Positions 1 to 49,865 of a stretch of DNA of 49,865 nucleotides are shown here, one piece after another (the stretch's first letter is position 1; each line of letters opens with the position of its first letter). The stretch is from positions 1 to 49,865 of the forward strand of contig JBIKVS010000008.1 in assembly GCA_044356725.1 (NCBI GenBank). The letters run 5' to 3'. Under the pieces are notes generated by a model, which saw nothing but the letters and a program-made list of their open reading frames with translations, made no database searches and was not told where the DNA came from. The stretch is from Minisyncoccia bacterium. Its GTDB lineage: Bacteria > Patescibacteriota > Minisyncoccia > SW-4-49-11. The translations under genes and the position numbers were made by a program.

Positions 1-33
1 TTTTACCCTTTCTTCTATATCTATATGTTTCAT
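1..33 (-). CDS. Possible N-terminus of a gene running off the window edge (MKHIDIEERVK...)
   Basis: ATG at 33-31, open to position 1; AT-rich upstream region with a TATAAT-like box. Confidence 0.3.
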   Translation of the reverse strand, partial: MKHIDIEERVK

Positions 34-130
34 ATATTCTATTTCTTAGCTTATTCTTGCCACTACTTATTTATTATATACCCTAGTGGTGCTTTTGATT
101 ATAGAATATGCGATTCCTTAAGAAAAAATT

Positions 131-168
131 ATAAAAACGACTCCCCCTGAGACTAAGTCATCAGGGGG
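131..168 (-). terminator. Intrinsic terminator downstream of the 377-aa ORF
   Basis: CCCCCTGA...TCAGGGGG stem (143-168) followed by a T-tract on the minus strand. Confidence 0.7.
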
Positions 169-249
169 TTGAAAGGACATGGATCAAGTTGTAGTAAATA
201 TTCAGTTTTTCAGACTAACTCCCAGCCTCCAAGGGAGAGTTTTATGGTT

Positions 250-1383
250 TTAGAATCTAAACCCCAACCGGGCTGTGGCAGCTAGGCCATTGCCAGAGGT
301 ACCGACATTGTAGCCGACAACACCCTCGGCATAGGCATTCCTGCCGATACCGACCTGGAGACCACCACCCACTTGGACGTTATGGTAACCAGAGCCAATC
401 TCGCCCCGCACTTCCACGAATGGCTTCAGTTGACCATTTTTGGTCAGGTAATACCGGCCGTAGCCATTTGCATAGGCTCCGGTGTTGTTCACACCGACCT
501 CGGCATAGGCCTCGACTTGAGCCGTACGATACCAGACACCAGCTTGAACATCGTATGCCCAGCCGGACTGTCCGGAGACAGTGGTGGCAGCCTCACCCTT
601 GAGATGAACGGTGAGCTGTTGGCTCTCCGTCCGGATGAGGTCCCGCTCAATGCGAGCACGCAAACCCACTTGGGTGAGGGGCTTGGGAGCATTCTTCCAG
701 GTATAGGAGTAAGGATACTCTGTACCAGGAAGACTCTTACCAGAGCCAGAGTCTTTGTGAGTCAGCTGGCGCACGAAGGCGTTCACTGACCACCGGGTGC
801 GAGCATCTTTGGTGGCTCCATGGCGCCCCACCCAGAATTCTGAGCGGGTGTCAGTGTAATCCCCTTTAAACACATCAGTAGCATTACGACCACTGAACGT
901 GCCCGAAGAGTCCACATGCTGGACTCCGAACATCCAGCCACCCTTGGTGACCAGCTCGGCCTTCACATCGAAGGTCGTATCCCGCGGACGGGAACGGACT
1001 TCCGTGTGAATCCTAATTGGCTTCCATAGCTCCACAGCTTGTTGCTGAGGGAGAGCTCCCTCAGGACGAATCAAGTCCGTCCTGGGAGTTGTGACCAGCT
1101 TCTCCTGAGGATCAGCTGGATCAGGAATTGCCGACATTACGGGCGGCGGACCGGGCTCCGAATCAGCCTGTCCACTAATGCGAGCACGCATAGCTCGCAA
1201 TTCAGCCAACTGCTCTTGAGGAGAAGCTGGCTTGGCCTCAAGAGCAATGGGAGTATTATTGACGACCGCGGAGGTCGCCGATTGAGGGGCTGAAAGCTTC
1301 AACTCCTCCGCCTTGACGCCCATAGGGGCACCAATCAACGGAAAAACCAATGCAAACAGTCCCAAGATGGTACGCTTTTTCAT
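250..1383 (-). CDS. Secreted high-GC protein, predicted outer-membrane beta-barrel-like
   Basis: Signal peptide (MKKRTILGLFALVFPLIGAPMGVKA), Pro-rich linker, many alternating amphipathic strands, C-terminus ...ARLGFRF, AGGAGGT SD upstream. Confidence 0.7.
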   Translation of the reverse strand: MKKRTILGLFALVFPLIGAPMGVKAEELKLSAPQSATSAVVNNTPIALEAKPASPQEQLAELRAMRARISGQADSEPGPPPVMSAIPDPADPQEKLVTTPRTDLIRPEGALPQQQAVELWKPIRIHTEVRSRPRDTTFDVKAELVTKGGWMFGVQHVDSSGTFSGRNATDVFKGDYTDTRSEFWVGRHGATKDARTRWSVNAFVRQLTHKDSGSGKSLPGTEYPYSYTWKNAPKPLTQVGLRARIERDLIRTESQQLTVHLKGEAATTVSGQSGWAYDVQAGVWYRTAQVEAYAEVGVNNTGAYANGYGRYYLTKNGQLKPFVEVRGEIGSGYHNVQVGGGLQVGIGRNAYAEGVVGYNVGTSGNGLAATARLGFRF

Positions 1384-1410
1384 AGCGACCTCCTGAGAAA
1401 GAACTCTCGC

Positions 1411-1439
1411 ATACTAGCATAAAAAGACCATTTTGTCAA
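1411..1439 (-). promoter_or_regulatory. sigma70 promoter for the 377-aa ORF
   Basis: TTGACA-17 nt-TAGTAT with extended TG. Confidence 0.75.
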
Positions 1440-1474
1440 TATATAACAACATCTATACAAAAAGTAAAAGAATA

Positions 1475-1500
1475 AAAAACCCCCACACGAATGCAGGGGT
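1475..1500 (-). terminator. Intrinsic terminator of the 87-aa ORF
   Basis: Minus strand ACCCCTGCA-TTCG-TGTGGGGGT followed by a T-run; G-U pairs make it minus-strand specific. Confidence 0.7.
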
Positions 1501-1534
1501 GGTTGATGGGTGAAGCTTCAGTTGAGGACTAACC

Positions 1535-1798
1535 TCAGCGAAGCTCCACCTGATGGATATAGCCGTACTTCCCGTTGGGAAAGTCGGAAGGGTGCCCCCC
1601 TCCTTTGTAGACGCAGGTCCCGCCATAGCGGGCCTGTGCCTCCTGGCAGGTGTTCACCCCAGAGGGGACGGACAGGGGTTCGCGCCCCGCGACCTCGATG
1701 AGGTCGGGGAGGGCTCCCGCCTGAGACATGGCGGGAGCCATAGCGAAGATTCCGGAAGCCAGCAGGATGCTGGAGAAGATGTTGGTAATGGGTACCAT
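1535..1798 (-). CDS. Small secreted high-GC protein with two Cys
   Basis: Signal peptide ...GIFAMAPAMSQA, GGAG SD, own promoter and terminator. Confidence 0.7.
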   Translation of the reverse strand: MVPITNIFSSILLASGIFAMAPAMSQAGALPDLIEVAGREPLSVPSGVNTCQEAQARYGGTCVYKGGGHPSDFPNGKYGYIHQVELR

Positions 1799-1834
1799 GG
1801 ATGGATTACTCCATTAGGTAGGGTTTACGACGCT

Positions 1835-1863
1835 ACTATAGCATATTTTATCAATTTTGTCAA
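1835..1863 (-). promoter_or_regulatory. sigma70 promoter for the 87-aa ORF
   Basis: TTGACA-17 nt-TATAGT with extended TG. Confidence 0.75.
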
Positions 1864-1874
1864 GAGATTAGAGC

Positions 1875-1906
1875 AAAAAAAATACCGGTAGCTATTTACT
1901 ACCGGC
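1875..1906 (-). terminator. Intrinsic terminator of the 135-aa ORF
   Basis: CCGGTAG/CTACCGG stem (1885-1905) followed by T8 on the minus strand. Confidence 0.75.
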
Positions 1907-1929
1907 TTAAGATAAAATTGATTAAAATA

Positions 1930-2337
1930 TTAATTGCAGAGAATACGGATATGCTTATCCTGGTAGACACATCCAGAATTATTCTGCCAAATCGGCCTAG
2001 GATGACGCCGTTGTTGATTATTATACTGCCAGCCTGGATTTGAATACCTGCTATAAGGAATCGAACGTACATAATGAGTTCTTGTACGACCATCCCATCG
2101 GTCATATTGACAAGAAAGACCTTGTGAATGAACCCATCCACAGGTATCTGTGTTGGGAGGAAGATTATTGGTTAATATTCTTCCATTATAAATGACGGTA
2201 TCTCCCCCAAACTGATTTTGTTGCCAGTGATGGTTATGAGTTGGAGGATAATACCCTCCTCCGTAATTTTGAGCCAAGGCAGAAGAAGGAGTAACCAGTG
2301 AAGCTACTGTCACCAAAGAACAGATTAGCCTTTGCAT
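1930..2337 (-). CDS. Small secreted Gly/Tyr/Asn/Gln-rich protein with Cys pairs
   Basis: Signal peptide MQRLICSLVTVASLVTPSSALA-Q, own promoter and terminator, GC intermediate between its neighbours and the genome. Confidence 0.7.
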   Translation of the reverse strand: MQRLICSLVTVASLVTPSSALAQNYGGGYYPPTHNHHWQQNQFGGDTVIYNGRILTNNLPPNTDTCGWVHSQGLSCQYDRWDGRTRTHYVRSIPYSRYSNPGWQYNNQQRRHPRPIWQNNSGCVYQDKHIRILCN

Positions 2338-2366
2338 GAGAGGAAACCCTATTAGAGTGCTATTTC

Positions 2367-2395
2367 ACCATATCATATATTCACCTGAATATCAA
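2367..2395 (-). promoter_or_regulatory. sigma70 promoter for the 135-aa ORF
   Basis: TTGATA-17 nt-TATGGT with extended TG. Confidence 0.6.
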
Positions 2396-2398
2396 GCC

Positions 2399-2432
2399 AA
2401 AAGAAAAAGCCGCCAGCACTGGACTGGCGGCT
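2399..2432 (-). terminator. Intrinsic terminator of the 275-aa ORF
   Basis: AGCCGCCAG/CTGGCGGCT stem (2408-2432) followed by a T-tract on the minus strand. Confidence 0.8.
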
Positions 2433-2449
2433 AGTTTGTGAATGAGGGG

Positions 2450-3277
2450 TCACTGCGCCTGATAGGCGTAGGGTCCGACGGGAGCCGGGGCATTGCCATC
2501 AAGCTTGATGACGTTACCGCGAAGCCTGGCGGCCCCCACTGTGGACCAGGCTTGGAGCTGATTGCTTCCATTCGCCTTGTAGGCGAATTGGAAGATTTGA
2601 CCCGGCTGGACCGGGAGACACCAGCTATTGCTACTCACCTTGGTGAGGGGAACCACTTGTGCGGATCCGCTTCCTCCATCCACAACCCCGACGGGAGTGG
2701 TGGATGCAAGGAGACGCCCCACATTAACGAGTCCCTTGGGACCGCCAGTGGCAAGGCCAACCCCTGGACGAATGCCCCCAGCTCCCGAGAAGGAGACTGA
2801 GTTCAGCTCCGAGGGGAGCTGAAGGCAAGCCTGCCCCCCTTGCACCGCCACCGTGAAGGAGCTGTTGGCTCCATTGGTGGTGATCGGAGCAACAAGCGCG
2901 AAGGTACGCGCATTTTTGAAGGCCTCCGCACCATCGCAGGCGAGTGCATCACCCTGGCAGTTACCCGCGATGATGCGAGCAGCCCAGCCGGTAGGGATAC
3001 CGTTGAGCTGCTCAACCTTCAGCCAACTCCCGTCTGGACGACGGAAATTGCCAAAGATCGAGGCCGCCCCGATATCCCCGGGGATGGTAACCTTGCCACC
3101 CCGAACGGGATAGCTTTGCCCCCACCCCTGCCCGAAGAGGACAAAGGTGGTGCCATCGGGCACGCCCGATGGGGCTGGGAGAGTATACTCTCTCCCCTGT
3201 GCCATCACAGGAATGGCGATTGCGACGAGGGCCAGAGCGGCCCCAATCAGATTGAAAATGTTCATATGCCGAGGCAT
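2450..3277 (-). CDS. Secreted high-GC beta-rich protein (start may be ATG 3265)
   Basis: Signal peptide ...GAALALVAIAIPVMA-Q, Gly-rich beta strands, four Cys, own promoter and terminator. Confidence 0.75.
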   Translation of the reverse strand: MPRHMNIFNLIGAALALVAIAIPVMAQGREYTLPAPSGVPDGTTFVLFGQGWGQSYPVRGGKVTIPGDIGAASIFGNFRRPDGSWLKVEQLNGIPTGWAARIIAGNCQGDALACDGAEAFKNARTFALVAPITTNGANSSFTVAVQGGQACLQLPSELNSVSFSGAGGIRPGVGLATGGPKGLVNVGRLLASTTPVGVVDGGSGSAQVVPLTKVSSNSWCLPVQPGQIFQFAYKANGSNQLQAWSTVGAARLRGNVIKLDGNAPAPVGPYAYQAQ

Positions 3278-3290
3278 AAGGTTCTGTGTG

Positions 3291-3319
3291 ATAATAGCAT
3301 AAAATAGCTATTTTGTCAA
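3291..3319 (-). promoter_or_regulatory. sigma70 promoter for the 275-aa ORF
   Basis: TTGACA-17 nt-TATTAT with extended TG. Confidence 0.75.
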
Positions 3320-3343
3320 TAAGCAATAAATAGTTTATAATAT

Positions 3344-4615
3344 ATGCATATGAAACAATCTATTGCTATCTTAATTACTAATTTTGAAGGAGGTGGAGCT
3401 CAAAAAGTAGCTCTTACTCATGCCTATATGTTTCAAAATTTAGGTTATAATGTACATATAATAGCTATTGAGCATCAAGAGTCATATCATATTCCTGATG
3501 ATTTTTCAGTGCATTTTTTAAGTTCTATGCAAGGACAGGGTTCAAAATTAAAAAAATTACTACTATCCCCTACTTTACCCTTTAAGTTAGCTAATTATCT
3601 TAAAAAGAATAAAATTAATCTCTGTATTAGCCATCTTGAAAGAGCTGATTTTGTAAATATATTAGCTAAATTTATTAATAAACATAAAACTATTGCTGTT
3701 ATTCATTCTCATCTTACTTCCACTTATAAAACTGAAAAGATTTCATTTAGTCGTATGGCTTATAAAATTTTAGTGCAGATATTAGAGCCTTTCAACAATA
3801 AAATTATAGCTGTCTCTAATGGTATTGCCGATGATTTGATTCGACTAGGATTACCTAAAAACAAAATACAAGTCATTCTAAATCCATTTGATATCAATTA
3901 TATCAGACATCAAGCTCAGGTTCAATTAGAAAAATATGTAGAAATTTTTAATAATGACACTATTATTTCAATTGGAAGATTATCTAATCAGAAAGGATTA
4001 TGGCATAGTATACTTGCTTTTAATCAAATAAAAAAATCTAATCCTACTCTAAAATACATAATCCTAGGGGATGGTCCATTACGAGAATATCATCTAAAAT
4101 TAGCCAATGATTTAGGTTTATCTGTTTATAATATATGGGATCAGGAGCAAGTATTCTCACCAGAAAATGATGTGTTTTTCCTAGGATTTCAAGCTAATCC
4201 ATTTCAATTTATAGATAAATCTAAAATACTAATACTACCGTCTCATTTTGAGGGTTTGCCCAATGTACTTGTAGAGAGCTTGATTATAGGTACACCTGTT
4301 ATTGCTACTGATGTGGATGCAGGACCTCGTGAATTACTAGCCCCAAATACGGATATTAACTATAAGACTAAATCTTTAGAAAAAGCTGAGTACGGTATTA
4401 TTGTTCCCGTTGATACAAATCAATTTCTAAAATTAGATTATTCAAAATTATCTACATCGGAAGAATATATTAAAAAAGCTATTGATTTACTATTAAATAA
4501 TCAACATTTAAGAGATACTTATATAAATAAATCTAAGACTAGAGTTAATGATTTTGCAATAGAGCGAATTATTCCTCAGTGGAAGACACTTCTGGAGTCT
4601 GTTTTGAGTAAATAG
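3344..4615 (+). CDS. Glycosyltransferase family 4 (GT-B)
   Basis: GGGAQKV, IGRLSNQKG, GFQANPF and EGLPNVLVE motifs. Confidence 0.9.
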   Translation: MHMKQSIAILITNFEGGGAQKVALTHAYMFQNLGYNVHIIAIEHQESYHIPDDFSVHFLSSMQGQGSKLKKLLLSPTLPFKLANYLKKNKINLCISHLERADFVNILAKFINKHKTIAVIHSHLTSTYKTEKISFSRMAYKILVQILEPFNNKIIAVSNGIADDLIRLGLPKNKIQVILNPFDINYIRHQAQVQLEKYVEIFNNDTIISIGRLSNQKGLWHSILAFNQIKKSNPTLKYIILGDGPLREYHLKLANDLGLSVYNIWDQEQVFSPENDVFFLGFQANPFQFIDKSKILILPSHFEGLPNVLVESLIIGTPVIATDVDAGPRELLAPNTDINYKTKSLEKAEYGIIVPVDTNQFLKLDYSKLSTSEEYIKKAIDLLLNNQHLRDTYINKSKTRVNDFAIERIIPQWKTLLESVLSK

Positions 4616-5978
4616 TATAATATTTAAAAGCAACTCCCAATATAGCAAAGAATATCCACATCACTGCTGTTTGACGCAATAAATTATCCCAAATACTAGA
4701 CAGATATATAGATACAGTTATAAATGTTACAATTAATAAAAATGTGTCTTGCTTTGAGTAAATTCTTATAGCTAGGCTATATAAAATAGATATAATAAAT
4801 AAAATATAAGTTACTAACCCCAAAACTCCCATTTCAACAAATATTTTGATATAGTCATTATGTACTTCTAATGAACCTAGAGACACTCCTCTAACCTCCT
4901 CTACAATAGTCTCAATAGTTCCTGTCCCAAATCCAGTCAATGGCTGTGTAAGTGCCTTATTATACATATCTGACCACATAACTTGTCTCCAAATTATAGA
5001 ATCACTAGGGTCTCCGTTGAATAATCCAACAATCCTAGCAATAATTGGTATATCTTCTATTGGTGTTAATTCATACAAAATGGTTTGTTGTAGCCAAAAA
5101 TATGTTGATAATAATATAGTTATAATGGGTATCATTAAACTAGTATAGATAATAGTTTTTTTAGGGAATTTTATCAAGCCAACTCCTATCAATAATATAA
5201 ATAGTCCAATCCAGGCACCTCTTGTATAGGTAGCTATAAGCAATATAGTTAATAAAATACCATAGACTATAAAAATATATTTTATGGTATTATTAAGAAG
5301 ATTTTTTTCAAATAATAAATATACCAATAAAGATATTATAATCAATAGAAAATACCCTAAAACATTTGGATGGCCAAAAGTACCAGCAATACGATTTTCA
5401 AAGCCTGGATTAGTGTATAGACCTGATCCATTAAAAAGCTGTATATAACCTACTGTGGTAGGAATTATTGATGAGGCAATGACAATTTTAATAAAATTAA
5501 TACAATCTAATCGAGACTGTATTATAATATAACCTGTGAAATACATAATTAAAAATGATAATACCCTTACAAGTTCGTTAATAGATATTATTGGATAATT
5601 TGATAGCCCAGAAAATAATATATATACACAAAATAATAATATAAATATAAAACTCAATGGGATTGAAAATATATATTGCTTGGATTTATATATAATAATT
5701 AAGCTAACTATAATAGATAAAGTAGCGACTAAACCAGCAATGTTAATAGATGTAAACTCCGGAAATAAAGTAAGACTATATTGACCAAAAATATCTAAAG
5801 AAGGTCTAATTAGTAATAAGAAGTAGAATAAAATATTTATAGATAATCTAAATAAAGTTAGTATCAATATAAAAGTAGCAATGAAAATAAATGTTGCTAT
5901 ATTACTATTCAAAAATAATGCCAATATTCCTATTACTCCCCCCAACACCAAAATAATCTTAGAATTTATTTGAGTCAT
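4569..5978 (-). CDS. O-antigen ligase/polymerase (Wzy_C/WaaL-like) membrane protein
   Basis: Many TM helices; RIAGTFGHPN, TYTRGAW, GFGTG and HNDY motifs. Confidence 0.9.
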   Translation of the reverse strand: MTQINSKIILVLGGVIGILALFLNSNIATFIFIATFILILTLFRLSINILFYFLLLIRPSLDIFGQYSLTLFPEFTSINIAGLVATLSIIVSLIIIYKSKQYIFSIPLSFIFILLFCVYILFSGLSNYPIISINELVRVLSFLIMYFTGYIIIQSRLDCINFIKIVIASSIIPTTVGYIQLFNGSGLYTNPGFENRIAGTFGHPNVLGYFLLIIISLLVYLLFEKNLLNNTIKYIFIVYGILLTILLIATYTRGAWIGLFILLIGVGLIKFPKKTIIYTSLMIPIITILLSTYFWLQQTILYELTPIEDIPIIARIVGLFNGDPSDSIIWRQVMWSDMYNKALTQPLTGFGTGTIETIVEEVRGVSLGSLEVHNDYIKIFVEMGVLGLVTYILFIISILYSLAIRIYSKQDTFLLIVTFITVSIYLSSIWDNLLRQTAVMWIFFAILGVAFKYYTIYSKQTPEVSSTEE

Positions 5979-6711
5979 ATTCAGTGTCTGGGGTAATAGT
6001 TGGAGTTGGTTCTAGATTAATCACAGGGTTTTGAGCTAGTTCAACATCATCAGGAATTGGTGGAGAAGCTATATCGTCAACTCCAAAATCATATATAATT
6101 GCTTGATCTCTGCGACTGACTACATAGGCTATAGCTACAATAAATCCTAATATAGCTGATCCAAATAAATTAAGAATTATATTAGGTCTACCCACTCCTT
6201 CATACAGAGCTGGCTGATTTACTACTTGTATATCAGCAGTCTCTCCTAAGAGAGACTTAGCCTGATCAGTTAATTTATTCACCACTATTTTATTCATATT
6301 GAGAGCCAATTCAGATGATTTATCATAAGTATCTACTGAGATAAAACCAGTTCCCCTAGACCTTGCAACTATATTTCTTGCAAATAAAGTTCGTCTATCT
6401 TTTAAATTATCTGGAAATAAATTTTTAATCTCTGCACTTTCTGTAGCAAAATTAGTGAAAAATACATCAGTGTAAACTAAATCTATAAGCAAGTTCACAC
6501 TTGCATCAACCGATCTTTGAGCTGTATAAGAGTCAATATTAGGGTTGGCTTTTTGTAAAACTACTAGTTGTGATTCTGCTCTATACTGTTTTGGTAAGAC
6601 TAAAGTAATTCCTAAACCAACTAAAGTAAATAGCAAAGTTATAATTACAATTGTATTAAATTTTCTTTGTATTTTAGTAGCTATTTCAACAAGAGTTAGA
6701 TTGGAATTCAT
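5959..6711 (-). CDS. Polysaccharide chain-length determinant (Wzz/CapA-like)
   Basis: Two TM helices; PKQYRA after TM1; RPN before the Gly-rich TM2. Confidence 0.8.
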   Translation of the reverse strand: MNSNLTLVEIATKIQRKFNTIVIITLLFTLVGLGITLVLPKQYRAESQLVVLQKANPNIDSYTAQRSVDASVNLLIDLVYTDVFFTNFATESAEIKNLFPDNLKDRRTLFARNIVARSRGTGFISVDTYDKSSELALNMNKIVVNKLTDQAKSLLGETADIQVVNQPALYEGVGRPNIILNLFGSAILGFIVAIAYVVSRRDQAIIYDFGVDDIASPPIPDDVELAQNPVINLEPTPTITPDTEYDSNKF

Positions 6712-6783
6712 TATAGTAATTTTATATTATATCGTGAATTAATAATAACATAAAAATATAATATAGTAAAATATACAAAAAAA

Positions 6784-6812
6784 TTGACTTTATCTTGAAT
6801 TTATGATATTAT
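6784..6812 (+). promoter_or_regulatory. Promoter of rpmE-prfA-prmC
   Basis: TTGACT-17 nt-TATTAT with extended TG. Confidence 0.65.
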
Positions 6813-6846
6813 TTTAGACAATTACATAATACTTAATGCAATTACT

Positions 6847-7068
6847 ATGAAATCAGGAATTCACCCTAACTACTCTTATACTACTGTTAAATGTATCTCT
6901 TGTTCTACCGAGTTTACTATTGGATCTGTTCGTGAGATTGGATCAGTGGAAGTTTGTTCCAAATGTCATCCTTTTTATACTGGAAAAAGAACTCTTGTTG
7001 ATACTGCTGGAAGAGTAGAAAAATTCAGAGCTAAATTAGAGAAAAAAGAACAACTATCTAATAAATAA
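6847..7068 (+). CDS. rpmE: 50S ribosomal protein L31 (Zn-binding type)
   Basis: MKSGIHPNY, CxxC...[10 protein letters not shown]. Confidence 0.97.
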
Positions 7069-7092
7069 ACTTTTCATTACTAAAGATAAAAT

Positions 7093-8136
7093 ATGAGTAA
7101 TTCTTTAGTAGATTTACAAAAAGAATATGCTGATTTGTCGGCACAAATGTCTGACCCTCAGATATTTGCTAGCCCAGATTTTGTGAGTATTTCTAAGAAG
7201 CATACTGAAATTGGACATAAAGTTGAATTATTAGAAAGTATTGAAGCTCTTAAAATTCAAATTGTGGAAGCAGAGAGTCTATTGCAAGACCCTGAATTGA
7301 AGGAAATAGCTGAAGAAGAATTAGTGAAACTTCAATCTGAATTAGATGACAAGCAAAATATTTGGACAGATTTAATAACCCCAAAAGAAACTTTTGCGGA
7401 TGAGATTATTATTGAACTAAGAGCTGGAGCTGGTGGAGATGAAGCTGGTTTATTTGCACTAGAGCTATTCAAAGCCTATATTACATTTTTACAAAAAAAT
7501 GGGGCTAAAACTGAAATATTATCTATTTCGGAAAACTCCGTGGGAGGAATAAAAGAAGTAATAGTCGAAGCTAGAGGGCCAGAAGTTTATAAATACCTTC
7601 AATATGAAAGTGGAGTACATAGAGTTCAGAGAGTCCCAAAGACAGAAAAAGCTGGACGAGTGCATACTTCTACCATAACAGTGGCTGTCTTACCAATAGC
7701 TAAAGAAGTGGATATTGATATCAATCCAAATGACTTAAAAATTGATGTTTTTCGCTCTAGTGGACCTGGAGGACAAAGTGTTAATACAACAGACTCAGCC
7801 GTTAGAATTACTCATATCCCTACCAATATAGTGGTCTCTTGTCAAGATGAAAAATCTCAACTCAAGAACAAAGATAAAGCTATGAAAATCTTGCGGACCA
7901 GAATTTTAGACCAAATGAAACAGGAACAATTTGAAAAGGAATCAGCTTTTCGTAAAGACCAGATTGGAACTGGAGATAGATCAGAGAAAATACGAACTTA
8001 TAATTTCCCTCAAGATAGGATTACGGACCACAGAATTAAACAAAACTTCTCCAATATTGAAGGGGTATTATTGGGAGACTTTAGTATTATTCTAACAGCT
8101 TTTGATGAATATAAAAGAAATCAACCAACAGATTAA
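7093..8136 (+). CDS. prfA: Peptide chain release factor 1
   Basis: GGQ motif and PKT (PxT) discriminator. Confidence 0.97.
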   Translation: MSNSLVDLQKEYADLSAQMSDPQIFASPDFVSISKKHTEIGHKVELLESIEALKIQIVEAESLLQDPELKEIAEEELVKLQSELDDKQNIWTDLITPKETFADEIIIELRAGAGGDEAGLFALELFKAYITFLQKNGAKTEILSISENSVGGIKEVIVEARGPEVYKYLQYESGVHRVQRVPKTEKAGRVHTSTITVAVLPIAKEVDIDINPNDLKIDVFRSSGPGGQSVNTTDSAVRITHIPTNIVVSCQDEKSQLKNKDKAMKILRTRILDQMKQEQFEKESAFRKDQIGTGDRSEKIRTYNFPQDRITDHRIKQNFSNIEGVLLGDFSIILTAFDEYKRNQPTD

Positions 8137-8947
8137 ACAATCTCTACAAACTAAATCACCTACACCCGATTTAGATGCTACTTTGATTTTGGGATATGTT
8201 TTAGGGATGAGTAAAATAGATTTGATAATGCAGGAAAGTTATATTTTATCAGATTTTGAATTAGGGGCTATTAATGAATGTCTGAAGCTTAGATTAAATA
8301 AAACCCCAATGGCTTATATTCTAGGCTATAAAGAATTTTATGGACGAGAATTCATAGTAAACAAAAATGTATTAATCCCCCGCCCTGAAACTGAAGCCAT
8401 CATAGATATGACAAAGGATATTTTGAATAATAAATCCAAGTCAATTATCTGGGAAATCGGTACTGGAAGCGGCTGTATAGCAATCACTCTAAATTTAGAA
8501 TTACCCCAAGCTACAGTTGTTGCTAGTGATATTTCTAAAGAAGCCTTACAGATTGCAAAAAATAATGATATAATATTAACAGGTAAGCAAGATAATATTG
8601 TTTGGCTAATTGGAGATTTATTATCTCCTTTTTACAACCAAGATACAAAACCAGACCTAATAATTGCAAACCTACCTTATCTGAATCAAAATCAATACCA
8701 AGACGACTCTATTTTGTATGAACCCAATATAGCACTCTATTCACCCAATGATGGATTAGAACACTATATAAAGCTATTACAAGAAATTAAGAGTCGTTTT
8801 GTATTATGGCCCAACATAATACTAGAGATAAATCCCGAACAAGCAGAGGCATTAAAAGCTATTATAAAGTCTTTTGCTCCTAAGGCTATAATCAAGATTT
8901 ATCAAGACTTACAAGAACAAGACAGACATATTCTCATTGCACACTAA
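8105..8947 (+). CDS. prmC: Release factor glutamine methyltransferase
   Basis: VLIPRPETE, IGTGSGCIA and NLPY motifs; follows prfA. Confidence 0.95.
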   Translation: MNIKEINQQIKQSLQTKSPTPDLDATLILGYVLGMSKIDLIMQESYILSDFELGAINECLKLRLNKTPMAYILGYKEFYGREFIVNKNVLIPRPETEAIIDMTKDILNNKSKSIIWEIGTGSGCIAITLNLELPQATVVASDISKEALQIAKNNDIILTGKQDNIVWLIGDLLSPFYNQDTKPDLIIANLPYLNQNQYQDDSILYEPNIALYSPNDGLEHYIKLLQEIKSRFVLWPNIILEINPEQAEALKAIIKSFAPKAIIKIYQDLQEQDRHILIAH

Positions 8948-8978
8948 ATAATTAAGCTAAGAAAGGAGGTGAATAGAA

Positions 8979-9530
8979 GTGAGTGAAGAAAAGAAAATAA
9001 CAGAAGCACCGAACACCGAAGAAGAACAAGGATTTTGGACTAAAAATATTATTTCAATCATATTGATAGTATTTTTGATAGTCAGCGGAGTATATGCATT
9101 CAATAGAGATGCCGAAGATAAAACAGTAGAAGATAAGGTAGAAGAAATTAAGAAAGAAGAAGAGGAAGAAGGATCTGAGACAGAAGAGACTGAGACAAAA
9201 TCTGAAGAAGTAGCAACAGAGAACACTGATATTCAAAAATCTGAAACCCAAATTACTATCAAAGCTAATGCAGGAGATGGAGTAACTCATCTAGCTCGTA
9301 GAGCAGTGGCAGAATACTCTAAAGATAAAGAAATAACTTTATCAAAAGAGCAAAAGATATATGCTGAGACAATATTAAAGAATAAATATTATCAGAAGTA
9401 TCTAAATCTATCTCAAGAAGTACAATTTGAACTTAGTGACTTAGAAGACACAATACAAAAGGCTCAAAACTTATCTGAAGAAGAAATCAAAGCTTGGAGT
9501 AAGTATAGTCATTTAGTACCGTCACTATAA
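8979..9530 (+). CDS. Single-pass membrane protein with acidic linker
   Basis: GTG start after a strong AAGGAGGTGA SD; one TM helix; GDGVTHLARRA motif. Confidence 0.8.
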   Translation: MSEEKKITEAPNTEEEQGFWTKNIISIILIVFLIVSGVYAFNRDAEDKTVEDKVEEIKKEEEEEGSETEETETKSEEVATENTDIQKSETQITIKANAGDGVTHLARRAVAEYSKDKEITLSKEQKIYAETILKNKYYQKYLNLSQEVQFELSDLEDTIQKAQNLSEEEIKAWSKYSHLVPSL

Positions 9531-9559
9531 TATAAAATATAATAAAAAATATTAATCAT

Positions 9560-9596
9560 TTCCCTTAATTCTGTTTAGAATAAGGGAAGTTTTTTT
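9560..9596. terminator. Terminator between convergent genes
   Basis: TTCCCTTA...TAAGGGAA stem followed by a T-run. Confidence 0.65.
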
Positions 9597-9597
9597 A

Positions 9598-10962
9598 TTA
9601 TCTACCTAATAATTCTTTAGTTCGAGCTGCTTCATTTAAGACTTTATCAGCATACCACATATTTTTTACATTACATCCACCAAGATAACATAAGGCTGCT
9701 CTTCTCTCTAATTCTTCATTACCAGCAATGGATTGGTTTCCAACTTTACCTAATAAAACCATACCCATAGCTAACATAGCATCCTCCATATTCCAAGGAT
9801 TTACAGATGCACCTCCCTTTAACTCTCTCAATTTAGATTCATATCCAAGCCAAGTGGCTGGCATAATTTGAGCGGGGCCCATAGCACCTCCAGTTCCAAT
9901 ATATTTTGGATAAGGACATCCAGATACGGGTTGAGTCAACGGAATACCTAAAGCAGAAGTTATTTTTTCAAAAGCTTGCTCTTCTTTGGTAAAGTTTAAT
10001 TTCGTAGTATTACCTTCACGAGCGGCACAACCACTCAAAGAGTCTTTATAAAAAGATCTACCTACATTTCCACCAAGACCAGATTCAATTTTCATAACTC
10101 CTACTAAATATTCCGGTCTAATTTTATTGCCAAGTCTAGCTGCATTAGCAGCTGCCAAAGCATAAGCTTCTTCTAGAGAAATGGCACCTGGTCTACCATC
10201 TGTTCCCCCACCCAATACTATAATACTATTCAAGAGATTCTGTTTAGTAGCAAAAGATTCTTTTAATAAAACCTCATATTCAGATTGTTCCCCTTTGGTT
10301 TGTGTAAGTAAAGTCTCTTTATCTTCCTGAGTCTGTTGTAAGAGACTTTTTTGTCTTTCTTGGGATTGCTTTAGAGCCATCAGCTCTTCCTCTTTATCAA
10401 ACAAATGTTTTTTCTCAGCTACAATTTCTTTCTCTTTAGCAGAAATTAAAGTAATAGATTCTGTAATTGAATCTTGCATCACACCAGTTTTTTGTACAGA
10501 ACCTAATAAATCAGAAAGCTGGTCTTGAGATAAAATTACTTCAAATAAAGATACATCTTTCTGTACATAAAGACTACTAACATATTCTCTGATTAAAGCC
10601 TTTTGAGCTCTAATTGTTTGTTCTAAAGTTGTTATATATTGCCTAGTCTCACTTAATTCAGCTTGTATTGAACTGATATCTTGATTGGTAATGTCTAAAC
10701 TTTTTTGGGCTGAATTAATTTCACTATCCAAAGAATCAATTTCTTTGGATAAAGTTCTAACTTGCATATCAGTTTCTTGTTTCGACTTACTTAAATCATC
10801 AATTTTAGTCAGTTCCTGATTTAGATTTTTTCTAGTTTCTTCTAATTTAGAATTAGCCAGTAAATTAGATACTGGATAGAATACTAATGATAAAGTTAAA
10901 GCGTAAACAGCAACTGAAACCTGTATCTTTTGAATTCGTTTTTTTTGATTTTTTTTATTCAT
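9598..10962 (-). CDS. Coiled-coil protein with C-terminal lytic transglycosylase (SLT-like) domain
   Basis: Signal/TM segment, long coiled coil, catalytic IESGLG and GAMGPAQIMPATW. Confidence 0.85.
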   Translation of the reverse strand: MNKKNQKKRIQKIQVSVAVYALTLSLVFYPVSNLLANSKLEETRKNLNQELTKIDDLSKSKQETDMQVRTLSKEIDSLDSEINSAQKSLDITNQDISSIQAELSETRQYITTLEQTIRAQKALIREYVSSLYVQKDVSLFEVILSQDQLSDLLGSVQKTGVMQDSITESITLISAKEKEIVAEKKHLFDKEEELMALKQSQERQKSLLQQTQEDKETLLTQTKGEQSEYEVLLKESFATKQNLLNSIIVLGGGTDGRPGAISLEEAYALAAANAARLGNKIRPEYLVGVMKIESGLGGNVGRSFYKDSLSGCAAREGNTTKLNFTKEEQAFEKITSALGIPLTQPVSGCPYPKYIGTGGAMGPAQIMPATWLGYESKLRELKGGASVNPWNMEDAMLAMGMVLLGKVGNQSIAGNEELERRAALCYLGGCNVKNMWYADKVLNEAARTKELLGR

Positions 10963-10979
10963 ATTGTTATATTAAAAGT

Positions 10980-11639
10980 TTATTCTTCTTTAGTGTCTTT
11001 AGAGTTTTTATCAGCTTGAGCTTTTTCAAGAGCATCTAATTCTTCTTTAGTCATATCTGGTTCTTCTTCTGCTTGAGGAGATTCAGTCATTGCAATCATC
11101 TCATCTCCATCTAACAAGGCCTCTACCCCTTTTGGTAAATCTAAATCACTTACTCTAATCACATCATCTAATGTAACTAATTTTGACAAATCAACTACAA
11201 TATGCTCTGGTAAATCTTGAGGTAATGCCTTCACTTCAATTTCTTGATGAATTCTAACTAAGGTATTACCTGCTTTTTCAGACTGAGAAACACCTTCAAA
11301 TTCAAGAGCAACAGGGGTTTCAACTTCTTCATTCAAATCAGGAGCAAAAAAGTCAACTGATAAAATCTCAGCCTTTAGAGGATTTTTTTGAATATCCTTA
11401 ACCAAAGTAGGATAAGTTTTATCTCCTAAAATAACATTAACTAAACTGGACTCTTCTATTGAGGATAAAAGTTTATTAAGCTCTAAAGCATTGACTTGGA
11501 TTAATTCTGGTTTAGATTGACCCAAACCACTACCATATAGAACACCAGGGACTATACCTTTAGATCTTAGAACAGATGTTTTTTTGCTACCAACTTGCTC
11601 TCTTTTTGCTACAATAATTGAAAATACTTCTTTTTCCAT
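10980..11639 (-). CDS. rplY: 50S ribosomal protein L25/Ctc
   Basis: GIVPGVLYG, VDF and LPEHIVVDLSKL. Confidence 0.95.
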   Translation of the reverse strand: MEKEVFSIIVAKREQVGSKKTSVLRSKGIVPGVLYGSGLGQSKPELIQVNALELNKLLSSIEESSLVNVILGDKTYPTLVKDIQKNPLKAEILSVDFFAPDLNEEVETPVALEFEGVSQSEKAGNTLVRIHQEIEVKALPQDLPEHIVVDLSKLVTLDDVIRVSDLDLPKGVEALLDGDEMIAMTESPQAEEEPDMTKEELDALEKAQADKNSKDTKEE

Positions 11640-11704
11640 AAAAATCTAACTTGACATAATTATACTTATGAATATATTATATAATATATTTAGAAAAATT
11701 TCAA

Positions 11705-11836
11705 ATGAATTATATGAATAATGTCAAGAAAAAGTTTAAACTGAGGAAAATAATAAAAAAGATTGGTTTCTTTATTGGGTTTACAATTATATTATTAGGG
11801 TTATTGTCCTATCTAATAGCACCATTTTTTATATAG
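11705..11836 (+). CDS. Putative 43-aa membrane micro-protein or truncated gene remnant
   Basis: Hand translation MNYMNNVKKKFKLRKIIKKIGFFIGFTIILLGLLSYLIAPFFI; TTGACA at 11651 upstream. Confidence 0.45.
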   Translation: MNYMNNVKKKFKLRKIIKKIGFFIGFTIILLGLLSYLIAPFFI

Positions 11837-11898
11837 GTTTAATATTCAAACGCCCTACAATTTACCGACTGTAGGTGTAGAGTAGAATGAAATAACCT

Positions 11899-12074
11899 GT
11901 CCTCCTCCGGCACTTCGTGCCACCTCCCCCAAGGGAAGACAAAATGCAAATTGCAAAAATACTTCCACCCCGTCCAGCAAAGCTGTCCACCCCTCAAGAG
12001 GGGAATTAAAACAATATCCTCCCTCCCCCTACGGGTACTCCCTCCGACTACCTACGGCAGTTAAAAAGGGAGAC
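11899..12074 (+). repeat. Three related GC-rich palindromic elements (11899-11940, 11963-12006, 12017-12074)
   Basis: Shared layout: pyrimidine tract, small hairpin, pyrimidine tract, purine tract; homologs at 25804-26047. Confidence 0.7.
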
Positions 12075-12096
12075 TGTTTAACTGTTTATATATACA

Positions 12097-12119
12097 GGCG
12101 ACTGAAAGGTCGCCCCTAC
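12097..12119 (-). repeat. GTAG-type REP element
   Basis: Minus strand GTAGG-GGCGAC-CTTTCA-GTCGCC; a partial CGCCCTAC copy at about 11851. Confidence 0.65.
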
Positions 12120-12164
12120 AAAAAATATTAATTTTTTTACACTGGACTCATCTAGTACATACAT

Positions 12165-12193
12165 TTGATTTATTTTTAATCTTTTGTTATAAT
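12165..12193 (+). promoter_or_regulatory. Promoter of tRNA-Gln
   Basis: TTGATT-17 nt-TATAAT, 10 nt before the tRNA. Confidence 0.65.
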
Positions 12194-12203
12194 AAATTTT
12201 AGA

Positions 12204-12275
12204 TGTCCGATCGTCTAATTGGTAGGACGACAGGTTTTGGTCCTGTTAATCTAGGTTCGAGTCCTGGTCGGACAA
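12204..12275 (+). tRNA. tRNA-Gln (TTG), CCA not encoded
   Basis: Acceptor stem TGTCCGA/TCGGACA, anticodon arm ACAGG-TT-TTG-GT-CCTGT, T-loop GTTCGAG. Confidence 0.95.
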
Positions 12276-12313
12276 CATCTTATTTACTATAATATATCTT
12301 TAACTCCTAAAAG

Positions 12314-12757
12314 CTAGAGCCTATCTTTGTCAAAGAAAAATGCCCACCATCGCTCTGGATTTGTTTGTGCTGGAATACGTTTTTCAGATTTTGGGTCTCT
12401 TAGTATCGATATTAACTCATCATTACTTAAATTAGCAGTGATTGAACCTGGAGTTATCATTACCACTTCTTCTCCTGGTTTCTTTAAGTCTAACTTTTGT
12501 TTTGCTTCTCTTTCCTGATAGGCTGAAGTGCTGATATATTCTTTGATTTTTTCAAGCGAGGCTGTATCTTGTTTAATTCTCTCTACTTGTTTTAAAAGTT
12601 CTTGTTTCTCTAACTCTCTTGTATATTTTATTTTATATATATCCAATATTTTGATGCCCAAGAATATAATTATAACTATTAAAGCTAAGGTTAATAGGCT
12701 TTTTTTTATATTGTTCTTTGGTTTAATTTTAGTTTGATTATATACTTTTATTCTCAT
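12314..12757 (-). CDS. Septum formation initiator (FtsB/DivIC-like)
   Basis: TM helix, coiled coil, EREAKQKLDLKKPGE, and NPERWWAFFF tail. Confidence 0.85.
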   Translation of the reverse strand: MRIKVYNQTKIKPKNNIKKSLLTLALIVIIIFLGIKILDIYKIKYTRELEKQELLKQVERIKQDTASLEKIKEYISTSAYQEREAKQKLDLKKPGEEVVMITPGSITANLSNDELISILRDPKSEKRIPAQTNPERWWAFFFDKDRL

Positions 12758-12766
12758 ATTATAAGG

Positions 12767-14014
12767 TTAATATCCACAGCTAGATGGATTTACTGGGGCA
12801 CCCTGTGGACTAGATCCAACTCTCAAAGAATTAGGCAAATAAATTGTAAAATGCAAATGTGGCCCTGTAGCAAATCCAGTAGCACCTATATCTCCTATAC
12901 GGTCTCCCCTATTAACTGTCTGGCCGTTAGATACTCTCTGTTGACTTAAGTGTCCATAAAGGGAGAAATACCCATCATTATGCCTTATAACTACCCATTT
13001 ACCATACGAATTATTATTGAAGCCTACACTGACCACAGTTCCTGAAGAGGTAGCATAAACTGGAGTACCTGTAGGAGCTCCAATGTCTATTCCATTATGC
13101 CCTGCTCCTCCATAAGCTCCACTACGAGCAAAAGAAGTCATTCCAAAACCTTGAGTTATTCTACCCCCTTGTACTGGCCAGGCATAGCCTCTAGCTGAAC
13201 AAACTGTTCCCCCTCCTCCAAATTGTCTTAATAAAGCAGCTTCTAAGTTTGATAATTCCACAGCAGTAGCCTTTCTTTGCTCTTCTAAAGACTTTTGTTG
13301 AGAATTTAGATTGTTAATACTAGCATTGAGTTGATTTACAGCTATTTCTGAGGCTTTAGTTTTATTTTGAATACTATTTTTGCTATTTTCAATAGATTCT
13401 TTTGTATTCTCTAAGGCTCCTTGGGTGGAGGCTAAAGTTGCCTTTTGATTAGCTAAATTTTGATTTGTAATATCTAGAGCAGTCTTTTTCTCTATTATTT
13501 CGTCGAGTAGAGTTTGTATTCTCATCTGTACTGTATTGGAGTATTCTATATCACTAAAGACTTCAGATAATTGATTTGCACTGACTACTGCTACGACTTC
13601 ATTTCTCACTAGAGAACTTTTGTATAAACTTTCCACTAAACTTTTAATCGTAGCTTTATTGGAAGTAATTTGAGCTTCTAATTCTTGTATGCTCTGGGTA
13701 GTTTGTTGAATATTATTATCTGTTTTATTAATCTTTTGTCCCACTTCTACTAGTTGCTCTTGTAGCTTTTTGATATCTGAATTTAGATTATTAATTTGTT
13801 GTTTTAGATTATAAACTTCGGCTTCTTTAGTTGATTTTTGTTGAGTAGTCTGATTTTTCCTATTTTGTATATCCTGAATTTGCCTTTCTAATTGTTTAAT
13901 TTGAGCATTTTTAGAATTGATTTCAGATTGACTTACTGCTAAGACAATACTATCCTTTTGTATAAATAGAAGGCTTAATATTATGGCAAAACTTAGTATA
14001 TATCTTAATTTCAT
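12767..14014 (-). CDS. Coiled-coil M23 family peptidoglycan endopeptidase
   Basis: Signal peptide, coiled coil, HNGID and HLHF zinc ligands. Confidence 0.92.
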   Translation of the reverse strand: MKLRYILSFAIILSLLFIQKDSIVLAVSQSEINSKNAQIKQLERQIQDIQNRKNQTTQQKSTKEAEVYNLKQQINNLNSDIKKLQEQLVEVGQKINKTDNNIQQTTQSIQELEAQITSNKATIKSLVESLYKSSLVRNEVVAVVSANQLSEVFSDIEYSNTVQMRIQTLLDEIIEKKTALDITNQNLANQKATLASTQGALENTKESIENSKNSIQNKTKASEIAVNQLNASINNLNSQQKSLEEQRKATAVELSNLEAALLRQFGGGGTVCSARGYAWPVQGGRITQGFGMTSFARSGAYGGAGHNGIDIGAPTGTPVYATSSGTVVSVGFNNNSYGKWVVIRHNDGYFSLYGHLSQQRVSNGQTVNRGDRIGDIGATGFATGPHLHFTIYLPNSLRVGSSPQGAPVNPSSCGY

Positions 14015-14062
14015 ATTGTATTATATTTGGTATAAAAATATTATTGCAATATTTTTATTTCT

Positions 14063-15493
14063 CTAGGATAGAAGGTTTATGGCATTTTGTAGGCGAAGAA
14101 TTGATTCATCTTTACCTAATATAGAGATAATTTCAAATGGGGAGGCTGACTTTTCTCTACCTGATAGAGAAACTCTTAGTGGCCATAGAATTTCACCCAT
14201 TTGCTTATTTTCAGCTTGAATAGCAGTTTTTATGAAACCTTCTATTTCTGAGACCTTCATATCTTTTATATTATACAACAATCTTTGACTCCACTCAAGA
14301 CTAGCTGTGATTTGGTTATTATTCATAGCTTTATAAGCCAATATATCGGGGCTATAACTTGGCTGTTGCCATAAGAAGTCAATTTCTTTTCCTATATCAG
14401 AAAACTTTTTAATCCTTTGAATTTCAATTTGTATGATTTGATTTAACTGTTTATCTGTCCATTTTGCTATATCAAAACCATTTTTAACTAGATATTGTCT
14501 AGACAATTCTAATTGTTTATCTTGGCTTAATTGCTTTATATAATGGGAGTTTATCGAGTCTAGTTTTTGAATATTGAATATAGCTCCACTTTTTTGAACT
14601 CTTTTCAAGCTAAACTTCTCGATGATTTCACCCAAAGTGTAGTACTCTCTATCATTTCCTTCATTCCAACCTAAAAGAGCTAGGAAATTTATCATAGCTT
14701 CTGGTAAATACCCTTGCTCTCGATACTCTCTAATTGAAGTTGCACCAAATCTTTTAGACATTTTTGATCTATCTGGAGCTAAAATTAGTGGCAAATGAGC
14801 AAATTGTTTGTTTTTAAATCCTAAGGCTTGATTAATTAAAATTTGCTTTGGTGTATTGGCTATATGGTCATCTCCTCTAATAATATGGGTAATTTGCATT
14901 AATTCATCATCGATTACCACTACAAAATTATATAGAGGATATTCTAAATTTTTAGCGATTATAAAGTCTCCAAGCAATGAAGTGTCAAGCTCTATTTTAC
15001 CTTTGATTTTATCTTCAAAAATGATTTTGGTATCTGGGACTTTGAATCTAATTACGGAATACTCAGTTGGTTCAATCTTTTGCTCTCTATATGGAGACCT
15101 TAATACAAATTGCTGTTGATGCTGCTCGGCTTGATTTTTCATTGCATCTAACTCCTGTTCTGTTAAATTACACCAATAAGCATCTCCACTGGCTAATAGT
15201 TGTTCTAGATATGGCTTATAAGTTTCAGCTCTCTGACTTTGTCTATATGGACCTAAATCTCCAAGCTCTCCTTGTGATGAGACTCCCTCATCAGGTATTA
15301 GTCCTAGCCATTCTAAACCCTCTATAATGTCTTGCTCTGACTCTTTAGTGGAACGGGCAATATCTGTATCCTCAATTCTAATTGCGAATTTACCTTGCTG
15401 ATTTTTAGCATATAAATAATTAAATAAAGCTGTTCTAGCTGTACCTATATGTAAATTTCCTGTAGGAGATGGTGCGATTCTGGTTTTTATCAT
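14063..15493 (-). CDS. gltX: Glutamate--tRNA ligase
   Basis: PSPTGNLHIG and KMSKR. Confidence 0.97.
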   Translation of the reverse strand: MIKTRIAPSPTGNLHIGTARTALFNYLYAKNQQGKFAIRIEDTDIARSTKESEQDIIEGLEWLGLIPDEGVSSQGELGDLGPYRQSQRAETYKPYLEQLLASGDAYWCNLTEQELDAMKNQAEQHQQQFVLRSPYREQKIEPTEYSVIRFKVPDTKIIFEDKIKGKIELDTSLLGDFIIAKNLEYPLYNFVVVIDDELMQITHIIRGDDHIANTPKQILINQALGFKNKQFAHLPLILAPDRSKMSKRFGATSIREYREQGYLPEAMINFLALLGWNEGNDREYYTLGEIIEKFSLKRVQKSGAIFNIQKLDSINSHYIKQLSQDKQLELSRQYLVKNGFDIAKWTDKQLNQIIQIEIQRIKKFSDIGKEIDFLWQQPSYSPDILAYKAMNNNQITASLEWSQRLLYNIKDMKVSEIEGFIKTAIQAENKQMGEILWPLRVSLSGREKSASPFEIISILGKDESILRLQNAINLLS

Positions 15494-15537
15494 AAATTCA
15501 ATTTTCTAGTCTTGTGATTGATTATATCATATTTTTA

Positions 15538-16404
15538 TTATTTTTTAAAAAAATTAATTGTATCTCTTGTTAGTAATAGTATAAAAAGTAAGCTTGAAAA
15601 AGAATATAATATTATTTTACCTCCCCAATTCTTATAATGCCACTTAGTAAAATATCTATTAAACCCCCGCTGCCAATACAATCTTTTCTTAATATTCCAT
15701 AGTTGTTTGGTACTAGCTCCGTGATTATGATACATTTTTGACTTTGCCAAATAATAGGTTTTATAATCTCTAGATTGTAGTTTTTTGGATAAATCTACAT
15801 CATTAAAAAACAACCAATAGTCAGGATGTGCATCAAATCCTTCTAGTTCTTGCATAATATTACTTCTAATCATAATAGCTGAGGCCATAGGTTGATCACA
15901 ATCTTGGCTTTGATTATAGTCAAATTTATCATCCCATTTCCATTTTATAATAGAGTTCAAAATATGCCCTAAAGTTGGTAATTTACGACAACTTTTTTGT
16001 ATACTACCATCTGGATATTGTAATTGTGGAGCTACCATTGCATAGTCTGGGTTTGTATTTAAATATTGGATTAACTTCTCTATACTATGTTTTTGTACTA
16101 CTATGTCCTGATTAAGCCAAAGAGTATATTTACCTTTTATATATGGCAAAGCTACATTATTACCAGCAGCATAACCTAAATTACTACTATTGGGAATAAT
16201 ATTGAGTTCTGATTTAGTAAAATCCCAATCTTGTTTTATCTGAGCTAGATATTCAGTTGTTTGATCAGTTGAGGCATTATCGACTATTATTAGCTGAAAA
16301 TACTCCTGATAAGTATTAAGGGTTGATTCTACACAATTTTGTAGGTCTTGCCTGTTATTCCAAGCCAAAATTACAATTGATAATGTAGGTTTTACTTCAC
16401 TCAT
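15538..16404 (-). CDS. Glycosyltransferase family 2 (rhamnosyltransferase-like)
   Basis: IIVDNASTD, NLGYAAGNN and LNQD. Confidence 0.9.
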   Translation of the reverse strand: MSEVKPTLSIVILAWNNRQDLQNCVESTLNTYQEYFQLIIVDNASTDQTTEYLAQIKQDWDFTKSELNIIPNSSNLGYAAGNNVALPYIKGKYTLWLNQDIVVQKHSIEKLIQYLNTNPDYAMVAPQLQYPDGSIQKSCRKLPTLGHILNSIIKWKWDDKFDYNQSQDCDQPMASAIMIRSNIMQELEGFDAHPDYWLFFNDVDLSKKLQSRDYKTYYLAKSKMYHNHGASTKQLWNIKKRLYWQRGFNRYFTKWHYKNWGGKIILYSFSSLLFILLLTRDTINFFKK

Positions 16405-17078
16405 ATTGTGGATTTTATATATTCACGCCAAATTTGGAATAGCTCGCCAGTAGCGATGACATCTCGCATACAATATTCAGCTATTTGCTGATATTCTCCT
16501 TTATTGAATAATTCTGGCACATCTAGTCCTGTGATACCTTCACTTTTAGGACTAATTATTCCAAATCTTTTACAGAAATAATCTAAATTGAATTTCTTAG
16601 TGGTATTATAAAAAGTTAATTGGTCAAAAAGATCTATATGTTCTTTATCTGAATAACGATAAGGGATTAAATTTTTGGTTGGTTTAATTTTATGTACTGC
16701 CGATCGCATCAAAATATAAGGGCAATCAAAACCTCTACCATTAAAAGTGACAAAGGTGCTATATTTACGAATAGTTATCCAAAATTTTTCTAGTATTTCA
16801 GCTTCTGTGCCTACTAAATAATGCACTCCTTCCTTTTCATATCTTTCCTCTAAGTTACCTTTTGGGGCTTGTAAATATACACTTTTTATATCTTTATCAG
16901 GGTCATAAAGACCAATAGCTACAATTTGACCCGTGAGTGGGTATAATCCTAAAGTGTTTTTGACTAATTCTTGCTGCTCTTCGGTCTCAGCATATTTTAA
17001 TAAATAAATCTGAGTTTCTGGATCTAGGGTATCCCAACTATCTCCAATGGTTTCGATATCAAAGACTAAATATGACAT
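16401..17078 (-). CDS. Stand-alone PolB-like 3'-5' exonuclease (DEDDy, RNase H-like fold)
   Basis: FDIET, TFNGRGFD and YCMRD. Confidence 0.85.
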   Translation of the reverse strand: MSYLVFDIETIGDSWDTLDPETQIYLLKYAETEEQQELVKNTLGLYPLTGQIVAIGLYDPDKDIKSVYLQAPKGNLEERYEKEGVHYLVGTEAEILEKFWITIRKYSTFVTFNGRGFDCPYILMRSAVHKIKPTKNLIPYRYSDKEHIDLFDQLTFYNTTKKFNLDYFCKRFGIISPKSEGITGLDVPELFNKGEYQQIAEYCMRDVIATGELFQIWREYIKSTI

Positions 17079-17087
17079 ATATGTATA

Positions 17088-17831
17088 TTATTTATATTCT
17101 TGTATTATACTGTATTTTTGGATAAATTCATATATTGCATTAAATACCTTGTGTTTATCTTTATCTAGATTAACTAAATGATATGCATCTTTCACCCACA
17201 TAATATGAATATTTTGGGATGGAGTTTTCAGCTTTTTTTGGAATATATCTAAATTATAATTAGGAACTACATGATCTGTTTTAGATTGAATTAAAAGTAT
17301 GGGAGAACTTATATACTGAATATATTTTCGCCTTGTCTTTCTAGTTAAAAAACATACTTGTGCTACAGAACTAATTGGAAAATTCCTATAAGCTCCTTTG
17401 CGAGAAAGATTTATTTTTTTTATTCTTTTGGATAGAAAAGTATTTCTCCTACTTATTCTATATGGTATATATTGTAATAAATGTGATAAGTACCTTATGA
17501 TAAATGGTATTTTAATTTTAAGTGGCGTTCCAATAGTAATCACCCCATCTACTTTATATTTAGAGGCTAAATACAAAGCTAATTGTCCTCCCATAGAAAG
17601 CCCCCCTACAAAAATATAGTCCCATTTTTGCGATACCTCTACATAAGCCTCTTCTGCTTGTTGAAGCCAATCTTGATATTTAACTCCATGCAAATCGGCA
17701 GGTTTTGTGTTATGCCCTTTTAGATTTATACTATGACATTCTATATGATATTGATTTAGATATGCCATCATTTCTTGCAAATCATCCTCTGTTGAAGCCC
17801 ATGCTGGGAACCATAATACTCCTATCTTCAT
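17088..17831 (-). CDS. Alpha/beta hydrolase (carboxylesterase/monoacylglycerol lipase-like)
   Basis: GLSMGG nucleophile elbow, DHVV acid, AYHL histidine. Confidence 0.85.
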   Translation of the reverse strand: MKIGVLWFPAWASTEDDLQEMMAYLNQYHIECHSINLKGHNTKPADLHGVKYQDWLQQAEEAYVEVSQKWDYIFVGGLSMGGQLALYLASKYKVDGVITIGTPLKIKIPFIIRYLSHLLQYIPYRISRRNTFLSKRIKKINLSRKGAYRNFPISSVAQVCFLTRKTRRKYIQYISSPILLIQSKTDHVVPNYNLDIFQKKLKTPSQNIHIMWVKDAYHLVNLDKDKHKVFNAIYEFIQKYSIIQEYK

Positions 17832-17837
17832 AAAAAT

Positions 17838-19004
17838 CTAAACTTTAAATGATCGTATATATGTCATCATTTCTAAATAAAACTGCAAATTATGACGGCT
17901 AAGGTATTCTAATGCATATTGCTCTTTCACATTATACAAATGCCTGATATATGCTCTACTATAGTCTTGAGAACCTTGCCACTCAGCATAAGGGTCAATA
18001 GAACTAGTATCCTCTCTATGTATTAAATTTTGAATTTTAAGAATATCAAAGAATTTATTTACTGGGAGTTTAGCATCTTGGTTAGTAGCTTCTAAATCTC
18101 TTAAATATTGATGGACATCTTGCTCTTTATTATTTGATTTCCAAATATAAACTGTGCCATGACGAGCCTCTCTAGTAGGGATTACACAATCAAACATATC
18201 TACTCCCAGCGATGTTGCATAAACAATTTCCTCTGGTTTACCTAAGCCCATCAAATATCTTGGCTTATCTTCTGGTAAAAGTGGTGCCGTCCATTGTATA
18301 ACCTTTAAGACTTCTTCTCTAGATTCTCCTACTGATACTCCACCAATGGCATACCCATCAAAACCAATTTCTTGTAATTGAGCTAAACTTAATTTTCTTA
18401 AATCTTCATATATCCCCCCTTGTACAATACCAAATAAAAGTGGTCTAGATTGATCTGGTCTAGGGTTAGCTTGTAGTAATCTTTCTAGCTCATCTTTGGA
18501 CCTTTTCGCCCAACGAGTAGTTAATTCTAAAGATTTCAAGATATATGCTCTATCTGAGCCTCCAGGAGGACATTCATCTAAAACCATAATTATATCACTG
18601 CCCAGATAATATTGTGTTCTGATAGATTCTTCTGGACTTAAAAGATGTTCACTACCATCTAAATGAGACCTGAAATAAACTCCTTCTTCTGTGATTTTAT
18701 TAATTTTAGATAAACTAAATACTTGAAATCCACCACTATCTGTTAAAATAGCTTTTGGCCAATTTGTAAATTTATGAAGACCTCCTAATTTATTTACTAA
18801 TTCATAGCCTGGTTTTAGATAGAGATGATAAGTATTCATCAAAATAATATTGGTATCAAATTGATGATTCATCTCTTGATTGCCAATACCTCTAATACTA
18901 CCCTTTGTAGCTACAGGCATAAAAAATGGAGTTTTTAATTTAGCATTACCAGCATCTAGTATTCCATGCCTTAAGCTATGTACGGTATTTTTAAGTTCAA
19001 ACAT
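17838..19004 (-). CDS. tgt: tRNA-guanine transglycosylase
   Basis: TDSGGFQVFSL, FGIVQGG, KPRYLMG and DMFDCV. Confidence 0.96.
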   Translation of the reverse strand: MFELKNTVHSLRHGILDAGNAKLKTPFFMPVATKGSIRGIGNQEMNHQFDTNIILMNTYHLYLKPGYELVNKLGGLHKFTNWPKAILTDSGGFQVFSLSKINKITEEGVYFRSHLDGSEHLLSPEESIRTQYYLGSDIIMVLDECPPGGSDRAYILKSLELTTRWAKRSKDELERLLQANPRPDQSRPLLFGIVQGGIYEDLRKLSLAQLQEIGFDGYAIGGVSVGESREEVLKVIQWTAPLLPEDKPRYLMGLGKPEEIVYATSLGVDMFDCVIPTREARHGTVYIWKSNNKEQDVHQYLRDLEATNQDAKLPVNKFFDILKIQNLIHREDTSSIDPYAEWQGSQDYSRAYIRHLYNVKEQYALEYLSRHNLQFYLEMMTYIRSFKV

Positions 19005-19006
19005 AA

Positions 19007-20893
19007 TTACTCTTCTACAGTGAGGTCTCTTGCAACATCATTAGCTATAACTGCCTCTAGGTTACCAGATAAATCTATACTTGTAAAGTCATCTTTTCCT
19101 GTATAATTGATTCCACTTAATAATTGAGGGGTTCGTCCCACTTGATTAATAGTAGGGGTAATTCCTATCTGGAATACTGCTCTATATAGTGGCCTTAATA
19201 ATCCTGTATTAGCTGGAACTTTATCAACATTCCATATAATTTCTTTTGTTCTCTCATTGTAAGTTAAATCTCCATTTGTAGTAATTGTTTTTCCTGTCCA
19301 AACGACATTTTCTGGGAGAGTAGCTCTAAAAGCAACTCCTGATACATCATTAGTTAGATTTTGTATCTCTAAACTAACTGCAAAAGTGGTAGTTTGAGAT
19401 AATTTTAATGGCATAGGACCAGTATTAATAATAGAACTATCTCTACTAACATAAGAAATTGAGGCTTTTGGTATCATTCTTGTTGCTAGTTTTACTTCAC
19501 TAGAATTTCCCTGAATAATTTTATTGACTCCTAGTGTTGTAGGTACTTCATTACTTTCAAAGGTAACATTAGTTTTAATAATATAATTTACATCTTGAAA
19601 ATTTTCGATAGGAATTGTTCTTTTAACTGGGATATTAAAGCTAATTTCACCTTGTTCGTTTGGACCAAAAGTTTTAAGTTGAGGAATAGCATTAGCTCTC
19701 CATATAATAGTATTAGTACTAGGGTCAAACTCTGCACCTCTAACATTTAATTTACTTAAGTCCAATAATTTACTATCTAATTGTACCTTTAAAAAACCCT
19801 CCCCTATTCTAACTTGAGTATTATTTCTAAATGTTACAGTATAATTCAAACTATCCCCAGCCAAAGCAATAGTTGGACTAACTCTTTGTACAATGCTTAC
19901 ATAAGGAGAGCCTAAAGTAGTAGACTTTTGACTACTAGAGTAAAGAGTAAAAGCACCCTGTCTAGATTCCCCTATCTTGGCTTTTATAATTTTAATTTCT
20001 TGTTGATTACCACCTAAATTTCCAGCTATTGTAAATTCATATGACGATTTTGATTTTAAACTTGGAATTACAAATATATTTTTAGAGTTGCCGGTGGCTG
20101 GAACTGTTGAGGAAGTAAATGCAAAAGTATCTGGATATTCTAACTGTAGTTCTAGATTATTCAGATCATCATTACCTCGATTGTTAACAGATATAACATA
20201 ATTAACAACATCTCCTCCCACACTTTGTAGTGGAGCTTGTATATCTACTATAACTGGACTATCTGCAATCGTAGTTGCAAACTCAGTTTTAGACTCAAAG
20301 CTAGATGTCAGAATAGTTGGAACATAACTAAGTTTAGCCTTAATATTGTGGATGCTTCCTATTTCTCCTATTAATCTACCTTTAATTACAATCTCTCCTT
20401 TAGAGCGAGGTTCTAAGTCTGGTAATTCATATTCTCTAATTTCAGATTTAGTTTGGCCTAATATATCTAAGGAGGAATCTATCAAGGCATTTGGGACCTC
20501 TACTGTTATTGTAGGATTTTTAAGAGCTACTAAATTATCATTTTTATATGTCAAAGTATATAAGACCTCTTCCCCAGCTGATACTTGATTAGAACCTGAT
20601 ACTTCCAAGACTACTCGTTTATCTGAAAATCTTTGCTGATTCAACTGATAAAAAAAGCCTATGACAAGCCCAACTCCTAATAATCCAGTTAAAATAATAC
20701 TATAAAGTGTGATTTTTTTCTTATGCTTTTGAAAAAAAGGTTGTGCTGCTTCTTCAAATGGCTTAAACTCAGTAGGATTGGGCTGATTATGTTTAGCATA
20801 AACACTATAAGGAGTGTTATTAACTCTTTCTTTGTCTAATTCAGCTTGATTTTCTTTCTTATAAATTTGCTTCTCAATATCTTCCAATGCCAT
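19007..20893 (-). CDS. Membrane-anchored multi-Ig (DUF11-like) surface protein
   Basis: N-terminal TM helix followed by repeated G-x-x-V-x-Y-x-I-x-x-x-N Ig-like units. Confidence 0.75.
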   Translation of the reverse strand: MALEDIEKQIYKKENQAELDKERVNNTPYSVYAKHNQPNPTEFKPFEEAAQPFFQKHKKKITLYSIILTGLLGVGLVIGFFYQLNQQRFSDKRVVLEVSGSNQVSAGEEVLYTLTYKNDNLVALKNPTITVEVPNALIDSSLDILGQTKSEIREYELPDLEPRSKGEIVIKGRLIGEIGSIHNIKAKLSYVPTILTSSFESKTEFATTIADSPVIVDIQAPLQSVGGDVVNYVISVNNRGNDDLNNLELQLEYPDTFAFTSSTVPATGNSKNIFVIPSLKSKSSYEFTIAGNLGGNQQEIKIIKAKIGESRQGAFTLYSSSQKSTTLGSPYVSIVQRVSPTIALAGDSLNYTVTFRNNTQVRIGEGFLKVQLDSKLLDLSKLNVRGAEFDPSTNTIIWRANAIPQLKTFGPNEQGEISFNIPVKRTIPIENFQDVNYIIKTNVTFESNEVPTTLGVNKIIQGNSSEVKLATRMIPKASISYVSRDSSIINTGPMPLKLSQTTTFAVSLEIQNLTNDVSGVAFRATLPENVVWTGKTITTNGDLTYNERTKEIIWNVDKVPANTGLLRPLYRAVFQIGITPTINQVGRTPQLLSGINYTGKDDFTSIDLSGNLEAVIANDVARDLTVEE

Positions 20894-20937
20894 ATGTTTA
20901 TTTTATTTAATTATATCTAAAATTAATTATATCATAT

Positions 20938-21645
20938 TTACTTAATAAGATTCAAGGAGTTACTTTTCAAACGATACCAATTGAGCTGATATTGTACAAG
21001 CTTCCACGGAAAATCTTTAGCTTCTAGCCAAACACCTTTTTGCCATTGTCTTAATATATAAATTAATTCACTACTAATAGGCACATAATCTTCAAAGTCA
21101 ATCTTTAAATCTGATACAACTAAGCCTCCAGCCCGAATACTAATACCAAAATCTTTAGCTTTAGTCACTCCCGTGACTACACAATGTGACAAGTTAATTC
21201 CGTATCCCAAAGAGTATAATAGTCTAGTTAATAACCATCCAATCACCAATTGATATTGATTAGAGTGTTTTTTTACTAATTCTATATAGTATTCAATACA
21301 TTCAAAGACTTGTGTATCTGTATGATTTTCATCAGTGAGCTGATCTAATAACTCGAAAATCACCCCCATTAAAGCGGTCGACTTTAAGTCTAAATATAAA
21401 TCAGCATAAGAATCTAAATCTTTAATCGCAATTAAACGAGATGTATTCCTGCCTACAATAAACTCTATCTCTGACTTACCCCAATCATATAATCTATATT
21501 GTAACTTGGAGGTAGATTTTTTAATCCCCTTTAATAATAGCGTTTGTTTACCATAATTTTTGGTATAGAACACCCCCAATCTATCTACATCTGGTAAATC
21601 TATTTGTTTAATCAAATAGGCCTCACTATGATGTATAATAGCCAT
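20938..21645 (-). CDS. recO: DNA repair protein RecO
   Basis: DRLGVFYTKNYGK...KGIKKSTSKL OB-fold; LGYGINLSHC. Confidence 0.85.
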   Translation of the reverse strand: MAIIHHSEAYLIKQIDLPDVDRLGVFYTKNYGKQTLLLKGIKKSTSKLQYRLYDWGKSEIEFIVGRNTSRLIAIKDLDSYADLYLDLKSTALMGVIFELLDQLTDENHTDTQVFECIEYYIELVKKHSNQYQLVIGWLLTRLLYSLGYGINLSHCVVTGVTKAKDFGISIRAGGLVVSDLKIDFEDYVPISSELIYILRQWQKGVWLEAKDFPWKLVQYQLNWYRLKSNSLNLIK

Positions 21646-21649
21646 ATAA

Positions 21650-23425
21650 TTAGACCTCTATAATCACCGGTATAATCATTGGCCTTCTATGAGTGGTTTT
21701 GAATAGGAATAAACCTAAATCTTCTCGAATAGCTTGTTGTAAATATTCAATACTTTGATTCTCACCCCCCTTGGCTAATTTTTGCTCAATATTTTCTCTA
21801 ACTTTTTCTTTAATAGAATCTAGTAATTTAGTCGAAGTTTGAATATGTACAAAACCTTTAGATACTATTTCTGGGTCTCTTATAATTTTAGCTTGCTGTA
21901 AATTTAATAGTATAACAATAGTCAAAATTCCATCTTGAGCTAAAGATTGCCTATCTCTAATAACAACTTCTTTTAAGTCACCTACTCCTAGACCATCAAC
22001 CATCATATTGCTGGCATTGACTTTCTCAGTAGTTACTCTTGCTTCACCTTTATACACCTGAATTACTCTTCCATTATCTGTGAGTAGGATATTATCTCTT
22101 GACATACCAACTTCTTGTGCTAAATCTGAATGTGATTTGAGAGCATAAAAATCTCCATAAATAGGTTGTAAATATTTGGGACGAATGATTTCTAATAACT
22201 GCTTTAAGTCGTCCTTATGAGCATGCCCAGACACATGAACTTCCATCATTTTCCAGTGAATAATATTGGCTCTTTGTTTAGCTAATGCATCTTTAATTTT
22301 TTGTACCGATTCTTCATTCCCAGGCACCACAGAGGATGAAAATACCACCGTATCTCCCGGTTCAATTTGAAAGTTACGATGCTCTTTATTAGCCATTCTA
22401 GTTAAGGCTGACCTCTCATCTCCTTGAGCTCCCGTACAGATTATTGTTAAATTCTCGGCTGGCATTTTACTAGCCTCCTGAGCGGTAATTATAGTCTGTG
22501 GAGAGAATTTAGCATAGCCTATTTCATGTAAAATCTGAATATTAGTTTTCATACTAAATCCCTCAATTACTACTTTACGATTATACTTCTCAGATAAATT
22601 AATCATTTGCTGAATACGGTTCAAAGTACTAGAAAAAGTAGTCACAATAATTTTACCCGTAGCATTCTCAAATATATGGTCAATATTATTCTGAATAGTC
22701 ATTTCAGATACTAATCTACCTGGTTTAAAGGCACTAGTACTGTCTGAGAGTAACAATAATACTCCTTCATCTCCAATTTTTTTATACATTTCTAAGTCTG
22801 CTGGGGCTTCTCCAACAGGAGTTGCATCAATCTTAAAATCTCCTGTATGTAGAATCACACCTTCTGGAGTTTCAATTTTGATCATAGTTGAATCTGGAAT
22901 GCTATGATTAATATGCAAAAATGTAACTGTAAAGACTCCAAATCTCAACTTTTCATTAAGTTTAGCAACATGTCCATTCAGTGAAGGTAAATTGGTAAAT
23001 TCACTTTGTCTTCTTTGCATCATAGCTAAAGGTAAGGCTGGAGCATAAATAGGAGGATTTCCAATCATAGACATTACTTGAGAAACTCCTCCAATATGAT
23101 CCATATGTCCATGAGTAATCAAAACAGCTCTAATATTATCTTCCTTACCCTTAAAATAGCTAGGGTTAGGGATAATATAATCAATTCCAGGTTGATCCTC
23201 TTCTGGGAATTTCATACCGATATCTATTACAAGAATATCTTTACCGTATTCTATTACGGTCATATTTCTTCCTCCAATTTCTTCAGACCCACCTAAGGGA
23301 ATAATTTTTAAAATATTATCTTTCGTATCAAATGGTTCTTTAGCATTAAGATACTGGTCAGCTTTGTGGCTTAAATCCTTCACAAAGGTAGTTCCTCTTT
23401 TCATCTTAGAGTTATTAGCTTTCAT
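21650..23425 (-). CDS. rnj: Ribonuclease J, catalytically intact
   Basis: THGHMDH, HSIPD, HTGDFK and HVSGH; ATG 23425 is the likely start. Confidence 0.95.
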   Translation of the reverse strand: MKANNSKMKRGTTFVKDLSHKADQYLNAKEPFDTKDNILKIIPLGGSEEIGGRNMTVIEYGKDILVIDIGMKFPEEDQPGIDYIIPNPSYFKGKEDNIRAVLITHGHMDHIGGVSQVMSMIGNPPIYAPALPLAMMQRRQSEFTNLPSLNGHVAKLNEKLRFGVFTVTFLHINHSIPDSTMIKIETPEGVILHTGDFKIDATPVGEAPADLEMYKKIGDEGVLLLLSDSTSAFKPGRLVSEMTIQNNIDHIFENATGKIIVTTFSSTLNRIQQMINLSEKYNRKVVIEGFSMKTNIQILHEIGYAKFSPQTIITAQEASKMPAENLTIICTGAQGDERSALTRMANKEHRNFQIEPGDTVVFSSSVVPGNEESVQKIKDALAKQRANIIHWKMMEVHVSGHAHKDDLKQLLEIIRPKYLQPIYGDFYALKSHSDLAQEVGMSRDNILLTDNGRVIQVYKGEARVTTEKVNASNMMVDGLGVGDLKEVVIRDRQSLAQDGILTIVILLNLQQAKIIRDPEIVSKGFVHIQTSTKLLDSIKEKVRENIEQKLAKGGENQSIEYLQQAIREDLGLFLFKTTHRRPMIIPVIIEV

Positions 23426-23426
23426 A

Positions 23427-25193
23427 TTAAACATTAATTATTATTGGTAAAATCATTGGTCTTCTTTCAGTTTTGGTCAACAGCAATCTAGATATATTTT
23501 CTCTCACTTCATCTCTCACATAATCTAAGTTAACTTCATCAGATTCTTGAATTAAAGTAGTAATGATCAATCTTGCTTGTTCTTTAATTTCATCAAATAA
23601 TTTGGATGATGATTCATTATCTACAAAACCTTTAGACTCTAAGACTATATCATTTAACATACTCCTAGATTGCAAATCCACCAAAGCAATAATATGTAAT
23701 ATACCTTCCTCTGCCATAGATTTTCTGTCGTGAATAACTACATTAGTTAAATCTCCAACTCCAAGACCATCTACAATTATATCTGAAGCTGGTACTTTTT
23801 CTGGAGTAATTCTTCTCTGCTTATAGTCAAATAGTATTACTTTGCCATTCATACCTACTACAACATTACGGTCTGGATAACCTCCTTTAATCGCAATATC
23901 TCCATTGGATCTTAGTAAGTGATGAGACCCTGTAATAGGAATATAATATTTTGGCCTTACAGCTTTTAGTACAGCCAAAGTATCTTCATATCTAGCATAG
24001 GATCCATATCTAGTATCTAATTCCTGATAATATTCTACAAAAGCTCCTAATTTAGCAAAGTTATCATTAACTTTTGATACAGATCTAGCATTTCCTGGAA
24101 CCAAATCAGCTGGATACACTACAATGTCACCAGTCTGAATGCTAAAGGCCTGATGGTCTCCATTAGCCAGTCTCATTAAATGAGGAATATCATCTCCATG
24201 AGAACCAGCAATTAATACTACCAACTTTTCTCTTGGTATCTCAGACAAGCCACTCGGACCAACAATAGTTCCGGATTTTATCTTAATAAGTCCTTTTTTA
24301 CGAGATGTATTAAATGTATTAAGTAAACTCTTACCTTCAATGAATAGATGTTTATTATTACTTTCTACCGAATTTACAATTTGCTGCATTCTACTAATCA
24401 TCGATGGGAAAGTAGAAATATAAACTGTACCTGTGTTTTTAGCAATAATTGAATTGATATGTGACTCTATGGATGCTTCTGTAGGTGCAAATCCTTGCGA
24501 TTCACTAGCCACACTACCGGTTAATAAGGCAAAGGCATCTGAGCCAGCTAAATCTCTAATATAATCTAATAACTCTGATTTATCTGATGTTTTACTATCT
24601 AATTTATAACTAGATAAGTAAAAAACTTTACCCTGCATAGTATATACACATAGTCCAATAGATCCAATCACATTAAATGGGGTTGGGAAAACATTAACTT
24701 TAAATGACCCCACTCTAATTGAATTATATGGTTTGATAATATGTTTTTTATACTTTATACCTTGCGAATAAAAGTCATGCCGAGACTCTAAAATAGCAAA
24801 TAAAGCCTCAGTGGCATAAATGTGCAGGTTAGGGAATAAATGCAAAAGATAAGGCACCGCTCCAATATGGTCTGGATGTGGAGAAGTTAGTACAACTCCT
24901 TTAACTTTACTAATATTATTTTTAAGATATTGAGTATTAGGAATAAGATAATCAATTCCAGGTTGATTCACTCCCGGCATTTGAAGCCCCATATCTATAA
25001 TAAGAATATCATTTTCTTGTTCCAAAATATACATATTCTTACCAACTCCATCTAATCCTCCCAAAGGAATTATCTTCAGAGCTTGTCTGGAAGTCTCAGG
25101 AATTGTTCTTTTTTGGGCAAAATTTTTACCCTGAGCACGTGAACGATTAGTACGTACATTTGCTTTAGTATGAAATCTTTTTGATTGCATCAT
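23427..25193 (-). CDS. Ribonuclease J paralog with degenerate active site
   Basis: IIPLGGL, DGLGVGD and RRPMILP retained; metal ligands replaced (SPHPDH, LSSYK, YGSY). Confidence 0.9.
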   Translation of the reverse strand: MMQSKRFHTKANVRTNRSRAQGKNFAQKRTIPETSRQALKIIPLGGLDGVGKNMYILEQENDILIIDMGLQMPGVNQPGIDYLIPNTQYLKNNISKVKGVVLTSPHPDHIGAVPYLLHLFPNLHIYATEALFAILESRHDFYSQGIKYKKHIIKPYNSIRVGSFKVNVFPTPFNVIGSIGLCVYTMQGKVFYLSSYKLDSKTSDKSELLDYIRDLAGSDAFALLTGSVASESQGFAPTEASIESHINSIIAKNTGTVYISTFPSMISRMQQIVNSVESNNKHLFIEGKSLLNTFNTSRKKGLIKIKSGTIVGPSGLSEIPREKLVVLIAGSHGDDIPHLMRLANGDHQAFSIQTGDIVVYPADLVPGNARSVSKVNDNFAKLGAFVEYYQELDTRYGSYARYEDTLAVLKAVRPKYYIPITGSHHLLRSNGDIAIKGGYPDRNVVVGMNGKVILFDYKQRRITPEKVPASDIIVDGLGVGDLTNVVIHDRKSMAEEGILHIIALVDLQSRSMLNDIVLESKGFVDNESSSKLFDEIKEQARLIITTLIQESDEVNLDYVRDEVRENISRLLLTKTERRPMILPIIINV

Positions 25194-25363
25194 ATACTAT
25201 ATTTAATAAAATTATTATTATTTTCTTTAAGAGCTTCTTTAATCTGCTTATAATATAAAATAAAGTGTGTTTTCAAACAGAAATGTGTTTTACTCTAAAA
25301 AAATGTAGACTCTAGAGAATTGAACTCTAATTTACTCCTGATTAGTAAAGTCTGTATTTAAAA

Positions 25364-25645
25364 TTAATTTGATTCTTTAACTTTAGCTCTAGTGATAGAT
25401 ATTTTTGATCCTTCAATAATATTGTTTTTAACTAAAAGATTATGCACGGTTTGTGAAGGTTGAGCTCCAACAGAAATCCAATATTTAATTCTCTCAGCAT
25501 TCAAGGTATTATCTTTGTTACCAGGATTATACATACCTAAAGACTCAATAAATTTACCTTTCACCGGACGTGTTTTCTCAGCCACTACAACTTTATAAAT
25601 AGGGGTATTCTTCTTACCAACTCGAGCTAATCTAATTCTTAACAT
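25364..25645 (-). CDS. rpsP: 30S ribosomal protein S16
   Basis: MLRIRLARVGKK, GAQPSQTV. Confidence 0.97.
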   Translation of the reverse strand: MLRIRLARVGKKNTPIYKVVVAEKTRPVKGKFIESLGMYNPGNKDNTLNAERIKYWISVGAQPSQTVHNLLVKNNIIEGSKISITRAKVKESN

Positions 25646-25682
25646 AATTGAAAATAAAAAATTTATACATTTATTAGTAGTA

Positions 25683-25747
25683 ATTATATCATATTATTAT
25701 AATATTGTCAATTATTTGTATAGGACGAATACATCGTAGATAAATTA
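25683..25747 (-). promoter_or_regulatory. rpsP promoter plus 33-bp upstream element
   Basis: TTGACA-17 nt-TATAAT (25711-25683); element 25715-25747 is repeated at 49728-49760. Confidence 0.75.
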
Positions 25748-25803
25748 TTAAGTAAATGGGATAAACAAATTAAAGAAATAAACCGAGTATTAGGTGAGTA
25801 ACT

Positions 25804-26047
25804 GTCCTCCTTTGGAGGAGGTGGCACCGTAGGTGACGGAGGAGGACTAAGTCTAATGTTGTTGTTATAAAGTTTATTCTAATATTTTAGTATTTTAAGT
25901 ATAGTCCTCCCTCCCCCGTCGCAAATAGAATGTGCTCCTGTGAAACCTCTCGGTTTCCCAACCTTCCTCTACAGGAAAACTCCCGTTTTCCCGCCCCCTT
26001 TCCCAAAGGCTAAAGCCTTTTTACGGGTACTCCCTCCTAAGGGAGAC
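25804..26047. repeat. Inverted pair of GC-rich palindromic elements; the second carries an insertion of about 100 nt
   Basis: Reverse complement of 25804-25847 matches 11899-11940; the ends of 25904-26047 match 12017-12074. Confidence 0.7.
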
Positions 26048-26111
26048 AAAATAAATTTCAAGCTTAAAACAATACCTATGATGTTTCTCATCTTTTTCAC
26101 TAACACTATTA

Positions 26112-26975
26112 TTAAATTTTAATCTGCTTTATATGCTCATTGACTTTTGACCCTATTTCAGGATGTTGTAAGCTAAAGTCTATGACAGCTTGTATATAAC
26201 CTAATTTATCTCCACAATCATATCGTTTACCTTCTATTTCATAGCCATATAGTGGGTTGGTTTTTAATATTTCTATAAAAGCATGATCTAATCCTAGCTC
26301 TCCTGTGACCGAGTTTTTCATTTGCTCTAATTTATCAAAAATAGCTGGAGTGATAATATATTTTCCAATAACTGCTAAATCTGAATTAGTATCTTCTGGT
26401 TTTGGCTTCTCTACAAATTGATTAATTTCAAACAATCTATCATTAACTTGCGTTCCCTCAATAATACCATACTTGAATACTTCAGAATGAGGCACTTTTG
26501 TCAAAGCAATAACTGGGTCTTGATACCTATTATATACCTCAATTAACTGCCCGATAGCTGGTATATCTGAGGCAACTATATCATCCTCGAATAATACAGC
26601 ACAAGGCTCATCTCCTATAAAACTTCTAGTGGCTAAAACCGCATCTCCGTTCCCGCGTGCATATCTTTGCCTAACGAAGAAAAATTCTGCCATATCAGCT
26701 ATGTCTCTAACCTGACCTAAGACTTCTTCTTTCCCTTTTTGTTCTAATAGATATTCAAGTTCAAAATGGGAATCAAAATGATCCTCAATAGCCCTCTTAC
26801 CTTTACCTGTGACAAATATAATTTGCTCAATACCTGCCTTGACTGCCTCTTCTACCAAGTATTGTACAATTGGCTTATCTACCAATGGAAGCATAGCCTT
26901 AGGTTGAGCTTTAGTAGCTGGTAAAAATCTAGTCCCAAATCCTGCGACCGTGATAATTGCTTTTCTAACTTTCAT
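26112..26975 (-). CDS. galU: UTP--glucose-1-phosphate uridylyltransferase
   Basis: AGFGTRFLPATKAQPK, VEKP and RYDCGDKLGY. Confidence 0.93.
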   Translation of the reverse strand: MKVRKAIITVAGFGTRFLPATKAQPKAMLPLVDKPIVQYLVEEAVKAGIEQIIFVTGKGKRAIEDHFDSHFELEYLLEQKGKEEVLGQVRDIADMAEFFFVRQRYARGNGDAVLATRSFIGDEPCAVLFEDDIVASDIPAIGQLIEVYNRYQDPVIALTKVPHSEVFKYGIIEGTQVNDRLFEINQFVEKPKPEDTNSDLAVIGKYIITPAIFDKLEQMKNSVTGELGLDHAFIEILKTNPLYGYEIEGKRYDCGDKLGYIQAVIDFSLQHPEIGSKVNEHIKQIKI

Positions 26976-26986
26976 AATATTTGACT

Positions 26987-28057
26987 TTATAATTCTACTT
27001 GTGAGTTATCCCCAATAACTAGCTTGTGACCTTTAGGGAAAGTGTTTTCTTTATCAGTTATCATTACCCCATTCCCAATAATACTATCTACTATTCTCTT
27101 AGAGCTGTCAATAGTAATATTATGCATTAAAAGGGAATGTTCAATTTCTGTATTTTCAATTTTACACTCATATCCAATGGAGGTGTATGGTCCAATATAA
27201 CTATTCTCGATTATAGAATCTCTACCGATAATAACTGGGCCTCTGATAAAACTTTTACCTTTAATCTGAGCTCCCTTTTCTATTATTACATTGCCTTCTA
27301 CGGTAACATTTTGACCTAATTCTCCTTGAATATCTAAACACTTGATTTGCCCCAATAATAATTGATTACCTTCCAATAAATCTTGAGGTTTACCTGTATC
27401 CTTCCACCAACCTGTAATCTCAGAGAAACCGACTTCAAAGCCATGTTTAATAAGCTCAGTATGGGCATCAGATATTTCATACTCTCCCCTCGGACTAGGA
27501 GGTAAATTTTCTATAATATTATGAATATTTTTATCATAGACATAAATACCCGCCACAGCATATTGACTAGGTGGATTGTCTGGTTTTTCAATCACTTCTA
27601 CGATTCGGTTATTATCTATTCTGGGAACTCCAAATCTTTCTGGATCTTTTACTTTAGATAAAGCTAAGAGAGCATTTAATTTTTGGTCATAGAAAGTATC
27701 TACAAAATCTTTAACATTTCCTAGAATAATATTATCTCCTAAATAGAATACAAAATCCTCTTCTCCAAGAAAATCTCTAGCAACCTTAATTACATGAGCT
27801 ACTCCTAAGGCTCCACCCTGTTGCTCAATATAGCTTATCTTAACTCCATATTTAGAACCATCACCAAGAATTGGTTCTAATTCAGAATCATTAAGATTAA
27901 TAATAATGCCAATATCTGCAATCCCTGCCTGAGCTAATTTATTGACAGCAAGCTCAATCATACTTTGATTGGCTAAAGGAATTGTATGTTTATTACGATT
28001 AGTAGTAATAGGCCTTAATCTAGTACCTTTTCCTCCTGCTGCAATTAAACCTTTCAT
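26987..28057 (-). CDS. rfbA: Glucose-1-phosphate thymidylyltransferase, long form
   Basis: GGKGTRLRP, YLGDN, WKDTG, C-terminal left-handed beta-helix. Confidence 0.88.
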   Translation of the reverse strand: MKGLIAAGGKGTRLRPITTNRNKHTIPLANQSMIELAVNKLAQAGIADIGIIINLNDSELEPILGDGSKYGVKISYIEQQGGALGVAHVIKVARDFLGEEDFVFYLGDNIILGNVKDFVDTFYDQKLNALLALSKVKDPERFGVPRIDNNRIVEVIEKPDNPPSQYAVAGIYVYDKNIHNIIENLPPSPRGEYEISDAHTELIKHGFEVGFSEITGWWKDTGKPQDLLEGNQLLLGQIKCLDIQGELGQNVTVEGNVIIEKGAQIKGKSFIRGPVIIGRDSIIENSYIGPYTSIGYECKIENTEIEHSLLMHNITIDSSKRIVDSIIGNGVMITDKENTFPKGHKLVIGDNSQVEL

Positions 28058-28063
28058 ATTATA

Positions 28064-29041
28064 TTAATTAGACTTATTATGCTTTAGTGGTTCCCACCAA
28101 CTTCTATTATCTCTATACCAATCTATGGTTTTACGAATTGCAGTATCAAAGTCAAAATACGGATTCCAACCTAGATTTCTAAGTTTTGTACTATCAATTG
28201 CATATCTTCTATCATGTCCAGGTCTATCTTGTACATAATCAATTTTGTCAATATTAGCCCCGAAATTCTGTAATAGTTTAGTAATCAAATCTAAATTAGT
28301 GATTTCATAACCTGTCCCTATATTATATACTTCTCCTTGAATACCATTTTCAATAATATATTCAATGGCTCTCGAATGATCTTCTACATAAATCCATTCT
28401 CGAACATTAAGTCCATCACCATAAAGTGGAATTTTCTTATCTTCCATAAGATTAGTAATAGCTAAAGGGATAAGTTTCTCTGGATATTGATTTGGTCCCA
28501 TAACATTACAAGAGTGAGTCACTATTACATTAGTATTATAAGTCTCATGATAGGCTCTACATAATAAGTCTCCTCCAGCTTTGCCTGCAGAATAAGGGCT
28601 ATTAGGTAAGAACGAAGATAACTCATTAAAATACCCCTCATCAGTAGTTCCAAACACCTCATCAGTACTGATTTGTAATAGTTCTATATTATATTTTCTG
28701 ACAATTTCTAAAATTGTAGCCACTCCCATAACATTGGTATTTACCGCTTTTAATGGGGATTTTATAGAATTATCTACATGTGTTTCAGCTGCAAAATTTA
28801 TAATTAACTCAATATTATTCTCTTGTACTAATTTATCCAGTAAAGCTATGTCTGTAATATCTCCTTGTATAAAATTATACCTACCATTATCCACCAGACT
28901 AGATAAGTTTTCCAAATTACCAGCATAAGTAAGAGCATCTAAATTCACAATTTCAATGTAAGGGTGTTTGGAGATTAAATATTTAATAAAATATGACCCC
29001 ATAAACCCAGCCCCACCTGTCACTAATATTCTATTTTTCAT
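28064..29041 (-). CDS. rfbB: dTDP-glucose 4,6-dehydratase
   Basis: GGAGFMG, AAETHVD, STDEV, YSAGK and DRPGHDRRY. Confidence 0.95.
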   Translation of the reverse strand: MKNRILVTGGAGFMGSYFIKYLISKHPYIEIVNLDALTYAGNLENLSSLVDNGRYNFIQGDITDIALLDKLVQENNIELIINFAAETHVDNSIKSPLKAVNTNVMGVATILEIVRKYNIELLQISTDEVFGTTDEGYFNELSSFLPNSPYSAGKAGGDLLCRAYHETYNTNVIVTHSCNVMGPNQYPEKLIPLAITNLMEDKKIPLYGDGLNVREWIYVEDHSRAIEYIIENGIQGEVYNIGTGYEITNLDLITKLLQNFGANIDKIDYVQDRPGHDRRYAIDSTKLRNLGWNPYFDFDTAIRKTIDWYRDNRSWWEPLKHNKSN

Positions 29042-29076
29042 AATTTATAATTATTATTACTTTTATCAATTATACC

Positions 29077-29109
29077 ACAAAGAAGTATTGTTATCCAATA
29101 CTTCTTTGT
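29077..29109 (-). terminator. Hairpin downstream of the 719-aa gene
   Basis: Perfect 14-bp inverted repeat ACAAAGAAGTATTG/CAATACTTCTTTGT. Confidence 0.6.
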
Positions 29110-29139
29110 ATATCTAGTCTAATATAGAGTCAACCTAGA

Positions 29140-31299
29140 TTAATTAACTTCTTTAATATTGCTACTTCCTAAGTTTGATACTGAGCCAGTACAGTCTTTT
29201 TTATCTGTTCTACTAGTATTATCTGACCTTGCAACTTCTACCCATGGTCTATATTTACCAAAAGCAAGTCCTGTATAATCTAGTGTTTGGCTTAGATTTA
29301 AATTAGTAGAAGGACCTCCAGTTATAGGATTATTATCTGTGCTGAATTTACCTATTTTCCATGTATAAGAATTTACATTCCCTATTGTAGCTTTAATATT
29401 TATACTAGTCTGCCCCTCTTGTACTGTACTATTACCATCTATACTACAACTCGTTATCCTAGGCCATGACTCTACTTTAAGATTTATTGTCTGATCTATA
29501 GTTCTTATTGTCTTAGCAGGTCTACCTGTACAGTTTAAATTGACATTATATGTGCTATCCTCTGTAATTGTAGGGACTGTTTTGTTATTTATATTTCTAT
29601 TAAATCCTATCTCTGATAATGAGTTTCTAAAGTCTTCTTCTCCTAATTGTCCTGGTACCGATGAAGGTAAATTACCTCCACCCGAAGTAGATAATGAACA
29701 TGATTGCAATCCAACACTATCTTTTATATTCCAATTTGTAGAAACACGATCTCCTGTCTTAAGTGTTAATCGTTTAGGATTATCGGTATACTGAGTTATT
29801 CTTACAGGATTCCCTCCACTTATATTAAACTGTTCTAAAGTTGGTACTGGATAATTTGGTGGTGTTACATTACCACATCCTTTCCATCTATCTCCTAAGT
29901 GACTATTTCGATTATCATTTAGACTTATTTGAACTTGATACTTGAATCCTGATATGAGATCATTTATATTTCTTGCTCCTTGAGCATTATTTGGTAAATT
30001 TAAAGTAGTCCAGATAGTGTCTTCAGGGTTACGCTTATACCTTGCTTTTACTACTAATTGATCATCTGGCTCATCCGTTCCTGTGTAGTCCCATGTTAGT
30101 CTAGCTCTTTCGTAATCTGTTTCTCCTGATGTTGCGCTACAACTTAGCCTATCTAGATTAGGTGGATTGTTAGGAGGAGTATTAAAACTACCACAATTTT
30201 TCCAAACACTATCCACTTTACCATCATTAACTTTTACTTGAAAGTAATATCTAGTCCCATGGATTAACCCATCAATATCTAATGTTGTTCTATTATCATA
30301 TCTCACAGTATTAACTACAGGATTTGTAAAATTAGATGTGGTAGATACTTGTATATGAGCTTCCCTCTGTGAATCTCCATCGGGATCTGTATAATTCCAT
30401 GTTATTCTTCCATCATTATAACTTACATTGCTTGCCCCACAGCTACTTACTACCGGTGGTCTATTGGGATCATACACTGTAAAGTTATATGTAAATTCAA
30501 CTTCATTAAATTTAAATTCAGATGTATCCTCAGCTCTATTTTCTCCCTTTAACTTAGCTTTAATCGTTGCAGTGACTTTAGGAAAAGTTAATTTAATAGA
30601 TGCATTTCCTAACCCAGTAGCTGTACATACTCTTGTATTATTATTACAAGTAACTGCTCCACTTCCTTCAACTTTCTCTGGATTATTATTAGAAGGTGGA
30701 TCTACTTTTATCTCAACTGTTTTATTACTAGAGTTTTTCTTTTCTTCACATTTATATTTTTCACACTCAGTTTTAGAACGTTCTGTACACTCATCTTCAC
30801 ACTTTTGCTTTGTACATTTTTCTTTCCTTTTAGTACATTTATATTTTTCACATGTACATTCTTGATATGTTTCCTCTTTTCTAATATTATATTCACGCCA
30901 TTGACCATCCATATCTGGTGAATCATAGGTACCCCCCTCGAAATGCCATTCGCCCTTAGCTTTCTTAGAGTCGTCATTATTATCATATCTAGTATAAGTC
31001 AATGTTGATCCTTGCGGGACACTGGAGCCAGTATTATTTAAATTTTTACCATCGTCTGATCTAACCATGTTAAATGCTTTAGTTTTAGCAGCTCCATAAA
31101 GACCTCCTACTATACCTTTTACACTTAAGATATTGTTACCATCATCACATTTATCCTTACATGCAACCTTATTAGTTTCTGGTGGATGATCAGCTCTATA
31201 GTAAGCATAGCTGTTTTGAGGTATTATTAATAATATTACTAATAAAATTATTATATATATAATTACATTTTTAGATTTGAGTTGGGTTATCATATTCAT
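29140..31299 (-). CDS. Large secreted Cys-rich protein with two FN3-like domains (module 1, partner B)
   Basis: Signal peptide; WNYTDPDGD and YYFQVKVND FN3-like motifs; C-terminal part paralogous to 34745-36505. Confidence 0.8.
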   Translation of the reverse strand: MNMITQLKSKNVIIYIIILLVILLIIPQNSYAYYRADHPPETNKVACKDKCDDGNNILSVKGIVGGLYGAAKTKAFNMVRSDDGKNLNNTGSSVPQGSTLTYTRYDNNDDSKKAKGEWHFEGGTYDSPDMDGQWREYNIRKEETYQECTCEKYKCTKRKEKCTKQKCEDECTERSKTECEKYKCEEKKNSSNKTVEIKVDPPSNNNPEKVEGSGAVTCNNNTRVCTATGLGNASIKLTFPKVTATIKAKLKGENRAEDTSEFKFNEVEFTYNFTVYDPNRPPVVSSCGASNVSYNDGRITWNYTDPDGDSQREAHIQVSTTSNFTNPVVNTVRYDNRTTLDIDGLIHGTRYYFQVKVNDGKVDSVWKNCGSFNTPPNNPPNLDRLSCSATSGETDYERARLTWDYTGTDEPDDQLVVKARYKRNPEDTIWTTLNLPNNAQGARNINDLISGFKYQVQISLNDNRNSHLGDRWKGCGNVTPPNYPVPTLEQFNISGGNPVRITQYTDNPKRLTLKTGDRVSTNWNIKDSVGLQSCSLSTSGGGNLPSSVPGQLGEEDFRNSLSEIGFNRNINNKTVPTITEDSTYNVNLNCTGRPAKTIRTIDQTINLKVESWPRITSCSIDGNSTVQEGQTSINIKATIGNVNSYTWKIGKFSTDNNPITGGPSTNLNLSQTLDYTGLAFGKYRPWVEVARSDNTSRTDKKDCTGSVSNLGSSNIKEVN

Positions 31300-31303
31300 A
31301 TAT

Positions 31304-32722
31304 TTAATTCTTTAACTTCTTATATCTTTTATAACCTATTATACCTCCTATAATACTTAATATAATTAGACTTATTATCAATATATTTCTTCTGTTTAAT
31401 ATATTAGTGGATTTTGATTCTACCAAACATAATTCTGGACTTATCTCATCACATTTATACTCCGTTATGATATTGTCTATTAACTCATTGCTTGCATTAT
31501 ATAGATTTGTCTCTATTGAGACTAAATTGAATTTTTTATCTGTATTGAGTTTATTCTTTATTCCACTAATTGCTGATGGCATTATACCCTCATACTCTAT
31601 TTTACTTAATTCTCTGCCTTTTTCATCCCTAGCAATACTTTGCACTTTAACTGGTCCTTCATCTGTTTGAAAGACTGTATTATGTACACAGGTTAATAAT
31701 TGAACATCTCCTCCTTCAAATGGATTTTTGTCTAATCCTACCCAGTTGACTCTAGGACGATTAGTATCTTCTACTGAATACCTTATATGAGCCATTGTTT
31801 TCTTCTTATTAAGGTCTGTATCTCTTTGTCCTGCTGGAATGGCTGTGATAACTACATAATAGACTGGATAGTCATTATTCTTAACTAAATATTCTAAATC
31901 TATTTTACTATTAGCTCCTATTGTTAACTGTTGTATCTTTTCTTCTATAAAATTACTTTCTAATATCTCATCCCATTTATATAATTTATAACTAATCTCC
32001 ATTTCCTGTGATTCTCCAGTTGGGTTAATTAGTGGCAGTCTAATAGGGATATCTTTACCTTTCTCATGATTAGTTATAAATGCCCTAGTGTCATTAATCT
32101 GTCCATCTACGGTTATATTTGTTTTATCTAAATATATATGTTCTGCTTTACCTTCTACGCTAAACTCTGTCACATTAGCTGTGATATCTTCTGTAAATGA
32201 AAGCCCATTTAAGTTAAATCTATTTTGATTATAGACATAATATTGTATTATATAATCTCCTGTGGGAGCATTATTAGATATATTATAGTAATATTGTAGT
32301 GGATATTCTTGATTTGGATTTAATGTCATATCCTCCAATACCACAAATTCATCTACTGTAGTATATAATGCCCTTTTTATAACTGGGTTTGGATGTGCCC
32401 TTAATACTCTTGCTCTAACTGTTATGTCTACTATTGGATATGGATTATTATTAACTATATTACCTGATATTTCTACTAGATCTGATGCTTTATATTCATT
32501 GATATCTGTACCGGCTGTTATACTTATACCTTCTACTCCAAACTTATAAGTATCAAAACAGTCTGTTATCTCTCCGCTCTTAATCCCAAAAGAATTTAGT
32601 CCTTGTAATTCTGTTAAGAATCCCTCATCTTCCACTTCTTCCTGTGCTATCAATATTACACTAGGACTTAATAAGGTAATTACTAATAATATTATTCCGA
32701 ATAACTTATATTTCCTATACAT
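31304..32722 (-). CDS. Secreted, C-terminally membrane-anchored Ig-like protein (module 1, partner A)
   Basis: Signal peptide; C-terminal TM helix with basic tail; full-length paralog of 36512-38056. Confidence 0.8.
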   Translation of the reverse strand: MYRKYKLFGIILLVITLLSPSVILIAQEEVEDEGFLTELQGLNSFGIKSGEITDCFDTYKFGVEGISITAGTDINEYKASDLVEISGNIVNNNPYPIVDITVRARVLRAHPNPVIKRALYTTVDEFVVLEDMTLNPNQEYPLQYYYNISNNAPTGDYIIQYYVYNQNRFNLNGLSFTEDITANVTEFSVEGKAEHIYLDKTNITVDGQINDTRAFITNHEKGKDIPIRLPLINPTGESQEMEISYKLYKWDEILESNFIEEKIQQLTIGANSKIDLEYLVKNNDYPVYYVVITAIPAGQRDTDLNKKKTMAHIRYSVEDTNRPRVNWVGLDKNPFEGGDVQLLTCVHNTVFQTDEGPVKVQSIARDEKGRELSKIEYEGIMPSAISGIKNKLNTDKKFNLVSIETNLYNASNELIDNIITEYKCDEISPELCLVESKSTNILNRRNILIISLIILSIIGGIIGYKRYKKLKN

Positions 32723-32782
32723 ATTTATTTATTAATATTATACTTTATTATTATAACATACTTATTTTTTAATATTTAATCA

Positions 32783-33769
32783 TTAAATTGTGGATAAGTC
32801 TTTTTTAGTTGATTTATATACCATTAATTCAGTTGTCAAATTTGATATAAATTCATATTTTTGTCCTAAATATTCAAACTTTAATCTCGATGAATGTAAA
32901 AATTGTCTGTCTAATGTATTTTTATCTCTATATTCTAGTTTTCCTCCATATAGTTTATCCCCTATGATTGGATGTCCAATTGCTTGGGTATGAACTCTAA
33001 TCTGATGAGTGCGACCTGTGTGTATTACTACTTTTAATAATGTACTATCCTCATATCTTTCTAAAACCCAATATTCACTGTGGGCTGTTCTTTGTTTGGC
33101 TCTAGATTGCTTATCAGATATTACTGCTACTCTTTTAGTATGATCTAGTTTTGACCTTATAATAGGGTATGTAATATTCCCATAATCTAGCTTTACAATA
33201 CCCCTAACTAAACAAATATATTCTTTATATACTTTTCTTTCCTTGAATAAATTTTTTAAGCTCACTAAAGATTCTTTATTACGAGCTATTATTATTAAGC
33301 CACTTGTATCTTTATCTATACGATGTACTATACCATATCTTTGTTGTAATATAGCTTCTTGACTTTGCTTATCTTCTATTGACTCTTTAATCTCCGGATA
33401 TTTTTCTACAAGTATATCTACTAAAGAGTATGAATTGATATTATTAGTTTTATGCACCAGTAGCCCTGCTGGTTTATCAATTACTAGAAAATCCTTATGT
33501 TCAAATACAATTTTAACCTTACTTGCTAAATCTTGTTTAAAATTATTATTAATTTCGAAATTTTCTTTTTTGATGGTCAAAGTATCTATTTTTATAATAT
33601 CTCCTCTTGAAACTAATTCTTTTGGTTTAAGTACAATACTTCCATTTTTCAGAACAAGCTTTGCTCGAATTAAATCCTGAACCTGCTGTCTAGATATATC
33701 TTGTAAAAATTCTGCCAAAAATTTATCTACCCTGATTGGGATATCTCCATTAAATTGAGTTTTAAACAT
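32783..33769 (-). CDS. RluA/RluD family pseudouridine synthase with S4 domain
   Basis: RVDKFLA, KPAGL, HRIDKDTSG and GRTHQIRVH. Confidence 0.95.
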   Translation of the reverse strand: MFKTQFNGDIPIRVDKFLAEFLQDISRQQVQDLIRAKLVLKNGSIVLKPKELVSRGDIIKIDTLTIKKENFEINNNFKQDLASKVKIVFEHKDFLVIDKPAGLLVHKTNNINSYSLVDILVEKYPEIKESIEDKQSQEAILQQRYGIVHRIDKDTSGLIIIARNKESLVSLKNLFKERKVYKEYICLVRGIVKLDYGNITYPIIRSKLDHTKRVAVISDKQSRAKQRTAHSEYWVLERYEDSTLLKVVIHTGRTHQIRVHTQAIGHPIIGDKLYGGKLEYRDKNTLDRQFLHSSRLKFEYLGQKYEFISNLTTELMVYKSTKKDLSTI

Positions 33770-33830
33770 AAAAATCTTGACTTTTAAGATATAACTGATA
33801 AACTTATATTAAGTATAGTTTAATATATAT

Positions 33831-34730
33831 ATGAAAAAAATTCAATTTTCTTCTTTTGTCTGGATAGATATCAACCCTGATATTCAAGCTGATTTAGATA
33901 ATCTAGATAATATTATTAATCTAAAAGATACAACTGAGCAAACTCTCAAATCCCCCATTCATTTACAAAGATTAGAAGAATACCCTGATTATATGGCGGT
34001 GATATTGCATTACCCGTTATATGATAAAAAATTGAGAAAGAATCAGGCAGTAGAAATAGACTGTATCTTGAGTCAAGGATACTTTGTCACCTCACACAAA
34101 GAAAGTGTACATTTTATTGATACTATAATCTCAAATTTGGAAGGCAAAACATCTAGATTTAATAGTCCTGTTGACTTATATGTATTTGTAATTGAGAAAA
34201 TGTTATCGTCTTGTATGACTCCTCTTAATCGTATTGCTGAGAAAATTGATTTTATTGAAGAGGAGATTTTCAAAGGAAATGAGCAGAATATGATTTCTGA
34301 AATTTCTATAGTCAAAAGAGATGTACTAGATTTTAGAAAAACTATTAGACTCCATAAATCTGTGATTGACTCTTCAATTAGATTAATACCTCAATACTTT
34401 CCTGAGAATCAGGTTAAATCTAAGCATATAACAGATATTGTATCTAGCAATATTCATATTTGGAATATTACAGAGAATTTAAAAGAAGCCATTGAAGCTT
34501 TTGACCAGACTAATCAGACTCTGCTATCTCATAAATTAAATAAAAACATTAAAACTTTAACTACCTTTTCTACTACACTTGCCCCTTCTACCCTTTTTAT
34601 TGGATTATTGGGTATGAATGCTAGAATGGATTTTTTGAATAATAATTTAGCATTCTTTATAGCTGTCATTATAGCTTTGGGTATATCTCTAGTATTATAT
34701 CTATATTTTAGAAGTAGAGATGTTATTTAA
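33831..34730 (+). CDS. corA: CorA family Mg2+ transporter
   Basis: GMN motif between two C-terminal TM helices. Confidence 0.9.
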   Translation: MKKIQFSSFVWIDINPDIQADLDNLDNIINLKDTTEQTLKSPIHLQRLEEYPDYMAVILHYPLYDKKLRKNQAVEIDCILSQGYFVTSHKESVHFIDTIISNLEGKTSRFNSPVDLYVFVIEKMLSSCMTPLNRIAEKIDFIEEEIFKGNEQNMISEISIVKRDVLDFRKTIRLHKSVIDSSIRLIPQYFPENQVKSKHITDIVSSNIHIWNITENLKEAIEAFDQTNQTLLSHKLNKNIKTLTTFSTTLAPSTLFIGLLGMNARMDFLNNNLAFFIAVIIALGISLVLYLYFRSRDVI

Positions 34731-34744
34731 TTGATATTTTTGTC

Positions 34745-36505
34745 TTAATTAACTTCTCTAATATTACTTCTCCCTAGGTTAGATACTGTTCCAGAACAGT
34801 TTTTCTTATCTGTTCTACTAGGATTATCAGTTCTCGCAACTTCTACCCATGGGGTATATCTACCAAAAGCTACTCCTGTATAATCTAATTCTCTACTTAA
34901 ATTTAAATCACTATTAGGACCTCCAGTTAAAGGCTTAGTATCTGTGCTGAATTTACCTATTTTCCATGTATAAGAATTTACATTTCTCACCTCAGCTATA
35001 ATTCTAACCTTGGTATTTCCTTCTCTTAATGTGCTATTTCCTTCTATTCTACAACTTACTGTTGGGTATGACTCTACCTTTAACCTTATTGTTTCATTTA
35101 TATTTCTTACTTGTGCTGCTGGCTTACCATCACATTGCAATCGAATCTGATAGATTTGATCAACTGGACTTGTAGGGATTGAAGTTGGATTTATACTAGT
35201 TACAAATGACTGGCCTGATCTATCCAATATTTTTGTAGTATCTCCTCCTTCTATATTTTCCGTACTTATTCTACAGCTATCATTTATCACTCCTACTGTA
35301 TTTGTTATATTCCAATTTGCAGAAACTTTATCTCCTGTCTTAAGAGTCAATAAGTTAGGATAATTAACTGTTTGAATAGGATTACCTCCACTTAAACTAA
35401 AGTTAACATTTGGCTCTGGATAATTTTCAGGAGTTACTTCTCTAATATTGCTCCAAGCACTCCATCTATTAGAATCATAACTATCTGCAACCCTAACTCG
35501 AATATAATGCTTAACTCCTGATATTAGACTTGAAATATTACTATTGCTAATAGACCCAGAAAAAGTACGATTGAATCTTATTCCAGAAGTTGAGAATATG
35601 TTATCTGTAGATGCCTGAATTTGATATCTAGCTTGAGGATTATTTTCTTTATCACTATAGTTCCAAGAGAATGTAGCTCCTGTATATCCATTAGGACTAG
35701 GTTGATTTAACGATACTGTAGGAGTATCATTTGGCACTGTCACAGTTACATTCCATATTATATCTGGAAAGCTATAATTAGCTGAGAAGTCTTTTTGACT
35801 AGTTAAAAGTTCATTTATCCTTTGGGTATTATCTGTTCCAGAACCTTGTCCACAGCGAGTTGAACATGAAGTATATATTCTCCTTTTTTCATACCAAAAT
35901 CTAGAGTTCACTGTACCACTACTATTACTAAATGATGCTCTAATAGTTGCAGTCCCAGCTCCTCTAGCAGTACAATTAGTTCCACTACAACTAATTACAT
36001 TATTATTGGAACTAGATAAATTTGGAGAATTATTATCTCTGGGAGAGGATACTGAAGCTTCTAGAGTCCTATCCCCACTCCTGTATATACGATATCTCTG
36101 ACCATCCATATTAACTCCTACCGAGCGACCTTGAATAGACCAGTTTCCACTAGTTGAACTTGTACGTAGATTAGTAGTTTCCCCTACTAACATATTAAAA
36201 CTACTATTCATATTAGACCCTCCTTTTTGTAAATCAATATTTTTAGTTAAATTAGTTACTAATGTTTCTTGCACTGGATTATTAGATCCAGAACCAATAT
36301 TATTAAATGTAAGGCGATATACCCGACCAGGATTTAGACATCCTCTGCCTTCGGTACAAAACCATTCCAACACTCCTCTTGCACTATCAAAACTAATATT
36401 AGTTCTTATAGTCTCACTTACTGTTCTGGCTTGTACAAAGCCAGGTGAAAATATAAATATTATAAATAATGATAAAGTTGTGAGTATATGTTTATAGTAT
36501 TTCAT
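34745..36505 (-). CDS. Large secreted protein with one FN3-like domain (module 2, partner B)
   Basis: Signal peptide; WNYSDKENN and HYIRVRVAD; C-terminus SNLGRSNIREVN. Confidence 0.8.
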   Translation of the reverse strand: MKYYKHILTTLSLFIIFIFSPGFVQARTVSETIRTNISFDSARGVLEWFCTEGRGCLNPGRVYRLTFNNIGSGSNNPVQETLVTNLTKNIDLQKGGSNMNSSFNMLVGETTNLRTSSTSGNWSIQGRSVGVNMDGQRYRIYRSGDRTLEASVSSPRDNNSPNLSSSNNNVISCSGTNCTARGAGTATIRASFSNSSGTVNSRFWYEKRRIYTSCSTRCGQGSGTDNTQRINELLTSQKDFSANYSFPDIIWNVTVTVPNDTPTVSLNQPSPNGYTGATFSWNYSDKENNPQARYQIQASTDNIFSTSGIRFNRTFSGSISNSNISSLISGVKHYIRVRVADSYDSNRWSAWSNIREVTPENYPEPNVNFSLSGGNPIQTVNYPNLLTLKTGDKVSANWNITNTVGVINDSCRISTENIEGGDTTKILDRSGQSFVTSINPTSIPTSPVDQIYQIRLQCDGKPAAQVRNINETIRLKVESYPTVSCRIEGNSTLREGNTKVRIIAEVRNVNSYTWKIGKFSTDTKPLTGGPNSDLNLSRELDYTGVAFGRYTPWVEVARTDNPSRTDKKNCSGTVSNLGRSNIREVN

Positions 36506-36511
36506 AAAGAT

Positions 36512-38056
36512 TTATTTATTTTTAATAATATAATGTTTAATATGACTCCATTTTAATTTTATAGTTATAGCTATTAACAATATTAATATAACTACTATCA
36601 ATACTATTGTATTAGTATTGATAAAGTTATTTTCTATTTGGCTACAAAGTTCTGTATTAATCTTATTACAATCATAATCAATACTAACTTTATCTATTTC
36701 TGTTCCCTGACTATCATATAATATAGACTCTAGGGTGACAATTCCCGTTAAGTTAAATGATGAAAGTTTTGAGATTAAACCTTCAACTCTAGCTGAAATA
36801 GGACCAGAATATTCTATACGGCCTAGTTCTCTATTTCTACTATTCTTAAGTGTAGTCACTACCTTAACTGGACCTTCATCGATTTCTGAGCTTGTATTAT
36901 GTATGCAGGTTATAATATTAGTTTGTTTTGTAATAGGATAGGTGTCTAAACCTACAAAATGCAATCTAGGTCTAAGGTTAGAGTTAATCCCAAATCTAAT
37001 ATTAGCTATACTTTTATAAGATTCTACCTGTATTTCTTCTTCAGGCAAAGATATAATCTTAAGGGCATACACAGGTTCAGTAGCATTATCTATAGTATAT
37101 GAAATTGGTAATTTTTGTTCTGGTTCAACTGTATAGACTTCTTCTAAATTCTGAATAAAGTTGCTCTCAAATGTAGAGTCCCAACGATATAGTTTATATG
37201 TAACTTTCATTCTCCTAGATTCTTGTGTGTCATTGACTAAAGTAGTCTCTACTTTAATCTCTCCCTTATCATATTGCTCCAAGGAACTTAATTCATCATA
37301 AGGTTTTCCATTTACTTTAATATCTGTTTTATCAAGATAAATATAATTTTTATTTTCTCCTGATACTGTAAAAGGGATTCTCCCACCATAAACCGATTCA
37401 CTAAAGGTCAGACCTGATAAATTAAATTTATCATTATTATAAACATAAAGTAGCAGTTCATATTCTCCTGCAATAGCATTAATTGGTAATTGATATATAC
37501 TATCAACTACATAAGATGCTCCAGCATCTAGATTGATATCTGAGGCAATAATAAATTCATCCAAGGTAATAGTAGAAGCCCTATTAAAAATAGGGTTATC
37601 TAAATTTCTAACTAATCTACCATATACTGTAGCATTCACAATCGCCGAATTACTATTATTGTTGATTGCTCCTTCAATAATAACAGCATCTCCTGGAGCA
37701 AAAGAGTCAGTATTAGACTTTAAATCAATTTTTATATTATCGGATTTATTGTAATCAAAGCAACTAGCTAATTCTCCTGATTTTATATTATTAGCTTCTA
37801 GTTGAAATGGTTTCTCATTAAGAGAGTTTCTTATATTATTTAACTCTTCTTCATCAATTCCACTATTATTAATTGGAGTATCATCTCCAGTAGATAAAGT
37901 CGGATATCTTGGATCATTAATGATAAATCCCTTTTCATCATATTCTGGCTCAAAACTCTCAGCTATATTTGCTGAAAATATTGACAAAGTTGTTAAACTT
38001 AAAATTACAAGATAAATTCCTATATTAAGGGATGATTTTATAAGTATTTTTATTAT
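36512..38056 (-). CDS. Secreted, C-terminally membrane-anchored Ig-like protein (module 2, partner A); probable ATA start
   Basis: Frame is open 23 codons upstream of TTG 37987 and completes a signal peptide; paralog of 31304-32722. Confidence 0.75.
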   Translation of the reverse strand: MIKILIKSSLNIGIYLVILSLTTLSIFSANIAESFEPEYDEKGFIINDPRYPTLSTGDDTPINNSGIDEEELNNIRNSLNEKPFQLEANNIKSGELASCFDYNKSDNIKIDLKSNTDSFAPGDAVIIEGAINNNSNSAIVNATVYGRLVRNLDNPIFNRASTITLDEFIIASDINLDAGASYVVDSIYQLPINAIAGEYELLLYVYNNDKFNLSGLTFSESVYGGRIPFTVSGENKNYIYLDKTDIKVNGKPYDELSSLEQYDKGEIKVETTLVNDTQESRRMKVTYKLYRWDSTFESNFIQNLEEVYTVEPEQKLPISYTIDNATEPVYALKIISLPEEEIQVESYKSIANIRFGINSNLRPRLHFVGLDTYPITKQTNIITCIHNTSSEIDEGPVKVVTTLKNSRNRELGRIEYSGPISARVEGLISKLSSFNLTGIVTLESILYDSQGTEIDKVSIDYDCNKINTELCSQIENNFINTNTIVLIVVILILLIAITIKLKWSHIKHYIIKNK

Positions 38057-38180
38057 TTACTTATTCCTTTCTTATTATATACTGTTGCATTAGATCTCTG
38101 AAGAAAAGATATAAAATTATATATTATATTTTGTAATTTGTCTATTTATTCAAGTTGTAGATAAGTCCGTTTTGGTTATT

Positions 38181-39449
38181 TTATAGAGAATCGTAATCTC
38201 TAACTATAATCTGGGAGTCAATTTGTTTCATTGTCTCCAAAATAACAGATACGACAATCAACATACTGGTTCCTCCAATAGCTAATGACTGATTTCCAGT
38301 AAATCCTGTCATTATAAATGGCAATACTGCTACTAATCCTAGGAATATAGCTCCAAATATAATAATTCTATTTGATACATATTGTAAATATTGTGCAGTT
38401 TTCTCCCCTGGTCTAATACCTGTTACAAAACCTCCTTGTTTTTGTAGATTTTCTGCTACTGCTTTTGGTTCAAATACAATAGTGGTATAAACATAGGTAA
38501 ATATCAATACCAGAACAAAGTATATACTAGCATAAGCTACTTGATTGGCTAAGAAGGTGTTTATATTAGTAGCAACATTACGCACCCATTCAATATTAGT
38601 TTGTAATAATAAATTAGCAATAACTTGAGGGAATAAGACTAAAGATACAGCAAATATAATTGGCATTACCCCAGCTTGGTTTACTTTCATTGGTAAATAA
38701 GTATCCACTTGACTATTTACCAAGGCTCCCCTTGATTTTTTACTATAAGATATAGGTATATTCCGCTGACCTTCAGTAATAAAAATAATTACATATATAA
38801 CTGCTAATATAATTACCAAATACAGTAAATAAGTTGGCATGTCTGCTCTATTGAAGTTTAGTCTGAATTGATTAAGAGTAGTAGGTAGAGAGGATATTAT
38901 ACCAGCAAAAATAATCAAAGAAATACCATTACCTACTTTTTGATTGGTTATAATCTCTCCTAGCCACATTAACCCCATAGTTCCTGCAGTCATAAGTGCA
39001 ATTACTGTAATTACTTGTAAACTTGTGATCTCTTGTATAACACTAGCACTTCTGAGTAAAGTTAAAGTAGACATTGCTTGTATAATAGCTAATGGAACCG
39101 TTAACATTCTAGTATATTGATTGAATATTTGTCTTCCTTGTTCTCCTTCTTCTTTATACAATCTATTCAAAGATGGGATTACCATTGTGAATAACTGCAT
39201 TATAATTGAGGCTGTAATATATGGCCCTAAACCCAAGGCTACTAAAGAAAAATTTGAGAATCCTCCACCTGAAAATATATCTAATAACCCAAAAATTTGA
39301 TTAGATGAAGCAAATTCTTTAATACGATCTACATCAATAGCAGGAATTGGGACCGAAGCTATTAATCTATATATAATCAAAAGTCCTAAAACTAATAATA
39401 ATTTATTTCTTAATTCTGGGATTTTAGCTATATATAGCCATCTTTTCAT
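38181..39449 (-). CDS. secY: Preprotein translocase SecY
   Basis: LGLGPYITASII, GNGISLIIFAGI and GGTSMLIVV. Confidence 0.98.
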   Translation of the reverse strand: MKRWLYIAKIPELRNKLLLVLGLLIIYRLIASVPIPAIDVDRIKEFASSNQIFGLLDIFSGGGFSNFSLVALGLGPYITASIIMQLFTMVIPSLNRLYKEEGEQGRQIFNQYTRMLTVPLAIIQAMSTLTLLRSASVIQEITSLQVITVIALMTAGTMGLMWLGEIITNQKVGNGISLIIFAGIISSLPTTLNQFRLNFNRADMPTYLLYLVIILAVIYVIIFITEGQRNIPISYSKKSRGALVNSQVDTYLPMKVNQAGVMPIIFAVSLVLFPQVIANLLLQTNIEWVRNVATNINTFLANQVAYASIYFVLVLIFTYVYTTIVFEPKAVAENLQKQGGFVTGIRPGEKTAQYLQYVSNRIIIFGAIFLGLVAVLPFIMTGFTGNQSLAIGGTSMLIVVSVILETMKQIDSQIIVRDYDSL

Positions 39450-39509
39450 ATCTATATCTTAATCTATTATTAGTCTTGCAATGTATTGAATATAACTAAT
39501 CTATGTAAT

Positions 39510-39974
39510 TTAGACGCTATACAAATCTTGTACTGTCTTAGATATTGCTAAATTTTCAAAGGTGAATTTTTTCTTGATAACATCTCCTGTGTTTTTAGCT
39601 AAAATTTTAACTTTAACAGAGCTATTAGACAATAACTTAGCTTCAACTAGAGCTTCAATATTAATAATAGCTTTATTATCAAATATATTAGCAATAAACT
39701 CTATATTAATCACTTTATAAGCAACTTTTCCTTTAACATTACCAATTCTATGATGACCTTGTACTGGTGACTGTCCTCGTCTTTTATGAATCACTCTACT
39801 TCCTTGTCCAGCTAAAGCAGCACTTCCTCCTGTGAATAAAGGAGATATTTTAGCTCCAGATCGAGACTTCTGTCCTTTTTGACCTTTCCCACTGTATGTC
39901 CCTCGCTTTCCACCACGACCAATACGCTTACGAGATTTTTGAGATAAATTTGAAGATAATGTGTGAATCTGCAT
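39510..39974 (-). CDS. rplO: 50S ribosomal protein L15
   Basis: RIGRGGKRGTYSGKGQKGQKSRSG. Confidence 0.95.
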   Translation of the reverse strand: MQIHTLSSNLSQKSRKRIGRGGKRGTYSGKGQKGQKSRSGAKISPLFTGGSAALAGQGSRVIHKRRGQSPVQGHHRIGNVKGKVAYKVINIEFIANIFDNKAIINIEALVEAKLLSNSSVKVKILAKNTGDVIKKKFTFENLAISKTVQDLYSV

Positions 39975-39975
39975 A

Positions 39976-40437
39976 CTATTGTGTCTTTAATAAAGCTTTT
40001 ACAGTGGCTCTTGCATTATTTAGCTTATTATTACCACCAAGCATTTTAGAGGTAATATTCTTAATACCTACTAAATCTACTACTGTTCTAGTAGCTCCTC
40101 CGGCTACAATTCCTTTTCCTTCTTTTGCTGGTTTTACAATAACTTGAGCACTTCCAAATTTAGCAGTAGCATCGACCGCAACTGTACCTGTACTAACATC
40201 GATTTGAACTAGCTTTTTCTTCGCTGCATTGATAGCTTTGTCAATAGCAATGGCTGTATCAGCTCCTTTTCCGACACCTACACCAACTTTACCATTTCTG
40301 TCTCCTATAACTACAGCAGCTCTAAATGAGAATCTTCTTCCTCCTGCCATAACACGAGCTACTCTTGCTATATCAAGTACTTTATGATCATATTCTCTTT
40401 TTTCTGGCTGTCGTGATTGTTGTTTACTCTTTGACAT
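39976..40437 (-). CDS. rpsE: 30S ribosomal protein S5
   Basis: GGRRFSFRA, GIVAGG. Confidence 0.97.
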   Translation of the reverse strand: MSKSKQQSRQPEKREYDHKVLDIARVARVMAGGRRFSFRAAVVIGDRNGKVGVGVGKGADTAIAIDKAINAAKKKLVQIDVSTGTVAVDATAKFGSAQVIVKPAKEGKGIVAGGATRTVVDLVGIKNITSKMLGGNNKLNNARATVKALLKTQ

Positions 40438-40442
40438 AATTA

Positions 40443-40799
40443 TTAAACTCTTAATCCTGATTTACGAACTCCTTCAGCAAAAGCAGCTATTTTACCTGTA
40501 TACTTGCGACCTCTTCTATCAAAAACAGCTCGATGAATATTTCTTTGAATTGCCATCTCTGCTAGCTTTTGACCTAATTTTTCAGAGTCAGTAACTGTAA
40601 TATTATTAGTAGCATTGATGGATTTGCTATGTATTCCTATCAAGGTAATACCTTTGATATCATCTATTAGCTGAGCATAGATACTTGTATTGCTTTTAGA
40701 GACAGCTAATCTAGGAATAGTGGAGGTACCAGAGATTTTACCTCTACCCCTTACTTTTCTTCTTGCTAATCTCCTCTGTTTATCCAAAATTTCTTTCAT
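40443..40799 (-). CDS. rplR: 50S ribosomal protein L18
   Basis: PRLAVSKSN, VFDRRG. Confidence 0.96.
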   Translation of the reverse strand: MKEILDKQRRLARRKVRGRGKISGTSTIPRLAVSKSNTSIYAQLIDDIKGITLIGIHSKSINATNNITVTDSEKLGQKLAEMAIQRNIHRAVFDRRGRKYTGKIAAFAEGVRKSGLRV

Positions 40800-40820
40800 A
40801 CTATATACATTATAAACAAT

Positions 40821-40849
40821 ACTATATCATACTTAACTTAATATTTCAA
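40821..40849 (-). promoter_or_regulatory. Internal promoter before rplR
   Basis: TTGAAA-17 nt-TATAGT with extended TG. Confidence 0.55.
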
Positions 40850-40852
40850 GTA

Positions 40853-41389
40853 TTAAGAAGATGTCTTCTTACCTACTTTCATTCTTACAAACTCATCATC
40901 ATATCTAACTCCTTTACCTTTATATGGTTCTGGTGGTCGAGTAGATCTAATATTAGCTGATACTTGTCCAACTAATTCTTTACTGATTCCCTTTACTGAT
41001 ATAGTATTTTTCTCTACTTCAAAGGTAATTCCTTCTGGAGCAGTTATTTCAATTGGATGAGAATAACCTAAATTCAAGACTAAAGTTTGTCCTTGCAAAG
41101 CTACTCTATACCCAACCCCTTCAATTCTTAGTTTTTTGGTAAAACCTTCTGTTACTCCAGTAATCATATTTTGAAGTAAAGCTCTATATAATCCCCAAAA
41201 AGCGCTCACATTTTTGATTTGTTCTTTTGGAGTTACAAATACTTCATTCTCTCCCATTTCAAAAGAAATTGGATGGCTCACTGTTTGTTGCAAAGTTCCT
41301 TTAGGTCCAGTAACTTTTAGAATGCTATCTTCTAGTATTACTGAGACATCTTTAGGAATTTGGATTGGCTTTTTACCTACTCTTGACAT
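40853..41389 (-). CDS. rplF: 50S ribosomal protein L6
   Basis: MSRVGKKPI, PEPYKGKG. Confidence 0.98.
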   Translation of the reverse strand: MSRVGKKPIQIPKDVSVILEDSILKVTGPKGTLQQTVSHPISFEMGENEVFVTPKEQIKNVSAFWGLYRALLQNMITGVTEGFTKKLRIEGVGYRVALQGQTLVLNLGYSHPIEITAPEGITFEVEKNTISVKGISKELVGQVSANIRSTRPPEPYKGKGVRYDDEFVRMKVGKKTSS

Positions 41390-41408
41390 AATATTATATT
41401 TACCTTAA

Positions 41409-41798
41409 TTACCAAACTTGACAGATAATCTCCCCTCCCAGTTTTTCTCTCTTTGCAGTATTAGCATCAATAATACCTTTTGAGGTTGAGACTATAACAG
41501 TTCCTTTACCATACTTAAACTGAGTTGGCAAATCTTGAGATTTAGAATAAACTCTTCTACCTGGTTTACTGACTCTATCAATACCTTTAATTCCATCTTT
41601 TTTCAAAGTAATAACAATTACAGGGAATTCATTTTCTTGTTCTTTTTTCTCCACTGCTGAGATGAATTTTCTAGTTTTTAATAATTTAGCAATTTCAAAC
41701 TTAAGTTTAGAATAAGGAATAGAAACCTCTCTTTTATTTATAATTTGAGAATTTCTAATTCTTGTTAACATGTCTGCGATAGGGTCTGAAGTATTCAT
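41409..41798 (-). CDS. rpsH: 30S ribosomal protein S8
   Basis: DPIADMLTRIRN, SKPGRRVY. Confidence 0.98.
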   Translation of the reverse strand: MNTSDPIADMLTRIRNSQIINKREVSIPYSKLKFEIAKLLKTRKFISAVEKKEQENEFPVIVITLKKDGIKGIDRVSKPGRRVYSKSQDLPTQFKYGKGTVIVSTSKGIIDANTAKREKLGGEIICQVW

Positions 41799-41810
41799 AT
41801 ATCTTTATAA

Positions 41811-41996
41811 TTACCAACTAGATTTTTTAACACCTGGGATTACTCCTTGTGATGCCATTTCTCTGAAACAAATTCTACACAATCCAAAGTCTCTCATATA
41901 ACCTCTATGTCGTCCACAACTAAAACATCTATTTACACCTCTAGTCATAAACTTTTGCTTCTTCTTAGATTTTGCGATGTGTGCTTCTGTAGCCAT
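41811..41996 (-). CDS. rpsN: 30S ribosomal protein S14 (Zn-binding type Z)
   Basis: CFSCGR...LCRICFRE. Confidence 0.97.
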
Positions 41997-42007
41997 ATAG
42001 TATAATA

Positions 42008-42547
42008 TTATTGCTTAAATGGAAATCCCATTGATTTTAATAAATAAAGACTCTTTTCCTTATTAGAATTAGAGATAGTAATATTAACTTGCATTCCAAA
42101 GTTAATACCAAGTTCTTCATTCGATAATTCTGGAAAAATAATTTGCTCCTTAATACCAAAGTTTACATTCCCCTTTGCATCAATTTTGGTAGATTCAATA
42201 CCTTGAAAATCTCTAGTTCTAGGCAAGGCAATACTAATTAGTCTATCTAAAAAGTCATACATTCTCTCTCCTCTCAAAGTAACCTTAAGCGCTATGGTCA
42301 TACCTTGTCTAGTTTTAAATTGAGCAATAGAGCTTTTAGCAGCTACTGAGATTGGTTGTTGTGCAGCAATGGTAGTTAATACCGATTTTACTTTCTCAAA
42401 CTTTTGTACATCACGGAAATTTTTTCCAGTTCCAACATTGAGAGTGATTTTCTCTATTTTAGGAGCAGCAAAGGTATTGACTATCCCAAACTCTTTCATT
42501 AGCTCCGGCTTCAAACTATCTTGATAACGTGTTTTCAAACTTGACAT
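42008..42547 (-). CDS. rplE: 50S ribosomal protein L5
   Basis: [19 protein letters not shown]. Confidence 0.97.
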
Positions 42548-42548
42548 A

Positions 42549-42854
42549 TTACAATTCTTTATTCAACTTATGACTATATCTAACTTTCTTACCCTCCAAT
42601 AACTTATATGAAACTTTGGTTCGAGTAGAAGTTTCTGAATCAACAAAAGCTACATTAGAAATATGTATAGTGGATGGCTTTTCTATAATAGTTCCAGCTT
42701 CTCCATTTTGACGAGGTTTCTGATGTTTTTTAACTAACATAACACCTTCAACACGAATACGGTTTCTAGATGGAATAACCTCAAGAACTTTTCCTCTTTT
42801 ACCTTTATCCTTTCCGGTGATAACCTCTATAATGTCATTTTTACGAATCTTCAT
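42549..42854 (-). CDS. rplX: 50S ribosomal protein L24
   Basis: GKDKGKRG KOW motif, IHISNV. Confidence 0.97.
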   Translation of the reverse strand: MKIRKNDIIEVITGKDKGKRGKVLEVIPSRNRIRVEGVMLVKKHQKPRQNGEAGTIIEKPSTIHISNVAFVDSETSTRTKVSYKLLEGKKVRYSHKLNKEL

Positions 42855-42867
42855 ACTCTTACTATAA

Positions 42868-43236
42868 TTACAACACTTCTGGTGCTAATGATACAATTTT
42901 CATATATCCAGACTCTCTTATTTCTCTAGCAATTGGTCCGAATACACGAGTTCCTACAGGCTCTTTACTATTATTAATAATTACAGCTGCATTTTCATTA
43001 AATCTAATATAAGATCCATCTGCTCTTCGATATTCTTTACATTGCCTAACAATAACAGCCTTAACAACATCTCCCTTTTTCACAGTAGCTCGAGGCTCAG
43101 CACTCTTAACAGATGCCACAATAATATCTCCTAATTGAGCATATCTTTTACGAGTTCCACCCAAAACATTGAAACATTCAATGATTTTTGCTCCTGAGTT
43201 ATCAGCTACTTTTAACTTAGTCTCTTTCTGAATCAT
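42868..43236 (-). CDS. rplN: 50S ribosomal protein L14
   Basis: [15 protein letters not shown]. Confidence 0.98.
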
Positions 43237-43237
43237 A

Positions 43238-43495
43238 TTATTGTATTACTATCCATCTCTTATGCTTAGACAAAGGCTTTGATTCTTGAATCATAACCTC
43301 ATCTCCAACTTGAATTGCATCATTTTCATTATGTGCTTTATATTTTTTAGTAACGGTGTATCTTTTCTTATATAAAGGATCTAACTTAGTCTTATTTACA
43401 GCAACAACTACTGTTTTTTGCATAGCAGTAGATACAACCTTACCTTTTAGGGTTCTCTTATTAACTGTATTAGATGTGATTGTAGTATCGGACAT
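43238..43495 (-). CDS. rpsQ: 30S ribosomal protein S17
   Basis: GKVVS...[16 protein letters not shown]. Confidence 0.97.
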
Positions 43496-43497
43496 AA

Positions 43498-43689
43498 TTA
43501 TTTCGATGATTGATTCAATAATGTTTTAATGCGAGCAATATCTCTTCTTAAAGCTTTCAAAGACGCACTATTAGTTTTTTGAGAAGGATCACTTTTTACA
43601 AATACCAATTTACCTAATTCTATCTTTTTATCAGATAAAATATTTTGTAATTCTTGCTGTGATTTGGTACTGTATATCTCCTTACTCAT
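43498..43689 (-). CDS. rpmC: 50S ribosomal protein L29
   Basis: LRRDIARIKTLL; operon position. Confidence 0.92.
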   Translation of the reverse strand: MSKEIYSTKSQQELQNILSDKKIELGKLVFVKSDPSQKTNSASLKALRRDIARIKTLLNQSSK

Positions 43690-43730
43690 AAACTATGATC
43701 TTCTTAACGCATTAATATAGCATAAAATGT

Positions 43731-43759
43731 ATTATATCTAATTTTTTAGCATTAGTCAA
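43731..43759 (-). promoter_or_regulatory. Internal promoter before rpmC
   Basis: TTGACT-17 nt-TATAAT in an 80-nt gap. Confidence 0.65.
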
Positions 43760-43769
43760 TACTTTTTTA

Positions 43770-44189
43770 CTAATCCTTGCTAATAAACTTGGTTTTGACT
43801 GGCAATTTAGCCCCAGCTCTTCTCAAAGCTTCAGCAGCTACTTCAGCAGAAACACCATCAATCTCAAATAGAATTTTACCAGCTTTAAGATTAACTACAT
43901 AATGGTCAACCGCTCCTTTTCCTTTTCCCATACCTACTTCAGCACTTTTAGCTGTAATAGGTTTATGAGGAAAAACTCTAATCCAAACTTTACCACCTCT
44001 AGAAGTATATCTAGTAATAGCTCTTCTGGCAGATTCAATTTGTCTTGCAGTAATCCACTTTGCTTCAGTAGCTTTCAGTCCATAAGAACCAAATGACAGC
44101 TCTATTCCTCTAGAGGCAGCAGTTAGTTTTTCGGAAGGCTTTCCTTTATGAACTTTTCTATGCTTGGTCTTTCTTGGTGCTAACAACAT
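43770..44189 (-). CDS. rplP: 50S ribosomal protein L16
   Basis: RQIESARRAI, MGKGKG. Confidence 0.98.
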   Translation of the reverse strand: MLLAPRKTKHRKVHKGKPSEKLTAASRGIELSFGSYGLKATEAKWITARQIESARRAITRYTSRGGKVWIRVFPHKPITAKSAEVGMGKGKGAVDHYVVNLKAGKILFEIDGVSAEVAAEALRRAGAKLPVKTKFISKD

Positions 44190-44208
44190 ACTCCTATTCT
44201 TAAGTTAA

Positions 44209-44856
44209 TTAATTTTCATCTGCTACTACATCTCCCTTATAAATCCAAACTTTAATACCAATAGTTCCATATTTGGTATAAGCGGTTTTCTTAGCAAAGT
44301 CAATATCAGCTCTAAGGGTAGCTAAAGGAATTTTACCTTTAGTTAAATACTCTGCTCGAGACATTTCTGCTCCGTCTAATCTACCACTGAGCAAAATTTT
44401 TACTCCCTTCACATTATGACTTTGATATACATTTTCTATAGTCTGCTTCAATACTCTTCTAAACGGAATTCTCTTTTCTAACTGTTCAGCAATATTTTCA
44501 CCTATAATAGAGGCATTTTCATTAGGATTTTTGATTTCTTCTACTGTTAATCTCAAATCTATTTGAGTTCCTATTAATTGCTTAATATTCTTTTTCAAAG
44601 ATTCAATTCCAGTTCCACCTCTTCCAATAATCATACCAGCTCTTGAAGTGTGTATAATTATATTAATAAGTCTTGGGCTTCTCTCAATATCAATATGACT
44701 TATACCTGATTTAGGCAATGACTTATTGATGAATTTACGTATTTTAGCATCTTCTTGTAAGTCTTTAGGTAAATTACGAGCAGTACCAAACCAACGAGAT
44801 GTCCAATTTTTAGTAACTCCTAATCTATATAAATTTGCTGAAGTCTTATTTCCCAT
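44209..44856 (-). CDS. rpsC: 30S ribosomal protein S3
   Basis: KH domain GMIIGRGG, GIKVWIYKG. Confidence 0.98.
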   Translation of the reverse strand: MGNKTSANLYRLGVTKNWTSRWFGTARNLPKDLQEDAKIRKFINKSLPKSGISHIDIERSPRLINIIIHTSRAGMIIGRGGTGIESLKKNIKQLIGTQIDLRLTVEEIKNPNENASIIGENIAEQLEKRIPFRRVLKQTIENVYQSHNVKGVKILLSGRLDGAEMSRAEYLTKGKIPLATLRADIDFAKKTAYTKYGTIGIKVWIYKGDVVADEN

Positions 44857-44865
44857 ATATCTAAA

Positions 44866-45384
44866 TTATTTATCGCTAACGGTTTTTTTTGTAACTTTGT
44901 CAGTAGCAGACTTTTTAGGTTTAGTAGCTTTTTTAGTACTTGTTGCCTTTGTAGCTTTCGGCTTAACTTCTTTTTCTGTAGATTTAGTCTCTACTAATTC
45001 TGTAGCTGATTTTTCTTGTGATTCAGCTTTTAATTTTCGCTTTTTTACAATATCTAATTCTCCTAAAGTAAGACTAATATGTGAACTTCTTTTACGAATA
45101 GTATAAGCTCTTCCAAATGCTCTTGGTCTGAATCTTTTTAATGTCATTCCAGCATCTACATAAATTTTCTCAACTTTTAATTGAGACTCTAATACTGAAT
45201 CTTGTTTTTTAGCATTAGCTACTGCTGATTGAATTAATTTCTTGACTGGTAAGCTAGATTTTTTGTGAACAGTATCTAAAATCAAAATTGCTTCACGAAC
45301 TGATTTTCCACGAACAGCATCAACTACAAGACGAGCTTTTCTTGGACTTATTCTAAGATTTTTAAGAGTTGCATTCCATTCCAT
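44866..45384 (-). CDS. rplV: 50S ribosomal protein L22 with Lys/Thr-rich C-terminal tail
   Basis: RISPRKARLV, RPRAFGRA; true start is ATG 45384 (MEWNATL). Confidence 0.95.
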   Translation of the reverse strand: MEWNATLKNLRISPRKARLVVDAVRGKSVREAILILDTVHKKSSLPVKKLIQSAVANAKKQDSVLESQLKVEKIYVDAGMTLKRFRPRAFGRAYTIRKRSSHISLTLGELDIVKKRKLKAESQEKSATELVETKSTEKEVKPKATKATSTKKATKPKKSATDKVTKKTVSDK

Positions 45385-45391
45385 AAAGATA

Positions 45392-45658
45392 CTATTTAAC
45401 TTTCTTACCTCCGTGACCAATAAACTTACGAGTCGGTGAGAATTCTCCTAATTTATGTCCAACCATATCCTCTTTCACATAAACTGAGATATGAGTTTTT
45501 CCATTATGTACTCCAAAGGTAAATCCAACCATTTCTGGGGTGATTGTACTGTGACGAGCCCAAGTTTTGATAATAGTAGAATCTCCTGGTTTTAATGCTA
45601 AAACCTTAGCAATAAGCTTTTCATCAATGTATGGACCTTTTTTAAGACTTCTTGACAT
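45392..45658 (-). CDS. rpsS: 30S ribosomal protein S19
   Basis: [20 protein letters not shown]. Confidence 0.98.
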
Positions 45659-45668
45659 ATACTTATAA

Positions 45669-46496
45669 TTATTTTCTTCTACTTATAATAAACTTGTTGC
45701 TAGACTTGTTTCTCTTACGAGTCTTCTTTCCAAGAGCAATTTTACCCCAAGGAGTTTTAGGAGATTTCAAACCAATTGGTTGTCTTCCTTCTCCTCCTCC
45801 ATGTGGATGATCTACTGGATTCATAGCGCTTCCTCTAACAGCTGGTCTTACTCCTCGCCATCTATTTCGTCCAGCTTTACCGATATTTTCTAACATATGA
45901 GACTCATTACTGACTCTACCGATGCTAGCATATACAGTTTTATGTACCTTTCTTACTTCTCCAGAAGGTAATTTTACTAAAGCATAATTATCTTCTACAG
46001 CAAGTACCTGTCCTGCACTACCAGCTGAGCGAATAATTTGCCCTCCTTTACCTGGGAATAATTCCAAATTATAAATTTCAGTTCCAACAGGAATATATTC
46101 AAGAGTTAAACGATTTCCAGCCACTAATGGAGCTTGCTTACTAAATATAAGTCTTTGTCCTACATTTAATTTGGATGGAGCTAGTATATAAGATTTAATT
46201 CCATCTGTATAAGTGATAAGAGCAATAAATCCAGAACGGTTAGGATCATACTCAATAGACTTCACAATAGCATCAATATCTAAACGCTTCTGTTTAAAGT
46301 CTACTAATCTATACATTCTCTTATTTCGTCCTCCTTTATGTCTAACAGTAATAACTCCTCTTGAGTTTCTACCTGACATAGAGTTAATTGGAGCTAATAA
46401 AGACTTTTCTGGAGTAGTTTTAGTTAAAACAGCTCGATAATCGACTACTGAACTTTTTCTTCTTCCTGGAGTGGTAGGTTTACGGTGCTTAATCAT
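45669..46496 (-). CDS. rplB: 50S ribosomal protein L2
   Basis: [20 protein letters not shown]. Confidence 0.98.
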
Positions 46497-46501
46497 ACTT
46501 A

Positions 46502-46828
46502 CTAAATAGTGATACTATATCCTTCTTGTAGAGAAACAATAGCTTTTTTATAACTACTGGTTTTTCCCTTTTTACCTCGAACGAATACATTTCTTGGTTT
46601 AATATTAATAACTCTAACTTGAGAAACCTTTACATTATACAACAATTCTACAGCTTTTGCAATCTCTTGTTTATTTGAATCTCGTCCTACTTCAAATGAA
46701 TACTTTCTGTTCTGAAATAAAGAATAACTTTTTTCAGTAATAATAGGCTTTATCAACACTTGATAAGACTCTGTATTATGTCTTAATTCTTGTGTGGATT
46801 CATTCTGAACTTCTTTCTTCTTTGCCAT
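46502..46828 (-). CDS. rplW: 50S ribosomal protein L23
   Basis: PIITEKS, YKKAIVSL. Confidence 0.96.
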   Translation of the reverse strand: MAKKKEVQNESTQELRHNTESYQVLIKPIITEKSYSLFQNRKYSFEVGRDSNKQEIAKAVELLYNVKVSQVRVINIKPRNVFVRGKKGKTSSYKKAIVSLQEGYSITI

Positions 46829-46838
46829 AACTCAACAA

Positions 46839-47468
46839 TTAATTGCTATAAATACTTTTAATACTTTCAACTGAATTAATATCGGTTAAAATCGTATCTG
46901 CTTTCAAAATATCTATTAAATTTAATGAATCAAAAGGAATTAGTGAAACATTAGGGATATTAGAGAAAGATTTCTCAATATTCTTATTTTTTCTATCAAA
47001 TACTACTAGAGTTTTTGTAGAATCTAATTTTAGATTATTCAAAATTGACAAAGCATTTTTAGTCTTCATTTGAGATAGTGCAAAATCATCTAATAGAACA
47101 AACTTATCATTAGCAACTCTTGAGGATAAAGCCATAAATAATGCTTTTCTCTTCATTTTTTTGTTAACTGATATAGAAAAGTTTCTCAAACTAGTAGGAC
47201 CAAATGTTACACCTCCTGTACGCCATATTGGGGACCTAGTTGATCCATGACGAGCTCGCCCAGTACCTTTTTGTTTCCAAGGTTTTTTACCTCCTCCACG
47301 AACCTCAGACCTATCTTTAGTATGAGCTACAGGATAAAGAGTATTAAGAACCTGATATCGATAAACTTGATGTACTAAAGTATCATTGGTACTAAGACCA
47401 AATATTTCAGTAGGCAATTCATATTGCTCTTTTGCTTCCCCCTTAGTATTAACAACTTGAATCTTCAT
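46839..47468 (-). CDS. rplD: 50S ribosomal protein L4
   Basis: KPWKQKGTGRARHGS. Confidence 0.98.
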   Translation of the reverse strand: MKIQVVNTKGEAKEQYELPTEIFGLSTNDTLVHQVYRYQVLNTLYPVAHTKDRSEVRGGGKKPWKQKGTGRARHGSTRSPIWRTGGVTFGPTSLRNFSISVNKKMKRKALFMALSSRVANDKFVLLDDFALSQMKTKNALSILNNLKLDSTKTLVVFDRKNKNIEKSFSNIPNVSLIPFDSLNLIDILKADTILTDINSVESIKSIYSN

Positions 47469-47476
47469 ATAATTAT

Positions 47477-48055
47477 CTAACCAACAATTTGTAACAATCC
47501 ATTATTAGGACCTGTAATCGATCCTTTTAATAATAATTGATTATTCTCTACATCAATATCAACTATTCTGATATTTTTTAGAGTTTGTGTTTTAAAGCCA
47601 TCTCTACCTGGCATCTTACGACCTTTCAAAACATGCTCTGGATACCCAGATCCAATAGATCCTCCAGATCGCTCAGTATGCTTGGTACCATGAGTAGCAT
47701 TAGCTCCTGCAAAATTATGTCTTTTTACAACTCCAGCAAATCCTTTTCCCTTAGAAATTCCTTTTACGGTTAAAATATCACCCACTTGATATTGAGATAT
47801 ATCTAAGGATGCTCCTACCTCTAAACTAGGTAATTCTTTTACTCTTACTTCTTTTACCACTCGTGGGAGTAAAGAGTCTTTGACTTTCTTAGTGTATTTA
47901 GCACCAACTTGAACAGCATTATATCCATTTTTAGCATTTTCGATGAGAGCTTGTACTTTCACATCTGAATATAGTTGAACTTTAGTGACAGGAATTACTT
48001 TATTCCCCTCAAACACTTGAGTCATTCCAATCTTTTTAGCAAACGAAAACTTCAT
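47477..48055 (-). CDS. rplC: 50S ribosomal protein L3
   Basis: KIGMTQVF, SKGKGFAGVVKRH. Confidence 0.97.
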   Translation of the reverse strand: MKFSFAKKIGMTQVFEGNKVIPVTKVQLYSDVKVQALIENAKNGYNAVQVGAKYTKKVKDSLLPRVVKEVRVKELPSLEVGASLDISQYQVGDILTVKGISKGKGFAGVVKRHNFAGANATHGTKHTERSGGSIGSGYPEHVLKGRKMPGRDGFKTQTLKNIRIVDIDVENNQLLLKGSITGPNNGLLQIVG

Positions 48056-48077
48056 ACTTATACTCTCATCTTAACTA

Positions 48078-48410
48078 CTAATTCAAATACTTTATAGATA
48101 TATCTACTCCTACAGGTAAATTCAAATTCATAAGAGCGTCAATAACTTTAGAATTTGGCTCTGCAATATCTATTAATCTTTTATGGACTCTCATCTCGAA
48201 CTGATCTCTAGAGTCTTTATGCACAAAAGTAGATTTTAATACTGTGTACTTTTTAATAGAGGTTGGAAGTGGAATAGGTCCAACAGCATTTGCTCCAAAT
48301 TTTAAAGCAGTATTAATAATTTGCACAGCGGATTGATCAGCAATCTTATAATCATAAGCTTTGATCTTAATCCTGATTATTGACTTGTACTCTTCTTTTT
48401 TAGATGACAT
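48078..48410 (-). CDS. rpsJ: 30S ribosomal protein S10
   Basis: [23 protein letters not shown]. Confidence 0.97.
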
Positions 48411-48430
48411 ACCTTTTTCTTACGGAGAAA

Positions 48431-49627
48431 CTACTTAATAATTTTTGTTACAACTCCAGCCCCAACAGTATGACCACCTTCTCTAATAGCAAATCTTTGT
48501 TGATCACTAAGAGCGATAGGAGCTACCAAAGAAACTTTTACAGTAACAGTATCTCCTGGCATAACTAATTCAGCACCTTCAGGCAAAGTAATTTCACCAG
48601 TAACATCGGTAGTTCTGATATAGAATTGAGGCTTATATCCTGATACGAATGGAGTGTGTCGTCCACCTTCTTCCTTAGTCAAAACATATACTTCAGCTTC
48701 AAATTCAGTGTGAGGAGTAATAGAACCTACCTTAGCAAGAACTTGACCTCTCTCAACATCTTCTTTCTTAATACCTCGAAGAAGTAGACCAACATTATCT
48801 CCAGCCATACCTTCGTCAAGAAGCTTCTTGAACATTTCAACTCCAGTAACAACTGTCTTTTGAGTGTCTTTTAGACCTACAATTTCTACTTCAGAGTTTA
48901 CTTTAATAATACCCCTTTCAATTCTTCCAGTTACAACTGTTCCTCTTCCTTCGATTGAGAAGATATCTTCGATTGGCATCAAGAAGTCTTGGTCAATCTC
49001 TCTTACAGGCTCAGGAATAGCTTCATCTAGAGCATCGATAAGATCTAAAATAGGCTTTGCTTCAGCTGAATTAACATCAGTTGCTTCAAGAGCTTTAAGA
49101 GCTGAACCTCTAACGATTCTAGTATTATCACCATCAAAGCTATACTTACTTAATAATTCTCTAACTTCAACTTCTACTAATTCTACTAATTCTTCGTCGT
49201 CAACTTGATCTACTTTATTTAAGAATACAACGATTTGAGGTACTCCAATTTGATTTGCTAACAAAATATGTTCACGAGTTTGAGGCATAGGACCATCAGC
49301 AGCAGACACTACCAAGATAGCTCCATCCATTTGAGCAGCTCCGGTGATCATGTTCTTGATATAGTCAGCATGTCCTGGACAGTCAATATGAGCATAGTGT
49401 CTTGTATCTGATTCATACTCAACATGAGCTACAGCAATAGTAATTCCTCTTGCTTTCTCTTCAGGAGCAGCATCAATTTCATTAACTGCTTTTTTTGTAA
49501 CAACATTACCTCTTAAATTTAATACATTAAGAATAGCTGCTGTTAAAGTGGTCTTACCATGATCAACGTGTCCAATAGTTCCAACGTTTACATGGGGTTT
49601 GTTACGCTCATATTTCTCTGTTGCCAT
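48431..49627 (-). CDS. tuf: Elongation factor Tu
   Basis: [17 protein letters not shown] and NKVD. Confidence 0.99.
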
Positions 49628-49695
49628 AGAAGTGTTATTTAATTATTATTGTTTAACTTAATAAAAGCACGTACGAGTCAAACATACTCTTGCCT

Positions 49696-49760
49696 ATTAT
49701 AAACTATATCTATAATTTAGTCAAGGGTTTGTATAGGACGAATACATTGTGGAAAAATTA
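49696..49760 (-). promoter_or_regulatory. tuf/S10 operon promoter plus 33-bp upstream element
   Basis: TTGACT-17 nt-TATAAT (49724-49696); element 49728-49760 matches 25715-25747. Confidence 0.75.
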
Positions 49761-49865
49761 GAGAGGAAAGAGAAAGGAGATAAATAGTTAAGAGAAGTAT
49801 GAGGACGTTTAGTATTATAATAGTAAATATATTCTATTAAAGATTTGTTAAAATCTTTTAGATTC

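What the first reader, a model, noticed from the sequence alone, without database searches (positions are those of the whole stretch)
131..3320. Tandem array of four self-contained GC-enriched secreted-protein cassettes in an AT-rich CPR-like genome
Seen in sequence: four co-oriented units, each with a 17-nt-spaced sigma70 promoter, short leader, signal-peptide ORF and intrinsic terminator. Three ORFs are about 55-60% GC (one hand-counted 60-mer was 35/60) against roughly 30% for the rest; the fourth is intermediate. No integrase, transposase, att site or terminal repeat is visible. The four proteins are unrelated and I recognise none. An ordinary horizontally acquired block would carry foreign intergenic DNA, but here the spacers and promoters look native. 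Inference: a dedicated class of host-directed effector or mimicry genes. The P-x-x-A-Q style signal peptides remind me of cyanobacterial ones, which might hint at the host; this is an impression only.
Basis: partly seen in the sequence, partly recalled or inferred. Interest (0 to 1): 0.85.

Follow-up and report, generated by a model that had tools for sequence, protein, structure and literature searches.

The report
GC-rich surface-protein cassettes in a Parcubacterium
A tiny, AT-rich lake bacterium of the Parcubacteria carries a swap-prone row of small stand-alone genes for exported proteins, one of them shaped like an outer-membrane pore, whose DNA stays oddly GC-rich in every related species examined that has them.

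Summary
On the minus strand of window 131-3320 lie four monocistronic units (promoter, signal-peptide ORF, terminator). A, B and D are 56-62% GC (GC3 .57-.77) and C is 42%, in a 33% GC genome (GC3 mean .24).

It is not an assembly chimera. Contigs from three other lake metagenomes bridge the GC boundary. The same block sits between the same two glycosyltransferase genes in 8 of 9 same-genus genomes whose locus I read.

- **A** is predicted as a 14-strand outer-membrane-type beta-barrel ending in Phe, yet the genome has no Omp85/BamA, LpxC or secretin.
- **D** is two beta-sandwich domains.
- No Pfam or NCBIfam family matches, and the A family forms only 5 clusters among 1.84 billion representatives.

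The locus is hypervariable. The A tree conflicts with the flank tree (two A types, about 30% identical), D is 93% identical between species whose neighbouring gene is 66% identical, and the B slot holds unrelated ORFs. The AT-rich promoter/terminator spacers are conserved throughout.

GC-richness belongs to the payload ORFs only. It is not the translational optimum here (ribosomal proteins GC3 .14-.25), and no GC-rich donor context was found.

Best reading: a recombination-shuffled surface/contact-protein locus whose composition is actively maintained. Host targeting is inferred, not shown.

The parts
1..112 (.). AT-rich multi-copy repeat at the contig end; the reason the assembly breaks just downstream of cassette A
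   Evidence: 97% identical copies at the ends of contigs C3, C6, C14 and C15. Summed contig depth at 1-200 is 18-138, against 5-10 on the island where it is covered.
131..168 (-). Intrinsic terminator of cassette A (GC stem 168-143, T-run 137-133)
   Evidence: Read by eye; not picked up by the scan.
250..1383 (-). ORF A, 377 aa: signal peptide, about 95 aa of disordered Pro/Gln-rich linker with one helix (55-70), then a 14-strand outer-membrane-type beta-barrel (about 121-377) ending ...GFRF
   Evidence: GC .56, GC3 .57. AF2 pLDDT 83-94 over 121-377. VIA Z 16.1 to FadL and 15.9 to OmpG, and all 50 listed hits are membrane beta-barrels, nearly all bacterial outer-membrane proteins. Foldseek agrees. 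Strands are amphipathic. dN/dS is .23-.26 against type-1 relatives. No Pfam or NCBIfam family matches.
1411..1439 (-). Promoter of A: TTGACA-17-TAGTAT with TG extension
   Evidence: Conserved in G002, G009 and G005.
1479..1500 (-). Terminator of cassette B
   Evidence: Conserved across species.
1535..1798 (-). ORF B, 87 aa, signal peptide, 2 Cys; occupies a variable slot
   Evidence: GC .62, GC3 .77. The same slot holds unrelated signal-peptide ORFs in relatives. Only a sub-threshold Pfam match. An antisense ORF at 1553-1891(+) is judged spurious: it has no promoter or terminator and a lower GC3 of .53.
1835..1863 (-). Promoter of B: TTGACA-17-TATAGT with TG extension
   Evidence: Conserved in 6 genomes, although the ORFs downstream differ.
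1884..1906 (-). Terminator of cassette C
1930..2337 (-). ORF C, 135 aa, signal peptide, rich in N/Q/Y/W/R with 5 Cys; intermediate GC
   Evidence: GC .42, GC3 .31. Recognised at the locus in 9 of the 10 genomes read, and the only island gene left in G001. 24 lineage-restricted homologs.
2367..2395 (-). Promoter of C: TTGATA-17-TATGGT with TG extension
2408..2432 (-). Terminator of cassette D
2450..3277 (-). ORF D, 275 aa (most homologs start at its Met5, i.e. ATG at 3265): signal peptide plus two beta-sandwich domains (27-134, 138-275)
   Evidence: GC .61, GC3 .65. AF2 pLDDT 77.5. Only weak, generic matches to CBM/Ig-like folds, Z <= 6.5. 31 lineage-restricted homologs. dN/dS is .13-.21.
3291..3319 (-). 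Promoter of D: TTGACA-17-TATTAT with TG extension. It overlaps the divergent promoter of the glycosyltransferase gene (3313-3341, +).
3344..6711 (.). Native AT-rich flank: GT4 glycosyltransferase (3344-4615 +), Wzy/O-antigen-ligase-like (4569-5978 -) and Wzz-like (5959-6711 -)
   Evidence: Pfam. GC3 .16-.20.

Best explanation
This is a genus-specific, hypervariable locus for exported cell-surface or contact proteins, set inside a surface-glycan (Wzz/Wzy/GT4) gene cluster of a lake Parcubacterium.

Structure. It is built from stand-alone expression cassettes. The AT-rich scaffolds (an intrinsic terminator followed by a consensus sigma-70 promoter with extended -10) are native and conserved between species. 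The ORFs between them are exchangeable payloads.

Exchange. Payload alleles are swapped among species of the genus. The likely route is homologous recombination in the conserved spacers after DNA uptake, since ComEC is present (inferred).

Products. In this genome the payloads are:
- A, a Sec-exported 14-strand outer-membrane-type beta-barrel on a long disordered Pro-rich tether.
- B and C, two small Cys-containing exported proteins.
- D, a two-beta-sandwich protein.

Function (inferred). The genome has no Omp85/BamA, LpxC or secretin. The most likely place for the barrel to work is therefore the outer membrane of a diderm partner cell, as an anchor or a solute conduit at the contact site. D and B would be binding modules. 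The variability would reflect frequency-dependent selection by partners and/or phages.

Composition (the force is inferred). High GC and GC-type codon usage are properties of payloads A, B and D only. They are found in every allele and every context seen. This probably goes back to a foreign, GC-richer diderm origin at the base of the genus, and it has since been held by a gene-specific force against AT-biased mutation. I think that force is selection on the nucleotide or codon make-up of these transcripts, of unknown purpose.
For: Real and chromosomal. The window carries the S10/spc ribosomal operon, EF-Tu and SecY. Contigs from three other runs bridge 3300: X5 83-3377, X6 3165-3630 and X8 3165-3445. 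A GC-rich gene block lies between GT393 and GT423 (or its type-b replacement) in 8 of the 9 other genus genomes whose locus I read, all away from contig ends. All 4 of the 4 JGI contigs with D show the same AT-spacer/GC-payload pattern.

Protein-coding. dN/dS is .13-.26 for A and D, and both give confident AF2 folds.

Outer-membrane-type barrel. VIA Z is 16.4-15.9 to 14-strand barrels, and all 50 listed hits are membrane beta-barrels, nearly all bacterial outer-membrane proteins. Foldseek gives 133 hits at E <= .001, and the listed ones are outer-membrane barrels. The strands are amphipathic. 25 of 26 aligned members end in Phe. Omp85, LpxC and secretin were not found in the 99%-complete genome, while the control genomes ring.

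Lineage-restricted. The A profile finds 8 of 11 other genus genomes and 0 of 5 genomes from other genera of the family. The single A protein finds 0 of 29 genomes of other genera. Only 5 clusters match among 1.84 billion representatives.

Shuffling. The flank tree gives {G002,G005,G000,G001,G004} against {G007,G008,G009,G010,G003}. The A tree gives {G000,G002,G007,G008,G009} against {G003,G010,G004,G005}. Both splits have 100/100 support. G002 and G005 are 94% identical in the flanks but 29% in A. D of G002 and G008 is 93% identical while GT423 is 66%. The B slot holds at least 4 unrelated ORF kinds behind the same promoter. G001 keeps only C. ComEC is present at E 1e-53.

Payload-specific GC. 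Payload GC3 is .44-.77. It is .29-.36 for C.14-.25 for the flanks and for the equally shuffled Wzy alleles, and the spacers are 23-45% GC. Ribosomal proteins and EF-Tu have GC3 .14-.25, so this is not the local translational optimum. Third positions in the island are A .11, C .35, G .28, T .27, against A .37, C .10, G .13, T .41 in bulk genes; TTA and ATA are at 0%.

Long residence. Type-1 A alleles differ by dS of about .8-1.3 yet sit between conserved native spacers. Their divergence therefore took place in AT-rich genomes.
Against: - No expression data exist. No listed run is on record as RNA.
- No partner organism is known, so host-membrane insertion is pure inference. The barrel could instead sit in an unrecognised outer layer of the cell itself.
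- The nature of the force that keeps GC high is unknown.
- Recent changes in the A gene between G010 and G003 run GC->AT 9 to AT->GC 2, with 13 more sites unpolarised. This shows AT-biased input and is also what simple decay predicts.
- My longer-range polarisation is ambiguous, because G000 may be the outgroup of the D alleles.
- Type-2 A alleles are less GC-rich (GC3 .44-.50) than type-1 (.54-.62), which could be partial amelioration.
- The third-position spectrum looks like ordinary genes of a 55-60% GC bacterium (my recall of such genomes), which fits a foreign source as well as in-place selection.
- Several other GC-rich cassettes are species-specific, at 0 of 11 genus genomes. This hints at continuing influx or fast turnover.
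- Signal peptides were judged by eye only.
Confidence: 0.5

Rival explanations
1. External GC-rich reservoir. The payloads are repeatedly imported from an unsampled GC-rich source (a host bacterium or a mobile element) into a recombination hot spot, and each copy then decays. High GC would be residual donor composition and would not be maintained.
For: - The codon spectrum resembles a normal 55-60% GC genome (the comparison is from recall).
- Recent changes are GC->AT biased, 9 to 2.
- GC3 varies among alleles from .44 to .77.
- Other GC-rich cassettes are species-specific.
- ComEC gives a route for foreign DNA.
- An outer-membrane barrel must ultimately come from a diderm.
Against: - No homolog turned up outside the lineage. 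There are 39, 31 and 24 word-index hits for A, D and C, all 40% or more identical and unnamed. Only 5 clusters match in 1.84 billion representatives by profile.
- None was found in viral contigs.
- Every context I could read (9 genomes and 4 metagenome contigs) has AT-rich native spacers.
- Divergent alleles sit precisely between conserved spacers. Repeated outside imports would not reproduce this.
Confidence: 0.17
2. GC-biased gene conversion. Frequent recombination at this hot spot drives GC up, without selection on the genes.
For: The locus is demonstrably recombining. All three codon positions and the amino-acid make-up are shifted towards GC: GC1 .62-.64 and GC2 .49-.54 against .43 and .33 in bulk genes, and Gly+Ala+Pro+Arg is 36% against 19%.
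Against: - Gene C lies in the middle of the block and is also allelic, yet it stays at GC3 .29-.36 in all 9 genomes that have it.
- The Wzy alleles shuffled in the same hot spot are AT-rich, with GC3 .17-.25.
- The spacers are AT-rich.
- An effect of this size is, to my knowledge, not described in bacteria (recall).
Confidence: 0.08
3. Same locus, different function. The proteins serve the cell's own envelope (an S-layer-like or sheath component, or a channel in an unrecognised outer layer). Their variability would be driven by phages, as at O-antigen loci, and not by a host.
For: The locus is embedded in a Wzz/Wzy/GT4 cluster. Wzy shows two allele types as well. The long N-terminal tether with a conserved helix is reminiscent of wall-tethered porins; OmpM appears in the fold list at Z 10.4.
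Against: There is no Omp85, LpxC or secretin. Patescibacteria are described as monoderm, for example in the title of PMC12102498 (search listing only). No SLH or other wall-binding domain was detected.
Confidence: 0.22
4. Assembly or binning chimera that joins GC-rich foreign DNA to an AT-rich contig end.
For: The block lies at the very start of contig C2. Contig depth on the block is slightly higher than on the flank, 6.5-9.6 against 3.4-8.2.
Against: Bridging contigs exist in three other runs. The block lies away from contig ends in the other genus genomes read, among them contigs of 425, 299, 253 and 132 kb. The AT-rich spacers between the GC-rich ORFs carry the genome's own promoter motif.
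Confidence: 0.01

Closest known systems
14-strand outer-membrane channels (OmpG, FadL/TodX, CymA) and autotransporter beta-domains
   Same: Predicted closed amphipathic beta-barrel of matching size: VIA Z 15.9-16.4, rmsd 4.0-4.8 over 222-267 residues. It has a C-terminal Phe and an N-terminal export signal.
   Different: There is no sequence relationship to any Pfam or PDB family. The producing genome lacks the Omp85 insertase and LPS synthesis. There is no plug domain or passenger, only about 95 disordered residues.
Wall-tethered porins of deep-branching diderms (OmpM of Negativicutes; SLH-porins of cyanobacteria, Deinococcus-Thermus)
   Same: The layout is signal peptide, N-terminal segment, short helix, extended linker, then barrel. 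OmpM1 is in the fold list at Z 10.4.
   Different: No SLH domain was detected. The family description is from my own knowledge and was not tested further.
Hypervariable surface loci exchanged through conserved flanks (O-antigen and capsule loci; variable porin/adhesin genes of Neisseria and the like)
   Same: It lies between conserved genes of a glycan cluster, has deeply divergent allele types that do not follow the species tree, and shows mosaic content.
   Different: The units here are single promoter-ORF-terminator cassettes with conserved scaffolds. The payloads are strongly GC-rich, whereas such loci are typically AT-rich relative to their genome (recall).
Horizontally acquired genomic islands with atypical GC (amelioration model of Lawrence and Ochman 1997, cited in PMC12455944; passages seen)
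   Same: Composition and codon usage are atypical, and distribution is patchy within the genus.
   Different: There are no mobility genes, tRNA site or direct repeats at the block. The intergenic DNA is native. The composition has not converged despite dS of about 1 between alleles held in AT-rich genomes.
Integron gene cassettes
   Same: A row of co-oriented, exchangeable single-gene units.
   Different: Each unit has its own promoter and terminator. No integrase is among the 49 window ORFs scanned. attC sites were not searched for.

Membership tests
Outer-membrane beta-barrel proteins (OMP fold) | Closed antiparallel beta-barrel resembling solved OMPs | tested here: met
   AF2 pLDDT 83-94 over residues 121-377. 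VIA Z up to 16.4, and all 50 listed hits are membrane beta-barrels, nearly all bacterial outer-membrane proteins. Foldseek agrees. The strand number (14) is inferred from 15 DSSP elements and from the best-matching folds.
Outer-membrane beta-barrel proteins (OMP fold) | Amphipathic strands with a hydrophobic lipid-facing side | tested here: met
   About 10 of 15 predicted strands have one face with mean hydropathy of at least +1 and the other face negative.
Outer-membrane beta-barrel proteins (OMP fold) | C-terminal beta-signal ending in an aromatic residue (consensus recalled) | tested here: met
   25 of 26 aligned members end in Phe, mostly ...G-F/I/L-R/K-F; the one exception has a C-terminal extension.
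Outer-membrane beta-barrel proteins (OMP fold) | The producing cell has an Omp85/BamA insertase and an outer membrane | tested here: not met
   PF01103, PF03331 (LpxC) and PF00263 (secretin) were not found in the 99.3%-complete genome; the controls ring in 7, 5 and 6 of 14 genomes.
Outer-membrane beta-barrel proteins (OMP fold) | Membership in a curated OMP sequence family | tested here: not met
   0 Pfam families at E <= .1 for any of the 26 members. No NCBIfam family. No PDB sequence hit below E .3.
Sec-exported proteins (type I signal peptide) | Positively charged n-region, hydrophobic h-region and an AXA-like cleavage site | not testable with these tools
   Seen by eye in all four ORFs, and the N-termini have low pLDDT. 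No predictor was available. SecY is present in the window.
Recently acquired genomic island | Mobility genes, a tRNA or att site, or direct repeats at the borders | tested here: not met
   None among the 49 window ORFs scanned. The only tRNA is at 12204. Caveat: there is an unexplained multi-copy repeat at 1-112.
Recently acquired genomic island | Identifiable donor lineage with homologs | tested here: not met
   Searches found relatives only in this lineage.
Hypervariable surface locus exchanged by flanking homology | Divergent alleles incongruent with the species tree, between conserved flanks | tested here: met
   The species tree is approximated by two flanking proteins only.
Integron cassette array | IntI integrase, attC sites and promoterless cassettes | tested here: not met
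   No integrase in the window. Every cassette has its own promoter. attC was not searched for.
Structured non-coding RNA genes (the usual reason for GC-rich islands in AT-rich genomes) | Match to an RNA family, with no coding signal | tested here: not met
   No Rfam match at E <= .01 in the block or in 9 other cassettes. A and D show purifying selection on the protein.

The most novel reading that the evidence does not exclude
The payloads may be made for, or even in, a GC-rich diderm partner. Their codon usage is kept tuned to the partner's translation system. The universal sigma-70 promoter, Sec signal and C-terminal beta-signal would let the partner's own machinery (ribosomes, Sec, BAM) express the barrel and mount it in the partner's outer membrane after nucleic-acid transfer from the epibiont. 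That would be a T-DNA-like strategy between bacteria. A milder form of the same idea is that the protein is exported by the Parcubacterium and inserts from outside into the partner's outer membrane as a feeding pore.
Probability: 0.04. Interest if true: 0.97.

Novelty: new variant of a known kind. Interest (0 to 1): 0.68.

Why it matters
How Patescibacteria (CPR) cells attach to other cells and feed from them is largely unknown, and for lake Parcubacteria even the partners are unknown.

- **Candidate contact proteins.** This locus offers concrete, testable candidates: an outer-membrane-type pore made by a cell that lacks the known machinery for such proteins, and binding-module-like partners, all in a swap-prone array.
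- **A test case for genome composition.** Genes have stayed 25-30 points richer in GC than their genome, with a foreign-looking codon usage, through species-level divergence and while sitting between native, conserved promoters. This bears on whether base composition in bacteria is set by mutation alone or by selection or conversion acting gene by gene.
- **A practical marker.** The conserved AT-rich scaffold with a GC-rich payload could be used to find similar genes in other reduced genomes.

Tried and rejected
- **RNA evidence.** No RNA holder is listed for window 1-6000, so expression is untested.
- **Metagenome scans.** The scan with the A profile found nothing. The second scan, with D, gave 4 short contigs.
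- **Viral contigs.** The scans with A and with D gave no relative. These scans rely on a few peptide patterns.
- **Genome contigs.** The scan gave only 2 loci.
- **Protein families.** Pfam and NCBIfam gave nothing for A-D, and PDB sequence profiles gave nothing. Pfam gave nothing above cut-off for 10 other GC-rich or neighbouring cassette ORFs scanned.
- **Rfam.** Nothing on the block or on 9 other cassettes.
- **D's fold.** Only generic beta-sandwich matches at Z <= 6.5, so no function is assigned.
- **Atlas look-alikes of the barrel.** Generic OMP clusters with 132-151 shared features, taken as leads only.
- **Cluster look-up.** It returned no organism names.
- **Vertical inheritance, withdrawn.** My first reading was strict vertical inheritance with co-divergence, based. 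I withdrew it after the tree and identity matrices.
- **Polarised substitution counts on the G000 branch**. I set these aside as evidence: the rooting is ambiguous, and parsimony is biased at this divergence.
- **tRNA set.** The genome has 39 tRNAs, including G34 and C34 species. This does not discriminate between the hypotheses.
- **Literature.** Five searches found no report of GC-rich cassette islands or OMP-type barrels in CPR. I read passages of PMC12455944 and PMC9166423; their supplements were not seen and might list such genes.
- **Not run.** Complex prediction was not used, because no binding claim is made.

Full report

Yes. The window is the first 49,865 bases of contig C2 of an 897-kb, 20-contig, 33.1% GC genome.

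GC rises to .42-.64 between about 100 and 3300 and is .25-.35 beyond. The rest of the window is .26-.36 per kb.

Four ORFs lie on the minus strand:
- A, 250-1383, 377 aa.
- B, 1535-1798, 87 aa.
- C, 1930-2337, 135 aa.
- D, 2450-3277, 275 aa.

Their GC is 56.0, 62.5, 41.7 and 61.0%. The spacers between them are 23-45%. Among 872 crude ORFs of the genome, GC3 averages .243 (SD .082). D (.652) and A (.571) rank 2nd and 5th, and B reaches .77.

Each ORF is preceded by a sigma-70-type promoter with a 17-nt spacer and a TG extension. Three of them are followed by a terminator that the scan finds. A's terminator I read by eye.

All four N-termini look like type I signal peptides. This is by inspection only, because no predictor was available.

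**2. Not an artefact, and part of the core chromosome.**

The window also holds the S10/spc ribosomal-protein operon, EF-Tu, SecY, RF1 and two RNase J genes.

The stretch 1-6000 is held by 20 runs labelled lake-water, aquatic, marine or plain metagenome. Contigs from three runs that are not flagged as the source bridge the GC boundary: X5 83-3377, X6 3165-3630 and X8 3165-3445.

The contig ends at 1-112 in an AT-rich repeat. The same repeat ends four other contigs, and its depth is several-fold higher. That explains why the assembly breaks there.

**3. Relatives.**

With the single A protein, 6 of 11 other genomes of the genus match, and 0 of 29 genomes of other genera. With a profile, 8 of 11 genus genomes match and 0 of 5 genomes of other genera of the family.

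One relative is titled 'Parcubacteria group bacterium'.

I read the locus in nine other genus genomes.
- In eight of them a GC-rich block (GC .49-.64, GC3 .44-.71) lies between the same native genes. On one side is a 393-aa GT4 glycosyltransferase. On the other is the 423-aa GT4 gene or, in G003, G010 and G004, a different 354-355-aa gene next to a type-b Wzy. The native genes have GC3 .14-.30. The block is away from contig ends in all eight, on contigs of 21 to 425 kb.
- In the ninth, G001, only gene C remains.

In G000 the 393-aa gene is on contig C8. It is preceded there by two further cassettes, one of them 50% GC and ending ...NASFKF. The island is therefore probably longer than the window shows.

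Four JGI metagenome contigs that carry D show the same alternation of AT-rich spacers and GC-rich ORFs.

**4. What the proteins are.**

None of the four has a Pfam or NCBIfam family; B has one match below the cut-off.

*Protein A.*
- It has 39 database relatives, but only 5 clusters among 1.84 billion representatives by profile search.
- AlphaFold2 with a 26-sequence alignment gives pLDDT 83-94 for residues 121-377, all beta. Residues 1-57 and 70-119 are disordered, and there is one helix at 55-70.
- Foldseek returns outer-membrane barrels in all the hits it lists.
- VIA-align against 48,161 chains gives Z 16.4-15.9 to 14-strand barrels: FadL 1t16 at Z 16.1, rmsd 4.0, 256 residues, and OmpG 2f1c at Z 15.9. 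All 50 listed hits are membrane beta-barrels, nearly all bacterial outer-membrane proteins.
- The strands alternate hydrophobic and polar faces.
- 25 of 26 family members end in Phe.
- Yet Omp85/BamA, LpxC and secretin are not found in this 99.3%-complete genome, while they ring in the control genomes.

*Protein D.* It has 31 relatives. It folds as two beta-sandwich domains at pLDDT 77.5. Its matches to carbohydrate-binding and Ig-like modules are weak and generic, with Z <= 6.5.

*Protein C.* It has 24 relatives and a native-like composition.

*The B slot.* In every genome read that has it, the slot holds a signal-peptide ORF on the island strand, but the ORFs are of at least four unrelated kinds. 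In G002, G008 and G009 the ORF is a paralog of D's first domain.

dN/dS of .13-.26 confirms that A and D are coding. No Rfam family matches.

**5. How the locus evolves.**

My first reading was vertical descent. dS is .8-1.3 in the island against 1.0-2.5 in the flanks. That reading did not survive a tree test.
- A tree of the two flanking proteins (GT393 plus a 708-aa protein) splits the genomes into {G002,G005,G000,G001,G004} and {G007,G008,G009,G010,G003}.
- The A tree splits them into {G000,G002,G007,G008,G009} and {G003,G010,G004,G005}. Both splits have 100/100 support.
- G002 and G005 are 94% identical in the flanks and 29% in A.
- G008 and G009 are 97% identical in the flanks and 61% in A.
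- D is 93% identical between G002 and G008, whose GT423 proteins are 66% identical.
- The neighbouring Wzy gene also has two allele types that cross the species split.

In contrast, the spacers (terminator plus promoter) align well across species, even where the ORFs beside them are not homologous.

So the scaffolds are conserved and the payloads are exchanged. Exchange by recombination in the spacers after DNA uptake is my inference; ComEC is present at E 1e-53.

**6. The composition puzzle.**

High GC is a property of payloads A, B and D alone.
- C, in the middle of the block, stays at GC3 .29-.36 in all nine genomes that have it.
- The Wzy alleles, shuffled in the same hot spot, stay at .17-.25.
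- The spacers are AT-rich.

This argues against a regional cause such as biased gene conversion.

It is also not the local translational optimum. 13 ribosomal proteins, EF-Tu and SecY have GC3 .14-.25. The island all but drops A-ending codons: third-position A is .11 against .37, TTA and ATA are at 0%, and AGA is 5% against 61%.

The promoter type is the genome's own, with 20 sites, some of them before ordinary genes.

Type-1 A alleles differ by dS of about 1 but sit between conserved native spacers, so they diverged inside AT-rich genomes. I made a rough two-state calculation, assuming an equilibrium GC3 of .2. It predicts that such a gene would have lost well over half of its excess GC3 in that time. 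It has not. Hence some force maintains the composition.

The input of mutations is AT-biased. Between the near-identical G010 and G003, polarised changes in A run GC->AT 9 and AT->GC 2, with 13 sites unpolarised. This fits mutation-selection balance, but it also fits simple decay. A longer-range polarisation is ambiguous and I do not rely on it.

The alternative is repeated import from an unsampled GC-rich reservoir. It is weakened by two things. No homolog was found outside the lineage, and every allele sits precisely in the native scaffold. It is not excluded.

**7. A wider class.**

My heuristic (GC >= .44, a promoter within 150 nt and a terminator within 90 nt) finds 11 such units in the genome. 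B and D are among them; A is missed because its terminator lies further away.

None of the other units has a Pfam or Rfam match, and not all have signal peptides. Conservation was tested for three of them:
- C10:28901-29419 (61% GC): 0 of 11 other genus genomes.
- C8:33972-34433: 0 of 11.
- C6:24214-24747: 3 of 11, and GC-rich in two of those (G004 and G005) whose loci I profiled.

For these units, coding status is unproven.

**8. Mechanism, with what is shown and what is inferred.**

Shown:
- The cassette anatomy.
- Native, conserved scaffolds.
- GC-rich payloads that are exchanged between species.
- An outer-membrane-type barrel fold for A.
- No hits for Omp85, LpxC or secretin, three markers of outer-membrane biogenesis.
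- Restriction to this lineage.

Inferred:
- Export by Sec.
- Function at the interface with a diderm partner: the barrel in the partner's outer membrane, tethered by the Pro-rich linker, with D and B as binding modules.
- Diversifying pressure from partners or phages.
- Selection keeping GC high.

A self-envelope role driven by phages is the main functional rival.

**9. Comparison with what is known.**

The nearest kinds are 14-strand outer-membrane channels (fold only), wall-tethered porins (layout only), O-antigen-like hypervariable loci (evolutionary mode) and atypical-GC islands (composition).

The locus fails defining features of each. There is no sequence-family membership and no BamA. 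There is no SLH domain. Its GC is high, where such loci are typically low. There are no mobility genes and no donor.

Five literature searches and passages of two papers gave no report of such a locus in CPR.

**10. Verdict.**

This is a real and unusual feature. I class it as a new variant of a known kind, a recombination-shuffled surface-protein locus. It has two surprising traits: an outer-membrane-type barrel in a genome without the known machinery for such proteins, and a foreign-looking base composition that is specific to the payloads and has persisted. Interest .68.

Noticed in passing
window 1-112; also the ends of genome contigs C3, C6, C14 and C15: An AT-rich repeat of about 112-125 nt (97% identical copies) ends five contigs, with several-fold higher depth in lake metagenomes. 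It is probably the edge of a multi-copy element that breaks the assembly, and in this genome it sits just downstream of cassette A.
   Followed up: partly
G000 contigs, e.g. C13:27150-27500, C15:49500-52600, C4:14800-15250, C20:47200-47600: A dispersed family of GC-rich (about 50-55%) repeats of roughly 120-170 nt with about 25-31 copies. They create spurious ORFs with recurring peptide strings. They look like REP/MITE elements and have no Rfam match in the pieces tested.
   Followed up: partly
G000 C8:33972-34433 (-) and C8:34560-34885 (-): Two more stand-alone cassettes lie upstream of the 393-aa glycosyltransferase that flanks the island in relatives. One is 50% GC, has a signal peptide and ends ...NASFKF (a possible small barrel), and is not found in 11 other genus genomes. 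The island probably continues onto this contig.
   Followed up: partly
G000 C10:28901-29419 (+): A 172-aa ORF at 61% GC (GC3 .69) behind the same promoter type. It contains an internal tandem duplication of about 70 aa, has no signal peptide and has no relative in 11 genus genomes. Whether it is coding is unproven.
   Followed up: partly
G000 C6:24214-24747 (+), next to the rRNA operon: A GC-rich (57%) cassette that matches in 3 of 11 genus genomes and is also GC-rich in G004 and G005. In G005 the match carries an internal TAA.
   Followed up: partly
window 4569-5978 (Wzy-like) and its counterparts in relatives: The Wzy-like gene and the gene next to it exist as two deeply divergent allele sets (42-46% identity) that cross the species split, as at O-antigen loci. 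Both sets are AT-rich.
   Followed up: partly
window 21650-25193: Two adjacent RNase J paralogs (594 and 588 aa).
   Followed up: no
G000 genome, tRNA set: ARAGORN reports a tRNA-Ile with anticodon TAT and one tRNA-like call of undetermined type, among 39 tRNAs.
   Followed up: no
window about 3165-3190: Logan contigs of two independent runs (X6, X8) both break and overlap here, inside the 5' part of D. This may be a strain-level branch point or a recombination junction.
   Followed up: no

Follow-up and report, generated by a model that had tools for sequence, protein, structure and literature searches.

A genus-specific island of putative secreted-protein genes in an AT-rich Parcubacterium: GC-rich, possibly foreign ORF bodies between conserved native signals

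One end of the window examined here (49,865 nt of contig JBIKVS010000008.1, the whole stretch of DNA analysed) is a mosaic, directly visible in the sequence, of GC-rich open reading frames (ORFs) separated by AT-rich promoters and terminators. The source organism is a tiny, AT-rich lake Parcubacterium (CPR). We propose that positions 1-3343 constitute a genus-specific hypervariable island of four monocistronic genes for secreted proteins, lying between cell-envelope glycan genes. Each gene would sit in a conserved native slot, in which a strong sigma-70 consensus promoter of a type found throughout the genome and a short leader precede the ORF and an intrinsic terminator follows it, and ORF bodies with the composition of a GC-rich organism would recombine among species and strains. 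Since the breakpoints split the transcription units, at the signal-peptide region and close to the stop codon, GC would track the ORF bodies gene by gene, leaving the scaffold AT-rich. A foreign origin is the most likely cause of the GC-richness of the island. That its ORF bodies are foreign, lodged in native expression slots and only partly ameliorated is a reading to which we give about even chances.

The features are listed in Table 1. The sigma-70-like sites of the 377-, 87- and 275-aa genes match 10-11 of the 12 consensus positions. Scanning the window returned 24 promoter-like sites (10.0 +/- 3.4 in shuffles) and 9 terminator-like hairpins (4.4 +/- 2.7 in shuffles); the hairpin of the 377-aa gene is missing from the latter because its loop of 10 exceeds the limit of the scan. 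The promoter of the 377-aa gene, of a type found genome-wide, is kept in congeneric loci L001, L002, L010, L011, L012 and L013, and the same loci have the same GT4/Wzy neighbours, a flank that marks the syntenic slot. Like its orthologues, the 275-aa gene may really start 12 nt further in, with the ATG of position 3265. Positions 1-112 recur at other contig ends, and the copy on contig C14 codes for a 323-aa protein matching HTH_38 (1e-15) and rve (2e-05, under the Pfam cut-off); this insertion element probably belongs to the IS30 family.

Table 1. Features at the start of the window (positions 1-5978).
Feature	Position	Strand	Remarks
End of multi-copy insertion element	1..112	-	breaks contig just downstream of island; first transposase codons on -
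Terminator-like hairpin, 377-aa gene	143..168	-	followed by T-rich run at ~121-140; found by eye; equivalent in L001
377-aa gene, predicted secreted beta-barrel	250..1383	-	GC 0.56, GC3 0.57
Leader with AGGAGG (1384-1410) and native consensus promoter (1411-1439), 377-aa gene	1384..1439	-	TTGACA-17-TAGTAT, TG-extended
Intrinsic terminator, 87-aa gene	1479..1500	-	homologous hairpins after slot 3 in all loci, whatever the ORF
Slot 3: 87-aa gene, predicted secreted protein	1535..1798	-	GC3 0.77; most variable slot
Leader (1799-1834) and native consensus promoter (1835-1863), 87-aa gene	1799..1863	-	
Intrinsic terminator, 135-aa gene	1884..1906	-	kept in 7/7 loci
135-aa gene, predicted secreted Cys-containing protein	1930..2337	-	compositional exception of the block, GC 0.42, GC3 0.31
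Promoter-like site, 135-aa gene	2367..2395	-	TTGATA-17-TATGGT; kept in spacer alignment
Intrinsic terminator, 275-aa gene	2408..2432	-	
275-aa gene, predicted secreted protein with two putative beta-sandwich domains	2450..3277	-	GC 0.61, GC3 0.65
Native consensus promoter, 275-aa gene	3291..3319	-	divergent to promoter-like site of GT4 gene (3313-3341, +)
AT-rich native flank: GT4 glycosyltransferase (+), Wzy-like O-antigen ligase/polymerase (-)	3344..5978		Pfam matches

GC stands at 0.51-0.53 over the first 3 kb of the window and at 0.26-0.36 in all remaining 1-kb bins. The 377-, 87- and 275-aa ORFs have GC of 0.56-0.61 and GC3 of 0.57-0.65 (higher still in the 87-aa ORF), against a genome mean GC3 of 0.235 (sd 0.073, 777 ORFs of at least 100 aa); the 135-aa gene is the exception. 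Four-fold-site GC is 0.5-0.66 in island genes versus 0.13-0.3 in the flanks. Synonymous-site composition thus departs from that of the resident genome beyond what amino-acid content dictates, and GC3 and four-fold sites together rule out amino-acid composition as the sole cause. Codons ending in A are nearly missing from the GC-rich ORFs (ATA 0.00-0.02, TTA 0.00-0.01), while those ending in T are still used; the 39 tRNAs of the genome, which include CNN and GNN species, can decode the island codons. By comparison with ORFs on picocyanobacterial contigs, island genes are similar at the first two codon positions (GC1 0.62-0.64 and GC2 0.49-0.54 versus means of 0.67 and 0.46) and lower at the third (GC3 0.57-0.65 versus 0.81), a comparison made partly circular by the coding-pattern filter used. 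Predicted leaders here are also richer in GC than native ones (0.41, n=6, versus 0.22, n=46; Mann-Whitney p=0.005), and strand skew is not consistent across the island. The remark in the first-pass annotation that the 377- and 87-aa genes carry Shine-Dalgarno (SD) motifs lacking from most housekeeping genes proved sound: an SD-like 4-mer precedes 13 of 23 island genes (6 loci; 2 of 4 in the window) versus 27 of 613 native ORFs. An assembly chimera was ruled out by contigs from three other runs that bridge the island junctions (one of them, 3295 nt long, covers 83-3377 and shows 0 differences) and by the same island in the assemblies of congeners. Further GC-rich patches of the genome, considered as candidate cassettes, turned out to be 16S, 23S and 5S rRNA and tRNA genes and a dispersed repeat family.

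The first-pass annotation had recognized the mosaic but located the shift at the predicted transcript ends, and had taken the mRNA as the anomalous unit. We fitted a step model to 17 island genes, using predicted promoters and terminators as transcript ends. The claim that GC rises right after the -10 box was not confirmed: for 13 of the 17 genes the 5' change point was placed within the ORF (at +51, +25 and +33 in the window genes), and the base after the -10 box falls within the 2-lnL interval for 8 genes and outside it for 9, the 275-aa gene among the latter. The drop said to occur at the hairpin does so in 11 of 11 non-barrel genes, between +38 and +55, where the hairpin stem ends, a coincidence that any terminator with a GC stem and a T-tract would be expected to produce. 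It does not in the 377-aa gene, where GC falls at -12 (support -20 to -6), that is, at the stop codon and about 80 nt before the hairpin; early drops like this one were found in 3 of 6 barrel genes. With 5' change points off the predicted transcription starts, a barrel-gene 3' UTR that is not GC-rich and exchange breakpoints inside transcripts, the idea of the mRNA as the anomalous unit is not supported.

Seven genomes of one genus have the island in the same slot, flanked on one side by GT4/Wzy and on the other by a second GT4 gene. In all 7 its GC-rich ORFs have a GC of 0.53-0.64 and the flanks 0.28-0.36, and AT-rich spacer DNA devoid of promoters is found within tens of bases of the GC-rich ORFs. 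Within its class, the island family is confined to 8 of 401 genomes and to a single genus out of 283. Conservation of the scaffold could be measured directly: those of distant species have spacers with 74-93% identity (32-53% in shuffled controls), still recognisable where the barrel proteins share only 32-34% identity. This may reflect functional constraint rather than co-transfer; we dropped it as proof of the latter, as one native spacer is equally conserved (91-99% identical). The exchange breakpoints are likewise apparent in the alignments. In other species slot 3 holds unrelated proteins of 103 to 133 aa, with common leaders and signal-peptide starts upstream and common 3' UTRs and terminators downstream; sharing of these parts among loci with unrelated mature proteins places the breakpoints inside the transcripts. 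Exchange extends to strains: in run X12, positions 3148-3281, in the region of the 275-aa gene, are replaced by 145 other letters. Strains differ at 33 of 3247 nt in the island versus 74 of 1131 nt in the flank.

Synonymous divergence directly reveals the decoupling of island alleles from their species. Between L001 and L002, island dS is 0.38-0.68 versus 1.23-2.98 for native genes, and four-fold-site identity 0.71-0.72 versus 0.29-0.45; in the sister pair L002-L011 the relation is inverted, with island dS of 0.44-0.89 versus native dS of 0.11-0.23. The history of these genes is therefore discordant with that of the species, and the higher island dS of the sister pair points to replaced alleles, not to constraint. 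The 135-aa gene, with a native-like dS of 0.13 in this pair, looks like the sole island gene to have been inherited vertically there, and it is the one whose GC3 is about 0.3.

A second GC-rich cassette of the same genome allows the full mechanism to be followed directly. The gene at 4714-5367 of contig C10 encodes an aldehyde decarbonylase (Ald_deCOase, 3e-57; PF11266 matched over positions 1-218 of 218, above the curated cut-off, E = 8.3e-114); it carries one in-frame TAG in this genome, and 7 congeners have an intact copy. Within the genus, 8 of 12 genomes possess the gene; all 9 genomes examined from other genera lack it. The protein shares 81-89% identity with named proteins of Synechococcus, Cyanobium, Vulcanococcus and Aphanothece, and GC3 is 0.47-0.66 in the CPR copies (flank GC 0.32-0.43) and 0.64-0.95 in the cyanobacterial ones. 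The CPR copies are polyphyletic, with 7 label changes on the tree, at least 5 of them forced by starred branches; their monophyly was recovered in 0 of 200 bootstrap trees and is rejected by the AU test (p=0.0013). On this phylogeny the genus acquired the gene several times. Across clades the CPR copies have native promoter, leader and first-codon modules in common: behind CPR-specific first codons, homology with cyanobacterial DNA sets in within the coding region and continues to about 10 nt past the stop codon, and the downstream neighbour gene of cyanobacteria was not taken along. Polarised with cyanobacterial outgroups, the changes on CPR branches number 416 from GC to AT and 63 from AT to GC, for an equilibrium GC of 0.18; the cassette is decaying towards AT. 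Here, then, foreign coding sequence does stand behind a native promoter, and the earlier proposal of foreign capture survives to the extent that foreign-type sequence comes gene by gene; the notion of the mRNA as the foreign unit finds no support.

By analogy with this cassette, we infer that the island genes share an origin of the same type, the donor being a picocyanobacterium or another GC-rich partner. Natural transformation and recombination would place foreign ORF bodies into existing slots, after which they would spread among congeners and ameliorate in part under strong genomic AT pressure; genes for ComEC, DprA and RecA are present in the genome. Searches for the donor of the island genes failed. 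The barrel-protein profile matched no more than 4 clusters out of 1.84 billion representatives, the JGI metagenome scan (alignment A1) gave 84 pattern matches of which not one was confirmed as an island locus, and viral contigs yielded 0 of 68 (A1) and 0 of 36 (alignment A2). This counts against a picocyanobacterial donor, as picocyanobacteria are well sampled and close homologues there should have surfaced. In addition, every island allele is GC-rich, even at 32-34% identity, and a one-off import followed by decay would thus have to give way to many imports or a hidden GC-rich reservoir. Polarisation within the CPR alone (outgroup triplets, singleton counts) gave 1.1-2.0 GC-to-AT changes per AT-to-GC change for island genes, but the method failed its decarbonylase control, returning 1.1-2.4:1 for a known decay of 6.6:1; for native genes it put the equilibrium GC near 0.5, which is implausible. 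It therefore cannot separate decay from equilibrium, and we dropped the near-balanced island fluxes as evidence for the latter.

None of the four island proteins has a Pfam, NCBIfam or PHROGs family match, and cluster look-ups return only "hypothetical protein"; the other GC-rich cassette proteins tested, the decarbonylase apart, have only weak, below-cut-off family matches, none of them explanatory. The 377-aa protein has a signal peptide, a disordered Pro-rich/coiled linker and a predicted C-terminal barrel of the outer-membrane type. Its AlphaFold model is disordered or coiled over the N-terminal 120 residues and forms a closed antiparallel barrel of about 15 strands over residues 121-377 (pLDDT 80-94), with an aromatic last residue, Phe. 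Foldseek matches the model to autotransporter beta-domains, FadL, OmpG and FapF (E about 1e-5, probability 1.00), and the Atlas feature similarity of 0.94 to an OmpG-like cluster serves as a lead only. The predicted strand number and terminal Phe are like those of OmpG, FadL and autotransporter translocator domains; unlike known outer-membrane barrels, the protein matches no sequence family and comes from a genome with no Omp85/BamA (PF01103; control search positive in 7 of 14 genomes). For the 275-aa protein the model is less certain (pLDDT 72, weak Ig/FN3-like matches, TM about 0.2), and an Atlas lookup gave nothing at 0.76. Word-indexed searches found 39 homologues of the 377-aa protein and 31 of the 275-aa protein, one of these titled Candidatus Parcubacteria.

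The alternative that deserves most attention is that these genes are lineage-specific inventions whose GC is actively maintained within the genus, whether because selection acts on the mRNA or coding sequence (for stability, or so that secreted proteins are decoded slowly) or through GC-biased gene conversion at a recombination hot spot. We consider this unlikely, though worth taking seriously. An orphan family confined to one genus, GC-rich in every allele however divergent, with GC-richer leaders, near-loss of A-ending codons alone, evident mosaic recombination and a synonymous divergence below that of native flanks in distant species would fit such maintenance. However, the sole GC-rich cassette that can be polarised, that of the decarbonylase, decays strongly towards AT in the same genomes; the 135-aa neighbour, secreted and with its own promoter, has nonetheless a low GC3; native genes with high expression are not shifted; the sister pair has a higher dS in island than in native genes; and conversion tracts are not expected to spare AT-rich, non-promoter spacers tens of bases from the ORFs.

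Three further explanations had been offered with the idea of the mRNA as the unit. Reverse transcription of foreign transcripts and their insertion behind native promoters would account for a GC-rich stretch that takes in the short leaders and, in two of the three GC-rich genes of the window, the 17-34 nt from stop to hairpin, for SD motifs that go with the ORFs, and for a decarbonylase gene parted from its downstream neighbour. Such RNA capture is nevertheless very improbable: no RVT_1 (PF00078) match was found in this 99.26%-complete genome (control search positive in 3 of 14 genomes), most 5' change points are inside ORFs, the barrel-gene 3' UTR is AT-rich, leaders and 3' UTRs do not travel with the mature-protein regions, and the stretch of decarbonylase homology begins behind the CPR-specific first codons and stops shortly after the stop codon. 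Equally hard to credit is the suggestion that the transcripts or genes are meant for translation in a GC-rich host, with host codon usage and SD-dependent initiation under selection. Non-native codon usage, SD motifs where native genes go without, an outer-membrane-type barrel in a genome without Omp85/BamA and decarbonylase transfers suggestive of a cyanobacterial partner would all suit it, but nothing in the data points to export of RNA or DNA or requires exported mRNA: the signal peptides are ordinary, the epibiont itself could secrete the products, its tRNAs can decode the codons, the 135-aa neighbour is not GC-rich, and the decarbonylase cassette, of the same architecture, needs no host expression and decays. 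A transcription-linked mutational bias lifting GC in these units is the least credible of all. Each GC-rich ORF does have its own strong consensus promoter; yet many native genes and tRNAs stand behind promoters of the same type and the native genes remain AT-rich, and, as had already been pointed out, tuf (GC3 0.19) and the r-protein genes (0.14-0.25) are not shifted. Nor is strand skew consistent, and on the decarbonylase cassette the bias runs towards AT.

Returning to foreign ORF bodies in native slots, the closest parallel lies in the compositionally atypical, horizontally acquired genes undergoing amelioration that Lawrence and Ochman are said to have described in 1997. The island resembles them in its foreign-type composition, with GC3 between donor and recipient and donor-like GC1 and GC2, and the decarbonylase cassette does so in its measured AT-ward flux. 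It differs in that separate foreign-like ORF bodies alternate with native, conserved and functional spacers instead of forming a contiguous block; moreover, the decarbonylase gene was imported repeatedly, and for the island genes no donor was found. The vls locus of Borrelia is a GC-rich antigenic-variation locus in an AT-rich genome, a hypervariable surface-protein locus with conserved flanks. Secreted or surface proteins, a GC that stays high from species to species although protein identity is low, and segmental recombination inside genes are common to both, but here each gene has its own promoter and variation is seen between strains and species. Self-BLAST of 20 contigs found no other copy of window positions 113-3343 that could serve as a silent donor cassette, in an assembly that may miss repeats. 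Integron arrays, too, string together short ORFs that can be exchanged one by one, with a hairpin-forming element after each; in the island, however, every ORF has a promoter, the hairpins are terminators with a GC stem and T-tract, breakpoints lie inside ORFs, and no integrase gene was found among the neighbours at any of the 7 loci. Natural competence has been described as a route by which Patescibacteria gain genes, as islands and as single transfers (PMC12455944, PMC9166423), and those systems resemble this CPR with its ComEC, DprA and RecA and its genes acquired from other phyla. The accessible parts of these papers describe no repeated replacement of a single ORF in a fixed native slot, no decarbonylase gene and no link between Parcubacteria and picocyanobacteria; our literature search did not find the pattern described, and the supplements of both papers may list these MAGs.

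It is tempting to speculate that a Parcubacteria genus dwelling on picocyanobacteria uses the island as a toolkit for interaction with its host, comprising a barrel for the host outer membrane and beta-sandwich binders; the GC-rich ORF bodies of the island would continually be re-sourced or exchanged by competence-driven recombination into fixed slots. The argument is that a barrel which cannot be assembled in an envelope without BamA would be destined for that of the host. Although we think this rather doubtful, it would mean that the epibiont overwrites gene bodies so as to keep its host-compatible proteins current, and in its boldest version genes or mRNAs would even be expressed in the host. 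These Parcubacteria are uncultured and their hosts mostly unknown. Repeated import of a cyanobacteria-specific gene, if borne out, would be genomic evidence of a physical partner, the freshwater picocyanobacteria, and a barrel in a BamA-less genome would offer a concrete candidate for a protein acting on the host envelope. The direct tests count against RNA capture and transcription-coupled bias. For those who search genomes by composition, the finding would come with the caution that island finders detect ORF-sized pieces here, not blocks. More generally, slots in which native promoter, leader and first codons are followed by a foreign ORF core and then by native 3' UTR and terminator would show how a streamlined, SD-independent, AT-rich genome expresses GC-rich foreign genes and renews them by recombination.

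The island at the start of the window differs sharply in composition from the rest of the genome. The latter comprises 0.897 Mb in 20 contigs, of which the window is one in its entirety, with per-contig GC of 0.29-0.355; GC is 0.51-0.53 in the first 3 kb of the window, versus 0.26-0.36 in all later 1-kb bins. GC3 averages 0.235 ± 0.073 over the 777 ORFs of at least 100 aa in the genome and is far higher in three of the four island ORFs, so the shift affects synonymous sites and goes beyond amino acid content. GC1 and GC2 of the island ORFs resemble those of ORFs on picocyanobacterial contigs (0.67 and 0.46), and island GC3 lies about 0.2 below the 0.81 of the same ORFs, the filter used for these comparisons being partly circular. 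An assembly chimera was excluded as the source of the mosaic: its junctions are bridged by contigs from three other runs, and a 3295-nt contig of another run spans window positions 83-3377 with 0 differences.

Coordinates of the island ORFs and of other features discussed (W, window; C, contigs of the same genome; L001 and L014, the island locus of a congener and the decarbonylase locus on C10)
Feature	Position	Strand	Length	GC	GC3
Barrel gene	W:250-1383	-	377 aa	0.56	0.57
87-aa gene (slot 3)	W:1535-1798	-	87 aa		0.77
135-aa gene	W:1930-2337	-	135 aa	0.42	0.31
275-aa gene	W:2450-3277	-	275 aa	0.61	0.65
Insertion element copy	W:1-112
Insertion element transposase	C14:80-1051		323 aa
Dispersed repeat	W:11882-12139
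Dispersed repeat	W:25663-26100
Native spacer	L001:11585-11673		89 nt
Aldehyde decarbonylase	C10:4714-5367 (L014:906-1607)	-
Nuclease-domain gene	L014:84-851	+	255 aa
Solitary GC-rich ORF	C10:28901-29419
Solitary GC-rich ORF	C6:24214-24747
Solitary GC-rich ORF	C8:33972-34433
Solitary GC-rich ORF	C5:43450-44034
Solitary GC-rich ORF	C18:3248-3757
Solitary GC-rich ORF	C14:1857-2126

The first-pass annotation held that this GC shift follows transcript boundaries. A step model fitted to 240 nt around each start and stop of 17 GC-rich island genes from six loci places the best 5' change point inside the ORF in 13 of them (at +51, +25 and +33 in the window genes); the base following the -10 box lies within the 5' support interval in 8 genes and outside it in 9. 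At the 3' end, GC drops at +38 to +55 in all 11 genes that do not encode the barrel, at the end of the terminator stem, which would be expected of any terminator built from a GC stem and a T tract. In the 377-aa gene the fall in GC comes already at the stop codon (-12; support interval, -20 to -6), some 80 nt ahead of the hairpin at 143-168, and its 3' UTR is AT-rich. The junctions are thus not at predicted transcript ends; GC-rich sequence does run on for a few tens of bases past certain ORFs, but the compositional units do not correspond to transcripts. The remainder of the earlier observation stood, namely the mosaic itself, the GC-richer leaders (0.41 in predicted leaders of GC-rich genes, n = 6, versus 0.22 in native ones, n = 46; p = 0.005) and the SD-like motifs, which precede 13 of 23 island genes versus 27 of 613 native ORFs. 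The 16S rRNA retains the anti-SD CCUCC at its 3' end despite the near absence of SD motifs from native genes. Position -1 is a T in 79% of ORFs by naive start calls, possibly an artifact of start choice.

The AT-rich spacers between the island ORFs carry promoter-like sites, with 9-11 of the 12 consensus positions matched, as well as hairpins resembling terminators. The element TTGACAAA is found 113 times genome-wide, often upstream of tRNA and housekeeping genes and with a TG-extended -10 box after it; the island promoters are of this native, generally used type.

A second locus of the same genome illustrates how such a mosaic can arise. It encodes a full-length aldehyde decarbonylase of the cyanobacterial type (Pfam PF11266), with one in-frame TAG here and intact in seven congeners, in a cassette laid out like the island: AT-rich promoter-like region, GC-rich ORF, hairpin terminator. 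Eight of the 12 genomes of the genus carry the gene, versus none of nine searched genomes of other genera, and its product shares 81-89% identity with proteins assigned by name to Synechococcus, Cyanobium, Vulcanococcus and Aphanothece. Among 88 decarbonylase loci, GC3 is 0.47-0.66 in the 10 whose flanks are AT-rich (GC 0.32-0.43) and 0.64-0.95 in the 78 whose flanks are GC-rich (0.57-0.74). In a maximum-likelihood tree of 74 distinct sequences, the nine copies from Patescibacteria (CPR) require seven label changes, at least five of them forced by well-supported branches; none of 200 bootstrap trees groups these copies as one clade, and a single clade is rejected by the AU test (p = 0.0013). 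CPR copies placed in different cyanobacterial clades have a native promoter, leader and first codons in common. Homology to cyanobacterial DNA (about 80-85% at the nucleotide level) starts inside the coding region and stops about 10 nt past the stop codon, before the cyanobacterial downstream gene, which is absent from the CPR locus. With cyanobacterial outgroups, changes on the CPR branches amount to 416 GC-to-AT versus 63 AT-to-GC (equilibrium GC 0.18), and to 113 versus 3 at four-fold sites. Together these data show that GC-rich ORF cores of picocyanobacterial origin were repeatedly placed in, or overwrote, a native slot, where they are now decaying. The genome encodes ComEC, DprA and RecA, and competence of Patescibacteria has been described (PMC12455944). 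Adjoining the decarbonylase gene, and convergent with it, lies a gene whose product carries Staphylococcal nuclease (6e-24) and Excalibur (1.2e-09) domains and may serve to scavenge DNA as an extracellular nuclease.

The island occupies the same position, between GT4/Wzy and a second GT4 gene, in six other genomes of the genus, in which its ORFs have GC 0.53-0.64 within flanks of 0.28-0.36. In the window, a copy of a multi-copy insertion element, also found at starts or ends of C3, C14, C15 and other contigs and encoding a transposase with HTH_38 and rve domains, breaks the contig just downstream of the island, where congeners carry the second GT4 gene. The island spacers are 74-93% identical between distant species, versus 32-53% for shuffled sequences, and are still recognizable where identity of the barrel protein is only 32-34%. 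This conservation alone does not prove co-transfer, since one spacer between two native genes (equivalents at island loci L002, L010, L011 and L012) is 91-99% identical across species with saturated synonymous sites, which hints at a conserved RNA or regulatory element missing from the annotation. The ORFs follow a different pattern. Slot 3 is occupied by unrelated proteins of 102-133 aa in the other loci: a common leader and the first codons of the signal peptide stand before mature parts that are unrelated, and a common 3' UTR and terminator come after unrelated C-termini. The window is represented in 20 lake metagenome runs; a contig from one such assembly is near-identical to it except that the 5' end of the 275-aa gene (3148-3281) is swapped for 145 unrelated letters. 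Both cases place exchange breakpoints inside transcription units.

The island genes have diverged out of step with the genomes that carry them, indicating that island alleles move between species. In a distant pair (L001-L002), dS is 0.38-0.68 in the island versus 1.23-2.98 in native genes, and four-fold-site identity is 0.71-0.72 versus 0.29-0.45 (chance, about 0.3). In a sister pair (L002-L011), native dS is 0.11-0.23, with 0.89 for the barrel gene, 0.44 for the 275-aa gene and 0.13 for the 135-aa gene. Between strains, the island shows 33 differences in 3247 nt, versus 74 in 1131 nt of the GT4 flank. The apparent vertical inheritance of the 135-aa gene in the sister pair coincides with its near-native GC3, which, with four genes only, fits decay by residence time. 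With dN/dS of 0.12-0.34 for the barrel and 275-aa genes and 0.21-0.57 for the 135-aa gene, these three are real genes under constraint.

The best-supported explanation is that the island results from the same process as the decarbonylase cassette: ORF bodies of foreign composition would occupy native expression slots, be exchanged by recombination among congeners, and be only partly ameliorated. We give this import reading an even chance, since very large searches found no donor of the island genes and their substitutions cannot be polarized; CPR-only polarization yields near-balanced fluxes, as it does for the decarbonylase gene known to decay. Its main rival, which we regard as rather unlikely, holds that the genes are specific to the lineage and that an active process, either selection acting on the coding sequence or biased gene conversion at a hot spot of recombination, keeps up their GC. 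The 377-aa protein is restricted to the genus (7 of 61 relatives' genomes, 1 of 49 genera; a profile search matched 8 of 401 genomes, all in one of the 283 genera of the class), its 39 relatives are all unnamed proteins, and its profile retrieved four clusters from 1.84 billion representatives.

The explanations put forward in the first-pass annotation fare poorly. Against capture of reverse-transcribed foreign transcripts behind native promoters, the junctions are not at transcript ends, and a search of the genome found no reverse transcriptase. A transcription-linked bias is contradicted by the many native genes that remain AT-rich behind the same promoters and by tuf and the r-protein genes, which, as had been remarked, lack the shift (GC3 0.14-0.25). 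Export of mRNA to the host, invoked for the GC-rich, SD-bearing transcripts, is unnecessary to account for the data.

Other GC-rich patches occur in the genome. A dispersed repeat family (100-400 bp, GC 0.45-0.55, about 40-50 copies), unusual for a 0.9-Mb genome, yields spurious GC-rich ORFs; the copies tested reached the gathering score of no Rfam family. Six solitary ORFs with GC of 0.45-0.61 matched no family that explains them. Promoters of the TTGACAAA type precede five of the six; the one on C8 has a signal peptide and a C-terminal Phe, like the barrel protein, and that on C10 an internal duplication.

Precedents exist for atypical composition with amelioration, for hypervariable surface-protein loci and for transfer into CPR genomes. 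In the passages of the literature searched, we found no description of the slot-wise architecture, of a single cyanobacterial gene repeatedly entering a Parcubacteria genus, or of an outer-membrane-type barrel in such a genome. All four island proteins carry signal-peptide-like N-terminal segments, as read from sequence, and none has a named match in family libraries. The 275-aa protein is modeled as two beta-sandwich domains with weak structural matches. Residues 121-377 of the 377-aa protein, which ends in Phe, form a predicted barrel of about 15 strands (pLDDT 80-94) resembling autotransporter translocators, FadL, OmpG and FapF (Foldseek E about 1e-5, target-normalized TM 0.4-0.58); no match to Omp85/BamA was found in the genome. 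A predicted barrel without BamA, together with the SD motifs, may leave room for a host-directed role of these proteins.
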